Assembly (NCBI GenBank): GCA_001643675.2
Contig: LSRY02000046.1
Span: 62,001 to 126,000 of the forward strand
Reading direction: 5' to 3'
Source: Monocercomonoides exilis PA203
Lineage: Eukaryota; Protista; Preaxostyla
DNA: 64,000 nt
Within the stretch, counting starts at the first letter, position 1. Every line of letters starts with the position of its first letter. The notes below the pieces were generated by a model that saw only the letters and a program-made list of their open reading frames with translations, was not told the origin of the DNA and did not search any database. The translations under genes and the position numbers were made by a program. Shown here in pieces: positions 1 through 64,000 of the stretch.

Positions 1-2070
1 CCAGCAGTTGCCTGTTCAGCTGGAGAAGGAGTATCAACAACAGCCATCAGCGAAATGGCACACTGAATGACACGAGGAACAACAAGTGCAGGGAGAGCTG
101 TTGCCAACGCTTCGAGTCCGCACGATGCACTCTTTCGTGGTGTCCAGACGTCGTTCATCTGACTTTGGAATATCTCGTCGTATTCTTCGTTGGTATCTGC
201 ATCTGTCTGCGAGGAAGAGGAAGAAGAAGAAGATGATGATAATGATGCTTGTGGTTGTGCCATTGAAGAGACTGGATTAGAGTCACCAAAAACTGATTGA
301 GATGAATGCATCTCCACAACTGCTGGAGGGATTGCTTGGTCAGGATCAGCAATTTCACTGTCTGAAATGACGATATGAAAAAGAAAGAAAGAGAAAAGAG
401 AACAGATTTATTAAAGAACGATTGTGAAAAATTATGCATTTGTTTGTTAAATTGTTAATGAAATCATAATAAAGTTATCCTAACCTTCTTTGAGAAATCC
501 GGAATATTGATAGAGGTCTGTTGCGGTATATGTCAGCTTTGTAATAATTCTAGGAATAATCCTGAGGAAAGAAATGCAGACAAAAAGCGAAAGGAAAGAA
601 ATATATATATGTATAAATCAACATTTTTCAAAGGACAAAAGAAAAACAGAAAAATATCACTATCTCAATGTTTAAAATAATAAACACACGTGTCAAGCTT
701 TTTTGGGACAGAAGCTTCGAGGAGCAGCCAGTTCTCGCAAATAGACTGCCAGAACTCGATTCCTGCCATTTCTAAGTGCTCGTTTGGACTGTCCATACAA
801 ATAAGTGCAAAGTCAATTAGTGCATCGCTTTGTGGAAGAAGAGGATGAGTGGGCTTGATGTGTTCTTGGAAGAATGATGAAAATTACATCATTCAGTGCA
901 AATGTGTTCATAAAGTCAATGAAAAGGGAATGTTAATGATATAGATAAATAAATCATTTGAAGATGATGAAGAAAATAGTTAAAAACGATATTTATTGAG
1001 AAAAATTAACAAATTGTATTATGTAAAACAATTTGAAGATAAGTGGAAAAAAGATTGGAGAAACCGTCTTGGGGAGCGTCTGCTGGACCAAAAGGAAAAT
1101 GAATAAGGACAGTCAAAGATTCCAGGACAAGTGTGCGAACAAGTGGATTCTGGTCGCCAGCACAAGTCAGAAGCATCGTCAAGTAATTCTCCACTTTGTT
1201 CTGAAATAACTCCTGTGACGCAATACACATTGTCTTCAATGCAGTCAGCAGCGAGCACAACACTTTTGCTATTTTTGCAGTTTTACACAGACCAATAAGT
1301 GAGTCGACAAGAGTTTCAAGTTTTCTAAGTTTAAAATGAATAAAATAAAAAAGTCAAATTTTCTTCATAAAACAATTGTCTTTGAGCAAACTCTCTTAAC
1401 TTGAGTAGTTCCATCTTTTCTTCATTGTCTTCAACTATTTTCACCAAGCAACTTGAAGCCCCTTCTGCATAATGTGCTTCATTACCTTGAATAACAGTTA
1501 GCAGTTGCCCAATAAATGGAAATCCGTTTTCAAATCCAATTACATCCAGGAATGCACTTATGGTGCTTCCAGCTGTTATTCTGATCTGCTCTAATTCATC
1601 CCCGAGGGATTGTAACACAACATCAAAGCATTTTCCTCTCAATTCTTGTGAAAACGAAGGCGGTTTCGCCTTTAAAAAGCGAATTAATTCAAAACCCGCG
1701 AGTTGCCTAGTTGTTGCTGGTAAAGTTTTCATTGAACTTAAAATGCATGTTAAATAAAATGCGTATTCTGGCATTTCCAACGAAAATTTCTCACGAGCCT
1801 TAAAGCGAAAATTTTAATTACACAAAAATGAAAATGATAAAATGATAAATAAATATTTATTGCTTATTAGCACAGCACTCAAACAGCATTCGCTTGTGCT
1901 TGAGCTTCATTTGTTCCATTTTTTGATTGCTCAAGAGTCAAAATAATTGTCTGAATGGACTGCTCCGCTTGAAAAGACTGTTAAAAAATAAGTCATTCGT
2001 TTTATTTAATGAATATATAATCTTATTATAATCAAAAGCAATACACGATTCAGATTAAGCACACCGTCAT
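1..2070 (-). CDS. TNPO1: Transportin-1 / karyopherin beta-2 (multi-exon, 3' part outside the window)
   Basis: Spliced reading gives MT|SFQAEQSIQTIILTLEQSKNGTNEAQAQANA|AREKFSLEMPEYAFYLTCIL...TRQLAGFEL. HEAT repeats follow (ORFs 1331-1780 and 1006-1263), then an acidic loop and 'VWTPRKSASCGLEALA', which matches the transportin 'WNLRKCSAAALDVLA' motif. Confidence 0.85.
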
Positions 2071-2389
2071 TCAATTAACGATTTCTCTTTGTTGTTTCCA
2101 GTAAAAAGAAAATTATGAATGCTTAATTAATTTTTATCTTATATAATTATTTATAATATACTTGTAGTTTATTGGAATTTTTTATAAAATCTTTATTTCG
2201 ACAGATTCAAAATATTCTTTTTTTCGAAATAATAAATAATATTATTTATTTCTGTTTGATCTTCTCATCAAGCTATCATCATATAATTTCTTCTCTTGAA
2301 AAGTTAATAATAAATTAAAAATAATTAATACGCTTGTTTCTGATTTTTATTTCCTTCACTTTCTTTTTTTTTGAACAAAAATGCAAATA

Positions 2390-2786
2390 CAGATATCGCA
2401 TAAAATACCGGACATTGCACAAAATACCGGACAAGATCGATTTCACAATAACTGCAAGAGGAATAATTCTGACAATTTTCCTCAAAATATATCTCATTAA
2501 TACAAACTCATTTGATATTTCAAACTTTCATTTTCATAAAGACTGAATATAGAAAAAATTATTATTTAATTTTCTTAGAAATAGGATTTTGAGTTTCTCC
2601 GAGTTTTTAATAGAAATTTTTCTCTGAGCACAAATGAAACCATTTTGAAATTCTCGTTTATCAATAGAGTTTGTATTGATGAGATATATTTTGAGGAAAA
2701 TTGTCAGAATTATTCCTCTTGCAGTTATTGTGAAATCGATCTTGTCCGGTATTTTGTGCAATGTCCGGTATTTTATGCGATATCTG
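2390..2786. mobile_element. Non-autonomous TIR element (MITE), Tc1/mariner-pogo type, 397 bp
   Basis: Near-perfect inverted repeats of about 120-128 bp (2390-~2517 and ~2659-2786) begin CAGATATCGC and end GCGATATCTG. TA flanks both ends (2388-2389, 2787-2788). AAAATACCGGACA occurs twice in each TIR. Confidence 0.85.
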
Positions 2787-3639
2787 TAATCATATTGTAT
2801 TTTTCCACACATTTGAATTTCAAAATATCCAAAATAGTTTGAATATTCAACTGATTGCAAAATATTTATTCTTCATCAATGCAGCACATCCGAAATGGTG
2901 GATTGAACATGTGTTACAGATTGATAAATTTTTGTCACGTACGTCAGCAATTAAAAATTTACGTCAGTATTGGTATTTGAAAAGAAAAGTAATTTTCTCT
3001 GATTTTTGGAATTTTCGAAATATATATCAAATTATATTAATACATTCATTTTATTCTATTTTTCGAACTTTTCTTTTTTTCAAAAATTAATTAAAAATCA
3101 CTTCCTTGCAGAATGCTGACTCCATTAACAGTCACGAACTTCACTGACTTCACTGACGGTCCAATAATCAATTCATTTCAAATATGATTTTTTGTCAATA
3201 TCCTTTATTGAGAAATGCATTTTCATACTTCGCTTATTTGAATATATATTCAACAAGATTTGCATTAGCAATTATTTGTTCCAATTATTGAGGTTCTGAC
3301 GTGAACATTATTTCTCGGTCAGTCAGGAAACCAATTTTGACTGTCAATAGTCACAAAGTCACACATGATTATGGTGGATGGTATTTCCACTATTGTGATC
3401 CAATATAATAGCGGTGATTTTTTTCCCAAAATATTTTATAAACTCATAATGATCTATTTTGATCAAATATCCGCTTCTAACCGTTCATAATTTTATTGTT
3501 CAAGAAATACAACGATTTCAAAATTATCTCGAGGACAAAAACTTCGAGGCGTTAAACTTACGTTTGAAGCGAGAAACGCCAATTCATTATTCGAAAAAAT
3601 TATTGCTGCTCTTGATGATTATCCACAGAATGTTCGTTT

Positions 3640-4927
3640 GATATCAGAAGCGTAAAACATTACGACACAAATAATTTTTAGCGCTGTCAGATGTTATTGC
3701 GCCGGACAAACTTGGAACGAAAAGGATATTCACACAAGGCCTTGTTTGCTTGACTTCGATGGTGAAGAAAAGGTGCTGAATATTGTTCAAGAAAAATATC
3801 AACAACATGACAAAATAACCACACAAGAATTAAATGAAATCATTTAGGATGTCTCCACACTTTGGACTTAGTCCCGTTATCAAGCATTTTGATTAACAAC
3901 TTGTGCCACCATCTCCAGTATATGTGTCCGGATTCATTTCGAAGCACAAGCTGAAAGCACTCTCTCCCTTTAATATTACTCCAGCCAAATTGAATTCAGC
4001 ATTCATGTCTAACATTTGAGTATGGTTCAATTTTATGTTCAACAAAGATACCAAGCCATCTGTCAACAAGCATAATATATTTGACGCAGACGAATGGAAT
4101 GCTGATTTTTGATCTTCCCAAAAATTAATCGTGCCAGCCGAAGCCAAAGGAGCACCTGCTTCCACAGAAGATTTCACGAATAATCATATATCAATAATGA
4201 CCACCATTGGACCATCTTGCAAAGCGCCTCCACCATTTATCATCATTTCTGCCTTGAAAACGGTTCTTCCTGAACTTTTGGAGTACAAAAAGCAGGTTCA
4301 TGTGAAATCCACGTCAATGCATCATGGTGGATGGTCAGAAATGCTTTCTACCATTATGCCGTTCATTTCTGCTCATGTGTAACAATTTGCAGGTCGCTTA
4401 GAGTTATTCCACACAACTCTCCTGTTTTTTTAATTCTTGATGGTCATCCATCTCGTCTTTGCTCTTCGGCTTTGGTTTTATTTGCAAAATATTTTATTTT
4501 CGTTTTCACTCTGCCTGGAAATTTGACTCACATAATGTAACCTTTTTATGTTGGAATTGCTTGTCCTCTTCGAAACGCATTAAGATAGCTGACGAGGAGA
4601 AGAAAAATTATATGGATGGATGAGCACAATGATGGACAAAAAATTTTTTCCACTGACAGAAAAAAAATAATCTATGAGTGTGCAATTGATTCAGAAAAAA
4701 CTGCAATATCTTTCCTGAACAAGGAGAATGCATTCAAGACAACCGGATTGTTCCCAATCTATCCAGAAATCTTGATTTCAAATCCGTATGTTTCTGATGA
4801 TACAGAAGACCCTAAGTATCTAGATGGGATTAGGACAGGAGAATTTGTAGTTCCTTTTAAATGGTTAACAAGTCCAAGTTTTATTTTTTCACTTCAAAAA
4901 AGAGAAATGGAAAAAAGAATAAAATAA
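3640..4927 (+). pseudogene. Degenerate pogo/Tc5-like (HTH-CENPB + DDE_1) transposase
   Basis: Fragments lie in several frames: 'PSPVYVSGFISKHKLK' (end of CENPB-type HTH), 'HNIFDADE' (first D), and 'VFLILDGHPSR...FTLPGNLTHIM*PFYVGI' (DDE_1 LDGH...P..TH..QPxD motif). Multiple stops and frameshifts. Start is approximate. Confidence 0.8.
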
Positions 4928-5987
4928 ATAATTTCACTAAATAAATGATCGAATAAGATAATCATGAATTATTGAATCGTTTTGAATAAAAAACACGACG
5001 CTAATTCATTATTTGTGTGATTCCTTTTGAAATTATATTTTTTACCGAACAAATATATTGGTTTGAATATTTGTTTTGAGTATATGTTAATGAACATAGA
5101 TAAGTGATAACTTTTATTGAAAAAATATCTCAGTTTTTCTTTTTCGTTAAGCATTGGATTGTGATGCAATTAAAATGAAATTAACATTTCAACAAAATTT
5201 TTATTCTCAATAAAAAAGAATATTCATAATCATTTTGACACCGAAAAAAGAAATGACTCTAAAAATAATCACACATTTTAGATTTTTGTTTGATGCGTTT
5301 CTAATTTAAAAAAAAACTTCAAATGAAATATATTTTTTAATAAAAAAACAAGATATAATAATGATCATAAGAAAAAAGAAAATTCGTTAATTTCTCGTAT
5401 TGATGAATGTAAAAATGATTATATGTTATTTTTCAATTTTTATTAATCAATTAAATTATATAATTTTTGCTCAAAATAAAAGTCTTTCTTACTTGCCTTT
5501 GTAACACATATTGGAGTTATTTTTTGTTAATCATCATTGAACATTTAACATTTGTATATCAAAACATACACAATCAGAATTTGCTAATTACAGAAATCTT
5601 GAAATAAGATGTTAATTCCATAATTTGAAAATAAAAAACTACACAAATTATGGATATTATTTCTTTGAAGAAACGAAAACAAATCTCATATAAAAATACA
5701 CTCTATGAAGCGACTTCAAAATAAAGCACTTCAAAAATCGCATCAACATTAAGAATAATCAAAAAAGAACAAAAATAATAATTGTCAATTATAATAATAA
5801 CTGAAAGAATAATTTAACAAAAGTTACCATAAAACAAAAACGTAAAAAAAAATTACAATCCTCAAAACGGATGCTCCAATGAAAATTGGAGAGAACTCTC
5901 AAACAAGTTGATTTAAAATTTCGAAAAAAAATTTCCACAATGCAAAGAATTGGACCAAAAAATTTATTAAAAAGAATAAAATCTGAC

Positions 5988-6680
5988 TCAATTTACGCAA
6001 TCGCCATGCATTTTAAAAATCGCAGCGCTCAACACGGTATTATCTATATACAAGTTGTAATGAAGTTTTTGTAAAAAAACAATCTCTGATTGATTCACAA
6101 CAACCGGAGATAATTGAAATAATTTAGCCCACCAAGTGTTTCTGTATGGTACATCGCGCAGCATCTTGATTGTCAAAAGCATAGAACATAAAAGAAGGGT
6201 TCCAATATTTTCTTCTGTAACAAGGCGATTCGTTGTTTTGGATAAGCTAATCTCTTTTTCTTCCTCTGATATAAAATCATCAATAAGTATTGCAGCATAA
6301 GTAATCTCTTCACGAGTGACGCTTGCAAAATATCTAACGTAAACGAAGAAATGCTCAGTTTTTTCAAATATCTCTTTTCCCTTTTCAGAAAAGTAACTTT
6401 GATGTTGTTCGAAATAATTTGGCAGATGTGAATTCTCAATGCACAACTGAGGAAGTAAACGCGAAAATGATGCACAAATGTGATACGAAACATTAAAAAT
6501 ATTTATATCCGATGAAGGAATTTTTGTGAAAACAACTTGATGAATGGAAAATTCATTCATCGCGCAAGAAGGTTCTTCATGCTTGTCTTGAAAATCAGAA
6601 GGAATGTCATTTTTGTAGGGGTCCATAAGCTTTCTTTCAAACTGTTCCTTCGAATTTTCCTCAAAAAAATTAGAGATCAT
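5988..6680 (-). CDS. PHO80/Pcl/cyclin-U type cyclin
   Basis: Cyclin box 'YAAILID...TEENIGTLLLCSMLLTIKMLRDVPYRNTWWAKLFQLSPVVVNQSEIVFLQKLHYNLYI' is typical of the PHO80 family. Single ORF. Confidence 0.8.
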   Translation of the reverse strand: MISNFFEENSKEQFERKLMDPYKNDIPSDFQDKHEEPSCAMNEFSIHQVVFTKIPSSDINIFNVSYHICASFSRLLPQLCIENSHLPNYFEQHQSYFSEKGKEIFEKTEHFFVYVRYFASVTREEITYAAILIDDFISEEEKEISLSKTTNRLVTEENIGTLLLCSMLLTIKMLRDVPYRNTWWAKLFQLSPVVVNQSEIVFLQKLHYNLYIDNTVLSAAIFKMHGDCVN

Positions 6681-6945
6681 CCTTTCAAAACAACAAAAAT
6701 GAGTTTATGGGCCATAAAATTTTTTAATGATGGGAATTTAGTAATGAATTAAAACTTTAAGTTAAATAGTGAAAAATCTTTTAGAAGTGGGTAAAATAAA
6801 AGTTTATTAATGAAACAAATATAACAAAATGTAATGAGGCATGTCACAAAAAATTAAAAATATTTTACAAATACAAAGACAAAAATTTTTGTGAATAATT
6901 CATTTCTCTCATTTTCACAAAGTGAGATAACACAGGTCATTCATT

Positions 6946-9264
6946 TTAATCTTCACTGCTATCATCGCTGTCCTCGCTATCGCTTTTATCATCGTTGTCG
7001 CTGTGTTCCTTTTTTCCAACTTTGTTTTTGACGTTGCTTTGCTTTTTCTTTTGTGGATTTGAGCTGATTGAAACCTCAATCTTTGGCGGAGAATGAACAG
7101 ATGTCATTTCAATTGATTTGTAGTCTGACAGCACAACTGGCTGCTCTGAATGGGCATTGCAACTTCTGTTCCCATAAGTCGTGTTGATCACATTTGAATG
7201 AAGTGGCAGACTTTTGTCTTTGCTCATGTAGCAATCTTGTTTGTCATTCACTTCATTCACTTCACTCACCAAATTGTCCATTTCATCATCGTCTTCAATG
7301 TCCTCCTCTTTCAGAAGCACTTCATGTGCCAATATTGGCGTGATATCTCCATTCTTCCCGCTTTTCGGTGTTTGGCTTTTATTTTGCTTTTTGCTCTTTT
7401 TCAAAACTTTTTCTTCTTCTTTCTTTTTTTTCTTTGTGGAAATCAGCTTTTCTTGTTCCCCTTTGTTTGCTTTCTGAACATCTTTTGATTTTCCGGCATT
7501 CCCATTTTTTCTCTCTCCATCTGAAAGTGTCTCAGAAGGTGAAAGAGGAGGAGGGGTTGGCAGCAGATGCACAGAAGTGTATGATGAAGAAGAGGCAGAA
7601 GGAGAAGAACAATACAGAGAAGCATATGACAAGGATGTGAAATGCGAAGAAGAGGAATTTTTTGGTGAAGATAAAGAAGAAGAAGAAGAAGAAGATGATG
7701 ATGATGAGGAGGATGATGAATCAATTTCATTGTTGTGTGAATGAGAACGAGCAGGGGACGATGTAATCAAATGGAGGTATTTGTTTGGGTCTTTCAAAGT
7801 GAATTTTTGTTTTGTGATGCTTTTCTGTGCAGAGTGGGGCTGGACAACGATTTGTGGGGCGTGCGCATTTGGGAGAATTTCGCCAGAAGGGTGGCGCTGA
7901 TTCAGCTGAGGAATGGGATTGAGCACACCTGGTCTGCAGAGACACAAAAGACAGTTTATGGAAATAATAAAACATGAAAATGAAAATGAAAGATTGTCAA
8001 ATACGTGCAAGAAAAATAAAATAAAAGAAAAGAAAAGAAAAAAAAGAAATAGAAAATACTTGAAATAAAAAGAATAATAAATAATTCACTGAAAGAAAAC
8101 ACAAATATCAACATAATAAACAATAATGAAGTGATATTTGAAAGCATATTATTGTCAAACATAAAGCCCTTGTTCCATTCTATTCTGTTTCCTCTGTATC
8201 TTCTTTTGCTAACATTCTTTTTAACAGATATATTCTGTATTTGAACAGCCATCCCGAGCGATGAAAGAGCAAGCTTAAGTTAAACAGTTTTCCAAGTACC
8301 ACATAAATCAGTTTCGATTAGAATGATTTTATCCCCCACAAATGTTTTTAAGGTTTCATTGATTTGACATTTTCATAATACCACATTCACAATTTATAAA
8401 AGTTGATGAAAAAGAAAGAAAGAAGAAGAAAGAAATTTTTAAATGAAAATAAAAGAATTAATATGAAAAACAAATAACAGATGAATACACAAAATTAATT
8501 ATTGAAAAGGCATACACAAGGTCTTACTGGAGGAATTATGTGTCTCACAGAAATAGGTTGCATTTTGTCATTAACATAAAAAGTACAAGTTCTTGGGTAA
8601 GAATACATGTCAATTTCCATCGTAACAACATCGTCCATTCCCCATTCTGAATTTCCTAAAATGTTTGTTCCTTTATGTTGAACAACACCGCTTTAGAAAA
8701 ACAAAAAGAAAATACAAATTGCTTTCAAAAAAAAAAAATAAAACAAAATCATGACATACTAAGTTGACACATATCCTGCGCTTTCTATCATTTTGTAATA
8801 AATGTGCATAGATAAGCTCTTGAATGAAAAATAAAAATTATGCAAACGATTATCCATTCCAATAGAATAGCGAGGAGGTAACGATGAAAAATCAGAAATA
8901 AATCCAATTCCTTACGATGAAAAAACAAATTAAGAAAAGACAAATGGAACGTTTGCTGAATCTTAACAACAATTGCAAACGACAAGCAGAAGGCTTAACC
9001 AAATATTTGAAAGAAAATTCCCAAATGCCTTCGCTTATAGGATAATCCAAAACAATGACAAAAGAGCATGCGTTTTTTGAAATGATTTTGTTTCCTTCAA
9101 TTGCGTAATTTTCGGGTGTTGGATAAAATATCTTGAGATCTTGCTGCACGTTAATTTCATCCACTGCAATGACATTGAACGTTATATATTTACATTTTAT
9201 GTGACACATATAAAATATATTAATTAAACATCAGCAACATACAATCTGAAGTGCAGCAACCCAT
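6946..9264 (-). CDS. N-myristoylated/palmitoylated SPRY(B30.2)-like protein with Ser/Lys-rich disordered tail (multi-exon)
   Basis: Exon 1 (9264-9243) encodes MGCCTSD and splices in phase to LDEINVQQDLK. Later exons give 'GIWEFSFKY' and 'WGMDDVVTMEIDMYSYPRTCTFYVNDKMQPISVRHIIPPVRPC|LALSS', which is SPRY-like. The last exon is in ORF 6946-8010. Confidence 0.65.
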
Positions 9265-9331
9265 GCAACGCAAATATTATTAATGATCTAAACCATCATA
9301 AAATACATATCAATAAAATTTTCTGCTGTCT

Positions 9332-10121
9332 ATGTCTACTCCGAGTTTTGCATTTCCTCCTTATTACCAACTGCCTCCTTTTTTCACGTTTGCTTATACT
9401 ACTTATTTTTAGACACATTCGTTTCATTCATTCATCTTTTTTACAAAAATCAAAAGACTTCAGCGTTTTGAAGAAACTTTATCGAAACAACTACAAATGT
9501 GGGAGTTATTGATTATTTCATATTGCAAAAGTCACCATATGAGCCACATTGATCTTAGAACAGCAGATGAAATGGAGTTGTTTCACAATAAAACTATTAA
9601 GCGTATCTACTTATTTTTTTGCAATTCTTTCAAGCAAATGGAATAATCTTTTAATTTTTAGGTCAACTTTCATTTTCTGATTTACAAAAAATAATTGATT
9701 ATCTTGTATCAAAAGGTTTGAAAGTTTTGGCCTTTTTATTTAACATTCTTTTTTCTTCTTTGAAAAGGACATGCAAGCTGGGATGATGAAGAAAAGACTC
9801 AAGCACTGATTATGTGGAAAACAAAAGAAGAATGGATATCTTATATATCAAAATGGGTTTTTTTCCCTTTCTTTTATCGTTTTTAATAGCTTTACTTGCT
9901 CTACATAAATACTGATTTCACAATTTAAGGTTTCAGACAATGGTCAAAAGGGAACTGCACATACTCTTCATGCATTTGTAACAGAAGGTGAACCTGGGGT
10001 AGAAGATTTGATTGGACTTGACGAAAAGATATTAGCATCAGTTTTTGAGGCGATGCAAGATCAAGGATTATGCGTGATGAAGAAAGACAGACAAGGAAAA
10101 ATTGGAGTTTTATTTAAGTGA
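9332..10121 (+). CDS. VPS25: ESCRT-II subunit Vps25 (multi-exon)
   Basis: MSTPSFAFPPYYQLPPFFT|...LSKQLQMWELLIISYCK...LFHNKTI...IMWKTKEEW...GVLFK*. The PPxxxxPPFFT and W..PEEW-type motifs are those of Vps25. Confidence 0.92.
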
Positions 10122-10282
10122 TTGTTATATGTTTTAGTGTACTTAAAGATAATAACAAAAAAATATTTCCTTATTTTAATCTATAAAAATGTGATATATA
10201 AAGGGGATTGATCCGCAAATTACGAACGATTTATTGAATTACCTATCGATATCTGCGAATATTTTTTGTGTCAAATTCTAAT

Positions 10283-12913
10283 ATGAATGATTTCTCTACA
10301 AAATTTCTATTAAAACTCAAGCAACGGGATGGAAATAACCTGTGTGCTGATTGTGGTGCAAAAAGTTTGATTCATACACTAATTTTCAAAATATATATTT
10401 ATTCTATTCATTTTCCAATGCACAAAATATTAATATTATATAAAATTACAGATCCAACGTGGGCATCTGCAAATTTAGGAATATTTATTTGTTATAAATG
10501 TAGCGGCCATCATCGCCATTTGGGCGTTCAACATTCATTTGTTCGTTCTGTAAATTTAGATTCGTGGGATCAATCTCAGTTGAAAAGGATGGAAGAAGTG
10601 GGAAACATTAAATCTAACTTATATTGGGAAGCTGAGTTGCCATCTTCTTTTATCAGAAATCTTAATGCTGAAGAACAAAGGCAATTTATATATGATAAAT
10701 ATGTAAATAAAAAATGGGTTAGAAGCCAACAATTTGATAATTCTGAGGCTCAGATTGCAAAAGAACAATTCTATAGTAAAAATTATCCTTCCATTAAGGA
10801 TCAAGAATCAACAGAATTAAGCAATTTTACGTTGTCTGAGGAGCAAAACATCGAAGCTAATCAAAACATTACTCCTTTGCCTCAACAACGGTCTCCATTT
10901 GAAACTTTATCAAGTCATTCTTTGATGTCTCAAACACAGCCCCAACAATCCGTTGCACATCAAACATCTTCTTTATCGCAAGATCTTCTTTCACTTTTTA
11001 TAACGCCCGCATCAACATCAATGTACGCACCTGTGAATGTATCTAAAGCGGAGGAGTCACGAACAGAATGCTCTAAAGAATCCATTTCTCAACAAAATTC
11101 ACAAATCAACAGTAGCTCTGATCAAGATCCGTTTGGGTTTTTATCATATCCCATTCCAAATGGACAAGCTCAAGGGAACTGTACAACATCTACTGCGCAA
11201 CAGCAAGCTCCAACACCAGACAGCGCTAGAGTTGCATCCACCCCTCCACTAATATCACCTCCCTCTCCATTTAATTCTCAACTGGTTTTTTCACCTTTCT
11301 TTTCTCCATGCTCTCAGCTGTCACCTTGCCTGAATACATCTGCCATGCCATCTGCAACCACATCAGTTCCAATGAACACAAACTCCTCACTTGTGTCATC
11401 ATCCCCTCCTCCTATTCTCCCATCATCTGTTAATACTGCAAGCCCATTTTCCTCTCTTTGTGCATCAAATGCTACTGCGATTGAAGCTCTTTCATCTTCC
11501 CCGTCTGCTTCAGATGCAAACAGCACTAAAAACACCGCTATCATTTCAAGCATTCCATCATCAAACACTTCTGCTTATTCTAATAACAATGTGTATTTAA
11601 GCTCTCCATTCGACAAGATTCAAACATCAAATCCTTTGTCCTCTTCTCCATTGTGCTCTGATAGAAACCAAACTCAGCCAAACACTTCAGACACGACATC
11701 ATTCTCAATAGATGCTTCTCTGAAGGGACAGTCTCCCAATTCCTCTTTTGACACATCGAGTGCTTCTCTGGCAGCAGCAGCGTCGGCTGTCTTCGGATCG
11801 CCCTTTCCAAATGCAGCAGATGCAGCCACAGTCACAAATACAGCTGGCTTCTCTCCTCCGCCTTCATCCTCTGCACATTCTCTGACTGGCAGCGACCACT
11901 CGTTCACTTCGCCTCCTCTTCAGACATCTTCCTCAAGCGCATTTCATCTGCCTTCTTCGCCTTCATTCATCCAGTCTACTTCTGCTGCTTCAAATGCTCC
12001 AAATAATTCCTCAGGCAGCTCTGCTCTTTTTGGAGATGTTGCATCTGTTCCTTCATCTTCTGCCTCTTTTTCGTCTGATTCCAATTCGAATTGTACTTCA
12101 GCCTCTTCTTCTGTCTCCACCACAAACAACACATCACCTTCTTCATTTGATTCCTCTCATAATCTTGCTCAGCAGATTTCATTGCTTCCTTTGTCTTCTC
12201 AATGCTCTCCCTCTCTTCTCCACCACAACACGAGTTCTGCTCATTCTCCTTCTCATCTCTCACACTCTTCAACAAACCTCATCACATCTGACTCAGCAAA
12301 CGATAATTTGCTCCTTTTGGATACTCAGCCAGCACATCCTTTTTCACTAACAACATCTGCTGCACCATCAACATCAACGTCTTCTTCTTCCTCCTCTTCT
12401 TCCTCTTCCTCCTCTTCCTCCTCTTCATCAACTTCTTCTTCATTTACGGCCTCAAATTTAGGCTCCATTTCACCGAGTTCGATTTCTCCGTCTTCTTCAT
12501 TTGCACCTGTCTCATCGTCTATCATGGCCTTCTTCAGGCAGCCAATCATCCAACCAAAAGCTCATCATTTTATTCCTGCCCCTTCTCCTCCTCTGCCTCA
12601 GTCACCTCAGCCTCTTATTCTGTCTCCCCTTCCTTCCTCCATCACATCTTCTACTTTTCCTGTTGTTTCATCATCATCATCTTCTTCTTCCTCCTCTTCC
12701 TCCTCCTCTTCTTCTTCTTCTTCCATTTCTTGTTCCACTCCCACTGCTTCCAACACACCTGCTGCTGCTCTCTCTGCCCTGGCTGCCCATCGCTACTCTT
12801 CATTCCCACAGGCCACTCTCTGTGACTGCTCTTTTGCTTCCACACAGGCAAAGATCTTCAAGAAAAAACAGGAAGAGCCTGACCCTTTCCACGAGATAGC
12901 TGAATTGTATTGA
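10283..12913 (+). CDS. ArfGAP (SMAP/AGFG-like) with long Ser/Pro-rich tail; intron 10365-10451
   Basis: After removing an 87-nt GT-AG intron it reads [32 protein letters not shown]...VRSVNLDSW, the CX2CX16CX2CX4R ArfGAP zinc finger. Two DPF motifs occur in the tail. Confidence 0.92.
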   Translation: [876 protein letters not shown]

Positions 12914-13843
12914 TTTTTCTTCTCTCGCTGTTTGCATATCACTGTCTTGCATATTTTGTTTTTGTTTGTGAAGTCCAATAAATTTTGCGTTGTTGTTTGA
13001 AATACGAGCAGAATTACAAAGATAAGATTGCTCGTTGAAGACAAACTTTATGAGCTTGTTCTTTTTTTTATTTCTTACAAAAATTCAAAAAATTTAAAGA
13101 ATAAACGAAAAGAATTTTGCTTGAAACCATTCTTATTTTCCTTTTAGAATGAACTCTTGTTGATTAATTATTTATTCTCTTGATGCATTTTATTTGCAAA
13201 TACAATGGAAATTTTTTGTTGGAAAAAAAAGTGAGCCTAATTTTCAGGCTTATCATTGAAAGAAACAAATCAAAGAAAAAAAGAGTAAGCCATCTGATGG
13301 TCAGTTTGTCAAAGGAGCGAAAAAATTAAATGAAACCCTTTCCATTACAAATGAATACTTTCGAAAAACAAATTTTGCTTTAATTATTCGTTTTGCATCC
13401 TTTCGGATGAGGACAATTGTTTTGAATTCAAAATTATTTTGAGTCTTTCTGGCAAGCAAAATGAAAGCTCTCTACCATCTTCAATCTTTTCATTTGCATA
13501 AACACATCTTTTCACTCTTTTGCAAAAGAAAATTTAGTATTCCATTCTTTTTGGGTTATTGGCAATTATGCAGTTTCTTTAAATAATATTTGAAATTGAT
13601 TGAAATAGTTTGTCAACTGAAATTGTTAAGAAAACGAAACGGAAAGTGTTCAATATTTACCACCGTTCTTTTATCAAAAACATATTTGCAACTTCAATAA
13701 AAAATTAACAATAATCATTTTGTAACTATTTTTTTCGGAAATTGATGTGTTTTCACTTTTTTTTATTTGATTTCATAATCGTTAATTTAGGGTGCGATCA
13801 GAAAAATATCCTTTTTACATATTGACGCATTAACGGACTCATC

Positions 13844-16858
<3,015 letters not shown>

Positions 16859-17057
16859 GTGCTTTTCTTGGCGTGAATGAACGATTTGCCGCACTTTGAA
16901 GGAGCAGCCGAAAAAGTGCGCAAAGAGAAGAGAATGCTTCAGACACCTTCATTCTTGTTGGCTCACTTCAAATGCTCTTCCCACATCACTGTATGTTCTC
17001 TTAATGCTCACTACCCCTTCCAAAAGACTTACGCATCACTTCCATTCCTTCCTTCGT

Positions 17058-17131
17058 TTTCTCCTTCCACTTTCTCCTTCCACTTTCTCCTTCCACTTTC
17101 TCCTTCCACTTTCTCCTTCCACTTTCTCCTT
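17058..17131 (+). repeat. 13-bp minisatellite (TTTCTCCTTCCAC) x5 plus a partial copy
   Basis: Five exact tandem copies downstream of the Yak1 stop. Confidence 0.85.
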
Positions 17132-18961
17132 CTCCTTCTCTTTTTGCTTCTGCTTCACTTTTGCTTTCACTTAAAAGTTATAAAAAGTATGAACATGATA
17201 TGTCATAATTATTATTAACATTAAGTTGCTTATTTCTATCTTTCAATATCTCTTTATGCAGATTGCTGGCTTATTTTCAACTTTCTCGCAAATGGTATGT
17301 AGTCTTTCTATTTAAATACAACGATTATCTGCTTTTGCACCGGCAATTTGTTGATTATTGCTGTGTTTATTTGGAGGTTTCTACACTTCTCGTACAGCCA
17401 TCCATATCTCTTTCCTGTTCAGCTTCTATTTTTCATTTTGTGTCTTATCTTTTTTTGAAAAAGTCTTTTTGAAAAAAATATTTCTTGTGATGCCTTTTTT
17501 TTGGTAAGTAGCAGATTTCTCCTTTTTCGCGTGTCTGTCGTCATGTTTTTGTTATCATTGTTTGGCACAATGTTTCTGTTCTTCATGTCACCATAATCTT
17601 CATCTGCCTTGTAAATACTTCGTTAAGCAATCATTTGTTTCTTGTGATGCTGTTTCTTTGTCTGCCTTTGTATGTTTGTTTGATAAATCTTTGGTTCTAT
17701 TCGTTTCTTGCATTTGGGCACATTTTGGGTTGATATTCTTCTATCAAACACTTTTATCTGGTCTTCAATTCTATCTTTTCCTTTTTCTTTATCTTTTCCT
17801 TTTCCTTTTCCTTCTTTGAACATTTTTCATTTTTTTCCTTATTTCTTTCACTAATTGCATATGTGTACTTTGTACCATTTAACGCAACCGTATTTGATTT
17901 CGCTGTCCTGTTATATTTCTTTTCTTCTCTTTCTTCTTTGTAAGAATTTTTTTTCCTGTTTTATGAAAATTGAATGAAGTCTTCGATGGACATCATGTTC
18001 TTTTGGAAACATACTTTTTAAAATTAAAGGAAATTGTTTGTTAATAAAAAAGCTTTCCTTTCTTTTCATCTTTCTTCTCTAAACTTATCTCCTTCTAACA
18101 AAGTTTAGCCTCTGTTGAAACAACTTAATTATCTCTCTTGCACATATTTTCCAGACTTTCTGTTAAAATTTTGGAATTATCACCTTTTTTAATTGAGTTG
18201 TTATGGATTTGCATTCTTTTTTGGATGCTGATTGTTTTCATTTTCATTTTCACTTATATTTTTGAACGATTTGTTGTTATTCATTAAGTTTTGTTTTGTC
18301 TGTTTTTTTCTTTTTCTGGTTTTTGATAAACCAAATAAGAGAATTAAAAAAAAATTGTGACGAAATTATACAAAGAAGTATTTCTCTACCATTCAATAGA
18401 AATTTAACTGGACATTAACCAACTTTCAAAAAAGAAAGTACAAAATTTGTCTTTAAAGAGATTATACACTGTAAAAATGTTTTTGTCACCACTTAACCAT
18501 TTTGCACCAATTGACAAATTATTCTCCAATGCTTGTAATTTTTAGAATTTTTATGACAATAAAAATAAATGTTGATATCATTCACAGCTTTCATAAAAAA
18601 CGATTATTAAAGATTATTTCCAAATCTTTTGGATCAAAAACTCATTTCCAATGAATAAAAAAAACTCTTTCATCTGCATCAAAACAGTCATTTAAAATAT
18701 ATTTTTGTTTTTTTGCAATAAATGATAAAAAAATTGCTGAAATGGAAGTAATTCCAACAATGCTGAATCATACGGATCAATTGGCTTGGATTATGAAGAT
18801 CCAACGATAAAAGCTTCTTTACTGATGGAATGAATGAAATGCGTTGAAGTTTCACAAATGGGCAATTTAAATTGAATATGTTGTATTTTTGGAATTATTA
18901 TTTCCAGTAGACTTCAATGGATCATTTTGAGTGTGTTTTCTTCTTTTGATAAATTACTCGT

Positions 18962-21019
18962 TCAAGAAACGCATTCATCTTCTTGCTTGCTAAGTGTGTT
19001 CAAATCTTCAATAATAGCTTCGTAATCTTCGTTCTCCGCTTCAGATAGCATTTTTAGCCAAAACTCGCTAATAGTTTTCTTTTCCCAATAATCTCTGTAT
19101 CCCTCTGCAAGATCATTCAAAGTCACGTTCTTCTTTCCTTCTTTGATTGCCTTTCTTGTCACCTGCATTCTAATCTCATCAAACATCTTTCGTTCTTCGT
19201 TTGTTTCTCTCGCCATCAAAACACTCTTAACAAATGCACACAAGTCATCGCCAGCACAAAACACTATTTCTGATTCCAATGAACCTGAAGTCATCTGCCT
19301 CAGAATAGAGTCACTTGCATAGCCAAGCGATCCTCCAAATCGAGTAAAGCAGCTTTTGTGATGCTTTGGAACATAATCAGATGGAAATGGTTTTGTTGCA
19401 ATATCTGTTGATAATTCGGAGCACATCGCATAATCAATTAGAATTAGGCGAACTGGATTGTCAACGCTTTCACTTTCAATCAGAATATCATTTTTTGAGC
19501 TTAGTTCTTCCTCTCCTTCTCTGTTTGTGAAATCTTTACCTGGAACTTCAATCCAATTTCCAGGCCTGACATCTCCATGCACATATCCTATCTGATGAAG
19601 CATTTTCAATTGAAAGACAATGTCTGGGAGCGAGCGATAAGCGGCTCTTGAAAAGGGAACACGCACAGGTGATCCAACAGGAAAAGTGGCAAGCACACGT
19701 TCAGCATCGTTGAATCCCACCAAGCTGAGAAATGGGAGAGACAAGACCATCTGAGATAGTTTATGCTCACCTTCAACTGATTGTGATGTTGCACTGCGAA
19801 TGAAAGTGCAGATATTCATAAGGACTGTTTTCTCTTTCAAATAGTCACCTGTTCGCTCGTGGTAAAATTTCTTCCTTGCAACACAACATGGAAAGCATGG
19901 GCTCTTGCTCGTAAAAACTGTTGAAATTTCTGAAGGTTGAATAGCGGAAGAAGTTTCAGTGATTTTTGTTTCATGATGCAATATGCCTTCTCCGTGTATT
20001 TCTTCAATAGCACACTCTTCCACAGCACCAGATGTTCCATATCCAAGAATCTTTTTTTTAGAAATCCATCGAATTCTTTCCGGAACGTAATTCTCATCGT
20101 CTTCTTTGTCATTTCTTTTAATTGCTTTAAATAAATAATTTTTGTTTTCTTGCCATTTCTCAAAAGTGCACATTAAAGTATCATCTGCATCAATGCCAAA
20201 CCATTCATCATCGTGCTGTAGAAACCAAAGCAATTTTTTCATGTCTTTTGAACAATCTTGTTGGGTATCTACCGATATGTAGCTGTATTCTGCTTCTTTG
20301 TAAGTCACGTCTTGTGCAATCTCTTTGTGTAATTCTCTGGAAAATAATTGACTATTCATTTCATCTTCAGTTCCACAAGAATCATTAAAAACTATTATGC
20401 ATTCGCCTTTTCGATCTCTGGCACAGCCCATGATTCCAAAATTAAAACCCTTTGTTATCAATGCGAATATGTGTGGCCTCATTGGTTGCTGTTTCATTAC
20501 AAATAGCAATAAATGCGAAATCGTTCTGAATATTTCCCATTCAACATCCTGAAATCCAAAAAGCTTCACATGTTTTGTCCATAACTTTTTGTTTGTCACT
20601 GATTTTGATATTAACGTATCGTCTGTAGAAATGAATTTTTCTGCCTCGCTTTTAATATTAATCAAGATGAATGTAAGATTATCTAAAGAAGAGTCATTCC
20701 CATGATAAGCGTATTCAACATCAACAGTACGCAAAAGTGTTGGGTTAAAAAAAGTGCTTGTCAGATTATCGAGTTTTTTGCTGGATCTTCCAGATCTTTG
20801 GCTCATAATAAGTGACCACATAAAATTCAATTTTTCTTCATTCACTGTTTCGAAAACAGAAAAAATTGAAAAGGATTTTATTTCTCTGAAGAACTGCTCT
20901 ATAACGCATTCATGATTTGCAAACATGTCACTGTAAATTTTGAAGCGTGTTTCTATTAATTCCGTATCTTTGGTTTTCATTATAGTTTCGTTTTCCTCTT
21001 GATTAACATAAGAACTCAT
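18962..21019 (-). CDS. Atypical kinase of FunK1/Crinkler(CR)-kinase type with a putative upstream REase-like domain
   Basis: Kinase motifs are LGYGTSGAV, HGDVRPGN, LIDYA, GSLGYAS and DDLCAF. The upstream 'INIKSE...QQPMRPHIFALITKG' resembles the REase-like module that precedes such kinases. The frame stays open upstream to a splice acceptor near 21105, so the true start may lie further 5'. Confidence 0.7.
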   Translation of the reverse strand: MSSYVNQEENETIMKTKDTELIETRFKIYSDMFANHECVIEQFFREIKSFSIFSVFETVNEEKLNFMWSLIMSQRSGRSSKKLDNLTSTFFNPTLLRTVDVEYAYHGNDSSLDNLTFILINIKSEAEKFISTDDTLISKSVTNKKLWTKHVKLFGFQDVEWEIFRTISHLLLFVMKQQPMRPHIFALITKGFNFGIMGCARDRKGECIIVFNDSCGTEDEMNSQLFSRELHKEIAQDVTYKEAEYSYISVDTQQDCSKDMKKLLWFLQHDDEWFGIDADDTLMCTFEKWQENKNYLFKAIKRNDKEDDENYVPERIRWISKKKILGYGTSGAVEECAIEEIHGEGILHHETKITETSSAIQPSEISTVFTSKSPCFPCCVARKKFYHERTGDYLKEKTVLMNICTFIRSATSQSVEGEHKLSQMVLSLPFLSLVGFNDAERVLATFPVGSPVRVPFSRAAYRSLPDIVFQLKMLHQIGYVHGDVRPGNWIEVPGKDFTNREGEEELSSKNDILIESESVDNPVRLILIDYAMCSELSTDIATKPFPSDYVPKHHKSCFTRFGGSLGYASDSILRQMTSGSLESEIVFCAGDDLCAFVKSVLMARETNEERKMFDEIRMQVTRKAIKEGKKNVTLNDLAEGYRDYWEKKTISEFWLKMLSEAENEDYEAIIEDLNTLSKQEDECVS

Positions 21020-21974
21020 CCTCGAGAAATGCTTAAAAACATCAATGAATTTAATTGTAATTTTCAGTTCATCTTTAAAAAGTAAAGGATTCTTACAAAT
21101 CGTAGCTAAATAAAGTTAACCAAAATTTTAGAATATTAAAATTTTACAAATAATTAATTCTTTTAAATATAAGCGCTGTTATAATACTTTCTTTCTGAAA
21201 CATCTTCCAATTTAAATAAATCAATTCTCTTTTAACAATTAGTTATGCTTCAACAATTATTTCATTATATTATATAATGGTTTAAAATATAACTTTTATG
21301 AAACAATTGATTTTCTTCAAAATCTTTCCAAAACGACAGAAAGTCAAAATGGTGATGACTTGTGATTATAAAACGGTTTCAAATAGTATTTTTTGAACAA
21401 TTGTTCAATTGACAAATGTGGTCAAATTTCAGTCACAAATTATTTTGTGAAAAATATATTAATGTTTTGACACGTAAAAATGAGTATTCGATGAATGTTT
21501 CATGGAACATGATCATTTCAAAGTCTTGGCTGGCAAGCTCCTATGTCTATTTGTTTGAACAATACATTGAACTATTCTCCTGCTCCTTTAAAAAATTATA
21601 ATAATAATAATAATTAATAAGATGTTGTTATCCAATCTGACGATAATATCTTTATGTGATATATCCATACCATGGCCATTGAATTTCCATCATTATTGCC
21701 TTATGCAATTTATGTTTCATTCACTCGTGTGTGTCTGAGTTGATATAAAGAATCCACTGCGTTACTATGGTTTCATAGCGATTATTGTTAGGTTCTTTTT
21801 CATGCTTTATCCATTCTGGTATTTTTTTTTGTGTAGATCAAATTTCTTGTCTTTGTCCTTCCGTGTTTGTTTGCGGTTGAAAGATCATGTTTCGTTTAAT
21901 TCAATGTATCGTTTTGGATTTCTTCTTAACAGCTCATAAATCCAAAATCATAGCAAAATCTGACATGCTTGGTA

Positions 21975-23887
21975 CCATTGGTAGAAAACCCGGTAGTTAG
22001 TGGAAAACCCGGTAGTTGGCTATTCATAATTGTCAATTTTTTCAACGTTGAAGTCATCTCAATTAATTTAAAACATTTTTATTTTTGTTTTGAAAGGTGT
22101 TTGTGATAAAATATTTAATGATTGCAGAAAAAACTTTTCGAAATTTGGAGAGAAAATTATTGACTTTCATTTGATCAAAACCATTAAAATATGAAAAGCA
22201 TGCCAAAAACTCAGCTACAGCGTGTAGTTCATGTCTGCCAATAATATTTCATTAAGCAATTAATAACAAATTATATTTCTCTTACTATACATCAATTTTT
22301 TTAGTGAACGAGCACACAAGCTACATGTTTTGATTGGAGCGTGCTTTTTGGTTGCAGGCTTTCCAAAAGAAAGGTTACGGTTTGTTATTTTTTTGTACTA
22401 TGTTTATTTTTTTTATAATTTGCGATGTAATTAATTAAATTCATTAAAAGAAAATGTTAATAGCAGCATTTATCAACACAATTATTTTTTTAGTTTATTG
22501 TTTTAAATCTGTGCAATGCATGCGTGGCACTTTGTTTTTATGTTATTTATACAAAATACTAACTATTATTTAATTTTTGATGTGTACAAATGCTTTTTCA
22601 ATGAAAATTTTATAATATATTATTTATAATAATTTGCTCGATTCTTTTTATATTCAATAGTTTATCTTGCGCCATTTTTAAAGTTTCTTGTATTTTTCAC
22701 AGTATATTATGCGTGTCAGCCTTTTTCTTTGAAATTCTTTTTTGTCACATTAATAGAAGATAAGTATATTTGTTTCATTTATTAGCATATTTTTTCTTTG
22801 ATAATATGTATACTTTTATCTACTAATTTGTTGTGGGTATTGAAATAATTATTATTGAAATGAACTTCAGAAACAATTTCTTAAGTTGTTCATTGTTAAG
22901 AATTTTCATTCATTGATTCGATTTTTAAGAAAAATGAGATATCTTTTATAAGTCATTTATAAGCGTAATTTATTAAAATATAAATACACACAATTCGTGT
23001 TATAATACAAACATTAAATGACATAACAAATTTTGAAAAATATATTGATGTTTAAATCAATAAAAGAAAAAATATGCTAATAAATGAAACAAATATACTT
23101 ATCTTCTATTAATGTGACAAAAAAGAATTTCAAAGAAAAAGGCTGACACGCATAATATACTGTGAAAAATACAAGAAACTTTAAAAATGGCGCAAGATAA
23201 ACTATTGAATATAAAAAGAATCGAGCAAATTATTATAAATAATATATTATAAAATTTTCATTGAAAAAGCATTTGTACACATCAAAAATTAAATAATAGT
23301 TAGTATTTTGTATAAATAACATAAAAACAAAGTGCCACGCATGCATTGCACAGATTTAAAACAATAAACTAAAAAAATAATTGTGTTGATAAATGCTGCT
23401 ATTGACATTTTCTTTTAATGAATTTAATTAATTACATCGCAAATTATAAAAAAAATAAACATAGTACAAAAAAATAACAAACCGTAACCTTTCTTTTGGA
23501 AAGCCTGCAACCAAAAAGCACGCTCCAATCAAAACATGTAGCTTGTGTGCTCGTTCACTAAAAAAATTGATGTATAGTAAGAGAAATATAATTTGTTATT
23601 AATTGCTTAATGAAATATTATTGGCAGACATGAACTACACGCTGTAGCTGAGTTTTTGGCATGCTTTTCATATTTTAATGGTTTTGATCAAATGAAAGTC
23701 AATAATTTTCTCTCCAAATTTCGAAAAGTTTTTTCTGCAATCATTAAATATTTTATCACAAACACCTTTCAAAACAAAAATAAAAATGTTTTAAATTAAT
23801 TGAGATGACTTCAACGTTGAAAAAATTGACAATTATGAATAGCCAACTACCGGGTTTTCCACTAACTACCGGGTTTTCTACCAATGG
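21975..23887. mobile_element. Foldback-type non-autonomous DNA transposon, 1913 bp, 825-bp TIRs
   Basis: 21975-22799 is the reverse complement of 23063-23887, with no net indel and one mismatch noticed. The spacer is 263 bp and TA flanks both ends. GAAAACCCGGTAGTT occurs twice at each terminus. No ORF of 60 aa or more. Confidence 0.9.
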
Positions 23888-25637
23888 TATTTGATGGAAT
23901 GGAGTTGAGAAGGAAATTTTTTTGCATCTGTCAACTTCGGTTCTTGTTAGTCTTTCGTAACGCTTTATTCATATTTATTTGAATTATGAAAAGATAGTTA
24001 TTAAAGATTGTCATTTTATTCATTTGAAATGAGAAATTGAAAGTTTTGAATTATTGTATGAGTTTTTATCGATTCTGGAATAACCCAATTGTACACATTG
24101 AGTTTTGTGGGGACGGGGAAAATGGTTGTTGCATGTTTTTTCAATATTCAATTGAATCAAGCATATAAAGAAAGAAAGAAAGAGAAAGAGAAAGGGAAAA
24201 AAAGTTCATATAGAAAGGAGAAAACATCCGAGCATGAACATTTGAGATGTGATCAAAGATGTTTTTATTCTTGTTCGATAATTTTTTAGTTGAAAGATTG
24301 ATACCTTTTATTTTCTCTTTTATTTCTCAGTGCATTCTAATTATTGCATCTCAAGTCACTTCTTTGAATCTTTTGTTTATCATCTTTCAAAAGCAATTAT
24401 GATCTCTTCTTTGCATTCTCTGTTTTCATCAAGGTGTTGATATTCATCATTTTTGAAAAAGGTATTTATCACAATTTCAATTCAGTGCCTTTTGTTAAAC
24501 TATCAAGGGTTGTATCACAAAACAGATTTATTGTTTGTATTTTATCTGTGTGGATGCTTTTTTCATTTCCATGGTGAACATTGTTTAAAAGAGAATGCTT
24601 TGTTATTTAGTGAGGTTATATTGCACCATGCCGAAAAAATCAAAAGAAGATGACTCTTTCGAAATTTTGAGTTCAGAAATGAACTTGATTCCCGCGTATT
24701 CGCTTTCAATTGATATATTTCTTCTTTTAATTCGGAATGGAAATTATCTTCATCAAAAATGTTCCTCTTGATTGTTATTGTGAACTGTCTTGTTGATTGA
24801 AAGAAAAAGTGATGAGTATTTTTTGTTGGAGATTGCGGGATCAATTTTCTGTTTAACACCATGCAAAAATGGATATGATTTAACGGGAAAAATTCGTTCT
24901 AATTATTTTATAGGTTCGAAACAGATTAATAAGCACAAAAAGAAGTAACGATATTAATTGATAAATGGGATAGAATACCTTTTCTTTTCATCAAAAATCT
25001 TCTTCAATTGATTTCGGTAATTGAGTTTGTTTGCTTTTTCTTTATTAACAGAAAGAAGTTCTTTGAAGTGAATTATTGACATTTTCATCTCTCTCTTTTT
25101 GAAATTTTCCTAAAATGATTGCGAGCAAATGAAATGTTTTTTCGAAGGCAAATGGAACTTGCGAAAAAAATGTTTATGGTTTTTCTAAAAACAGTTTTGT
25201 TGCGATACAGCAAAACCATTCGTGTTAATTTTCAGGTTAGTCTTCAAAACTCTCACTCCACTCTTCTTATGAGTATCGTTTTTTTCAACTTTACAGAATT
25301 GAATGAAACAAAAAAAAGAAGGGGGGCCTTGCAATTTGAAAGACCAATCTTCAAAACCGTTGGGATTAAAATTGAAACATTTATAGCCTATTTGTGTGCA
25401 TAATGGGGATGTATAAAAGAAAACAAGAAGAACTTAAGATATACGTTGAAATAAAAGAGGTCAATTGAAAGCATTATTTGAATTGAAGAAGATTGAAATT
25501 TCATGCAGTCTTTCATATAATGTGAAAAATTGAATACATTGTTCAAGTGCAATATCTTGATGGTGTTGAAAATGCGTGCTTTGAAAATTAGGTAAGATTC
25601 AAGAGAGCTGGTACCAAAAATTCAATAAAAAATTAGC

Positions 25638-25721
25638 AAAAAATAAATAGGGTCTAGTGGGAATTGAACCCATACCCTAGCACAATGGTCGGACATCAAC
25701 CAACCACTAGACCATTATCGC
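25638..25721 (-). ncRNA. tRNA-like putative Pol III transcript inside the Merlin element
   Basis: A box TGGTCTAGTGG (25714-25704) and B box GGTTCAATTCC (25670-25660) are 33 nt apart, as in tRNA genes. There is a T-arm-like hairpin TGGG-TTCAATT-CCCA and a T6 run at 25643-25638. No canonical cloverleaf. Confidence 0.55.
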
Positions 25722-25761
25722 ACCCCCATGGGGTTCTATTTGAAATTTTTCTTTTATTGCC

Positions 25762-25850
25762 AACCCTAACCCTAAAAAAAATTTTGCTAAGAAAAACCTA
25801 AAAATTTTGGTCAAAACCCTTAAAAGAAGCACTCTGTGCAAACCCTATTA
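25762..25850 (+). repeat. Telomere-like / telo-box repeats (AACCCTAACCCTAA and degenerate AAACCCTA copies)
   Basis: aaccctaaccctaa at 25762-25775, aaaaacctaa at ~25793, aaaacccttaa at ~25813 and aaaccctat at ~25840. Confidence 0.55.
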
Positions 25851-25979
25851 CAAAAGAAACTGATATTAATTTAATAAATGATTTGATCTCTTTTTTAAAA
25901 TGCAATTTTCGTGAAAATAGAAATAGAAAAATACGATATGAATAAAATTCTTATCTTTAATAAGGACTGATTGAAAAGA

Positions 25980-27026
25980 TTATTGAAAAAAATCTTTTCT
26001 TGTTCGTTTTTCAGGGACGAAGTCACTTGCATCTTCTCCATCTCCTGCACCGAAACTTAAGCTTTCTTCCTCGCTTTCTTCTTTGCTTTCGTCTTCATCT
26101 GAATTCAAGTCTTCATCCTCACTTTCTGATTCGTCATACAAAGATTCAATTGTGCGAACGTATTCATCATCAGTGTAATCCTTTATTGCTTGCAGCAAAT
26201 CTTCCAAAGTTTTGTGGAGTATTTTTTGAAATATGAATCCTGCTAAATACTCCTCGATATATCCTTCCCTCACTCCATAAACTGGCATGTATCTTCGAAT
26301 CCTAGCCCACGTTCCTTCAATAAGATTTGTACATGCGTTTGTTTTTTTGTTTTTGTACGTTTTCGAATGATTAACAGTTAGATGAATATATCCATGCTTT
26401 GGAAGAGATCGATATCCTTTCCATTGATCTGACATAATCGTTGTTCCAGGAAGAACACTTCTTTTGATAAGTGGAATTAAAACACGTTCTGATCTGCTGT
26501 TAATAATGAAAACATTAAGTTTTCCTTCAGTTTCTTTTGTGCGTTCAATTAATCCAAACATCCATATCTGTTTTTTTCTCCTTCCTCTTTTATATTTTCT
26601 TCTCCTCCATATTGCTTCGTCAACTTCAACGATTTTCCCTTCGCCACCCATCATTCTTGGATGTTGAAGCAAAAACAACTCTGCAGATCTCCTGATCATT
26701 CTGTACCATTCAACAATTGTTTGATACGATATTCCAGTGAGTGTTTAAGACTGAAACTGAGACAATCCACAATTCCAAAACAGTATTAACATGAAACATG
26801 TTGATATACGTAACCGAGTTTTTTCAAAAATTGTTCCTTTTTTCACATTAACAGAAACTCTACAGCTTTTGCATCTGAATCTTCTGCAAGAAGAGTTGTC
26901 CCGTTGAAGTATCATTTTTTTCTTGCATGAACTGCACTCCATGAAAGATGGAAATATATCATGTTCAATAGCATATTTCCATGTTTTTTCATCATTCAAA
27001 AAGATCTCCAAAAGTTTACTTGTCAT
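25980..27026 (-). pseudogene. Merlin/ISXO2-like DDE transposase with one in-frame TAA (26747-26745)
   Basis: N-terminal zinc ribbon CSSC...CKSC, then in the same frame VEVDE, MSDQWKGY, TVNHS, TNLIEGTW and YLAGF, followed by an acidic tail. ORFs 26745-27026 and 25980-26699 share a frame. Confidence 0.9.
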
Positions 27027-27409
27027 TTTTAATGGTTCAGATCAATTGGTACCAGGACACTTGAATTATACCGAAAATTATTTGGCAAATGTTGATATGT
27101 GGATAAATATAATTGTTGGAATCATACAAACAAGAATATGAATTTATAATTGATATTGTTTCGTTAATTCGATGCGAAGATGTCATTGCGAAAAAATGTT
27201 TTTTTCTAAACTGAAGAAAGGATCATCTTTGAATTAAATCATAAATATGAGTTCAAAATTGATGGTTGAGTTGATCAATAAAGATATAATGTTTATTTTT
27301 GTCTGACAAAATTTCGAACGCAAATTGTCATGGAAATGAAAACATATCAGGCATGCTTTGATGTTTTGTCATGCTATTTCAAACTGTAAAAAAAAAGTGT
27401 TTTTGGTTG

Positions 27410-28796
27410 ATGGAGGCAAAATACAATAAAAGGGCACAAGATATATGGCACCCAGAAACATTTTTGAGTTTGGAAACGAATTCTTTTGAATTAGATATAT
27501 ATTTGGTTATTATATTTCAGATTTGCTTTCGCAACTGAATAATACTTCAGCGACGGAGCCAAAACGAATAATCAAGGAAATGAACAAATTGCTTGAAGAG
27601 ATGAATAACGATGAACTGAATGCAATATTTAACAGAGAAGTGTTTGACGAAATAGATTGCATGATTTCTGAAAAGAAGATTGCTTTGGAGAGTATGTTTT
27701 TATTATTGAAGCAAGTTGGTTACTGCAAAGAACTCAGAAAATGCTTCGTAAATGGCTTTGATGATTCTTTGTTGAGAAAAAGATTATAGAAGATAATAAG
27801 TGTTGAAAAAGAGAGAAAAGATAAAAAATACGAAACGACATTGATTGAACTCTGTGAATGTTACACATTTTTTCATGATTTTATTCATGACTTATCAAAT
27901 GAAACATCTTCTATTTGTATTCAGAATCTTTTAAAAAAAGCACAAGAGGAAGATGAAATGGCATCGATTGCATTGAGCACCATTGAAAATGACGTTGAAT
28001 GTTTCTTTTTTTAAAAAAAAATATTGAATTTATTGTTTTCTAATTCAATTTATAAATAGGAAGTGAATAAAGACTTGTACTTAAATGATATCTTAGAAAT
28101 CATCCAATATCACCAAAAGCATCGCAACCTCACTCGTCTTTCATATCAATCGATTTGGAGATTTATTATTTTCCGAATGAGCGAGAAAAGAGAATGGGAT
28201 GAAGTGATTGCTCACAAGCTTCATTTTGTGAGAGAGGCAACAAAAGAATTGGAAGTGCTGGCAAAGCTCGTTCATTGGAAGAAACGAGAAATTGAAACAA
28301 CTGAGATATGGCTGATAATTAGATGGTGTGAGATAATTGAAACATATTTTTTCCAAACAAAGATATGGGGAGAAGAAAACGTTGAATTAATTAAATCCAT
28401 TCAAAAGTTATATTTAATGTCAAAAGAAAATTTCAAAGAAATGTCAGATGAATGTGTTCTTCTTTGTGAAAGAATGACGCACGAAAAATCAGTTGATATT
28501 GGAGATTAATAAAAACAGGGGCAGTTGACGTAATGCTGGAAATTTTGCATCATTTAGATTCGAATGAAAACTTATTTTGCATTTGCATGGATTTCTTTCT
28601 AAATATGTCTCAAAGATTGAACGAAACGAAGAAAGATGAAAATGATAAAAGAAAAAGAATAATGACGAAAAGAATATTGTTTGAAAAGTTAGAAGAAGAA
28701 GGATATGAAGATATTGCTGTTGCACTCTGCAATTCGATTTGCGCAAATACATATTATTTCACCAAAAATGTCACGTTTTATTTTGTGATTTGTTGA
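27410..28796 (+). pseudogene. Pseudogene of a lineage-specific multicopy alpha-helical protein family ('KLEEEGYED' family)
   Basis: Paralogue of 59539-60984 with the same two-intron layout, HRNLTRLSYQSIW, HFVREA.KELE and KLEEEGYED. It has an in-frame TAG at 27787-27789 where the paralogue has Glu (KRLEK), and a frameshift at ~28507. Confidence 0.8.
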
Positions 28797-29204
28797 TTAC
28801 TGATAATTTTTTATTGTCATTTCCATTCGGGCATTTGTGATGAAAAATTGAAGGAACTATATTTTTGTTTTATCTCTCTGAAACTGAACATGAATTATTC
28901 TTTTTTTTGAACTGGAATGAACAATAATTTTTAAGTTTATGAATTGTGAAGGTGTTCTGTTTTGGTTAAATGAAAATTGATTTCAAAATATGTTCTTCAA
29001 TAAATTAACGAAGTTCAAAAAGTCAGAAAAATGAAAGTGTTGTTTTTTTCAACAACTGAATGATTTTTTCATCTTCATTTTAAAAATAAATAAGAAATTT
29101 TGAAATTTTTTCATAGATATTTTTTTAATAAATTATATTTCTTTTGTTGAATCTTGAAAATGTTTTGAAGATGATAATAAAACATTATTGCAATGAAAAA
29201 AAAA

Positions 29205-29282
29205 TTAAATAAAATAAAAAATGAAAAAAAAATATATAAATAAAAATAAAAATAAAACAAAACAAAACAAAATAAAATAAAC
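29205..29282 (+). repeat. A-rich simple repeats (AAAAT/AAAAC)
   Basis: Tandem aaaat and aaaac units. Confidence 0.5.
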
Positions 29283-30399
29283 CGATTAAAAATGAAAAGA
29301 AAAAGAAAGAAAGAAAATAAATTTGACTTTGCATTATTTATTTATTTATTTATTTATTTTCATTGAACGAAAATTTGTTTTTTGAAATTTGCTGAAATTC
29401 AAAAAAATATTTTTTCCCCATGCAATGAATTACTTGTTTTGAAAATGTTGAAGTGATATTAAAAAATTCTCTTTGAAACATGATAAAAATATGAGGTGAG
29501 AAAAGATAAAACCAAAACATTTTTGAAAAATCCATCAACACATTTTTTGTCTAAAAAAAGAAGAAAAGAATGAATGAAAAAAGGAAACAGGTGAATAAAA
29601 ATTCCTTGTCTTTTTTAAAATATTTCGCGATGATAATTATTGCAATGATTTTCAAAAAGGTTGTGTCCAGTTTTTCACGTTGAAATGAACGGTTTTTTTT
29701 ATCAACTTATGAAAAAATACTGTCAAATTGGTTGTTATCGTCTTATCTTGAACACCTTATTGTGAAAATCCAATTGAAATTCAATTCGAAGTCACAAAAC
29801 AAATAACTTAAAATTTGACGGATATTTCAAATGACTAATTTTGAAAAACGTTATTTATCAGTGAAAATTTTCATGAGTGCAGATTTCTTTCTGAAAGCAA
29901 AAAATTCAGTTATTTTAATAAATGGTTCAATTTTTGAAATTTCAACATTTTGTGGATGTTGATTTTTCAAAAATTTTAAATTTTTTCAAAGAAAAAAAAT
30001 TCAAAAAAGAAAAAGTCTGATAATAGTTTGGAAAACAAATGTTTAAACTATAATGAAGATTAAGTTATCTTTTATAAACTCTTTGACATTTCAGCGCACA
30101 TTAATTTATAAAAAAAACTTGTATTTTTGAACAAATTTTTTTTTATGAAAAAAAATACAATTCACAAAAATTCAAGAATGACGATATAATGAATTTGTTT
30201 CGATGAATTCTATCGAAATCATTTTTTTTTCACAGTCATTAAGTTGAATGTTAACTCACACATGTTCTTCAATTGAAGTTCATTAAAAATTCGTTGGATA
30301 TTGGAACTGGTATGTTTTCATTGAATGGATAAATAGAACCAATCGCAATCTCTTCATGATTGGAAGTGTTAAAAAAACAATTGAATTCAATAAATTTCA

Positions 30400-31662
30400 A
30401 TGAACAAGAAAATATGATAGATACTGAAGAAAAAAGCAAATGTGGATATTTCGAGAAATTGAAAGAAATGAAGATAAGAAAATAACAAAAAGAAAATTTA
30501 TTTTTATTGTTCCTGACCGAAGCGCCAAAGCACTTGTTCTAATAAAAATGTGGAAAAATATTTCACTTGTGGGAAAATACGAACTTTCAAGCATTTTTTG
30601 CACAAGGCATTGAAAAATTGCTTCGCTCAAAATTTTATTTTTCTTTTGAAGAATCCAGAATAAATTTGATTTTCATGTCCATAAACAGGCATCGTTGAAA
30701 TAAAAATAAAATGTATTGTGAAATTTCACGAACGTCAATAAATAAGACCATTTTTATTGTGTTTTTTGATATGAAAAAGTTAATGAAAAGTGCATAATTT
30801 TTCATTGACTTATTGAGAACTAAAAACATAATAAAAATGGGTCGATTTTTTATAATTCCTGAAATGACACAACTCCTGATGTTTTTATTTCAATGATGCC
30901 TGTTAAAAATATGAAAATCAACTTTATTTTGAAATCTGAGAAACTGAAACAAAGTTATGAGTGAAGAAATTTTTCTATGCATTGTGCAAAAAAGGCTTGA
31001 AAGTCCGTATTTTCACTCAAATCTCATATCCATCCAGGAACTGCAATAATGAGCGATGAATGGTGTGCGTACAGTGGATTGATGGATCATGGTTGCATTC
31101 ATCAAACAGTGAATCATTCAAAAAAATTTTGTGGATCCAATTACACAGGCATGCACAAATACAGTGGAAGGAATGTGGTCACATCTGAGATCTTTTTTTC
31201 CAAGACATGGCATAAGAGAGAAATATATTGGAGACTATCTTTCTTTTTGGATGGTTAAAAAAAACGGTGAAAGTTTCTTTTATGGATATTGTGGGATATA
31301 TCGTCTATGGAAGAGAAAATGAGAGAGAAATCATTGAAGAAGAAGATGAAATCGAAAATGATGTTCCTGATATAGACGACATAGATGATATTTCTGTTCC
31401 AGAAGATGACAATACTTCAAGCGATGATATTTCTGATGGAGTAAATGCATCAAATTGGAGCGAAGATTAATAAATTTTTTATTCATTTTTATCATGACCC
31501 AAAAAAATATTTTTTTATTGAATTTTTATTTTTCTTTTTTTTTTTCAAATCATCAATTTCCTATTCGTTAAACATGAAAATAATGAAATAACATGTGTAT
31601 TCAAAAAGTTTGATAATATTAAAAATGAAAAAATTTCACTTCGATATAAGTCCCATCTTGCC
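30400..31662 (+). mobile_element. Second, degenerate Merlin-family element, interrupted by a nested insertion
   Basis: 'QMWIFREIER...IVPDRSAKALVLI' (30438-30545) continues after the insertion as 'HIHPGTAIMSDEW...TVNHS' and 'ACTNTVEGMWSHLR...YLSF', with frameshifts and an acidic tail. A candidate right TIR ends at 31662 (reverse complement GGCAAGAT...). No left end recognised. Confidence 0.8.
30567..31020. mobile_element. Palindromic (foldback) MITE-like insertion, ~450 bp
   Basis: Imperfect inverted repeat along nearly its whole length: 30567-30636 vs 30951-31020, aacaggcatcgttgaaataaaaa vs tttttatttcaatgatgcctgtt, and gaccatttttattgtgtttt vs aaaacataataaaaatgggtc. The centre is near 30790. 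It splits a Merlin transposase. Exact ends are uncertain. Confidence 0.7.
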
Positions 31663-32401
31663 GCTTTTCTTAAATTCATATCATTAAGACAAAACTTTGA
31701 TAAAAAGTGGAAAAAAAGAATAACTTCAAAAAGGATCAACTATAAGATAAATCAAAAAGTTACGTTCACTTTGACTTTCTCACAAATTATCTTTAAAGTG
31801 CACAAATGCAAGTTGTATTTCATTTGTGAAATGGCAGCAAAAGAACATGAAATGCTTCTCTCGGACAACGCATCAATACAATCAATTTATGATTTTTGAA
31901 CAGAGTGATGAAGATTAAAAAAATTCACGTTGTCAAAATAGTTTGTGAAAAAAAAAAAAACTCCTCTTAGAAATAAAAGAAAAAATATTAATAAAAATTT
32001 AGAAAATTCAAATGCAAAAAGAATAAAGAAAGAGAAAAGAAAGAAAAAGAAGATTTCAATAGTTGGTAGTCTTCAGTTTATGGAAAATATAAAATTTGAG
32101 AAAATTGAAAGAATAATAAGAAATCTCTTTCACCGTTAAGAAAGATAACATTTCCAGATGAACAAGAAAGAATATAACAAAATAATCATAATGTCCAACA
32201 CTAACAATTTATTTGCTTTCTACATTTTTTTATAATCCCACTCTTCAAATTACCACAACTGACTCCTTTGAACGGTTATTGTTTAACCTACTCTTGTTGC
32301 TTCTTCCTTGATTCCCTCCTCTGAATAAAATGAATTTTGATAAAATTTAAAGACAATAAAAACAAAACAGCATTCATACTTATATATTTGCTGAAGAAAA
32401 T

Positions 32402-34604
32402 CTAAACGTAGTGTTTCAACCACGCGATGCATTCCTTATGCCACCTAACCGAGTTTTGCGGTCTTAACACCCAATGATTCTCTGATGGGAAGTATACAAG
32501 ACGAGATGGCACTCCTTTTCCCTGAAGCACATGGAAAAGTGATATGCCTTGCGATAGCGGCACACGAAAGTCAACTCCTCCGTGAATAACCAACATTGGC
32601 GTCTTGAAAGCACCACCAGTGTTAACCTCTTCTGCAGGGTTGTAATGCTTGTCCTTGTAGCCTTTTTCCCAGGGTGCACCTAGATGCTCAGACTCGAAAA
32701 AGTACAGCTCATCAGTCTCGTGATAAAACGATGGAAGGTCAAACAGCCCGTCATGGCAGATTATCGCCTTGTAGTCTGTGTTGTGCGTCTGCAGCCAGTT
32801 CATCATGTATCCTCCATACGACGCTCCCATAGCAGCTACTCTGTCTGGATCCAATAAATACGCTTTCTCCTTCAAAATAAACGCTTTCCCTTTGTTAATA
32901 TCTTCATGAGGCCACGATCCCCATCTTCCAATGATTGAGTCAGTGAATTCTTGACCGTATGAATCGCTACCGTGGAAGTTAGGTGCAAATATCGCATAAC
33001 CCTGGTGCACCAGCGTTTGAGGATTCCATCTATCGCTCCAATCGTCAGTCCACCCATTTTCTGGGCCACCATGGATGTACATAATTAACGGCCACTTTTG
33101 GGCTGATGGCTCTGCATTGTACACAGTCGAGTGAAGCGGCGGAATGAAGAAGCCATGTATCTGGTCGTTATTGGCCCCTTCGTACCACAGCTCTTGACAC
33201 GGAATGAGAGGATACAGCTTCTGGAACACTTCTTCATTAAAGAAGGTAAGTTGTGTAGCCTCTTTCTGACCAGCTTCTGCAATCTTCATAATGTACAGCT
33301 GAGGATCTTTATGGAAAAGAGACTTTCTGAACAATATCTCTTCCGTTGGAAGAACGAAAAAGCCTTCGCAGCAGCGCATATTCATTGAGCTAATCTGTTC
33401 CCCAGTGTTTGCATCAAAGAACACAACATCACTTGTACCCCTGATGCGAGATGATGCCATGATAACATCCTTCTTATGTACTGACCACTGGATGCTATCA
33501 ACAGAATATTCAAAGTCGTTGTTCAAAACATTGCGATTATCACCGTCCCTCGAATACTTTATGATCTGCTGTTGATCTGATTCACAATTTTCCTTTTTCG
33601 TTCCCTTGTAGATGATAAACTTCCAATCTTCCTCAGGTTCAAATACTGGGCATGTATTCATTGCATCTCCAGTGGAAATCAACTTTTCCTTCTTTGTTGT
33701 CAAATCAAACAAATAAACTTTCTTTTTTAAAGTCCAAGCTTGATCCTTTCCGGTTTGAGTTGTATATGCAATCCACTTACAATCTTGTGATATGTCGTAT
33801 TCTTCATTTCCACCTGGAAAAATTAAAATCAAAATAAGTACAAAATGGTCAAAGTTTAAAAATACTCTTTTTTGCAATTAATAATTCAAACCAAATGGCT
33901 CAGATGGGCAATGACCATTTTTGTCCGACATGATGTCAACAGGTTCTCCATCAAAGGTATAAACATAATCAGAGTTGGGATCAACTTTAATTGTCTGAGA
34001 GAACAAATGATTCCACTTTGTTGATTCCCAATCTCCCCAATGATATACAAATAATTCATCAAAAACCATTTTGTTGTACGGATATACTTTAGCATCAATT
34101 TCTGCGGTTTTCTGCATGGTTTCTCCCAAATAAACATAAGCTGAGAAAGCCAATAAGGTTCCTTTTGAGCCCCATTTATAGCTTCCAACATCGACTGGAA
34201 AAGTCATTGCTTTTGTATACGATTTCTTCTCAATATTGTAAAGGCAAAATGTACACTTGTTCTCAATTGTTGCCAAGAAAGAGATAATTTTGTTGCTTGG
34301 AGTCCACTGAAGATTGTTTATTGGAAAGCAGTCAAGCTCAAGTTTTTCTTGTTTAGCATCAAAAATATTGTGAAGGTATAATGAATGCGTATATTCGCCT
34401 GTTTCCAATGACAATTTGCGAGTGGTATAAGCAGCATACTACACAAAAATAAAGTTCAAAACAAATATAATTCTACAAAAAATAAACCTTTCCATCTGGG
34501 CTTACTGTAAATTCACGCAATTTTTCTAGTTGAACATTAACTTCAGCCGTAAAAATTCCAAGCTCGGCATTCAAGATCGGCAAAAGCACAAAAGCGAGGA
34601 ACAT
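32402..34604 (-). CDS. Secreted prolyl-oligopeptidase family S9C dipeptidyl peptidase (DPP-V-like); 2 introns
   Basis: Signal peptide MFLAFVLLPILNA, SPDGK beta-propeller start, IHGGP, GASYGG (Ser), HGGVDFRV (Asp) and ENHW (His). Confidence 0.92.
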
Positions 34605-34790
34605 TATAATCAAAACATGGTTATGATCAGTAAAATTTCAAAAACTCGCATAAAATACTTTTATGTGTATAATAAACTTGAAACATATTCTCTATTGAAT
34701 AAATTCACATATTGTCACAAAAATTTGTGATTTTTAGTATTGTATAACGATCATTGTGATCTATCCCCAAAACACTGTTCACTTCTTTTA

Positions 34791-35798
<1,008 letters not shown>

Positions 35799-36368
35799 AC
35801 ATTACATCTTATCATTTCATTCGTTAAGGGAAGTGATGCAAAGCTGAGAGAAAAAGAAAGAATAAGTCAGAGAAAAATTACATTGTTTACGCAGAATTTT
35901 GGTGGATGTTAAGCAAATGATTTTTTGAAAAGTTGCATTTTATGTTTAATATATTTTTTTGCGAGGAATAGTTGAAAATAGAAAGAAAGCTGCTTGTCTT
36001 ATGATTGTTTTCACTGAAATTGGAAGTACACTTTCAGATTCGTATTTCTCAATGATTTCATTTGGAGATAATTTGTTTGATATCCTTTCTTTGCTATTTT
36101 TACTATCACAACAACTTCATCACTTCCTTTGAAATATTCAAGTAATTTCTTTGATTTTTTCCCAGAACAATGTTTGGCACAATTTTCATAATAGCAACAT
36201 TCCATTACCACATATAAAATGTTAATTAAATAAAACATAATAAAAGATAAAAAGATAATAAAAACTATAAACTCACTCAAAAGAAGAAAACAAATGTATC
36301 TGCAAAGAAATGACAATGTGAAATGCGCTTTGATAAATAACTTAAAACTTCACAAAGCCTCACTATTT

Positions 36369-37091
36369 TTAACAACATCCATTTAACTTCTTTGCTCTCT
36401 TGTAAAACTGTTTACTCGAATCATTAAGAGCTGCTGACCTTTCCACCAAATCATCAATTTTTTCTCCTCGTTCAAGAACTTTATCTATATTTTCAACCAT
36501 GACAGCCTTAACTGCATCAATTTCCCTTTGAAGTCGGAGTATTCTGAAAAACATGAAAAATGATGCAAAACAAAAAAACAACAACATATTGTAAAGTTTC
36601 AACGTAACAAAATAAAATTGCTAAGATCACACTTGTCCGCTTCAGCTGGATTTTGCAGTCGCTTTATTTCAGAAGTTAGATCAATCGTAGCTGCCTTCTG
36701 AAGAAGTCCTAGCGAAGATGAAATTCCGCTTTGCGTCGGATAAGATACATCTGTAACTGTACATGCTGCTCTACCATCAGATTTTACAACCACATGAAAC
36801 ACATGTTGGATATCTGGATAATTTAATGAACGCATTCCTCCAGGTGCAACTTTTCCGCAAAGGACTCTAATTGCTTTTTTTAAATACATAAGAAATATTT
36901 TTAAAATACAAAAATAGGAAAACACGAAGACATTCATCCATACCCATTTGTATAAGTGATTTGCAGTTTTTCCGTTCAAAAAAAGGAATTGAAGAAAGGT
37001 CATATTCATCTTTTGTGATAATAACTTTAGATTCATCAACTATTCGTTCTGAAGCAGGACGAGTGCAAAGTGCAAGTCCAATAACCTTCAT
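36369..37091 (-). CDS. YKT6: Longin R-SNARE Ykt6 (2 introns)
   Basis: 'YDLSSIPFFER', 'VTDVSYP', 'QNPAEADK', 'IDKVLERGEKIDDLVERS...SKQFYKRAKKLNGCC*'. No transmembrane segment. An alternative in-frame ATG lies at 37127. Confidence 0.92.
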
Positions 37092-37285
37092 ATCCTTTAG
37101 TTTTTTAGTTCTTAGATCAATGCCCATATTGATACACTTTTATTTTTCTCTCTCTTCTGTCAAACAATATGTTGTCAGAATTATTTCCATTTTTTGTTGA
37201 AGTGATCAAATGAGCGATTTCACATGAAATTTGGTATATTTTTTCTTATGACCTATTATGGCTTTGAGATCATACTCCAAATTTG

Positions 37286-38635
37286 ATGATTTCACAGTTT
37301 TACATATTAAACGTAAAAGGGGATACACTATTTTACAAAGACTATCGTGGAGATATCCCTCACATTACTTCTGATGATTATTGGCATGAAATGCAATCGA
37401 CAAAGGGGAAATGTGGACCAATTTTCAACATTGATGGAGTCAATTTTGTTAGCTTATTTGTTAATGATCTATATTTCGTTGTTGCAACAATTTTCAATGG
37501 ATCTCCAACTTACCTTTTGGAGTTGCTTTCTGCGATTTCACGCAATATTTCAGACTTTTGCGGTTCAACATCTGAATTGACTGTTCGAGAACATTACTCG
37601 CTGATTCTTGAATTAGTCGACGAAGTTTTAAATTTTGGTCATGCACAAACAACAAGCACAGACGATATCAAGCCTTTCGTCAAATCTGATTCGTCTGATA
37701 AATCTTCGAAAAGTTCTGTTGTTGGAGCTCTCAGCAAACTTCGTTCTTTTCTTCCGCCTTCACTTCTATATGCTGATGACACAACTAGCAGTGAAACAGC
37801 TCAAAAATCCATCACAGATGAATCAAACGTTAACAATGTATTTTTAGATCTTTTAGAAACTATTCACGTCACAATTGGAAAGGCAAGAGAAATAATCACA
37901 TCAGAGGTAACAGGATGCGTCAATCTTAAATCTTATTGTAAAGGAGTTATAGCTACAAAGCTGAGTTTTCTCCAACACATTCTTATGGCAGATACAACGC
38001 AAGCTGCACATGCCCTTCCTCATTCAGTTATATTAGATGATGCTTCTTTTCATTCAATTGTTGATGCCGATGCATTTGAAAAAGATAAGTCGCTTCGAAT
38101 AAGCTCTTTACCCATTGGTGAGACACAACTTATGCAGTATCGCATCTCAAAGAAAGTTACTCTTCCTTTGTCACTTGTTGTGAGCTACAATGAAATAAAT
38201 CCACACAGAGTTGAGCTACTGCTGAAACTCATCACAGACATTCCGGCGGATGTGGCATGCACGAAGATATGCGTGAAGGTGAAGGTTCCAGCGAGCGTCA
38301 GCGGGGTCAATTTTGTGTCTCAATCAGAGGAGTCGTCGAAGAGGAAAGAGATGACTGAATACTCTCTAGGTGACCACGAGGTGGTGTGGATGACAGATCC
38401 AATGGAGAAAGACGAGGAACGCGGAATGCTGCTGCGCATCAGCACGGACGACACCATCACACCACTTTTCAGGAAGCAGATGGGTCCGGCAGTGCTCTTC
38501 TTTGAGGTGCCTAACTACACTCCATCTACTCTCTCAATGCAATTTGACTCAATTTCCGATGGCAGTCGCTCGTTTAACCCGTCACGTTGGATCAGACGAA
38601 TGACTTTCAGCGGATCTTGTGTGTTTCGTTTCTGA
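37286..38635 (+). CDS. AP4M1: Adaptor protein complex AP-4 mu subunit
   Basis: MISQFYILNVKGDTLFYKDYRGD matches the AP4M1-type N-terminus. 'ILELVDEVLNFG', 'LDDASFH', 'LMQYR', 'FEVP' and 'RWIR' fit the mu homology domain. Intronless. Confidence 0.85.
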   Translation: MISQFYILNVKGDTLFYKDYRGDIPHITSDDYWHEMQSTKGKCGPIFNIDGVNFVSLFVNDLYFVVATIFNGSPTYLLELLSAISRNISDFCGSTSELTVREHYSLILELVDEVLNFGHAQTTSTDDIKPFVKSDSSDKSSKSSVVGALSKLRSFLPPSLLYADDTTSSETAQKSITDESNVNNVFLDLLETIHVTIGKAREIITSEVTGCVNLKSYCKGVIATKLSFLQHILMADTTQAAHALPHSVILDDASFHSIVDADAFEKDKSLRISSLPIGETQLMQYRISKKVTLPLSLVVSYNEINPHRVELLLKLITDIPADVACTKICVKVKVPASVSGVNFVSQSEESSKRKEMTEYSLGDHEVVWMTDPMEKDEERGMLLRISTDDTITPLFRKQMGPAVLFFEVPNYTPSTLSMQFDSISDGSRSFNPSRWIRRMTFSGSCVFRF

Positions 38636-39303
38636 AGTGTTTATAGCGAAGAGGAGGATTCTGTGAATGCAAATGCGACGAGATTGGGATTATGTTGAAC
38701 TGTTTAAAGTCTGAGTAATTTTTTATTATTTTTTTAATTTTAGCGACTCAGAACATTTGAAATAACAATTTGCTTTTATGCAGAAAATAAAACTACGAGT
38801 TCACAACAATGCTTTGATCGCATTTCTTATCTTTCATCTTCATCATACTCTTCCTTTTTCCTGTTCTTGGGAAAATTATTTCTTTTCCCACATTTTTATC
38901 TTTGCTTATCATTCTTACATATCTTCTCTTATTTTATTAGTTTTCAAATTGTTTTGGATCAATTCGTATTCTATTTTTGATTCTCTTTATAACTGCTCTT
39001 TACATACTTTAAGATCATATATTTTTACTGTTTATCTCTGTCTTTTTGAAACTTTTCTTTCATTTTTATACAGTAAGAAAACTTTGATCTTCCTGAGTTT
39101 TGCTATCATCTCATTACATTCTGTAACTTTATTGAAATACTTTTCTAACTATCCTCCAAACTATCCTTCATGTTCACTTTATTTAAACAAAATGCAAATA
39201 TTGCAAGAATGATTTATTATTAATTTGTTTTGCCAAAAAATCTCTTCACCAAAAATACTTTTGAGAAAAAATTCTGCCGCTTTCAATTATTCAGTCAATA
39301 TAT

Positions 39304-39971
39304 TCAATACTTTGCTCCTTCCGGTGGTTGCGATGTTCTTGGGCATGTCTTCATCATATCTGCAATTGCTCGCAAAGTGCCTCTGATAGTGTTGTCAGGT
39401 ACCCAATTCTTCAAATATGGTAATTTATCTCGAACGACCTACAAAATCATTGGAACATATTAAATTTATTTATCAGAAAATACTACTTATAAATTATTAT
39501 TCACACCCTTCCAGATCCATCAACGCAAGGAATGTTGATGCGATCAACAAATTGAAAAGTTGGAGGTTCTTTTGGGTAATCTTCTCCACAGTATATCTTC
39601 AAATTATAGAATCGTCCAGCAAATTGTGTTGTTTCATTTCCAACTATGCAGCCCACCCAATCATGAAGTTGTGGCTAAAAATATTTATGGAAAGTTTTGA
39701 AAATGAAAAAATAAATAAAAACAATGAATTAAATAAAACAAACATCATCTCCATCAACACCAAAAGAAACAGTTGTATGAAAATCACCTCCACCTGTTTT
39801 AGCATCTTTTTCTCCAACTTCAAGCTCAGAAAGAAGACGAAAGCTTCTGGGAAGTGCAGTTGATTCTTTCAGAATAAATTTGCAATAAATTGAAAATAAT
39901 ACATGACAATAACATAATTTTAGCATGATTACTTTAAAAATGACATCAAATGAAAATGACATACGCGCCAT
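39304..39971 (-). CDS. MMS2: Ubiquitin E2 variant Uev1/Mms2 (multi-exon)
   Basis: 'LPRSFRLLSELEVGEK...VSFGVDGDD|...WVGCIVG...RFYNLKIYCGEDYPKEPPTFQFVDRINIPCVD...QPPEGAKY*'. Confidence 0.92.
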
Positions 39972-40673
39972 CAATTTTTAGTTGTAATCAAGAATTACAA
40001 TAACAAAGTAAGGGCATTTTCATTCATTTTTTATTCCATAACAAAAAATGAACTACGTGCATTAATGTTTCTGTTTTGTTCGATATATTGTGAAATATGA
40101 ATGAAATCAATTCTGAACGAACCAGAATAAATATTGATGAACAATTTCTTGTTCGAGCATTAAAGAATGCGAGATTTCGACTGTAAACGAAATATTGTTA
40201 ATGATTAATTTGATTTTTATTTATGCATAACTCTGGGTTACATCTTCAAATTAAACTCCCTTGAAAGTTCCATTGGAAGGACTTTTTACAAAAATATGAA
40301 TCAACGAAACAAACAAATAACATTTTGAACAAAGAGAGAGAACAGAAAAATCATTAATAATTCAGAAAAGCAAACAAAAAGTGAATAAATGCTTTAGGGA
40401 TATTTGAATATTATTTTCGTGAAAAATTTGTTTATTGAAGATGTGAATCAATTAAAAGTTATTTCTTGTTTGAGATATAGACACAAATTATTTTTTCAAT
40501 GAGTATTGCCTTGTGAAACTCATTTCAAATAATTATGATTTTTGCGTTGAGACCCATTTTAAAATTTTTTTAAAGTCTGTTTTTTGATGTGATTTTTTTG
40601 CTTTTTAAAATAGATTATGATTATTTTGTATGTGTATACCATTTTCTCAGCACACCAGAAGTATTAGTGATAA

Positions 40674-41156
40674 ATGCTCGTTTTTGTTATTGTTGGAAAA
40701 AGCGATATTCCTTTATATCAAGCAATGTTTATAAAGTCTAATGAAACGGAAGATGTATCACGCTCTGATCAATTTTTAATACACGCAGCACTTGATTGCG
40801 TTGATGAACAAGTTTGGCAAAACTCAGCACCGTTCCTCAGAATGGTTGATTTTTCTGAAAAAGCGCAAATTTTTGCATATGTTACTCCTGGCCATACTAG
40901 ATTTATGCTATATGTGGAAGAGCCTACAGCACAAACAGAATCGCTTGCAGAGAGCTTTTTTAAGCAAGTTCACGAGACTTATATGAAGGTATACTCAATT
41001 TTTTATAGAAAAGAATTTTTGATTTCTAAATGAATTTTTCAAAAGGTAATTTTGAATCCATTTTATGAAGCAAATACCCCCATCACCATGAGTGCATTCG
41101 ATGAAAAGATTAAAAACATTGGAATGAAAACTTTTTCTTCGTATTTACCAAGATGA
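40674..41156 (+). CDS. TRAPPC2: TRAPP complex subunit 2 (sedlin/Trs20); 1 intron
   Basis: 'FVIVGKSDIPLY', 'QFLIHAALDCVDE', 'AYVTPGHTRFML', 'FFKQVHETYMK|VILNPFYE...AFDEKIK'. Confidence 0.92.
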
Positions 41157-41560
41157 CAGGCCTCAAAGCAAAAATCCAATTATTTTTGTAAAATTAAGTT
41201 CAACACTTTTTCAGAATTACCATTTCTTATGATGGCATGCCATTAATGATAGCATGATCATCTTTATTTTTTCCTATTTGTTGTGTAATTTTGAACAAGA
41301 ATGCAAATAATTTATATTAAAAAAACATTATTTCATTTCCAATTCCAATAAAAAATTAAATAAAAAAGAAAGAAGAAAAATTATTTGAGTAGAAATAAAC
41401 TGAAGATTGATTGAGGTGACAAATGGAAACAGCGGAAAGTTAAGAATATTTAAGTTGTAAAAGATATAAAGACATTTCAGCAACATTAAGAACACAACAA
41501 GATTGAAGAGAACGGAGAAATCATAATGAACGCAAGGCAGATTCACAAAATAATGACAAA

Positions 41561-44500
41561 TCACAGAACATTGTCAGTGAAAAGTGAATCGTCGTTAATC
41601 GCCTCCACTTCTTCATCTTCATCATCGGAGCTTTCGTTCTCGTCCATTTCAACTTTAGATTTCTTTCCTTTTCCATTTTTTGAGTTTTGCGTGCCTTTCT
41701 TTTTGTTTGGTGTTGCTTGAGTAACTTTTTTGCTTCTGAGCGATTTTCGTGGCTCCTTCACTGTAACTTCTTCACTTTCATCTTCACTAGCTTCTTCAAT
41801 TTCCTCAATATCTGCTTTTTTCCCTGTTTTTCCTTTTTCTGATTCTTTCTTCGTTTTACCAGCAGTCTGCTTTGCTTTTTCTTTTCTCTGAACATCTTTG
41901 CTTTCCTCTTCTACTTCCTCTTCCTCTCCTTCCGCATTCTTCCTCCTTCTTTCTTCGTTCTTTTCTTTCTCAGCTTTAACTTCTCCTTTGCTGGCAACAC
42001 TTCCCCCTGCTTCCTTTGGCTTGTCCCTCACTTCAACTTCCTTCTTCCCGCGAAGCGTGTCAAAGTAGCTGGTGATAAAGTAGAAGCGATACGGATGCGC
42101 TTCTTCCATTTCCTTCGTAAGAGACCCACTTTTCTTCACAAGATAGCGCATTCTGAGTGAATAACATAACAAAAGGAAGATAAAAAGACAGAAAAAAATA
42201 AAAAAATAAATATTTACATTAAAAATGTTGACAAGTATAAAATAGTTAGATAGCACACAATGACCACTTTTCAGTGATAGACAAATGTTTGGCGATTGAA
42301 ATCAAGAATGCAAAGACGCAGCCGCGATCAGCCATATCACGCACTCCCCATTCAATCAGATACTTTGAGCATTCAGTCAGCTCGGCATGACGCGGAGACA
42401 AGAAGTGGAGATCGAGCGAGGTAAGAGCAGAAGAAATAGACAGAGAGGCAGAAGAAGCAGCAGAGGAAGAGGAAGCTAAGGAACGAGAACGGCACAGCTT
42501 GGAAATGATAGAAGTGGCATAAGTCAAAGAAAGAAGGGTTCTTGGCGTCGAGTCTGCAGAAGAGGAAGTTGAAGAAGAAGAATTAGACGAGGAAGTCGAA
42601 GAGAATGAAGAAGAAGAAGAAGGCGACAGAATGCCATTTTCATTGTCTGAAGCAGAAAGACCTCTTCTTTCCTCGTCACCGAGCTCGTCTGGCGGAACAA
42701 CAAGAAGCGCTGTGATGTACTTCACAACTTGTGCATCCACCCGCCAACTTGGCTTAATCAGCTCTTCCTTTTCTTCGATGTCTTCTCCTTTCTTTTCGGA
42801 GTCAATGCTTTTTCCTTTCTTCTTCCCTTTCTCCTCTCCACTCAATCTCTTCCTTTCCTCCACCATTTCCTCCCATCCTTTCTCTTCGTCCACTTTCGCC
42901 CTCACCAAATCCACAACTTCCAGTGCTCTGTCTGACACTCTATTTCCACACCCAACCAGCAGCACACACACCAAATACAGCACAGCCCTCCCGTCCTGCC
43001 ACAGAATCATCATCCACTTCGCATACTCAACAAGACTCTCCAGTCGCGTAAGGATCGCCGAGCGTATCTGGGAAAGCGCTTGATACGCAGGCGACGAGGC
43101 CAGCTGGATAAGATACGGTAGAAGAAGTGTGCGATGCTTCAGAGGAAGAGAGAGAATTGCGGTGGAAGAGAAGGCAGAGGATGAGGATGATGAAGAGGAT
43201 GATGTTTCAGCAAGAGCTGCAGGAGTCAACGGATCATCAGCAACGTTGTTAATGATGTACAGATAGGACTCGAGAAGAGACAGAATGGCTGATTCAGAAG
43301 AAGCAGTCGAAGACGAGTCAGCCAGAGATGATATCAAAGATGGTGTCTTCGGAGAAAAGACTGAAGCCGAAGGGGCAGACGCAGCTGAATAAGAAGATGA
43401 TGTCGAAGCTAATGGCGAAGAGAGAGAAAGAGGAAGCACTTCAGAAATCAGATCCGGCGAAGACAAGAACAAAAGCTGCCTATTCCGTATTTCCTGTTGG
43501 GATGGCAGATTTTTGCTTTTCTGCCCTGCCTTTCCGCCATTTGCTGCTTCGTCGCCTTCTCCTTCGCCTTCTTCCTCATCAGTCTTTCTTCTCTTTTTGG
43601 TTCCGCTTTTCGGCTTTGCAGATTTCTCTTTTCTTTTCTTGCTTTCTTCTTTCTCGTTTTGCGTTTGTGTAATCTTCTTTCTCTTAAACACAGGCATTTT
43701 AACCTCATCTTTCTTTTCTTTTCCACCCTTCTCATTCGCTTTTACATGTTCACTTCCTTCTTCATCAAGTTCTGCTGCCTCTTTTTCTTCTTCGTCTTCA
43801 TCGTCGCTGTCTTTCACTTCTTCTATCTCGTCGCCTTCGATCTCTTCGCTTCGCGTATTTCTTCTATTCTTCTGGCTCTTCTGTGTTGCGGATGGATTCT
43901 TCTTATTGCCTTCTTCCTCTTCCTCCTCATTTTCCTCTTCTTCCTTCTTTTCCTCCTCATCTTCTTCGTCATCGTCTTCCTCTTCTTCTTTGTCCTCTTT
44001 CTCACCGCTTTCCCTCGTCTTCTCTCTCACAATCCTCTCCATCAGATCAGCCGTCTCCTTCTTCACAAAGTGCAGCCGAGTGAGCAGAAGTGGAATTGTG
44101 TTCAGTAGAAATCCTCGAAGCATCTTAAACTGCGTCAAAGTGCATCGGATGACCAGCCCGTCTTCTGTCGCTTCGGAACCAGCAGCGCTTTCTTCGCTGA
44201 ATACAGACGAAGACACACGCGGAGTGGCAGCTGAAGAAGACGATGAGGCAGAAGCAGAGGCAGATGATGAGCCAGAAGATGAACGAGATGCAGAAGGGCT
44301 GAGAAGAATAAGCAGCTCCAGACAGAATTGGAAGGAGCGCTCTCTGACCATCTCGTTGTGGTTATTCAGAAGTCGCAGCCCGACATCAAAAATGGCATTG
44401 ACAAGAGTCAAAGACGAGGAGAATGTGAGTGTCGGTGCAGATGTGATGGAAGCAGAGGAGCTCATCGAGTCTGCCAGCTCTTCATCAAGCTCTGCTGTTC

Positions 44501-47500
44501 CCAATGAAACAGAAGCAGCAGATGAAGAGGAAGATGAAGAGCTTGCCTGGCTTTTTCTCTTCTGTCTTCTTTCGATTGTTTGCAGCAGCTCAGCTTCCTG
44601 TTCACCCTCACCGTCTGCATCCAGATCTTCTTCGATCTCAATTGGCCCATCGTTTTCTGCTCCATTTTTCTTCTTCCCTTTTTTGGCTGTTTTTGATTCT
44701 TTGGCATCTTTCTCTTTGTTTTTCTCATCTGCTTTCTTCTTTCCTTTGCCTTTTTCCTTCTCTTCGTTTCCACTCTTCTTCCCCTTTCTCTTTTTATCCT
44801 CTTCATCTTCCACTTCTTTCTCCCTCGACTCAATCATCTTCTCTCCTTCCTCTCTCTCCTCCTCTCCTTTCTTCATGTCCTCCACCATCTTCTTCAGCCA
44901 GCTGACGCCTGCTCTCAAACACAGCAGCAGATACTTCATAACCTCGTTGTGCGAAGGCAAAGAGCCATCAGCCACATTCACAGCGAAGGAGAGCAAAAGA
45001 GACAGGAAAGGCGAGAGGAGAGAAAGAGGAGAGACATATTGCAGAAGATAGAACAGACGCTTCAGCTGCAGATGGAGCGTGGAAAGTGTCAAAGCTGAAC
45101 AGAATTATATAAATGTGAAATATGAACAATTTACGTGAATTTGCATTGGATGACATGATTGTCATTAGAATGTGACATAACACATAAAGATAAAAAAATA
45201 ATACATAGAGCGAAAAAGCTTCAATTAATCACAAGCAAAAGCAAGGATACAAACCAGCCTTTCCAACAGCTCCGATTTCCTTCAACCTTCCACTCTGCCC
45301 CAAAGTGGATTGCAACGGTATTCTATCAACACTGTCGCTGTCATCCTGTTCTTCAGTCACTTCAACCATCTCTTCTCCAATTGCTCTTTCACTGCCTTCG
45401 TTTCCTTCGCCCATCTCTCCGTCTTGTTGAGTTTCGAGTTTCAGCTGCTCAATCAGCCTTTCTATGCGCTGGAAGAGGAGCATGTAGAGATGAGAGAGGG
45501 ATATTTCAGCAGGAGTGTGTGTCGAAGGAGAAGAAGTGAGGAGAAGAGAGAAGGTTGAGCACAATGCAGACAGCACTGTTGATGTCTGGTGCTTCAGAAT
45601 GAGAGACGGAATGTGCTGCAAAAGAGAGGGAAGAGCCTGACACAGAAAAAAACAATACAAAATGAATAGAAAGATAACAGAAAAATGAGAAAAAAAAAAG
45701 ATTTTTAAGTTTTCTTGGCAATTGGAGTACAAACCTTTGCTAAAGCAGCATCGCTGGCGATGTTCCAATCGAGTGAAGGAAGCAAAAGAATGAAGCAGAG
45801 AATAATGTTGTTGTTTGTGGCAAAACGCACAAAAAGAGAAGGAAGCTGGCGGAATAAGACAAGCGAGAGATTGCTCATCGACGAAACTCTGAATGAAAAC
45901 GGTTGCTATTAAAAAAATTATTCACAAACAAATAATCAGCAAATATTGTTAATGATATAAATAGATAAATACACAAGAATACAAATATTCCAACAATGAA
46001 AATCACAAAAGCGAATGAAAAGTGTTAAATATTATATTCATTTTTATTGCATTTCTCTCTTTCTCTTCACTTTCAGCACACTTCAATCAGATTCAGCTTG
46101 GGAATCAACGCCTTCGACTCTCTCGTCAGCTTTTTGATTTTCAGATGAGACAGAATCTCTTTCAAGCCCATCTTGTTTTTCTTCCTCTCTTTTCTGTCTT
46201 CGTCGCTATCATCTTCGTTGCTGTCTGACCCGTCTTCGTCTTCTTTCTCTCCACTTTCGTTCTCTTCTTCGTTCTCTTCCTCGTTTTCTCCATCGTCTTT
46301 TTCCTCCTCTCCTCCTTTAGTTTTCTTTCCTCCTTGTTTCTTTGCCTTGTCTCTCCCTCTTTTTTTGGGCTTTTCCTTCTCCTGCGAAGGCGACGTGAAT
46401 GCCAACACGAGTGTCTGTACTGCCTCCATCAGCATACACGACACATACTCTGCCTCTTCTGTGCTGAGGGCTGCGTTTGAGGAAATGAATGACTCCGAAG
46501 AAGAAGAAGAAGCTGATGAAGATTGAGTCATTTGGCTTCTGCCTCTTTTTGATTTTTGTGTGGCTTTGTTGTCTTCGTCATCTTCTTCGCTTTCTTCTTC
46601 ATCTTTTTTTGATTGGCTACCTTTCTTTCCTCTTCCTCGTGCTTTTTTCTGCTTCGGCTCTTCTTTGTTGTCTGCAGGCGACAGTTCACCTGGCTCAGCT
46701 GACAGAAGCATTTCAAGATAGACAATCCAGTTCTATTTATAGAGAGGAAAAAATAGACATGTGTGTAAATTATTCAGAAATCAATAGAATTAATTTATTA
46801 AAAAATGAATCAAAAAAATTCAAATTGCTAAAAGTTCTCCAATTTCATTCATTTGCTTTTATATATTCAAAATGAAAATGCGGATTTATCTTTTTCTTTT
46901 TCATTCCTAAGCACACCATCAAATGAGGCTCCAGCATTGATCCAACAGCTGCCTGCACAATAAGATGAAGAAGTCTTTTCCTTTCTTCTGGCTGTTTTGC
47001 TTCTTCCATCACAAACTTCACAATAAACATGATGCTCTCACGAGATAAAACGGGATCTGAATGAAGAATTTATTGGATAAAAAAAACAAATAATTTCAAT
47101 ATTAAAAGAACAGAAATAACAAAATGATTTAAACGAATCAGTTCATAACAAAACGTAAAACTTTTTTTTTAAAAAAATTCAACAGATATTCCATCAAATT
47201 CAAAGTTCGGTAATAAAAAGCCATTCAACAACATGTCTTATTGCACATTGTCAACACACACCTGCCTGAGCACTGCGGCTGTCTGGAGAGACATCCATCG
47301 ATGGCATTGTTGCCAGTGAAATATAAAGGAACTTCACAGCTGCACAACGCGCCGCAAACGATGTCGGATGAATCAGCTGTTGCATCACTGCATTTTTCTG
47401 CACTCCGCTCATTTGCAGCAGTTGCACTTTCTCCTTTTCCTTCTCTTTCTCTTTTTCCTTTCCTTTTTCTTTCTTTCCGGCTTTCTTTGCTTTTTGCTGC

Positions 47501-49316
47501 TTGTTTCCTTTCCCTTTCCCTTTCTTTTTTCCTTCTGCTTTTGCATCTACATCGTCTTCCACTTCAACAACATCGTTCTCTTCACTTTCGCTTTCATCAT
47601 CAACCTCTTCCTTTTCCTCCTCTTCATCGTCATCTTCATCATCAACTACAACTTCAGCCGTTTCCTTCTTTTTTCTTCCCTTTTCTATCTTCTTCTCTTG
47701 TTCATACTCCCTCAGCAGCACATCACAGCACACAAGAATCGCTCCAACAGCTGCTCCTTCACTGACATCGTTGGTCATTTCCACCAGACGCGCCAGGAAG
47801 AATTCTGCAAATGGCAGCAGGCCTTCAAACAGAGAAGGTGTTGAGAAGAGCGTGTGAAGTGTCCAGACAGAAGCTTCACGAACTGCTGGCACCTGAAAAG
47901 GACGAAGAAAGTTAAAATATCAAATGATGGTTATTGAACAATAAAACGAATTAGTTTGAAAGCAATTTCATAAGAAAAATTTAAATTGGTGTTTTAGATT
48001 TCATTTTCATAATGTGCATAATCGACAAATCATTAGCTCTGTTATATATATGCATACTCTATCGTTAAGCATCCATCCCAAGTATTTTGTGTGAAGATTC
48101 GACAAAAACATTTTCCTGTTCAAAATAATCCACTCTCCAAGCTTTGTAATGCACAGCACTCGGATAGCTGGAATCGAGTCTCGATAACGATGTACGAAAA
48201 CAGACGTGAAAAACTGCTTTTGTATTGTTTCTTCGATGAACCGTATCTTCTCTTTCAGTTGGTTTGACTGATCAATTAAATGTTGGTGATGTGCATTAAT
48301 CTTTCCCTAATTGAATAAAAAACAAAGTTTTGTTGATTAAATAGAGATTATAGTTTGTTTTAAAAATTTTTTGAGAATTCATCGATGCATTTTAGATTGT
48401 AGAGTGAAATATGATTAGGTTTCAAAAGAAAGAAAACGAAAGAAAATATGAGATTGAATATGTTAATTCCAATTGAGTTAAATAAACCTTTTTTTTAGGC
48501 TTTTGCTCTGCTTCTAAAAGAGCATTATTTGTGTTGTTCTCTTCATTAAGTTCGTTCAAATGAACAATGAGAGCTGAAATGAATTCAAGAGCCAAAAGAG
48601 TGTTCGTGTGCCTGAATGGTCTAATATTTGATCTAAAAAAATCAAAATAAAAGTTTTCCAATAAAAATTACAAAAATCTAAAGGAAACAACAAGCCCAGA
48701 TAATGTTACGAGCCATGTGAAAAATGGTTCAAAATCATCTTCATATAAAGCTCCAGTGCTTATAAACTCTCTCATCAAAAGTGAAGGTATCATTCGAAAG
48801 TGTTGGTCAAAATACGATGTCCATATTTGCTTCATAGCAAGTGGATATATTCCCTATAATTTTAAAAATGTGTGAAATCTCATATAAATAAAAATAGGAG
48901 CAAAACATTTTTTGGAAAGTGTTCCAACAATTCTGTTGCAATTTCGTTTGTACATTCGGGAAGGACTTCCTCCAAAGATGCATTACATCCAGAAGACTAA
49001 AATATAAATATAATTCAAGTTATAAAGTCATTATACAATAAGTTGATAAAAAAATACGTGAAGCAAGAAATTCAACAAGAGGAGAATTGCTTCGTCATGA
49101 TTTTCAGTATAAAGAGTCCTCCATTTAGTGCATAAAGCTCGTAGTGATGATGGTTTTTTGACAAACTCCGCTGTTATTCATTAAAAAATTTTTCAAATAA
49201 AAAATAATTTTTTTGAAATTCTTCTTCAAACCAAAAAATCCATCAGGTAATTTTTTCAGAAAATCCTCTTTTCTTTTGCTTATTTTAGCTGTGCTTCCTT
49301 CTGACTTTTGTTGCAT
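41561..49316 (-). CDS. SCC3: Cohesin subunit SCC3/STAG (SA), multi-exon, with large low-complexity insertions
   Basis: STAG domain 'IRPFRHTNTLLA', stromalin conservative domain 'VFVHRYRDSIPAIRVLCITKLGEWI...KYLGWMLND', and 'ARLVEMTNDV'. Downstream HEAT-like segments are interleaved with E/K/S-rich tracts. That all downstream exons belong to one gene is inferred. Confidence 0.85.
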
Positions 49317-50043
49317 CAACGTTAAGAAGCAATGAAAAAACTTAAATTTGACATAATCCCATCATACGTTTTTTAACATTAGATTTCTTTTTGGAAAAAA
49401 TATTTTTAATATCATAATATCGTGAGTTCTCAAGCATGAGAATATTTTATTAACTTTTATTGATAACGAAATGCCAACCAACGAAACAATAAATCAATAA
49501 TCCTATTTTACTCGTTAAAAAGAAAATCGAAATTTGAATGATTAAAACAGTTGCTCCATAAATTTGAAAGCACAAAAACGCGATTGAGGATTATTTTTCA
49601 AAACGAAGTGAAAAACATAATTAACTGTTGTTTTTATTTTTTCAATGTTTTTATTCAATTTTGAAACATTGATAGAAGTAGGGTGTTATCCAACACAAGC
49701 AATCCATCAGAAATGAATAGAAAAAACAGAAAAAGAAATCTTTTTTCTAAATAAAAAAAAATTGTTCAATAAACAATAAAACACAAAAATACAACGATGT
49801 TTCTTGAAGTACAAAAAAAGAAACAACATTTTTTCAGAGGCAAATATTATCTGCAAATGCAAATCATACAAATTCTGAATGGAACAATTCAAGTGATGTT
49901 TCCGTATTCAACTATCCCATTTATTGTATCAGCGAATTCAAAAAGAGTTCAAGTTTGTGTGTCACCTAAAACATAATAATAAATTGTAAAATGACCAGAA
50001 AATATTGTTCATGTCATATTAAATTAACAAACAAATAATTCAC

Positions 50044-53000
50044 TCAAACTGTTTGTGTCTCCTTTGTGTGATGAGACGGACGCAGCTGGAAAAGAGCCCG
50101 AGTGAACAGAGCAACAAGAACAGAGCGCAATCTGAGGGAATGAGGCGATTGATTGAATTTAGTCAGCTTTGAGAATGAAGAGATATAATTTTGAGCGGAA
50201 GGAGAAGACGAATGAGATGGAGAAGAAAAAGAAGAAGGAGAAGAAGATGATGATGAAGGAGAAGATGAAAGAGAAGATGAAGGAGAAGATGAAGTCGAAG
50301 AAGAGCAAAGTATCTGCGAATCACATTCTCCACATTTCTGTCTATCTGACAGAGCATCCAGTGTATCATCTGAATCAGAAGCAGTTTTCTTCACAGAGAC
50401 TTCTGTGTTACATTCACAATCATCTGACTTCATACGAGCAAATAAGCGGGCATGTGAATTTTCTATGTTAAGAGTCCATTTGATGAAGGAGACGACAGCC
50501 AGAAGAAGAGAAGAATGAGAGAGAGGAATGCGGGTGAAGATGAAAGAGGGGGTTGATGGATGGCTTTGTTTGAAGGGCTGGTTGTGGGCAGAAGGAGAAG
50601 AACGAGAAGAAGATGAAGAAGAAGAAGAAGGAAGATGAGATGCAGTTGATTGACTGAGAAGTGATTGAGTGGATGTGGATGAATGAGATGAAAGAGAAGA
50701 AGAAGAAGAGGAAGAAGAAATAGAAGAAATAGAAGATGATTGCTGAGACAGCAGAGGAGGAGGAGGAAGAGGGTGTGTCTGTGTTTGAGAATTGATCTGT
50801 GATTGCTGAGAGGAAATGGCCGAGAGGCAGAGCTGGGCGAGTGAGGGAGGGATGACAGGAGAAGGAGAGAGACAAGAAAGCAGAAGGAGAAGAGAATGAA
50901 GAAGAGACGAAGCAAGTTGCTGATGAAACGCAAAGAGTTGGCTTTGCTTCGTGTCTTGTGCTCTTTCTTTGGCTGTTCTTTTCTTGTTGGATGTTCTGCT
51001 GCTTCTGCTAAAATCAACACTTTCTTCATCTTCCATCTCATCATCATCATCATCATCTTCTTCTTCTTCTTCTTCTTCCGAAGCATCTGAATCTGAATCT
51101 AAAGAGCTTTCATCTTCTTCCTTTGAATCTTTTGCTGTTTTGGATGTGCTTTTATTTGTTTCTTTCTCTTTCCCCTTCTCCTTCTCTTTTCTCTTTTCTT
51201 TCTTCTTCTTCTCCTCTTCCTCTTCCTCTTCCTTTTCTCCTTCAATCATCTTCTCCTCTGTCTCAAACGATAGCACCTCTTCCTCTGAATCCAGCTTGTC
51301 CAGCACCTCCTTCACCATCAGCACATTCTGTGTCCACTCTGAAAAGGAACAGAACGAAAAAACAGGAGAAAGAGCAAGAGAATTCAAAGAATTGGTTGAA
51401 TGAGATGGATTGATTGAATGGAGAGGAGAAGAAGAGGAAGGGCGAGGTGGAGGTGGGCGGGCAGGGCAGTGTGGAGGAGAAGAGGAAGGAGAATAAGAAG
51501 GAGAAGAAGCAATGGAGGAAGCAGGAGAAGAAGAAGAAATGGGAGAAAGAGCACGAGAATGAGGAGCAGCAGAAGAAGAAGACGTGGAAGAGAGCGGAGA
51601 AGCGAGCAAACTTGAATTAGAATTAGACTGAGAAAGAGGCAGAGGCAGAGGAAGAGCAGAAACATTGGTGTAGTCAGCAGCTGTGTCGTGTATGCCCTCA
51701 GGGCTATCTACAAAAACGGTGTCATTTTCATCCGAAAGAAAAGCATCGAGTGAAAGTGTGTTTGTGTGGAGAGGACGAGAAGGCGTGAGGAGAGTGAAGG
51801 AAGATGGCTTTGTTGGATCAGAAGAAGAGGAGGAAGAGAAAGAAGAAGAAGAGAAAGAAGAAGGAAGGAGAGAAGGAGAGGAAGGAGAGGAAGATGATGA
51901 AATTAGAGGAGAAGAAGAAGAAGAAGAGGGTGTTTTGTCTGTGAATGTTTTTGGCTTTGGAGGAGGAGCACGTTTCGGGGCAGACAAAAGAGAAGAAGGC
52001 TGTTGTGTCTTTGAGGTGGAAGGAGGAAGAGGAGGAGGAGGATGAGAAAGAGGAGAGGAGAGGAGAGGAACAGGGGGAGTGGAGGAAGAGGAAAGAGAAG
52101 AAGAAGATGATGATGACGATGAAATAGGAGAAGCAGTCGAAGGAGAAGAAGCAGAAGCAGAAGAAGAAGAAGTGCTTGAAAGAAGCTGAGGAGATGCTGT
52201 TTTGCTTCGAGGGGTTGAAAATGCCTTCGAAAAGGGTTTGAAACCAAAAATTGACAAGGAAGAGAGAGAAGAAGTGAGTGAAGAGGCAAAAGAAGAGGAG
52301 GAAGAGGAGGAGGAGGAGGAAGAAGAAGAAGATGATGATGATGAAATAACAGTTTCATTTCCAGCAGATTGCTGAATGAAGGGTGTTGTTGTTTGATTAG
52401 CTGATGTTGAAGAAGAAGTAGAAGAAAGAGGAGGAGGAGAGGAAGAAGGAGAAGAAGCTGAAGGTGTTATGATTGTTGCAGTTGAAGAAGAAGAAGAAGA
52501 AGATGTTCCCAAATATGATAGTGATCCAGTGATTGAAGTGGTGATGGAGTCAAAACCAGACGGAACAGAAGAAGAAGAAGAAGAAGAAGAATCAAAAGCG
52601 ACAGATTTTGAGTGAGTGGAGTGGAAAAGAGAGAGAAGGAAGGAATAAACAGAGAAGATGATCTGAGTGAATGGATGTGGTGGAATAGAAATATCAACTT
52701 TGCCTCTTCTGATTCTTTCTCCTGAAATAATGTTGTCTTTGATTCTTTCTTCTTCTCTTCTTTCTTTTCCTTCTTCTTCTTTATTGTTTTTCCTTCTTTT
52801 CCCCTTCTCTTTCTTCAGTTCTTCTATTTCATGTTCAGTCAGCCATGCAATTTCAGAGGTGATTGACGAAAAGAGCTGAACAAATGGCATTGGAAGAGTA
52901 ACATCGAAGGAGAAGAAAGAAGAAGAGGGTAAGGAAGGAGAGGAAGGAGAGGAAGGAGAGAAAGAAAGAGAAGAAGAAGAAGAAGAAGAAGAAGAAGAAT

Positions 53001-55228
53001 TAGCGTGATAGGAAGGAGGAGGAGTTGTTGGTTTCTCAACAAATTGTGTCTTTGATGTTGATTGTTCAGCTGGGAGAAGCACAAAAGATGGATCAGATTT
53101 ATCTGACTTATCAGAATGGATAGATGGCTGAGAGATGGAGAGAGGACAGAAGGAAAGAGAAGAAGAAGAAGAAGAGGAAGAAGAAGGGGAAGAAGAAGAA
53201 GAAGGGGAAGAAGAATCAGATTGAGACAGATTCGAGTGTGCATTAACAGAAGTGTATTTTGGCAGAGATGAATGAGAAGGAACAGGAGAGAAGTCAGAGA
53301 GAGAGAGTTGAGGTTTGTGTTTGCTTTTGGGTTTTGTTGGAGGAAGAGCAGAAGAAACACATTTGTCTGTCTCTGACTGTGTTTGTGTTTGTGTCTGAGT
53401 GAGTGGATCATTCTGATTCTGATTGGATTCTTCACTTTTATCATTTTCATTGATAGATTGTTTGTTTTCTTCTGAAATTTCATCTGTTTTCTCTTTCTTT
53501 CCTTCTTCTTCTTCTTTTGAGTTCAAAGCACTTGGTACATCTGTCATACACGGATTATTCGCTTCTTCTATGTTTTTGCTTCCTTCTCTTCCTTCCTCAT
53601 TATTCTCCTCACCTCCATCCTTCCCCTCCTTCTCCTTCTCCTTCTCCTCTCCTTCTCCCAACATCTTCTTCACCTTCTCCATCGTCCCCTCCACAAACAC
53701 ACCCAAATTCGCACATTTCTTCTTGTTCTGCATCATCCTCTGAAGAGACTCCCCCACACAAGAATTCTTCATCTTCGCACTCAACACAACAAAATGATCA
53801 TTTCCACCTTCCACATGCACAACAACAATCGTCTCAAACTGATTGTCTTCTTCTTTCAGAAGATTATCTTCTTCTTCTTCTTCTTCTTCTTCTTCTCTTT
53901 CTTTTCCTTCAGCTGTAGCTTTTATAATGTCACTATTTGCATTATCATTATTCTTTTCCTTCTCCTTCTCCTTCTCCTTCTCCCTCCTCCTCTTCTCCCT
54001 CCTCTTCTCCATCTCCTCCCTCACCCCCTCCTTGTTCAGCATCATCTTCACACACAGTGTTGCTGTGTCTCCTGGCAGCAGAGTGTTGCTGATTGGCTCA
54101 AACTCCACAAAAAGAGGAGAAGACGAAGGAGAATGGCGTGTGGACACATCAAGCGGTGTGGATGTCATCGAAGCAATCGGATTAGATGGCTGTGCTGCAT
54201 TTGGAGAGGAGGAGGTGATGGAGTGGAAGGGAGAAGAAGAAGCAGAAGAAGCAGAAGCAGAAGAGGGAAAGGGAGAAGAAGAAATAGAAGAAGAAGCATT
54301 CGTTTTCTTTGTCTGCTGTTTGAACATCGACAGCGATGCCTTCGGGAAAAGTGGTTTTTCTTCGACCAATCTGATGCTGTCAGGCACAATAACAGACACC
54401 ACAGCACGTGAAAAGAGATGCGTATTCACAGCTTCTATCTCCCTCACTGCCACCTCCCCCACTCTCAGCTGGCTTATTGCCACCTCTTTTGTTGATAGAG
54501 CAATTCGTGGCTGTTCTTCATTGTCCTTCCTGTCCCTCTCCTTCAGTGCAGCTGACTCGTGTTGCCGCACCCTGCCCTCGTCAGTGGCTAAGCAGACGGT
54601 GCGGAAGAGAGAATAGACGGGGCGATGGTCAGAGACAAGAGAGGACTCTAAGCGGCCGTAGCTGAGTTGGACGATTGGGTGGAGAGAAGAAGAAGAAGAA
54701 AAAGAAGAAGAGGAAGAAGAAGAGGAAGAAGAAGAGGAAGAAGAAGAGGAAGAAGAAGAGGAAGAAGAAGAGGAAGAAGAAGAGGAAGAAGAAGAGGAAG
54801 AAGAAGAGGAAGAGGAAGAGGAAGAGGAAGAGGAAGAAGAAGAGGAAGAGGAAGAGGGAGAGAGAGAAGGAGAAGAGGAAGAAGAAGAAGAGGAGGAGGA
54901 GGAGGGAGAGAGAGAAGGAGAAGAGGAAGAAGGAGATGAAGGAGAGGCTGAGGAAGAAGGTGAAGGAGAGAGGGAAGGTGAGATTGTGGTGGATGCAGGA
55001 GTAGATTGAGGAGAAAGAGGAGAAGAAGAAGAAACAGATGATAATGTTGCTGTTGATGATGTGTCTATTTTATTTGTAACGAAAGGTGATTGTGAATGAT
55101 GAACGAACGGAAACAAAGGAACATTACAAGAAACAGAATCTGAAGCAGTTGTAGCAGCAGCAGAAGAAGTAGAAGAAGTAGAATGCGAAGAAGATTTTTT
55201 ATTTTTTGAATTAGAAGAAGAAGAAGAA

Positions 55229-55267
<39 letters not shown>

Positions 55268-56695
55268 ATGGGAGGAAGAGTTTTGATGGCAGGTGGAACA
55301 GGCCTGATGAGAGGAGACTGAATGAATGAAGGTTCAGAAGGTGATTGAGTGGAATGGAGAGGAGGAGAAAGAAGAGAAGGAGAAGGAGAAGGAGAAGATG
55401 ATGATGAAAGAGAAGGAGAAGGAGAAAGAGAGGGAGATTTGGGTGATTTGGGTGATTTGGGTGATTTTGGTGTGTTTGGAGAGAAAGAAGAATGACGTGG
55501 AGGAGGAGGAGGGACAGAAGAAAGTGGAGAAGATGAGGGAGAGTGAGGAGAATGAGAAAGAAGATGATTAGGAGAGGAAGAGGAAGAGGAAGAAGAAGAA
55601 GAAGATGTTTTGTTTTGAGATGGCTGTTTTGGTGAAAACTGTTCAGATGCCATCAAAACAGTCGGCTTGTTTTCATCTGCTTCTTCTTCTGGTTTTTCAT
55701 TCAAAGAAGTTTTAATCGAATCATTTTCTTCAGTTTTTTCTGACTTTTCTGCTTTTGATCCGTCTTTCTCTTTCAATTTGTCATTTCTTTCCTTTTCTGC
55801 AGATGAATTTGTGCTTTTTGCTGACAAATCATTTGATCTTTCTTTGTTCCCAACAATAACACATTCATATTCATCATCTTCTTCTTCCTCATCATCGTCT
55901 TCTTCTTCTTCTCCATCCTTCTCTTTCTTTTTTCTTCTTTTTCTTTTTCTTTCTCCTTCTCTTCCTTCTTCATCGTCATCTTCTTCTTCTGTCATATTCT
56001 TCTCTTTCAAGTCAATCAGATCGTATTCACTTTCACATCCTATTTCCTTTTCCTCGTCTTCTCCCTTCTCATTCTCTTCTTCACCCACATACCACAAAAT
56101 CCTGTCACACCACGCTGGAATCCTCAGCTTCTTCTTCTGCTGCTCAATTTCTTTCTCTTTCTTCCTTTCTCTTTCTCTTTCCTTTTCTTTCTCTTTCTCT
56201 TTCTCTTTCTCTTTCTCTTTCTCTTTCTCTTTCTCTTTCTCTTTCTCTTTCTCTTTCTCTTTCTCCTTATCAATTTTTTTCTCATCCAGAAACATGCTTA
56301 TAGGTACTGTCTTCCATGTTCCATCTACATTCTCTTCTTTCCCATTCGAAAGAGATTGAGACGATGAAGAAGATGAAGAAGAAGAAGATGATGTGGAAGA
56401 TAAAGAGGAGGAAGAGGAGGAGGAAGAGGAAGAAGGGGAGGAGGAAGAGGAAGAAGATGAAGAATGTGATGAAGGAGATGAAGAAGAGGAAGAGGAGGAA
56501 GAAGAGGAAGAGGAAGATAATGATGATGGCGTAGCAGCGGATGAAGGGTGTGAGCTTGGAGAGAGAGAATTCGAGTGGCGAGAGGGAGGAGGTGGTGGAT
56601 GCTGAGGGAAAGGCGAAACAGAACGCAATTCACACGAAATGGATGGTGTTTGAGAGGACATGGCAGAAGAGGAAGGAGGATGAGAAGAAGAAGAG

Positions 56696-56733
<38 letters not shown>

Positions 56734-59307
56734 AGAAGAAGAAGGCGGAGGAGGAGGAGGTTGTGCCGAAAGAAGAGGAGAAGGAGCAGATGTGCTGGAA
56801 AGAGGAGCAAACTGTTTATTCACTTTGTCTTCTGGTGAAGGACTTGTTGATTTTCCTGTCTGTTTTGTTTCTGATGTTATTTCTTTTCCTTCCTTTTCTT
56901 CTTCTTCTTTCGTAGCAGCATCTGCACAGAAGAGCTTGTTGTTCTGAGTGATTTGTGTGAAACTGACAGAATTCTTCGCATTTTGTGTGTTTGTTTCTCC
57001 TTTCTGGTTGAATTCTGTTGGAGTAACAGTCTTTTTGGGAAGAAGAGGTGAAGGAGGTGTTGATTGAGGAGGTGTCTTAATGGAATAGGGAGAAGGAGAA
57101 GGAGAAGGAGAAGGAGAGGAAGAAGAAGAAGAGGAAAAAGAAGAGGAGGAGGAGGAAGAAGAAGAAGAAGAAACATTATCTGTTTTAAGAGAAGGATGAG
57201 GATGAGCAAAGAGAGGATTCACAAACGATGCCATTGTTGGGTGTGGTGACATTGACTGAGGAATTCGTGTTTGCTGCTTTGAGATCTGTGCATATGAAGG
57301 AGGAGGGGTTTCAGCTCTGGTTGATGGTGATGAGTTCTTTGAAGAAGATGATGATGATAATGACGACGATGATGATGATGATAAAGGAGAAAGAGAAGGA
57401 GAAGCAACAGCAAGTTTTGGTGTTTGCTTTCCATTTCTTTGTCCTTTATCTTCTTCCCCTTGACTTTTCTCTTCCTCCTTCTCCTCCTTCTCCTCCTCTC
57501 CCTTTCCCCCTCTTTTCACTCCTCTCTCCTCTTCCATCTCTTCTTCTGTGAAATACAGCCTCCATCCGTCGTGTCTGTCTGTGTGTGCTTTGTATTTGTA
57601 TGTCGGCAGAAATGTGACAGGCCCCTCACAAAATGACTTGAATGCCCTTCCTCTGGCTATCTGCTGGTGCAGCTGGTCACACGCAAAGAGAGAACTCAGC
57701 AAGGACGAGGAAGACAATGAAGAGGAAGGTGAAGAAGAAGAAGATGATGATGATGATGATGATAAGGAAGAAAAATTAGAGGAAGAAGAAGAATAAGAAG
57801 AATTGGAGTGATTGACAACCTTTGGAGCAGGAGATGTGCACAAAGGGCGAATATCTTCATTTGGAGAAGAGAAAGGCGAAAGAGGCGCAGAATGCAAAGG
57901 AGAAAGTGCCCTTTCATTTGCATTCTGCGACTTCACACAGCTGCTCTTTGCCTTCTTCACATTCTCCTCTTTATCCTCTCTCTTCTGCAATGCCTCTTCC
58001 CACGGCTCCTCCAAAAGGCGCTTTCTTTCTTTCTCCTTCTGCTCCTGCTGCCTCTTCTTGATAATCTCGTGGATTGTCCGATAGACCTGTGTCTTGTCCA
58101 TCTCTATTCGATAGTTCAGATCTCCAAAGAAGAACAAGACGTTGCACTTGGTTATCTTCTCCTGCACAATCTCATTGCTCGGCTGCATCGCTTCTTTGTT
58201 CTTGGCTCCCAACCCATCTCCTTCTTCTCCCTCTTCTGAGCTGCTATCATCGCCTCTTTCATTCATTTCTCGCTCTCTCCTTTCTCGTTCTCTCTCGTTC
58301 TCTCTCTCTCTTTCTCTCCGCTCCTTCTCTTCTTTTTCTTTTTGGCAGACACACTCCCCCTTTTCAGCACAGCTGTGATGCGTGCACTCACTCATCTTTG
58401 CTTTTTCCATGATCATCTTGAAATCTTTGTTCCTCGTCTCCACCTTCTTTTGGTGTGCAGCCAAATGCGCACACACAAATCCCACAAGCGAATTGTGAAC
58501 ACGCATCCGCACAGCTATCCCGCCTTTGTTGCCCAAAGCATTCAGCATCCCTGTTCCTACACACACAACTTCGCACTCTTGCACGTATCTTCTAATAGAT
58601 GAACTAACAAATACATCTATAAATAAGCCCACCATCTGTCTTGATGTAATGCTCACAAACGATGGAGGCTTTGTATGCGATTGCATATTATTGGTGGATG
58701 AACCTTGTTTTGATGAAAAATCTAAATTATCTGTTATTTGTGTGGAAACAAAATTTCTGAAATATAAATCAGTTGATTGCGATCTCATGGGATATACATC
58801 ACGAAGAGCTTCGTCAAATGCATTATGCCAAACTGAAGAACGTGAAGTAGATGTAAAGAGAAGACCTTGGGCGCTTAAATCAACTTCTTGAAGTCCAAAT
58901 ACAATTATGTCAGGAAGGAAAAGCCCTTCGTAAAAATCTTCAACAGAATTATGAGAAAGATCTATAACTTGTTTTTGCGTTTCTTTTTGTGAGTTTTTCA
59001 TTAACTTCTTCGAAGGTGGAGGTGGTGGAATGGTCCTTGTAAAATCTGATTTTGATCTCGGAGATGATGATATTGATCCTTGCTTTTCACATCTTTCTTG
59101 ATCGACAACAAATTTTTGCTTCAATACAGAAGGTTGTTGGAGGGAACTTTGCCTTTTTGAGATGCCATGAAGCATTTCTCGAATAAGACCAATAAGTTCA
59201 TATTTTTCAGGTGGTGAGGAATTATTCACATTCCAACTCATTATTGCAATCTTTAAAGGCTTCCATTTAAAGAAATGTAAGTCATTTTGGGATTTTTTAG
59301 CCAACAT
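50044..59307 (-). CDS. OCRL: OCRL/INPP5B-like inositol polyphosphate 5-phosphatase, 3087 aa, single ORF
   Basis: SWNVN, FGLQEVD, GNKGG, HLAAHQ, FFGDLNYRI, PTYKY, PAWCDRILW and SDHRPV are all present. ASH-domain-like 'IVVVHVEGGNDHFVVLSA...SCVGESL' follows, then dispersed helices possibly derived from the RhoGAP-like domain. Confidence 0.88.
54684..54855 (+). repeat. (GAA/GAG)n coding microsatellite, poly-Ser on the minus strand
   Basis: Tandem GAGGAAGAAGAA 12-mers and GAGGAA 6-mers within the 5-phosphatase ORF. Confidence 0.85.
56165..56268 (+). repeat. (TTTCTC)n coding hexamer repeat, (KE)n on the minus strand
   Basis: Encodes KEKEKE... immediately before the PAWCDRILW motif. Confidence 0.8.
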
Positions 59308-59538
59308 GAAGATAATAAGATGGAATATCCAGAGTCAAAAGTCGCAAGTTTGAAAAAATAAATTTTGAAGCTTGAATAAATATAGCAGATTTTGTGTAAT
59401 CAAAAGAAGTTTAATAGCTAAACTCTTGTTGTTGACTCAAAAATTTGATAAATTTTAATATTTGATCTTAAACATTATTATATTAATTTTTCTTTTATAA
59501 ATGGATTTTTCAAATGTTAAATTGAATGCTAAATGTTC

Positions 59539-60984
59539 TCAAATATTCACAAAATAATCAGAAATATCAAAAGATAATTCATGATAACATGATTCATCAT
59601 TAAAAAAATTAAAAATTTCTTGAAAGCTTGTGATGGCATCTTCGTATCCTTCTTCCTCCAACTTTTCTTGCACTTTCTTTTTTGTTGTCTTTCTTTTCAA
59701 TTTGTTAATTTCATTTTCTTCCTTTGCTTTCAATCTTGTGGAAATCGAAAAAAAATAATAAATCAAATTGTGAGACATTCTGTATGTAAATGTTGATAGA
59801 TGAATCTCTTCTAAAAGAATGTCAAAGGTTCCACTCTTTAGTAAACCGCAAACGTCTATCAATTTATCTCTTGCAGCATCCTTGAAAAAGTCAATGCGAT
59901 TACCAAATATTTCTTGTTCATGTTCTCTTGCTTCTCTGCATGTACTGACAATACAATGAATAAGTTCAATGTATTCATCTTTCCACTGTTCTAAATGAGA
60001 AAGAAAATCTGTGGCAGTGTAGATCCATCTCTTTAATGTTATGATCACTTTCATTTCTCTTCTGCTTTTTTCATTCTCTTCTGCTTTTCTCTTCCAATCC
60101 ACACTTTTTGCAAGTTCCTCCAATTCTTTTCTTGCTTCTCTCACAAAATGCAGCTCGTTCACAATTACACCTTCCAAACTTTTTTCATAGCTCAATCTGT
60201 TGATCAAAAACTGCCAAGCAGATTGATAGGCAAGTCGCGTCAGATTGTGATGCTTTTGATGGTATTTCATGATCTCTTTGATTGCATTCAGGAAAAGTTC
60301 TTGACCCATTTCCTGAAAAAAAGGAGAAAAATATCAATAAGAAAAGCAAAACAATTCTCCAAACGCAAAAACAAATGAATCACACATTCCACGCTATGAT
60401 TTTACTCAAAGCCAGCAAAGCCATTTCTACTCCTTTTTGAGTCTCCTCGTTTTCCTCTTTCTTCAACGCAACTTTCAAAAGGCAGAAAATACAAATTGAA
60501 AATAATTCTGAAGAAAACGTGCCGTTAAGCAAAAGATAGCATTCGCAAAGATCTGCAAACAGCTTTTTGCTCTTTTCTTCTTTTTTTTGTTCTTCATCAA
60601 CAATCATCTTCTCTAATCTTTTGTTCAGAAAAGTAGTTTCATCACTTGAACAATAAATATCTGTAAGCACCCTGCGATAATTAATACTTTTCAATAAAAG
60701 CAATGCATTTTCCAAAGAAAATTTCTTTTCTTCTATCATTTTATCCAATTTGTCGAATAGTTCTTTTGTGAAAACAGATTTGAATTCCTCTTTTTTCATA
60801 TTTTCCACAAATCCATTTATTTCTTCGATTTTCTTTCTCTGTTCTTCATCATCGCAATCTTCAAATTTAGAAAACAATTCTTAAATTAAAATTAATAACT
60901 AAGAAAGAAATCCAATCAACAAGAATGCAAGTGCAACAATGAATGCACACCTGCGAATTTTTCGGTAACATTCTTTTCAATCAT
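59539..60984 (-). CDS. Apparently intact member of the lineage-specific 'KLEEEGYED' helical protein family; 2 introns
   Basis: MIEKNVTEKFA|ELFSKFEDCD...LCECYLLL...EMALLALS...|ELFLNAIKEIMKYHQKHHNLTRLAYQSAWQFL...KLEEEGYED...DYFVNI*. Homologous to 27410-28796. Confidence 0.8.
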
Positions 60985-63900
60985 CTTTAAAAAGAATTTC
61001 ATTCAGAAAACAACACAATTTTGATATTCACATTGAACATGCAAAAGTTTGGAAAGAAGAATTAGATGAAATATAAATACTCTAAAAAAAGTCGGAAAAT
61101 GTATTCACTCAAACCTTTATTTTTTGCACATGTATTTTTGTGCAGTAATTATGATGGAAAATAACGCTTCTTCGATTTGTCTTTATCTGCAACGGATAAA
61201 ATGATTAAAAAGAATTATTTGCACTGGAATGGAAATTGGCAAAATGAGAAAACACTGAATGAACATTTCCTGTAGAACTGGGAATATTATTTCCTGTGGA
61301 GATAACAAGAAATGAGGCAATGCAATATTTTTGGAATTCTATCTGATTATTTTTGTCAATTGGATGGTCAAAGAAACCCAACAATTTCATTAATAACACA
61401 AAAGACGTAATACATGTAATTTTTGTTGTTCTATTGATTCTAAGGATATTTCCATCTGTATTCTTTCCAAAGCCCAGGAATCTGACTAATTGTTGAAATG
61501 GCCAATATCCGCTTTGGAGAGCATAACGATGAGAATGGAGCAGATAATTGTTTGACAATTGTTAAATAAAGGAATGTGTGCAAGATACATGATTCATAAT
61601 TTCTTGATTGGAGCAAGAGGTGAAACAAATTCGACTGTTATTTTATAAAATGTTGATTTATGGATTGTATTCTGAGAAAAATAAGGAACAATCAAAATTA
61701 GATAGGATTTTGGAACGTGAGGCAGGAAAGTGGTTTTTTGGCAAGGAAAGTGGATGGCAATATCAAGGGAAGTATGCTTATCACAAAAAATGCGATAATT
61801 CAATGGAAAAAAGGAAAACCCCAAATTGTCAATTTCATTTATAAGGTTTTCCTGTTTCTTGGGCTGCACCAGACAGATATGGAAAGCAAAAAAATTCAAT
61901 TTCTGATTCCACTTTTGAAGCAAAACAAATGAGAAACGCCAACGACGAGACATTCAATAATCGAATATTTGTTGGGAATCAAACAACATTCTGTCCAACT
62001 GCATTTAGATTTCATTCTTCGAAGGGACAGCCATTTTGAGCAAGTCAATTGATTATTATTCGATGTTTGAAAGCGTTTGTAATATGACCAGCATCAGATT
62101 AATTGGAGATAAGTGTCATTTTCGATTTGCTCTTCACTCTTCATTTGCCTTCCAAAAGCACAGTTCTTGCATTCTGTTTCGATACTTATTTTCAGTTTAA
62201 TGGCTTTCAGTTCTTGACTATCAAGAAATGCAACGAGGCCGTGCCATCTTTCTCAGCATGGGAATTGTCAAATTAAAGCCAACTTTTTTCAACCTTCTTC
62301 CTCAACATTGTTGAAGAAGAGCCAGCCCCGCTCAGTTCGCATTCAACTTCCCTCAAACTCAACATTTGCGTATTTCATCTATTTTTCTTTCTTTTTTTGA
62401 GTGCCTTTCATTCACACAGACTGAAGAGTCACATTCTTCAAACATTTCAAAATGAATGTTATTGTCTTTTCAGCAGATCCACTTTGTTTGTCTCAATTGG
62501 CCAATCTTCTTCTTCCTCTTTTTCTTCTTCATAAAATTCATCGTCATTCCACCTTTTCATCCTTCTTCGTCTTCTTCCACTTTCACTTCGACTCAGATGA
62601 CTCAATCAAGCACAACAAGGCGCATCAACAGTCAAAGCAGAAAAGAAGAAGAAGAAGAAGAAACAAATTGTTTTATTTGAGATAATTACAAAGTGATAAG
62701 CCACATTTTCTGTATTCAGAAAAAATCAAAATATATCTTTTTTTTGCACCACGCTCATGAAAGTTGTTGAACTGTCTTCACAAAAGGAGAAACTGAAGCC
62801 AGCAAGATCATCATCAATTCGAGTGGGACATCCAACAAGCTGGCATCTTTTGTTGGATTCTGTGAAGAATATGACGTCAACGATGAAGAAAGAGAGGCAT
62901 GCTTCAAACAACCAATTCAGGGCATTCATTTCGATTTGCTGAGAAAGAGTTGAATTGAAGATGAGAACGCAAGAAGAGGAATGATGTGTATTTGATTTTG
63001 CTATTTGCATCCTCGTCTTTTCACCAAATGCTTTTTTGGCATTGCACTGCAATTTCATTGTCTATTTCTTTCTTTTTATTTTCATCGACAATCCTGTTAT
63101 GATGTTTTCGAAGCGATTTCAGACTTTTCTGGGAAAACATTTCACAATGTCATTTGTGATTTCAACAGAAATGAAGAAGATCTTCAGTTTCGTTGCGTCC
63201 CTTCAATTTCTTTGCCTGTTCAGTTGTTCGAGAAACATTGTTTCGTTCTGCCTCTCAGCAAAAACAAATTTTGATTTTCCCTTTCACCAATTTTAACAAG
63301 ATAATTATTTTCTTTTAACAAGTGGGCACAACAAAAGAACATTGAAACATAGGTTAATTCACAATTTACGACCGTGAATAAAATTAACATATGTTGAAGC
63401 TATGATGATAACATGTCGTGCACATATGTTTTTTTCTTTCAACTATTTGCGGAAACTCGAAAAAAAATATTGAATTTTTTGTATAATTATTTTTTGATCA
63501 AAAATTTTTAAAAATTTGATAGAAAATTTTAAAAAAATTTGCAATTTGAGATTGATATGCAAACAAATATTACTTAACAAATGTGATTTAAGCAATGCTA
63601 CTGTTTTTTATTCGTGTTCATATTCAGAATGCTTTGCTCCATCTCTAACTTCCATGGTGTCCTCAGAAATTTCTTCATATTTTTCAGATAAAACTTGTTC
63701 ATCCAATTCATCATCTTTTTTGTGGCCTTCCTTTTCTTCTTCAACTTATTCTTCCGCTTCACATTGGAAATATTTCTCTCACAGTTTCAACAAACGTTGA
63801 TTGTTTTCTTTTTAGAAACACAAAAGAAGAAAGATAATCATCAATGAATTTTCCTTCATCCTCGTACGATGCAAATCTCTTCGAAATTGACTCCAAAGTC

Positions 63901-64000
63901 CCTGAATCATATCTGTGCATATTTCGCTTTCTGAGTATTAAAAATGATATTTTTGGCAGATTGTTTTGTGGCCATAATCGAGATCACTGAGAGATGAGAA

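Follow-up and report, generated by a model that had tools for sequence, protein, structure and literature searches.

A probable tRNA-Pro derivative with Pol III-type promoter boxes in the 3' end of a Merlin transposon lineage of Monocercomonoides exilis

Merlin elements are, to our knowledge, described as TIRs plus a transposase alone. Pol III promoter modules in mobile DNA are known from SINEs, whose movement needs the transcript, while in yeast, tDNA barriers and B-box sites serve as barriers or insulators. Homing to Pol III genes is, in the literature searched, described for retrotransposons only. In the case of Ty3 and TRE5-A, such targeting needs intact boxes and bound TFIIIB/TFIIIC (PMC5911963). 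No description of a Merlin-borne, tRNA-like Pol III unit was found in the literature searched, and the portion of the Monocercomonoides exilis genome paper considered here (PMC8767320) handles repeats in bulk, with no mention of tRNA or Merlin. The locus described below lies in a window of 64,000 nt, i.e. the whole stretch of DNA that was analysed (M. exilis PA203, contig LSRY02000046.1, positions 62,001 to 126,000), and comparisons were made across the M. exilis genome (82.3 Mb in 101 contigs) as well as with read contigs obtained from four DNA runs of one sample. Within the window, the host element of the cassette, referred to as family W, comprises the following features.

25591–27072, minus strand: complete Merlin/IS1595 element of family W, 1482 bp, delimited by its TIRs, the limits of homology among copies and its TSD
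25583–25590, no strand: left TSD copy, GAAAATTA, 8 bp, the same as the right copy
27073–27080, no strand: right TSD copy, GAAAATTA, 8 bp
25591–25617, no strand: 3' TIR, 27 bp, its outer end kept in 10 of 10 copies
27046–27072, no strand: 5' TIR, 27 bp, recognized by inverted-repeat pairing
25980–27026, minus strand: Merlin transposase frame, consisting of ORFs 26745–27026 and 25980–26699 in one frame, identified by Pfam and frame reading

Because its TIRs are 27 bp long, its 8-bp TSD is perfect and its reading frame encodes a DDE domain of the IS1595 type (Pfam DDE_Tnp_IS1595, PF12762; 84.5 bits, E 1e-23), the element at 25591–27072 is a bona fide Merlin. Its transposase frame, which closes with a stop codon at 25980–25982 on the minus strand, is divided in the assembly by an in-frame TAA at 26745–26747; this codon reads TTA in the contigs of three of the four DNA runs and TAA in one, and on that reading at least some copies of family W may encode an intact transposase. 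Among proteins, the best match to this transposase carries an M. exilis annotation. Candidate Merlin transposase matches number more than 880 in the M. exilis genome, a Merlin expansion on a very large scale. The 3' subterminal region of the element holds the cassette and several associated motifs, some of which are shared with Y and Y2, two diverged relatives of family W.

25650–25721, minus strand: 72-nt cassette without a cloverleaf fold, probably tRNA-Pro-derived as judged from sequence, alignment and covariance model
25704–25714, minus strand: A box, cassette positions 8–18, with the same letters as the A box of the genome's tRNA-Pro
25660–25670, minus strand: B box, cassette positions 52–62, with the same letters as the tRNA-Pro(TGG) B box
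25638–25649, minus strand: T-rich trailer that closes with T6, a run resembling a Pol III terminator
25724–25733, no strand: CCCCATGGGG palindrome upstream of the cassette, containing the point 25729/25728, 8 nt before cassette base 1, at which foreign transposons sit in other copies
25751–25758, minus strand: AATAAAAG, cassette-relative positions -37 to -30, without variation among W, Y and Y2
25762–25775, minus strand: two telomere-type TTAGGG units, subterminal, their core invariant in W, Y and Y2

The anatomy of the cassette is as the original prediction had it, with the 72-nt unit, its A and B boxes, its position on the transposase strand 258 nt past the stop codon, and a distance of 20 nt between its T-run and the inner edge of the TIR (25617) all found at the places given for them. 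The palindrome at 25724–25733 is likewise real, as is a perfect 10-bp inverted repeat (25651–25660 / 25704–25713) that pairs the A-box segment with the 3' end of the unit and that is used by the minimum-energy fold of the W cassette (-27.2 kcal/mol, z = -2.7 vs shuffles). The T6 run lies 6 nt past the cassette 3' end, and the spacing from A to B box equals that in the genome's real tRNA-Pro genes. Since the A-box 11-mer followed at tRNA spacing by a B box was matched 15 times in the genome vs 0 times in a reversed control, the box pattern is more than chance; every one of the 15 falls in a copy of this cassette or in a tRNA-Pro gene. The A found at position 49 of the cassette (window 25673) occurs in this copy alone, with C in the other nine copies and in the contigs of all four DNA runs, and the A is either a private variant or an assembly error. 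Upstream, AATAAAAG may represent either a TATA-like element or a motif resembling a poly(A) signal. The TTAGGG units lie ~45 nt upstream of the cassette and could provide a candidate site for a Myb/telomere-repeat protein or the transposase.

Although the cassette shares with tRNA genes A and B boxes at canonical spacing and an oligo-T terminator, it is not a cloverleaf tRNA gene, as judged by ARAGORN, Rfam and the broken acceptor and anticodon stems. ARAGORN reported 0 tRNA genes both in the window and in six cassette copies, Rfam returned no tRNA or other family at gathering score for the W cassette, and a permissive Rfam scan (E up to 10) had no tRNA among its matches to that cassette. By eye, the acceptor pairs at three of seven positions and the anticodon stem is broken, which agrees with the earlier reading that no stem of either kind exists in tRNA register. 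Several lines of comparison point instead to descent from one isotype. Aligned to tRNA-Pro(TGG), the cassette shows 52 identical positions in 76 columns, with a score of 22, where shuffles give -9.5 +/- 4.3 and none of eight other isotypes exceeds 9; the tRNA sample for this isotype comparison was incomplete and partly picked by shared motif. With a covariance model built on the cassette, the hit to tRNA-Pro(TGG) is full-length (27 bits, E 6e-4), whereas other tRNAs are hit over the T arm only. The trailer, too, agrees in its first bases with what follows real tRNA-Pro(TGG) genes on the 3' side. Compared with tRNA-Pro, the cassette has a scrambled anticodon arm and acceptor 5' strand and lacks one base of the acceptor 3' strand. 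It is therefore likely, on these sequence comparisons, that the cassette derives from tRNA-Pro(TGG), its closest relative in this genome, and this origin is held short of proven because the isotype sample is incomplete.

Within the genome, the cassette occurs in 10 copies of 90–100% identity, each followed by the same TIR and every one located within a Merlin element or one of its 278–400-bp MITE derivatives. Seven of the elements are complete (two of 1482 bp, four MITEs of 399–400 bp and one of 278 bp), and all seven have a perfect 8-bp TSD that flanks the whole element and not the cassette. In agreement with this, contig depth over unique flank is ~10x at the cassette and ~3x at the transposase. 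Decay is seen in single copies (L009, L010). The cassette is a fixed, inherited part of family W, as the original prediction had proposed, and moves with the element and its MITEs; it was encountered neither as a single copy nor in a setting outside Merlin with TSDs of its own. An origin as a SINE or a private insertion is ruled out by the Merlin context of all 10 copies and by the whole-element TSDs, and the SINE traits of an own TSD and a retroposition tail are displayed by none of the 10.

The 60–70% diverged relatives Y (L005:175–290) and Y2 (L087:1525–1625) keep the unit along with its T-run and match W across the whole 3' subterminal region at ~60% identity. Between W and Y/Y2, identity is 73–91% in the A box, 73–82% in the B box and 80–90% in the 3' arm; the flanks stand at about 60% and the middle of the unit at 38%. 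The A box, B box, 3' arm and T-run are conserved above background, a pattern that fits constraint on promoter parts. Because W and Y/Y2 agree in the non-cassette sequence upstream of the unit about as closely as in the cassette taken whole, selection on the boxes would rest on few positions.

A comparable unit resides in family X (L015), a sister Merlin family whose transposase is 51% identical to that of W and which has a similar TIR and the TSD TAACATAA. Situated at the same relative place as the W cassette, the X unit is 89 nt long (L015:2459–2547, followed by T7), and includes an A-box-like motif, a B box, the T7 run and a 10-bp terminal stem (fold z = -4.4); it is represented by 19 genomic copies, most of which were examined over 35–80 nt only. 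T-runs thus lie 3' of the Y, Y2 and X cassettes as well. The X unit has no match in ARAGORN or in Rfam, whether at gathering or at permissive E-values, and is missed by the cassette covariance model, what W and X have in common being a 9-mer and the layout. On the transposase tree, W, X and L014 form a single branch (support 100/99) separate from 25 cassette-less Merlins, with L014 (Y-like) counted as a cassette carrier by assumption, as its unit lies beyond the sequence examined; the X transposase is ~1 substitution per site from that of W. A relaxed box scan together with the covariance model detected no cassette in the 25 other M. exilis Merlin loci, and none was seen in two foreign Merlin relatives (four contigs; transposases 40–41% identical). 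Judging from these sequences, the W and X units may reflect either one ancient acquisition or two captures at the same spot.

Evidence that bears on how cells perceive the cassette comes from other transposons. In 3 of the 10 copies, W homology breaks off 8 nt ahead of unit base 1 or close to that point, and these breaks correspond to three independent insertions, belonging to two foreign DNA transposon families, at or near the -8 position of W cassettes. On contig C8 (C8:99308–100994; L007:1–1500 with L013), the inserted element is 1687 bp long, has 42-bp TIRs and encodes a pogo-type DDE_1 transposase; it sits exactly between the equivalents of window positions 25729 and 25728, and the rest of the Merlin resumes on its far side. 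The TIR end of this pogo-like family occurs 14 times in the genome, and 5 of the 14 sit 2–8 nt upstream of a Pol III-type unit, namely two tRNA-Val genes, one tRNA-Thr, one further tRNA and one W cassette. The other two interrupted W copies, on C17 and C14, abut an end of the second family. The C17 junction is at the -8 point, and in C14, a decayed W copy, it now falls within the 5' end of the unit, a position that a small deletion after insertion would explain. Ends of the second family finish in AAGTTCTA, and a B box follows in 5 of 28 cases (tRNA-Pro, another tRNA, two W cassettes and one X cassette). At least two DNA transposon families sit 2–9 nt upstream of tRNA genes far above chance. 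Among X copies, at least 4 of 19 have a foreign junction 4–11 nt upstream, and in L014 a pogo-like relative is placed ~10 nt upstream of the expected unit start. The insertion sites have no common sequence, only a common position relative to the unit. Independently of the assembly, the read contigs show loose ends with a foreign TIR at 25728/25729. A further transposon-like loose end at 25728, obtained from one DNA run, is absent from the loci examined and from the assembly, and could stem from a copy that was not assembled or from two contigs blended into one. Additional loci of the homing transposons are L057:806–1496, L079 and L084.

The cassette looks like a working Pol III-type unit, since tRNA-homing transposons have inserted on its upstream side in the way seen at genuine tRNA genes, and this likeness is an argument that it counts as a Pol III gene for the cell. 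From the homing insertions and the parallel with Ty3 and TRE5-A, we infer that the W cassette assembles Pol III factors in vivo.

The explanation that best accommodates these data, and that is held with moderate confidence, is that a tRNA-Pro-derived Pol III unit is inherited in the Merlin 3' end, is recognized as a Pol III gene and most likely acts in cis. According to this proposal, an ancestral tRNA-Pro gene would have lost its cloverleaf while keeping a complete type-2 Pol III unit (A box, B box and oligo-T terminator), and the unit would have been inherited in the 3' subterminal region of one M. exilis Merlin lineage. The most likely occupancy would be TFIIIC on the boxes and TFIIIB upstream, as at a tRNA gene, with factor binding itself suggested by the analogy with targeted tRNA genes. 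The value to the transposon, if any, would be exerted at the level of DNA or chromatin: an open site, bound by factors and acting like a barrier 20 nt from the TIR, could keep the end of the element accessible or unsilenced, and a transcript of ~85 nt would be a by-product. That the cassette benefits the transposon at all is speculative. A broader version of the idea, in which the Merlin lineage keeps the Pol III unit as a working module, be it an anti-silencing element, an insulator or a small RNA, and Pol III-homing DNA transposons mistake it for a tRNA gene, is put forward tentatively.

Three other explanations have to be weighed against this one, the foremost being that the cassette is a neutral passenger, i.e. 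that tRNA-Pro was captured once by an ancestral Merlin and that its boxes still bind Pol III factors without any benefit. The free decay of single copies (L009, L010) and flanks that are about as conserved as the whole cassette are what neutrality would lead one to expect, and the insertions at -8, which cut the cassette and the 3' TIR off from the rest of the element, represent a cost and not a benefit. It also accords with neutrality that covariation is lacking and every variant breaks a pair. However, the unit is kept in W, Y and Y2 and in 4/4 of the 400-bp MITEs, a Pol III-like unit stands at the same place in X, and the boxes and T-run persisted while the middle of the unit fell to 38% identity, and a purely neutral history is held possible but less likely. 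The pairing data weigh at the same time on a second explanation, the main idea of the original prediction, in which the transposon encodes a small RNA, a Pol III transcript whose 10-bp terminal stem, or alternatively a 7-bp stem stacked on the T arm, would let it act as a regulator, a decoy or a transposase partner. The W and X units fold better than shuffles (z = -2.7 and z = -4.4, respectively), in both of them the 3' end pairs with a 5' segment at or beside the A box in a 10-bp stem, and the 3' arm is 80–90% conserved (W vs Y/Y2). The original prediction went further in regarding the re-paired structure as selected, a claim that received no support. Across five W variants plus Y and Y2, no pair is altered on both sides and all departures break pairs, and in Y both arms changed in parallel, thereby breaking two pairs. 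Covariation, which the original prediction named as a check, is absent from these seven distinct sequences, which include too few divergent ones for its absence to count against a structure. An inner hairpin, which the prediction had called possible, is present in W but is kept in neither Y nor Y2. Moreover, a perfect inverted repeat can come from templated correction of a quasi-palindrome, without selection, and the 10-bp repeat could reflect that process instead. A structured small RNA is, in sum, unlikely.

A third explanation would place the unit within the transposase mRNA, as a tRNA-like minihelix in the 3' UTR that is cut by RNase P/Z to form an mRNA 3' end, in the manner of mascRNA at MALAT1. 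The cassette does lie on the transposase strand, downstream of the stop codon by the 258 nt noted above, and a weak Rfam mascRNA-menRNA alignment spans exactly 25651–25713. However, that match reaches 14.7 bits vs a gathering score of 42.5 (E = 4.5), by which membership in the mascRNA-type family (RF01684) is ruled out; MITEs that have no transposase keep the unit all the same; and the positions of the homing insertions follow the ancestral tRNA start, as would be expected of a Pol III gene. This explanation is accordingly given very little credence. Returning to the inherited Pol III unit, a TFIIIC/Pol III site acting on DNA, the alternative raised in the original prediction, fits better than a structured regulatory RNA, because the parts conserved above background are the A box, B box, 3' arm and T-run. 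There are points against it too: the homing transposons might read A/B-box DNA directly, without a bound complex, and a purely DNA-level role does not account for the conservation of the 3' arm or for the 10 bp that this arm forms with the A-box segment.

The wider interest of the locus is that a cut-and-paste transposon keeps a Pol III module in W, Y, Y2 and all MITEs, with a comparable unit in a sister family. If TFIIIC/TFIIIB bind the module, it would offer a naturally occurring example of a DNA transposon equipped with a chromatin-organising site of its own. The homing transposons, for their part, offer a built-in readout of which tRNA-like sequences the cell treats as Pol III genes, and their insertions make it possible to test, from sequence, how promoters are recognized in a mitochondrion-less protist that has hardly been studied.

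Set beside the systems that it most resembles, the cassette-bearing Merlin combines familiar parts in an arrangement of its own. Like canonical eukaryotic Merlin/IS1595 elements, family W has a DDE_Tnp_IS1595 transposase, ~27-bp TIRs and an 8-bp TSD, but it carries in addition a Pol III-type unit, whereas the 25 other M. exilis Merlins sampled and the two foreign ones are without one. As in tRNA-derived SINEs, a tRNA-derived A/B-box segment lies within a mobile element and multiplies along with it; SINEs, however, reverse-transcribe their own Pol III transcript, have the tRNA head at the 5' end and make their own TSDs, whereas the Merlin cassette is located inside a cut-and-paste element by the 3' TIR and ends at its own terminator. 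The capture of host genes by Pack-type elements is similar in that a copy of a host gene lies between TIRs and spreads with the element, but the Merlin piece is a whole small Pol III unit kept in W, Y, Y2 and all MITEs, and not a one-off fragment. With an ordinary tRNA pseudogene the cassette shares its probable derivation (here from tRNA-Pro), broken acceptor and anticodon stems and a failure to be recognized by tRNA finders; it differs in that its boxes, spacing and terminator are intact, the boxes being identical to those of live tRNA-Pro genes, and in being mobile within a transposon. Finally, the A and B boxes of the cassette are predicted here to be able to recruit TFIIIC/TFIIIB regardless of any RNA, as at tDNA and ETC barrier-insulator sites, which is the role favoured here. 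ETC sites are not targeted by Ty3 (PMC5911963), whereas the start region of the Merlin cassette is hit by homing transposons.
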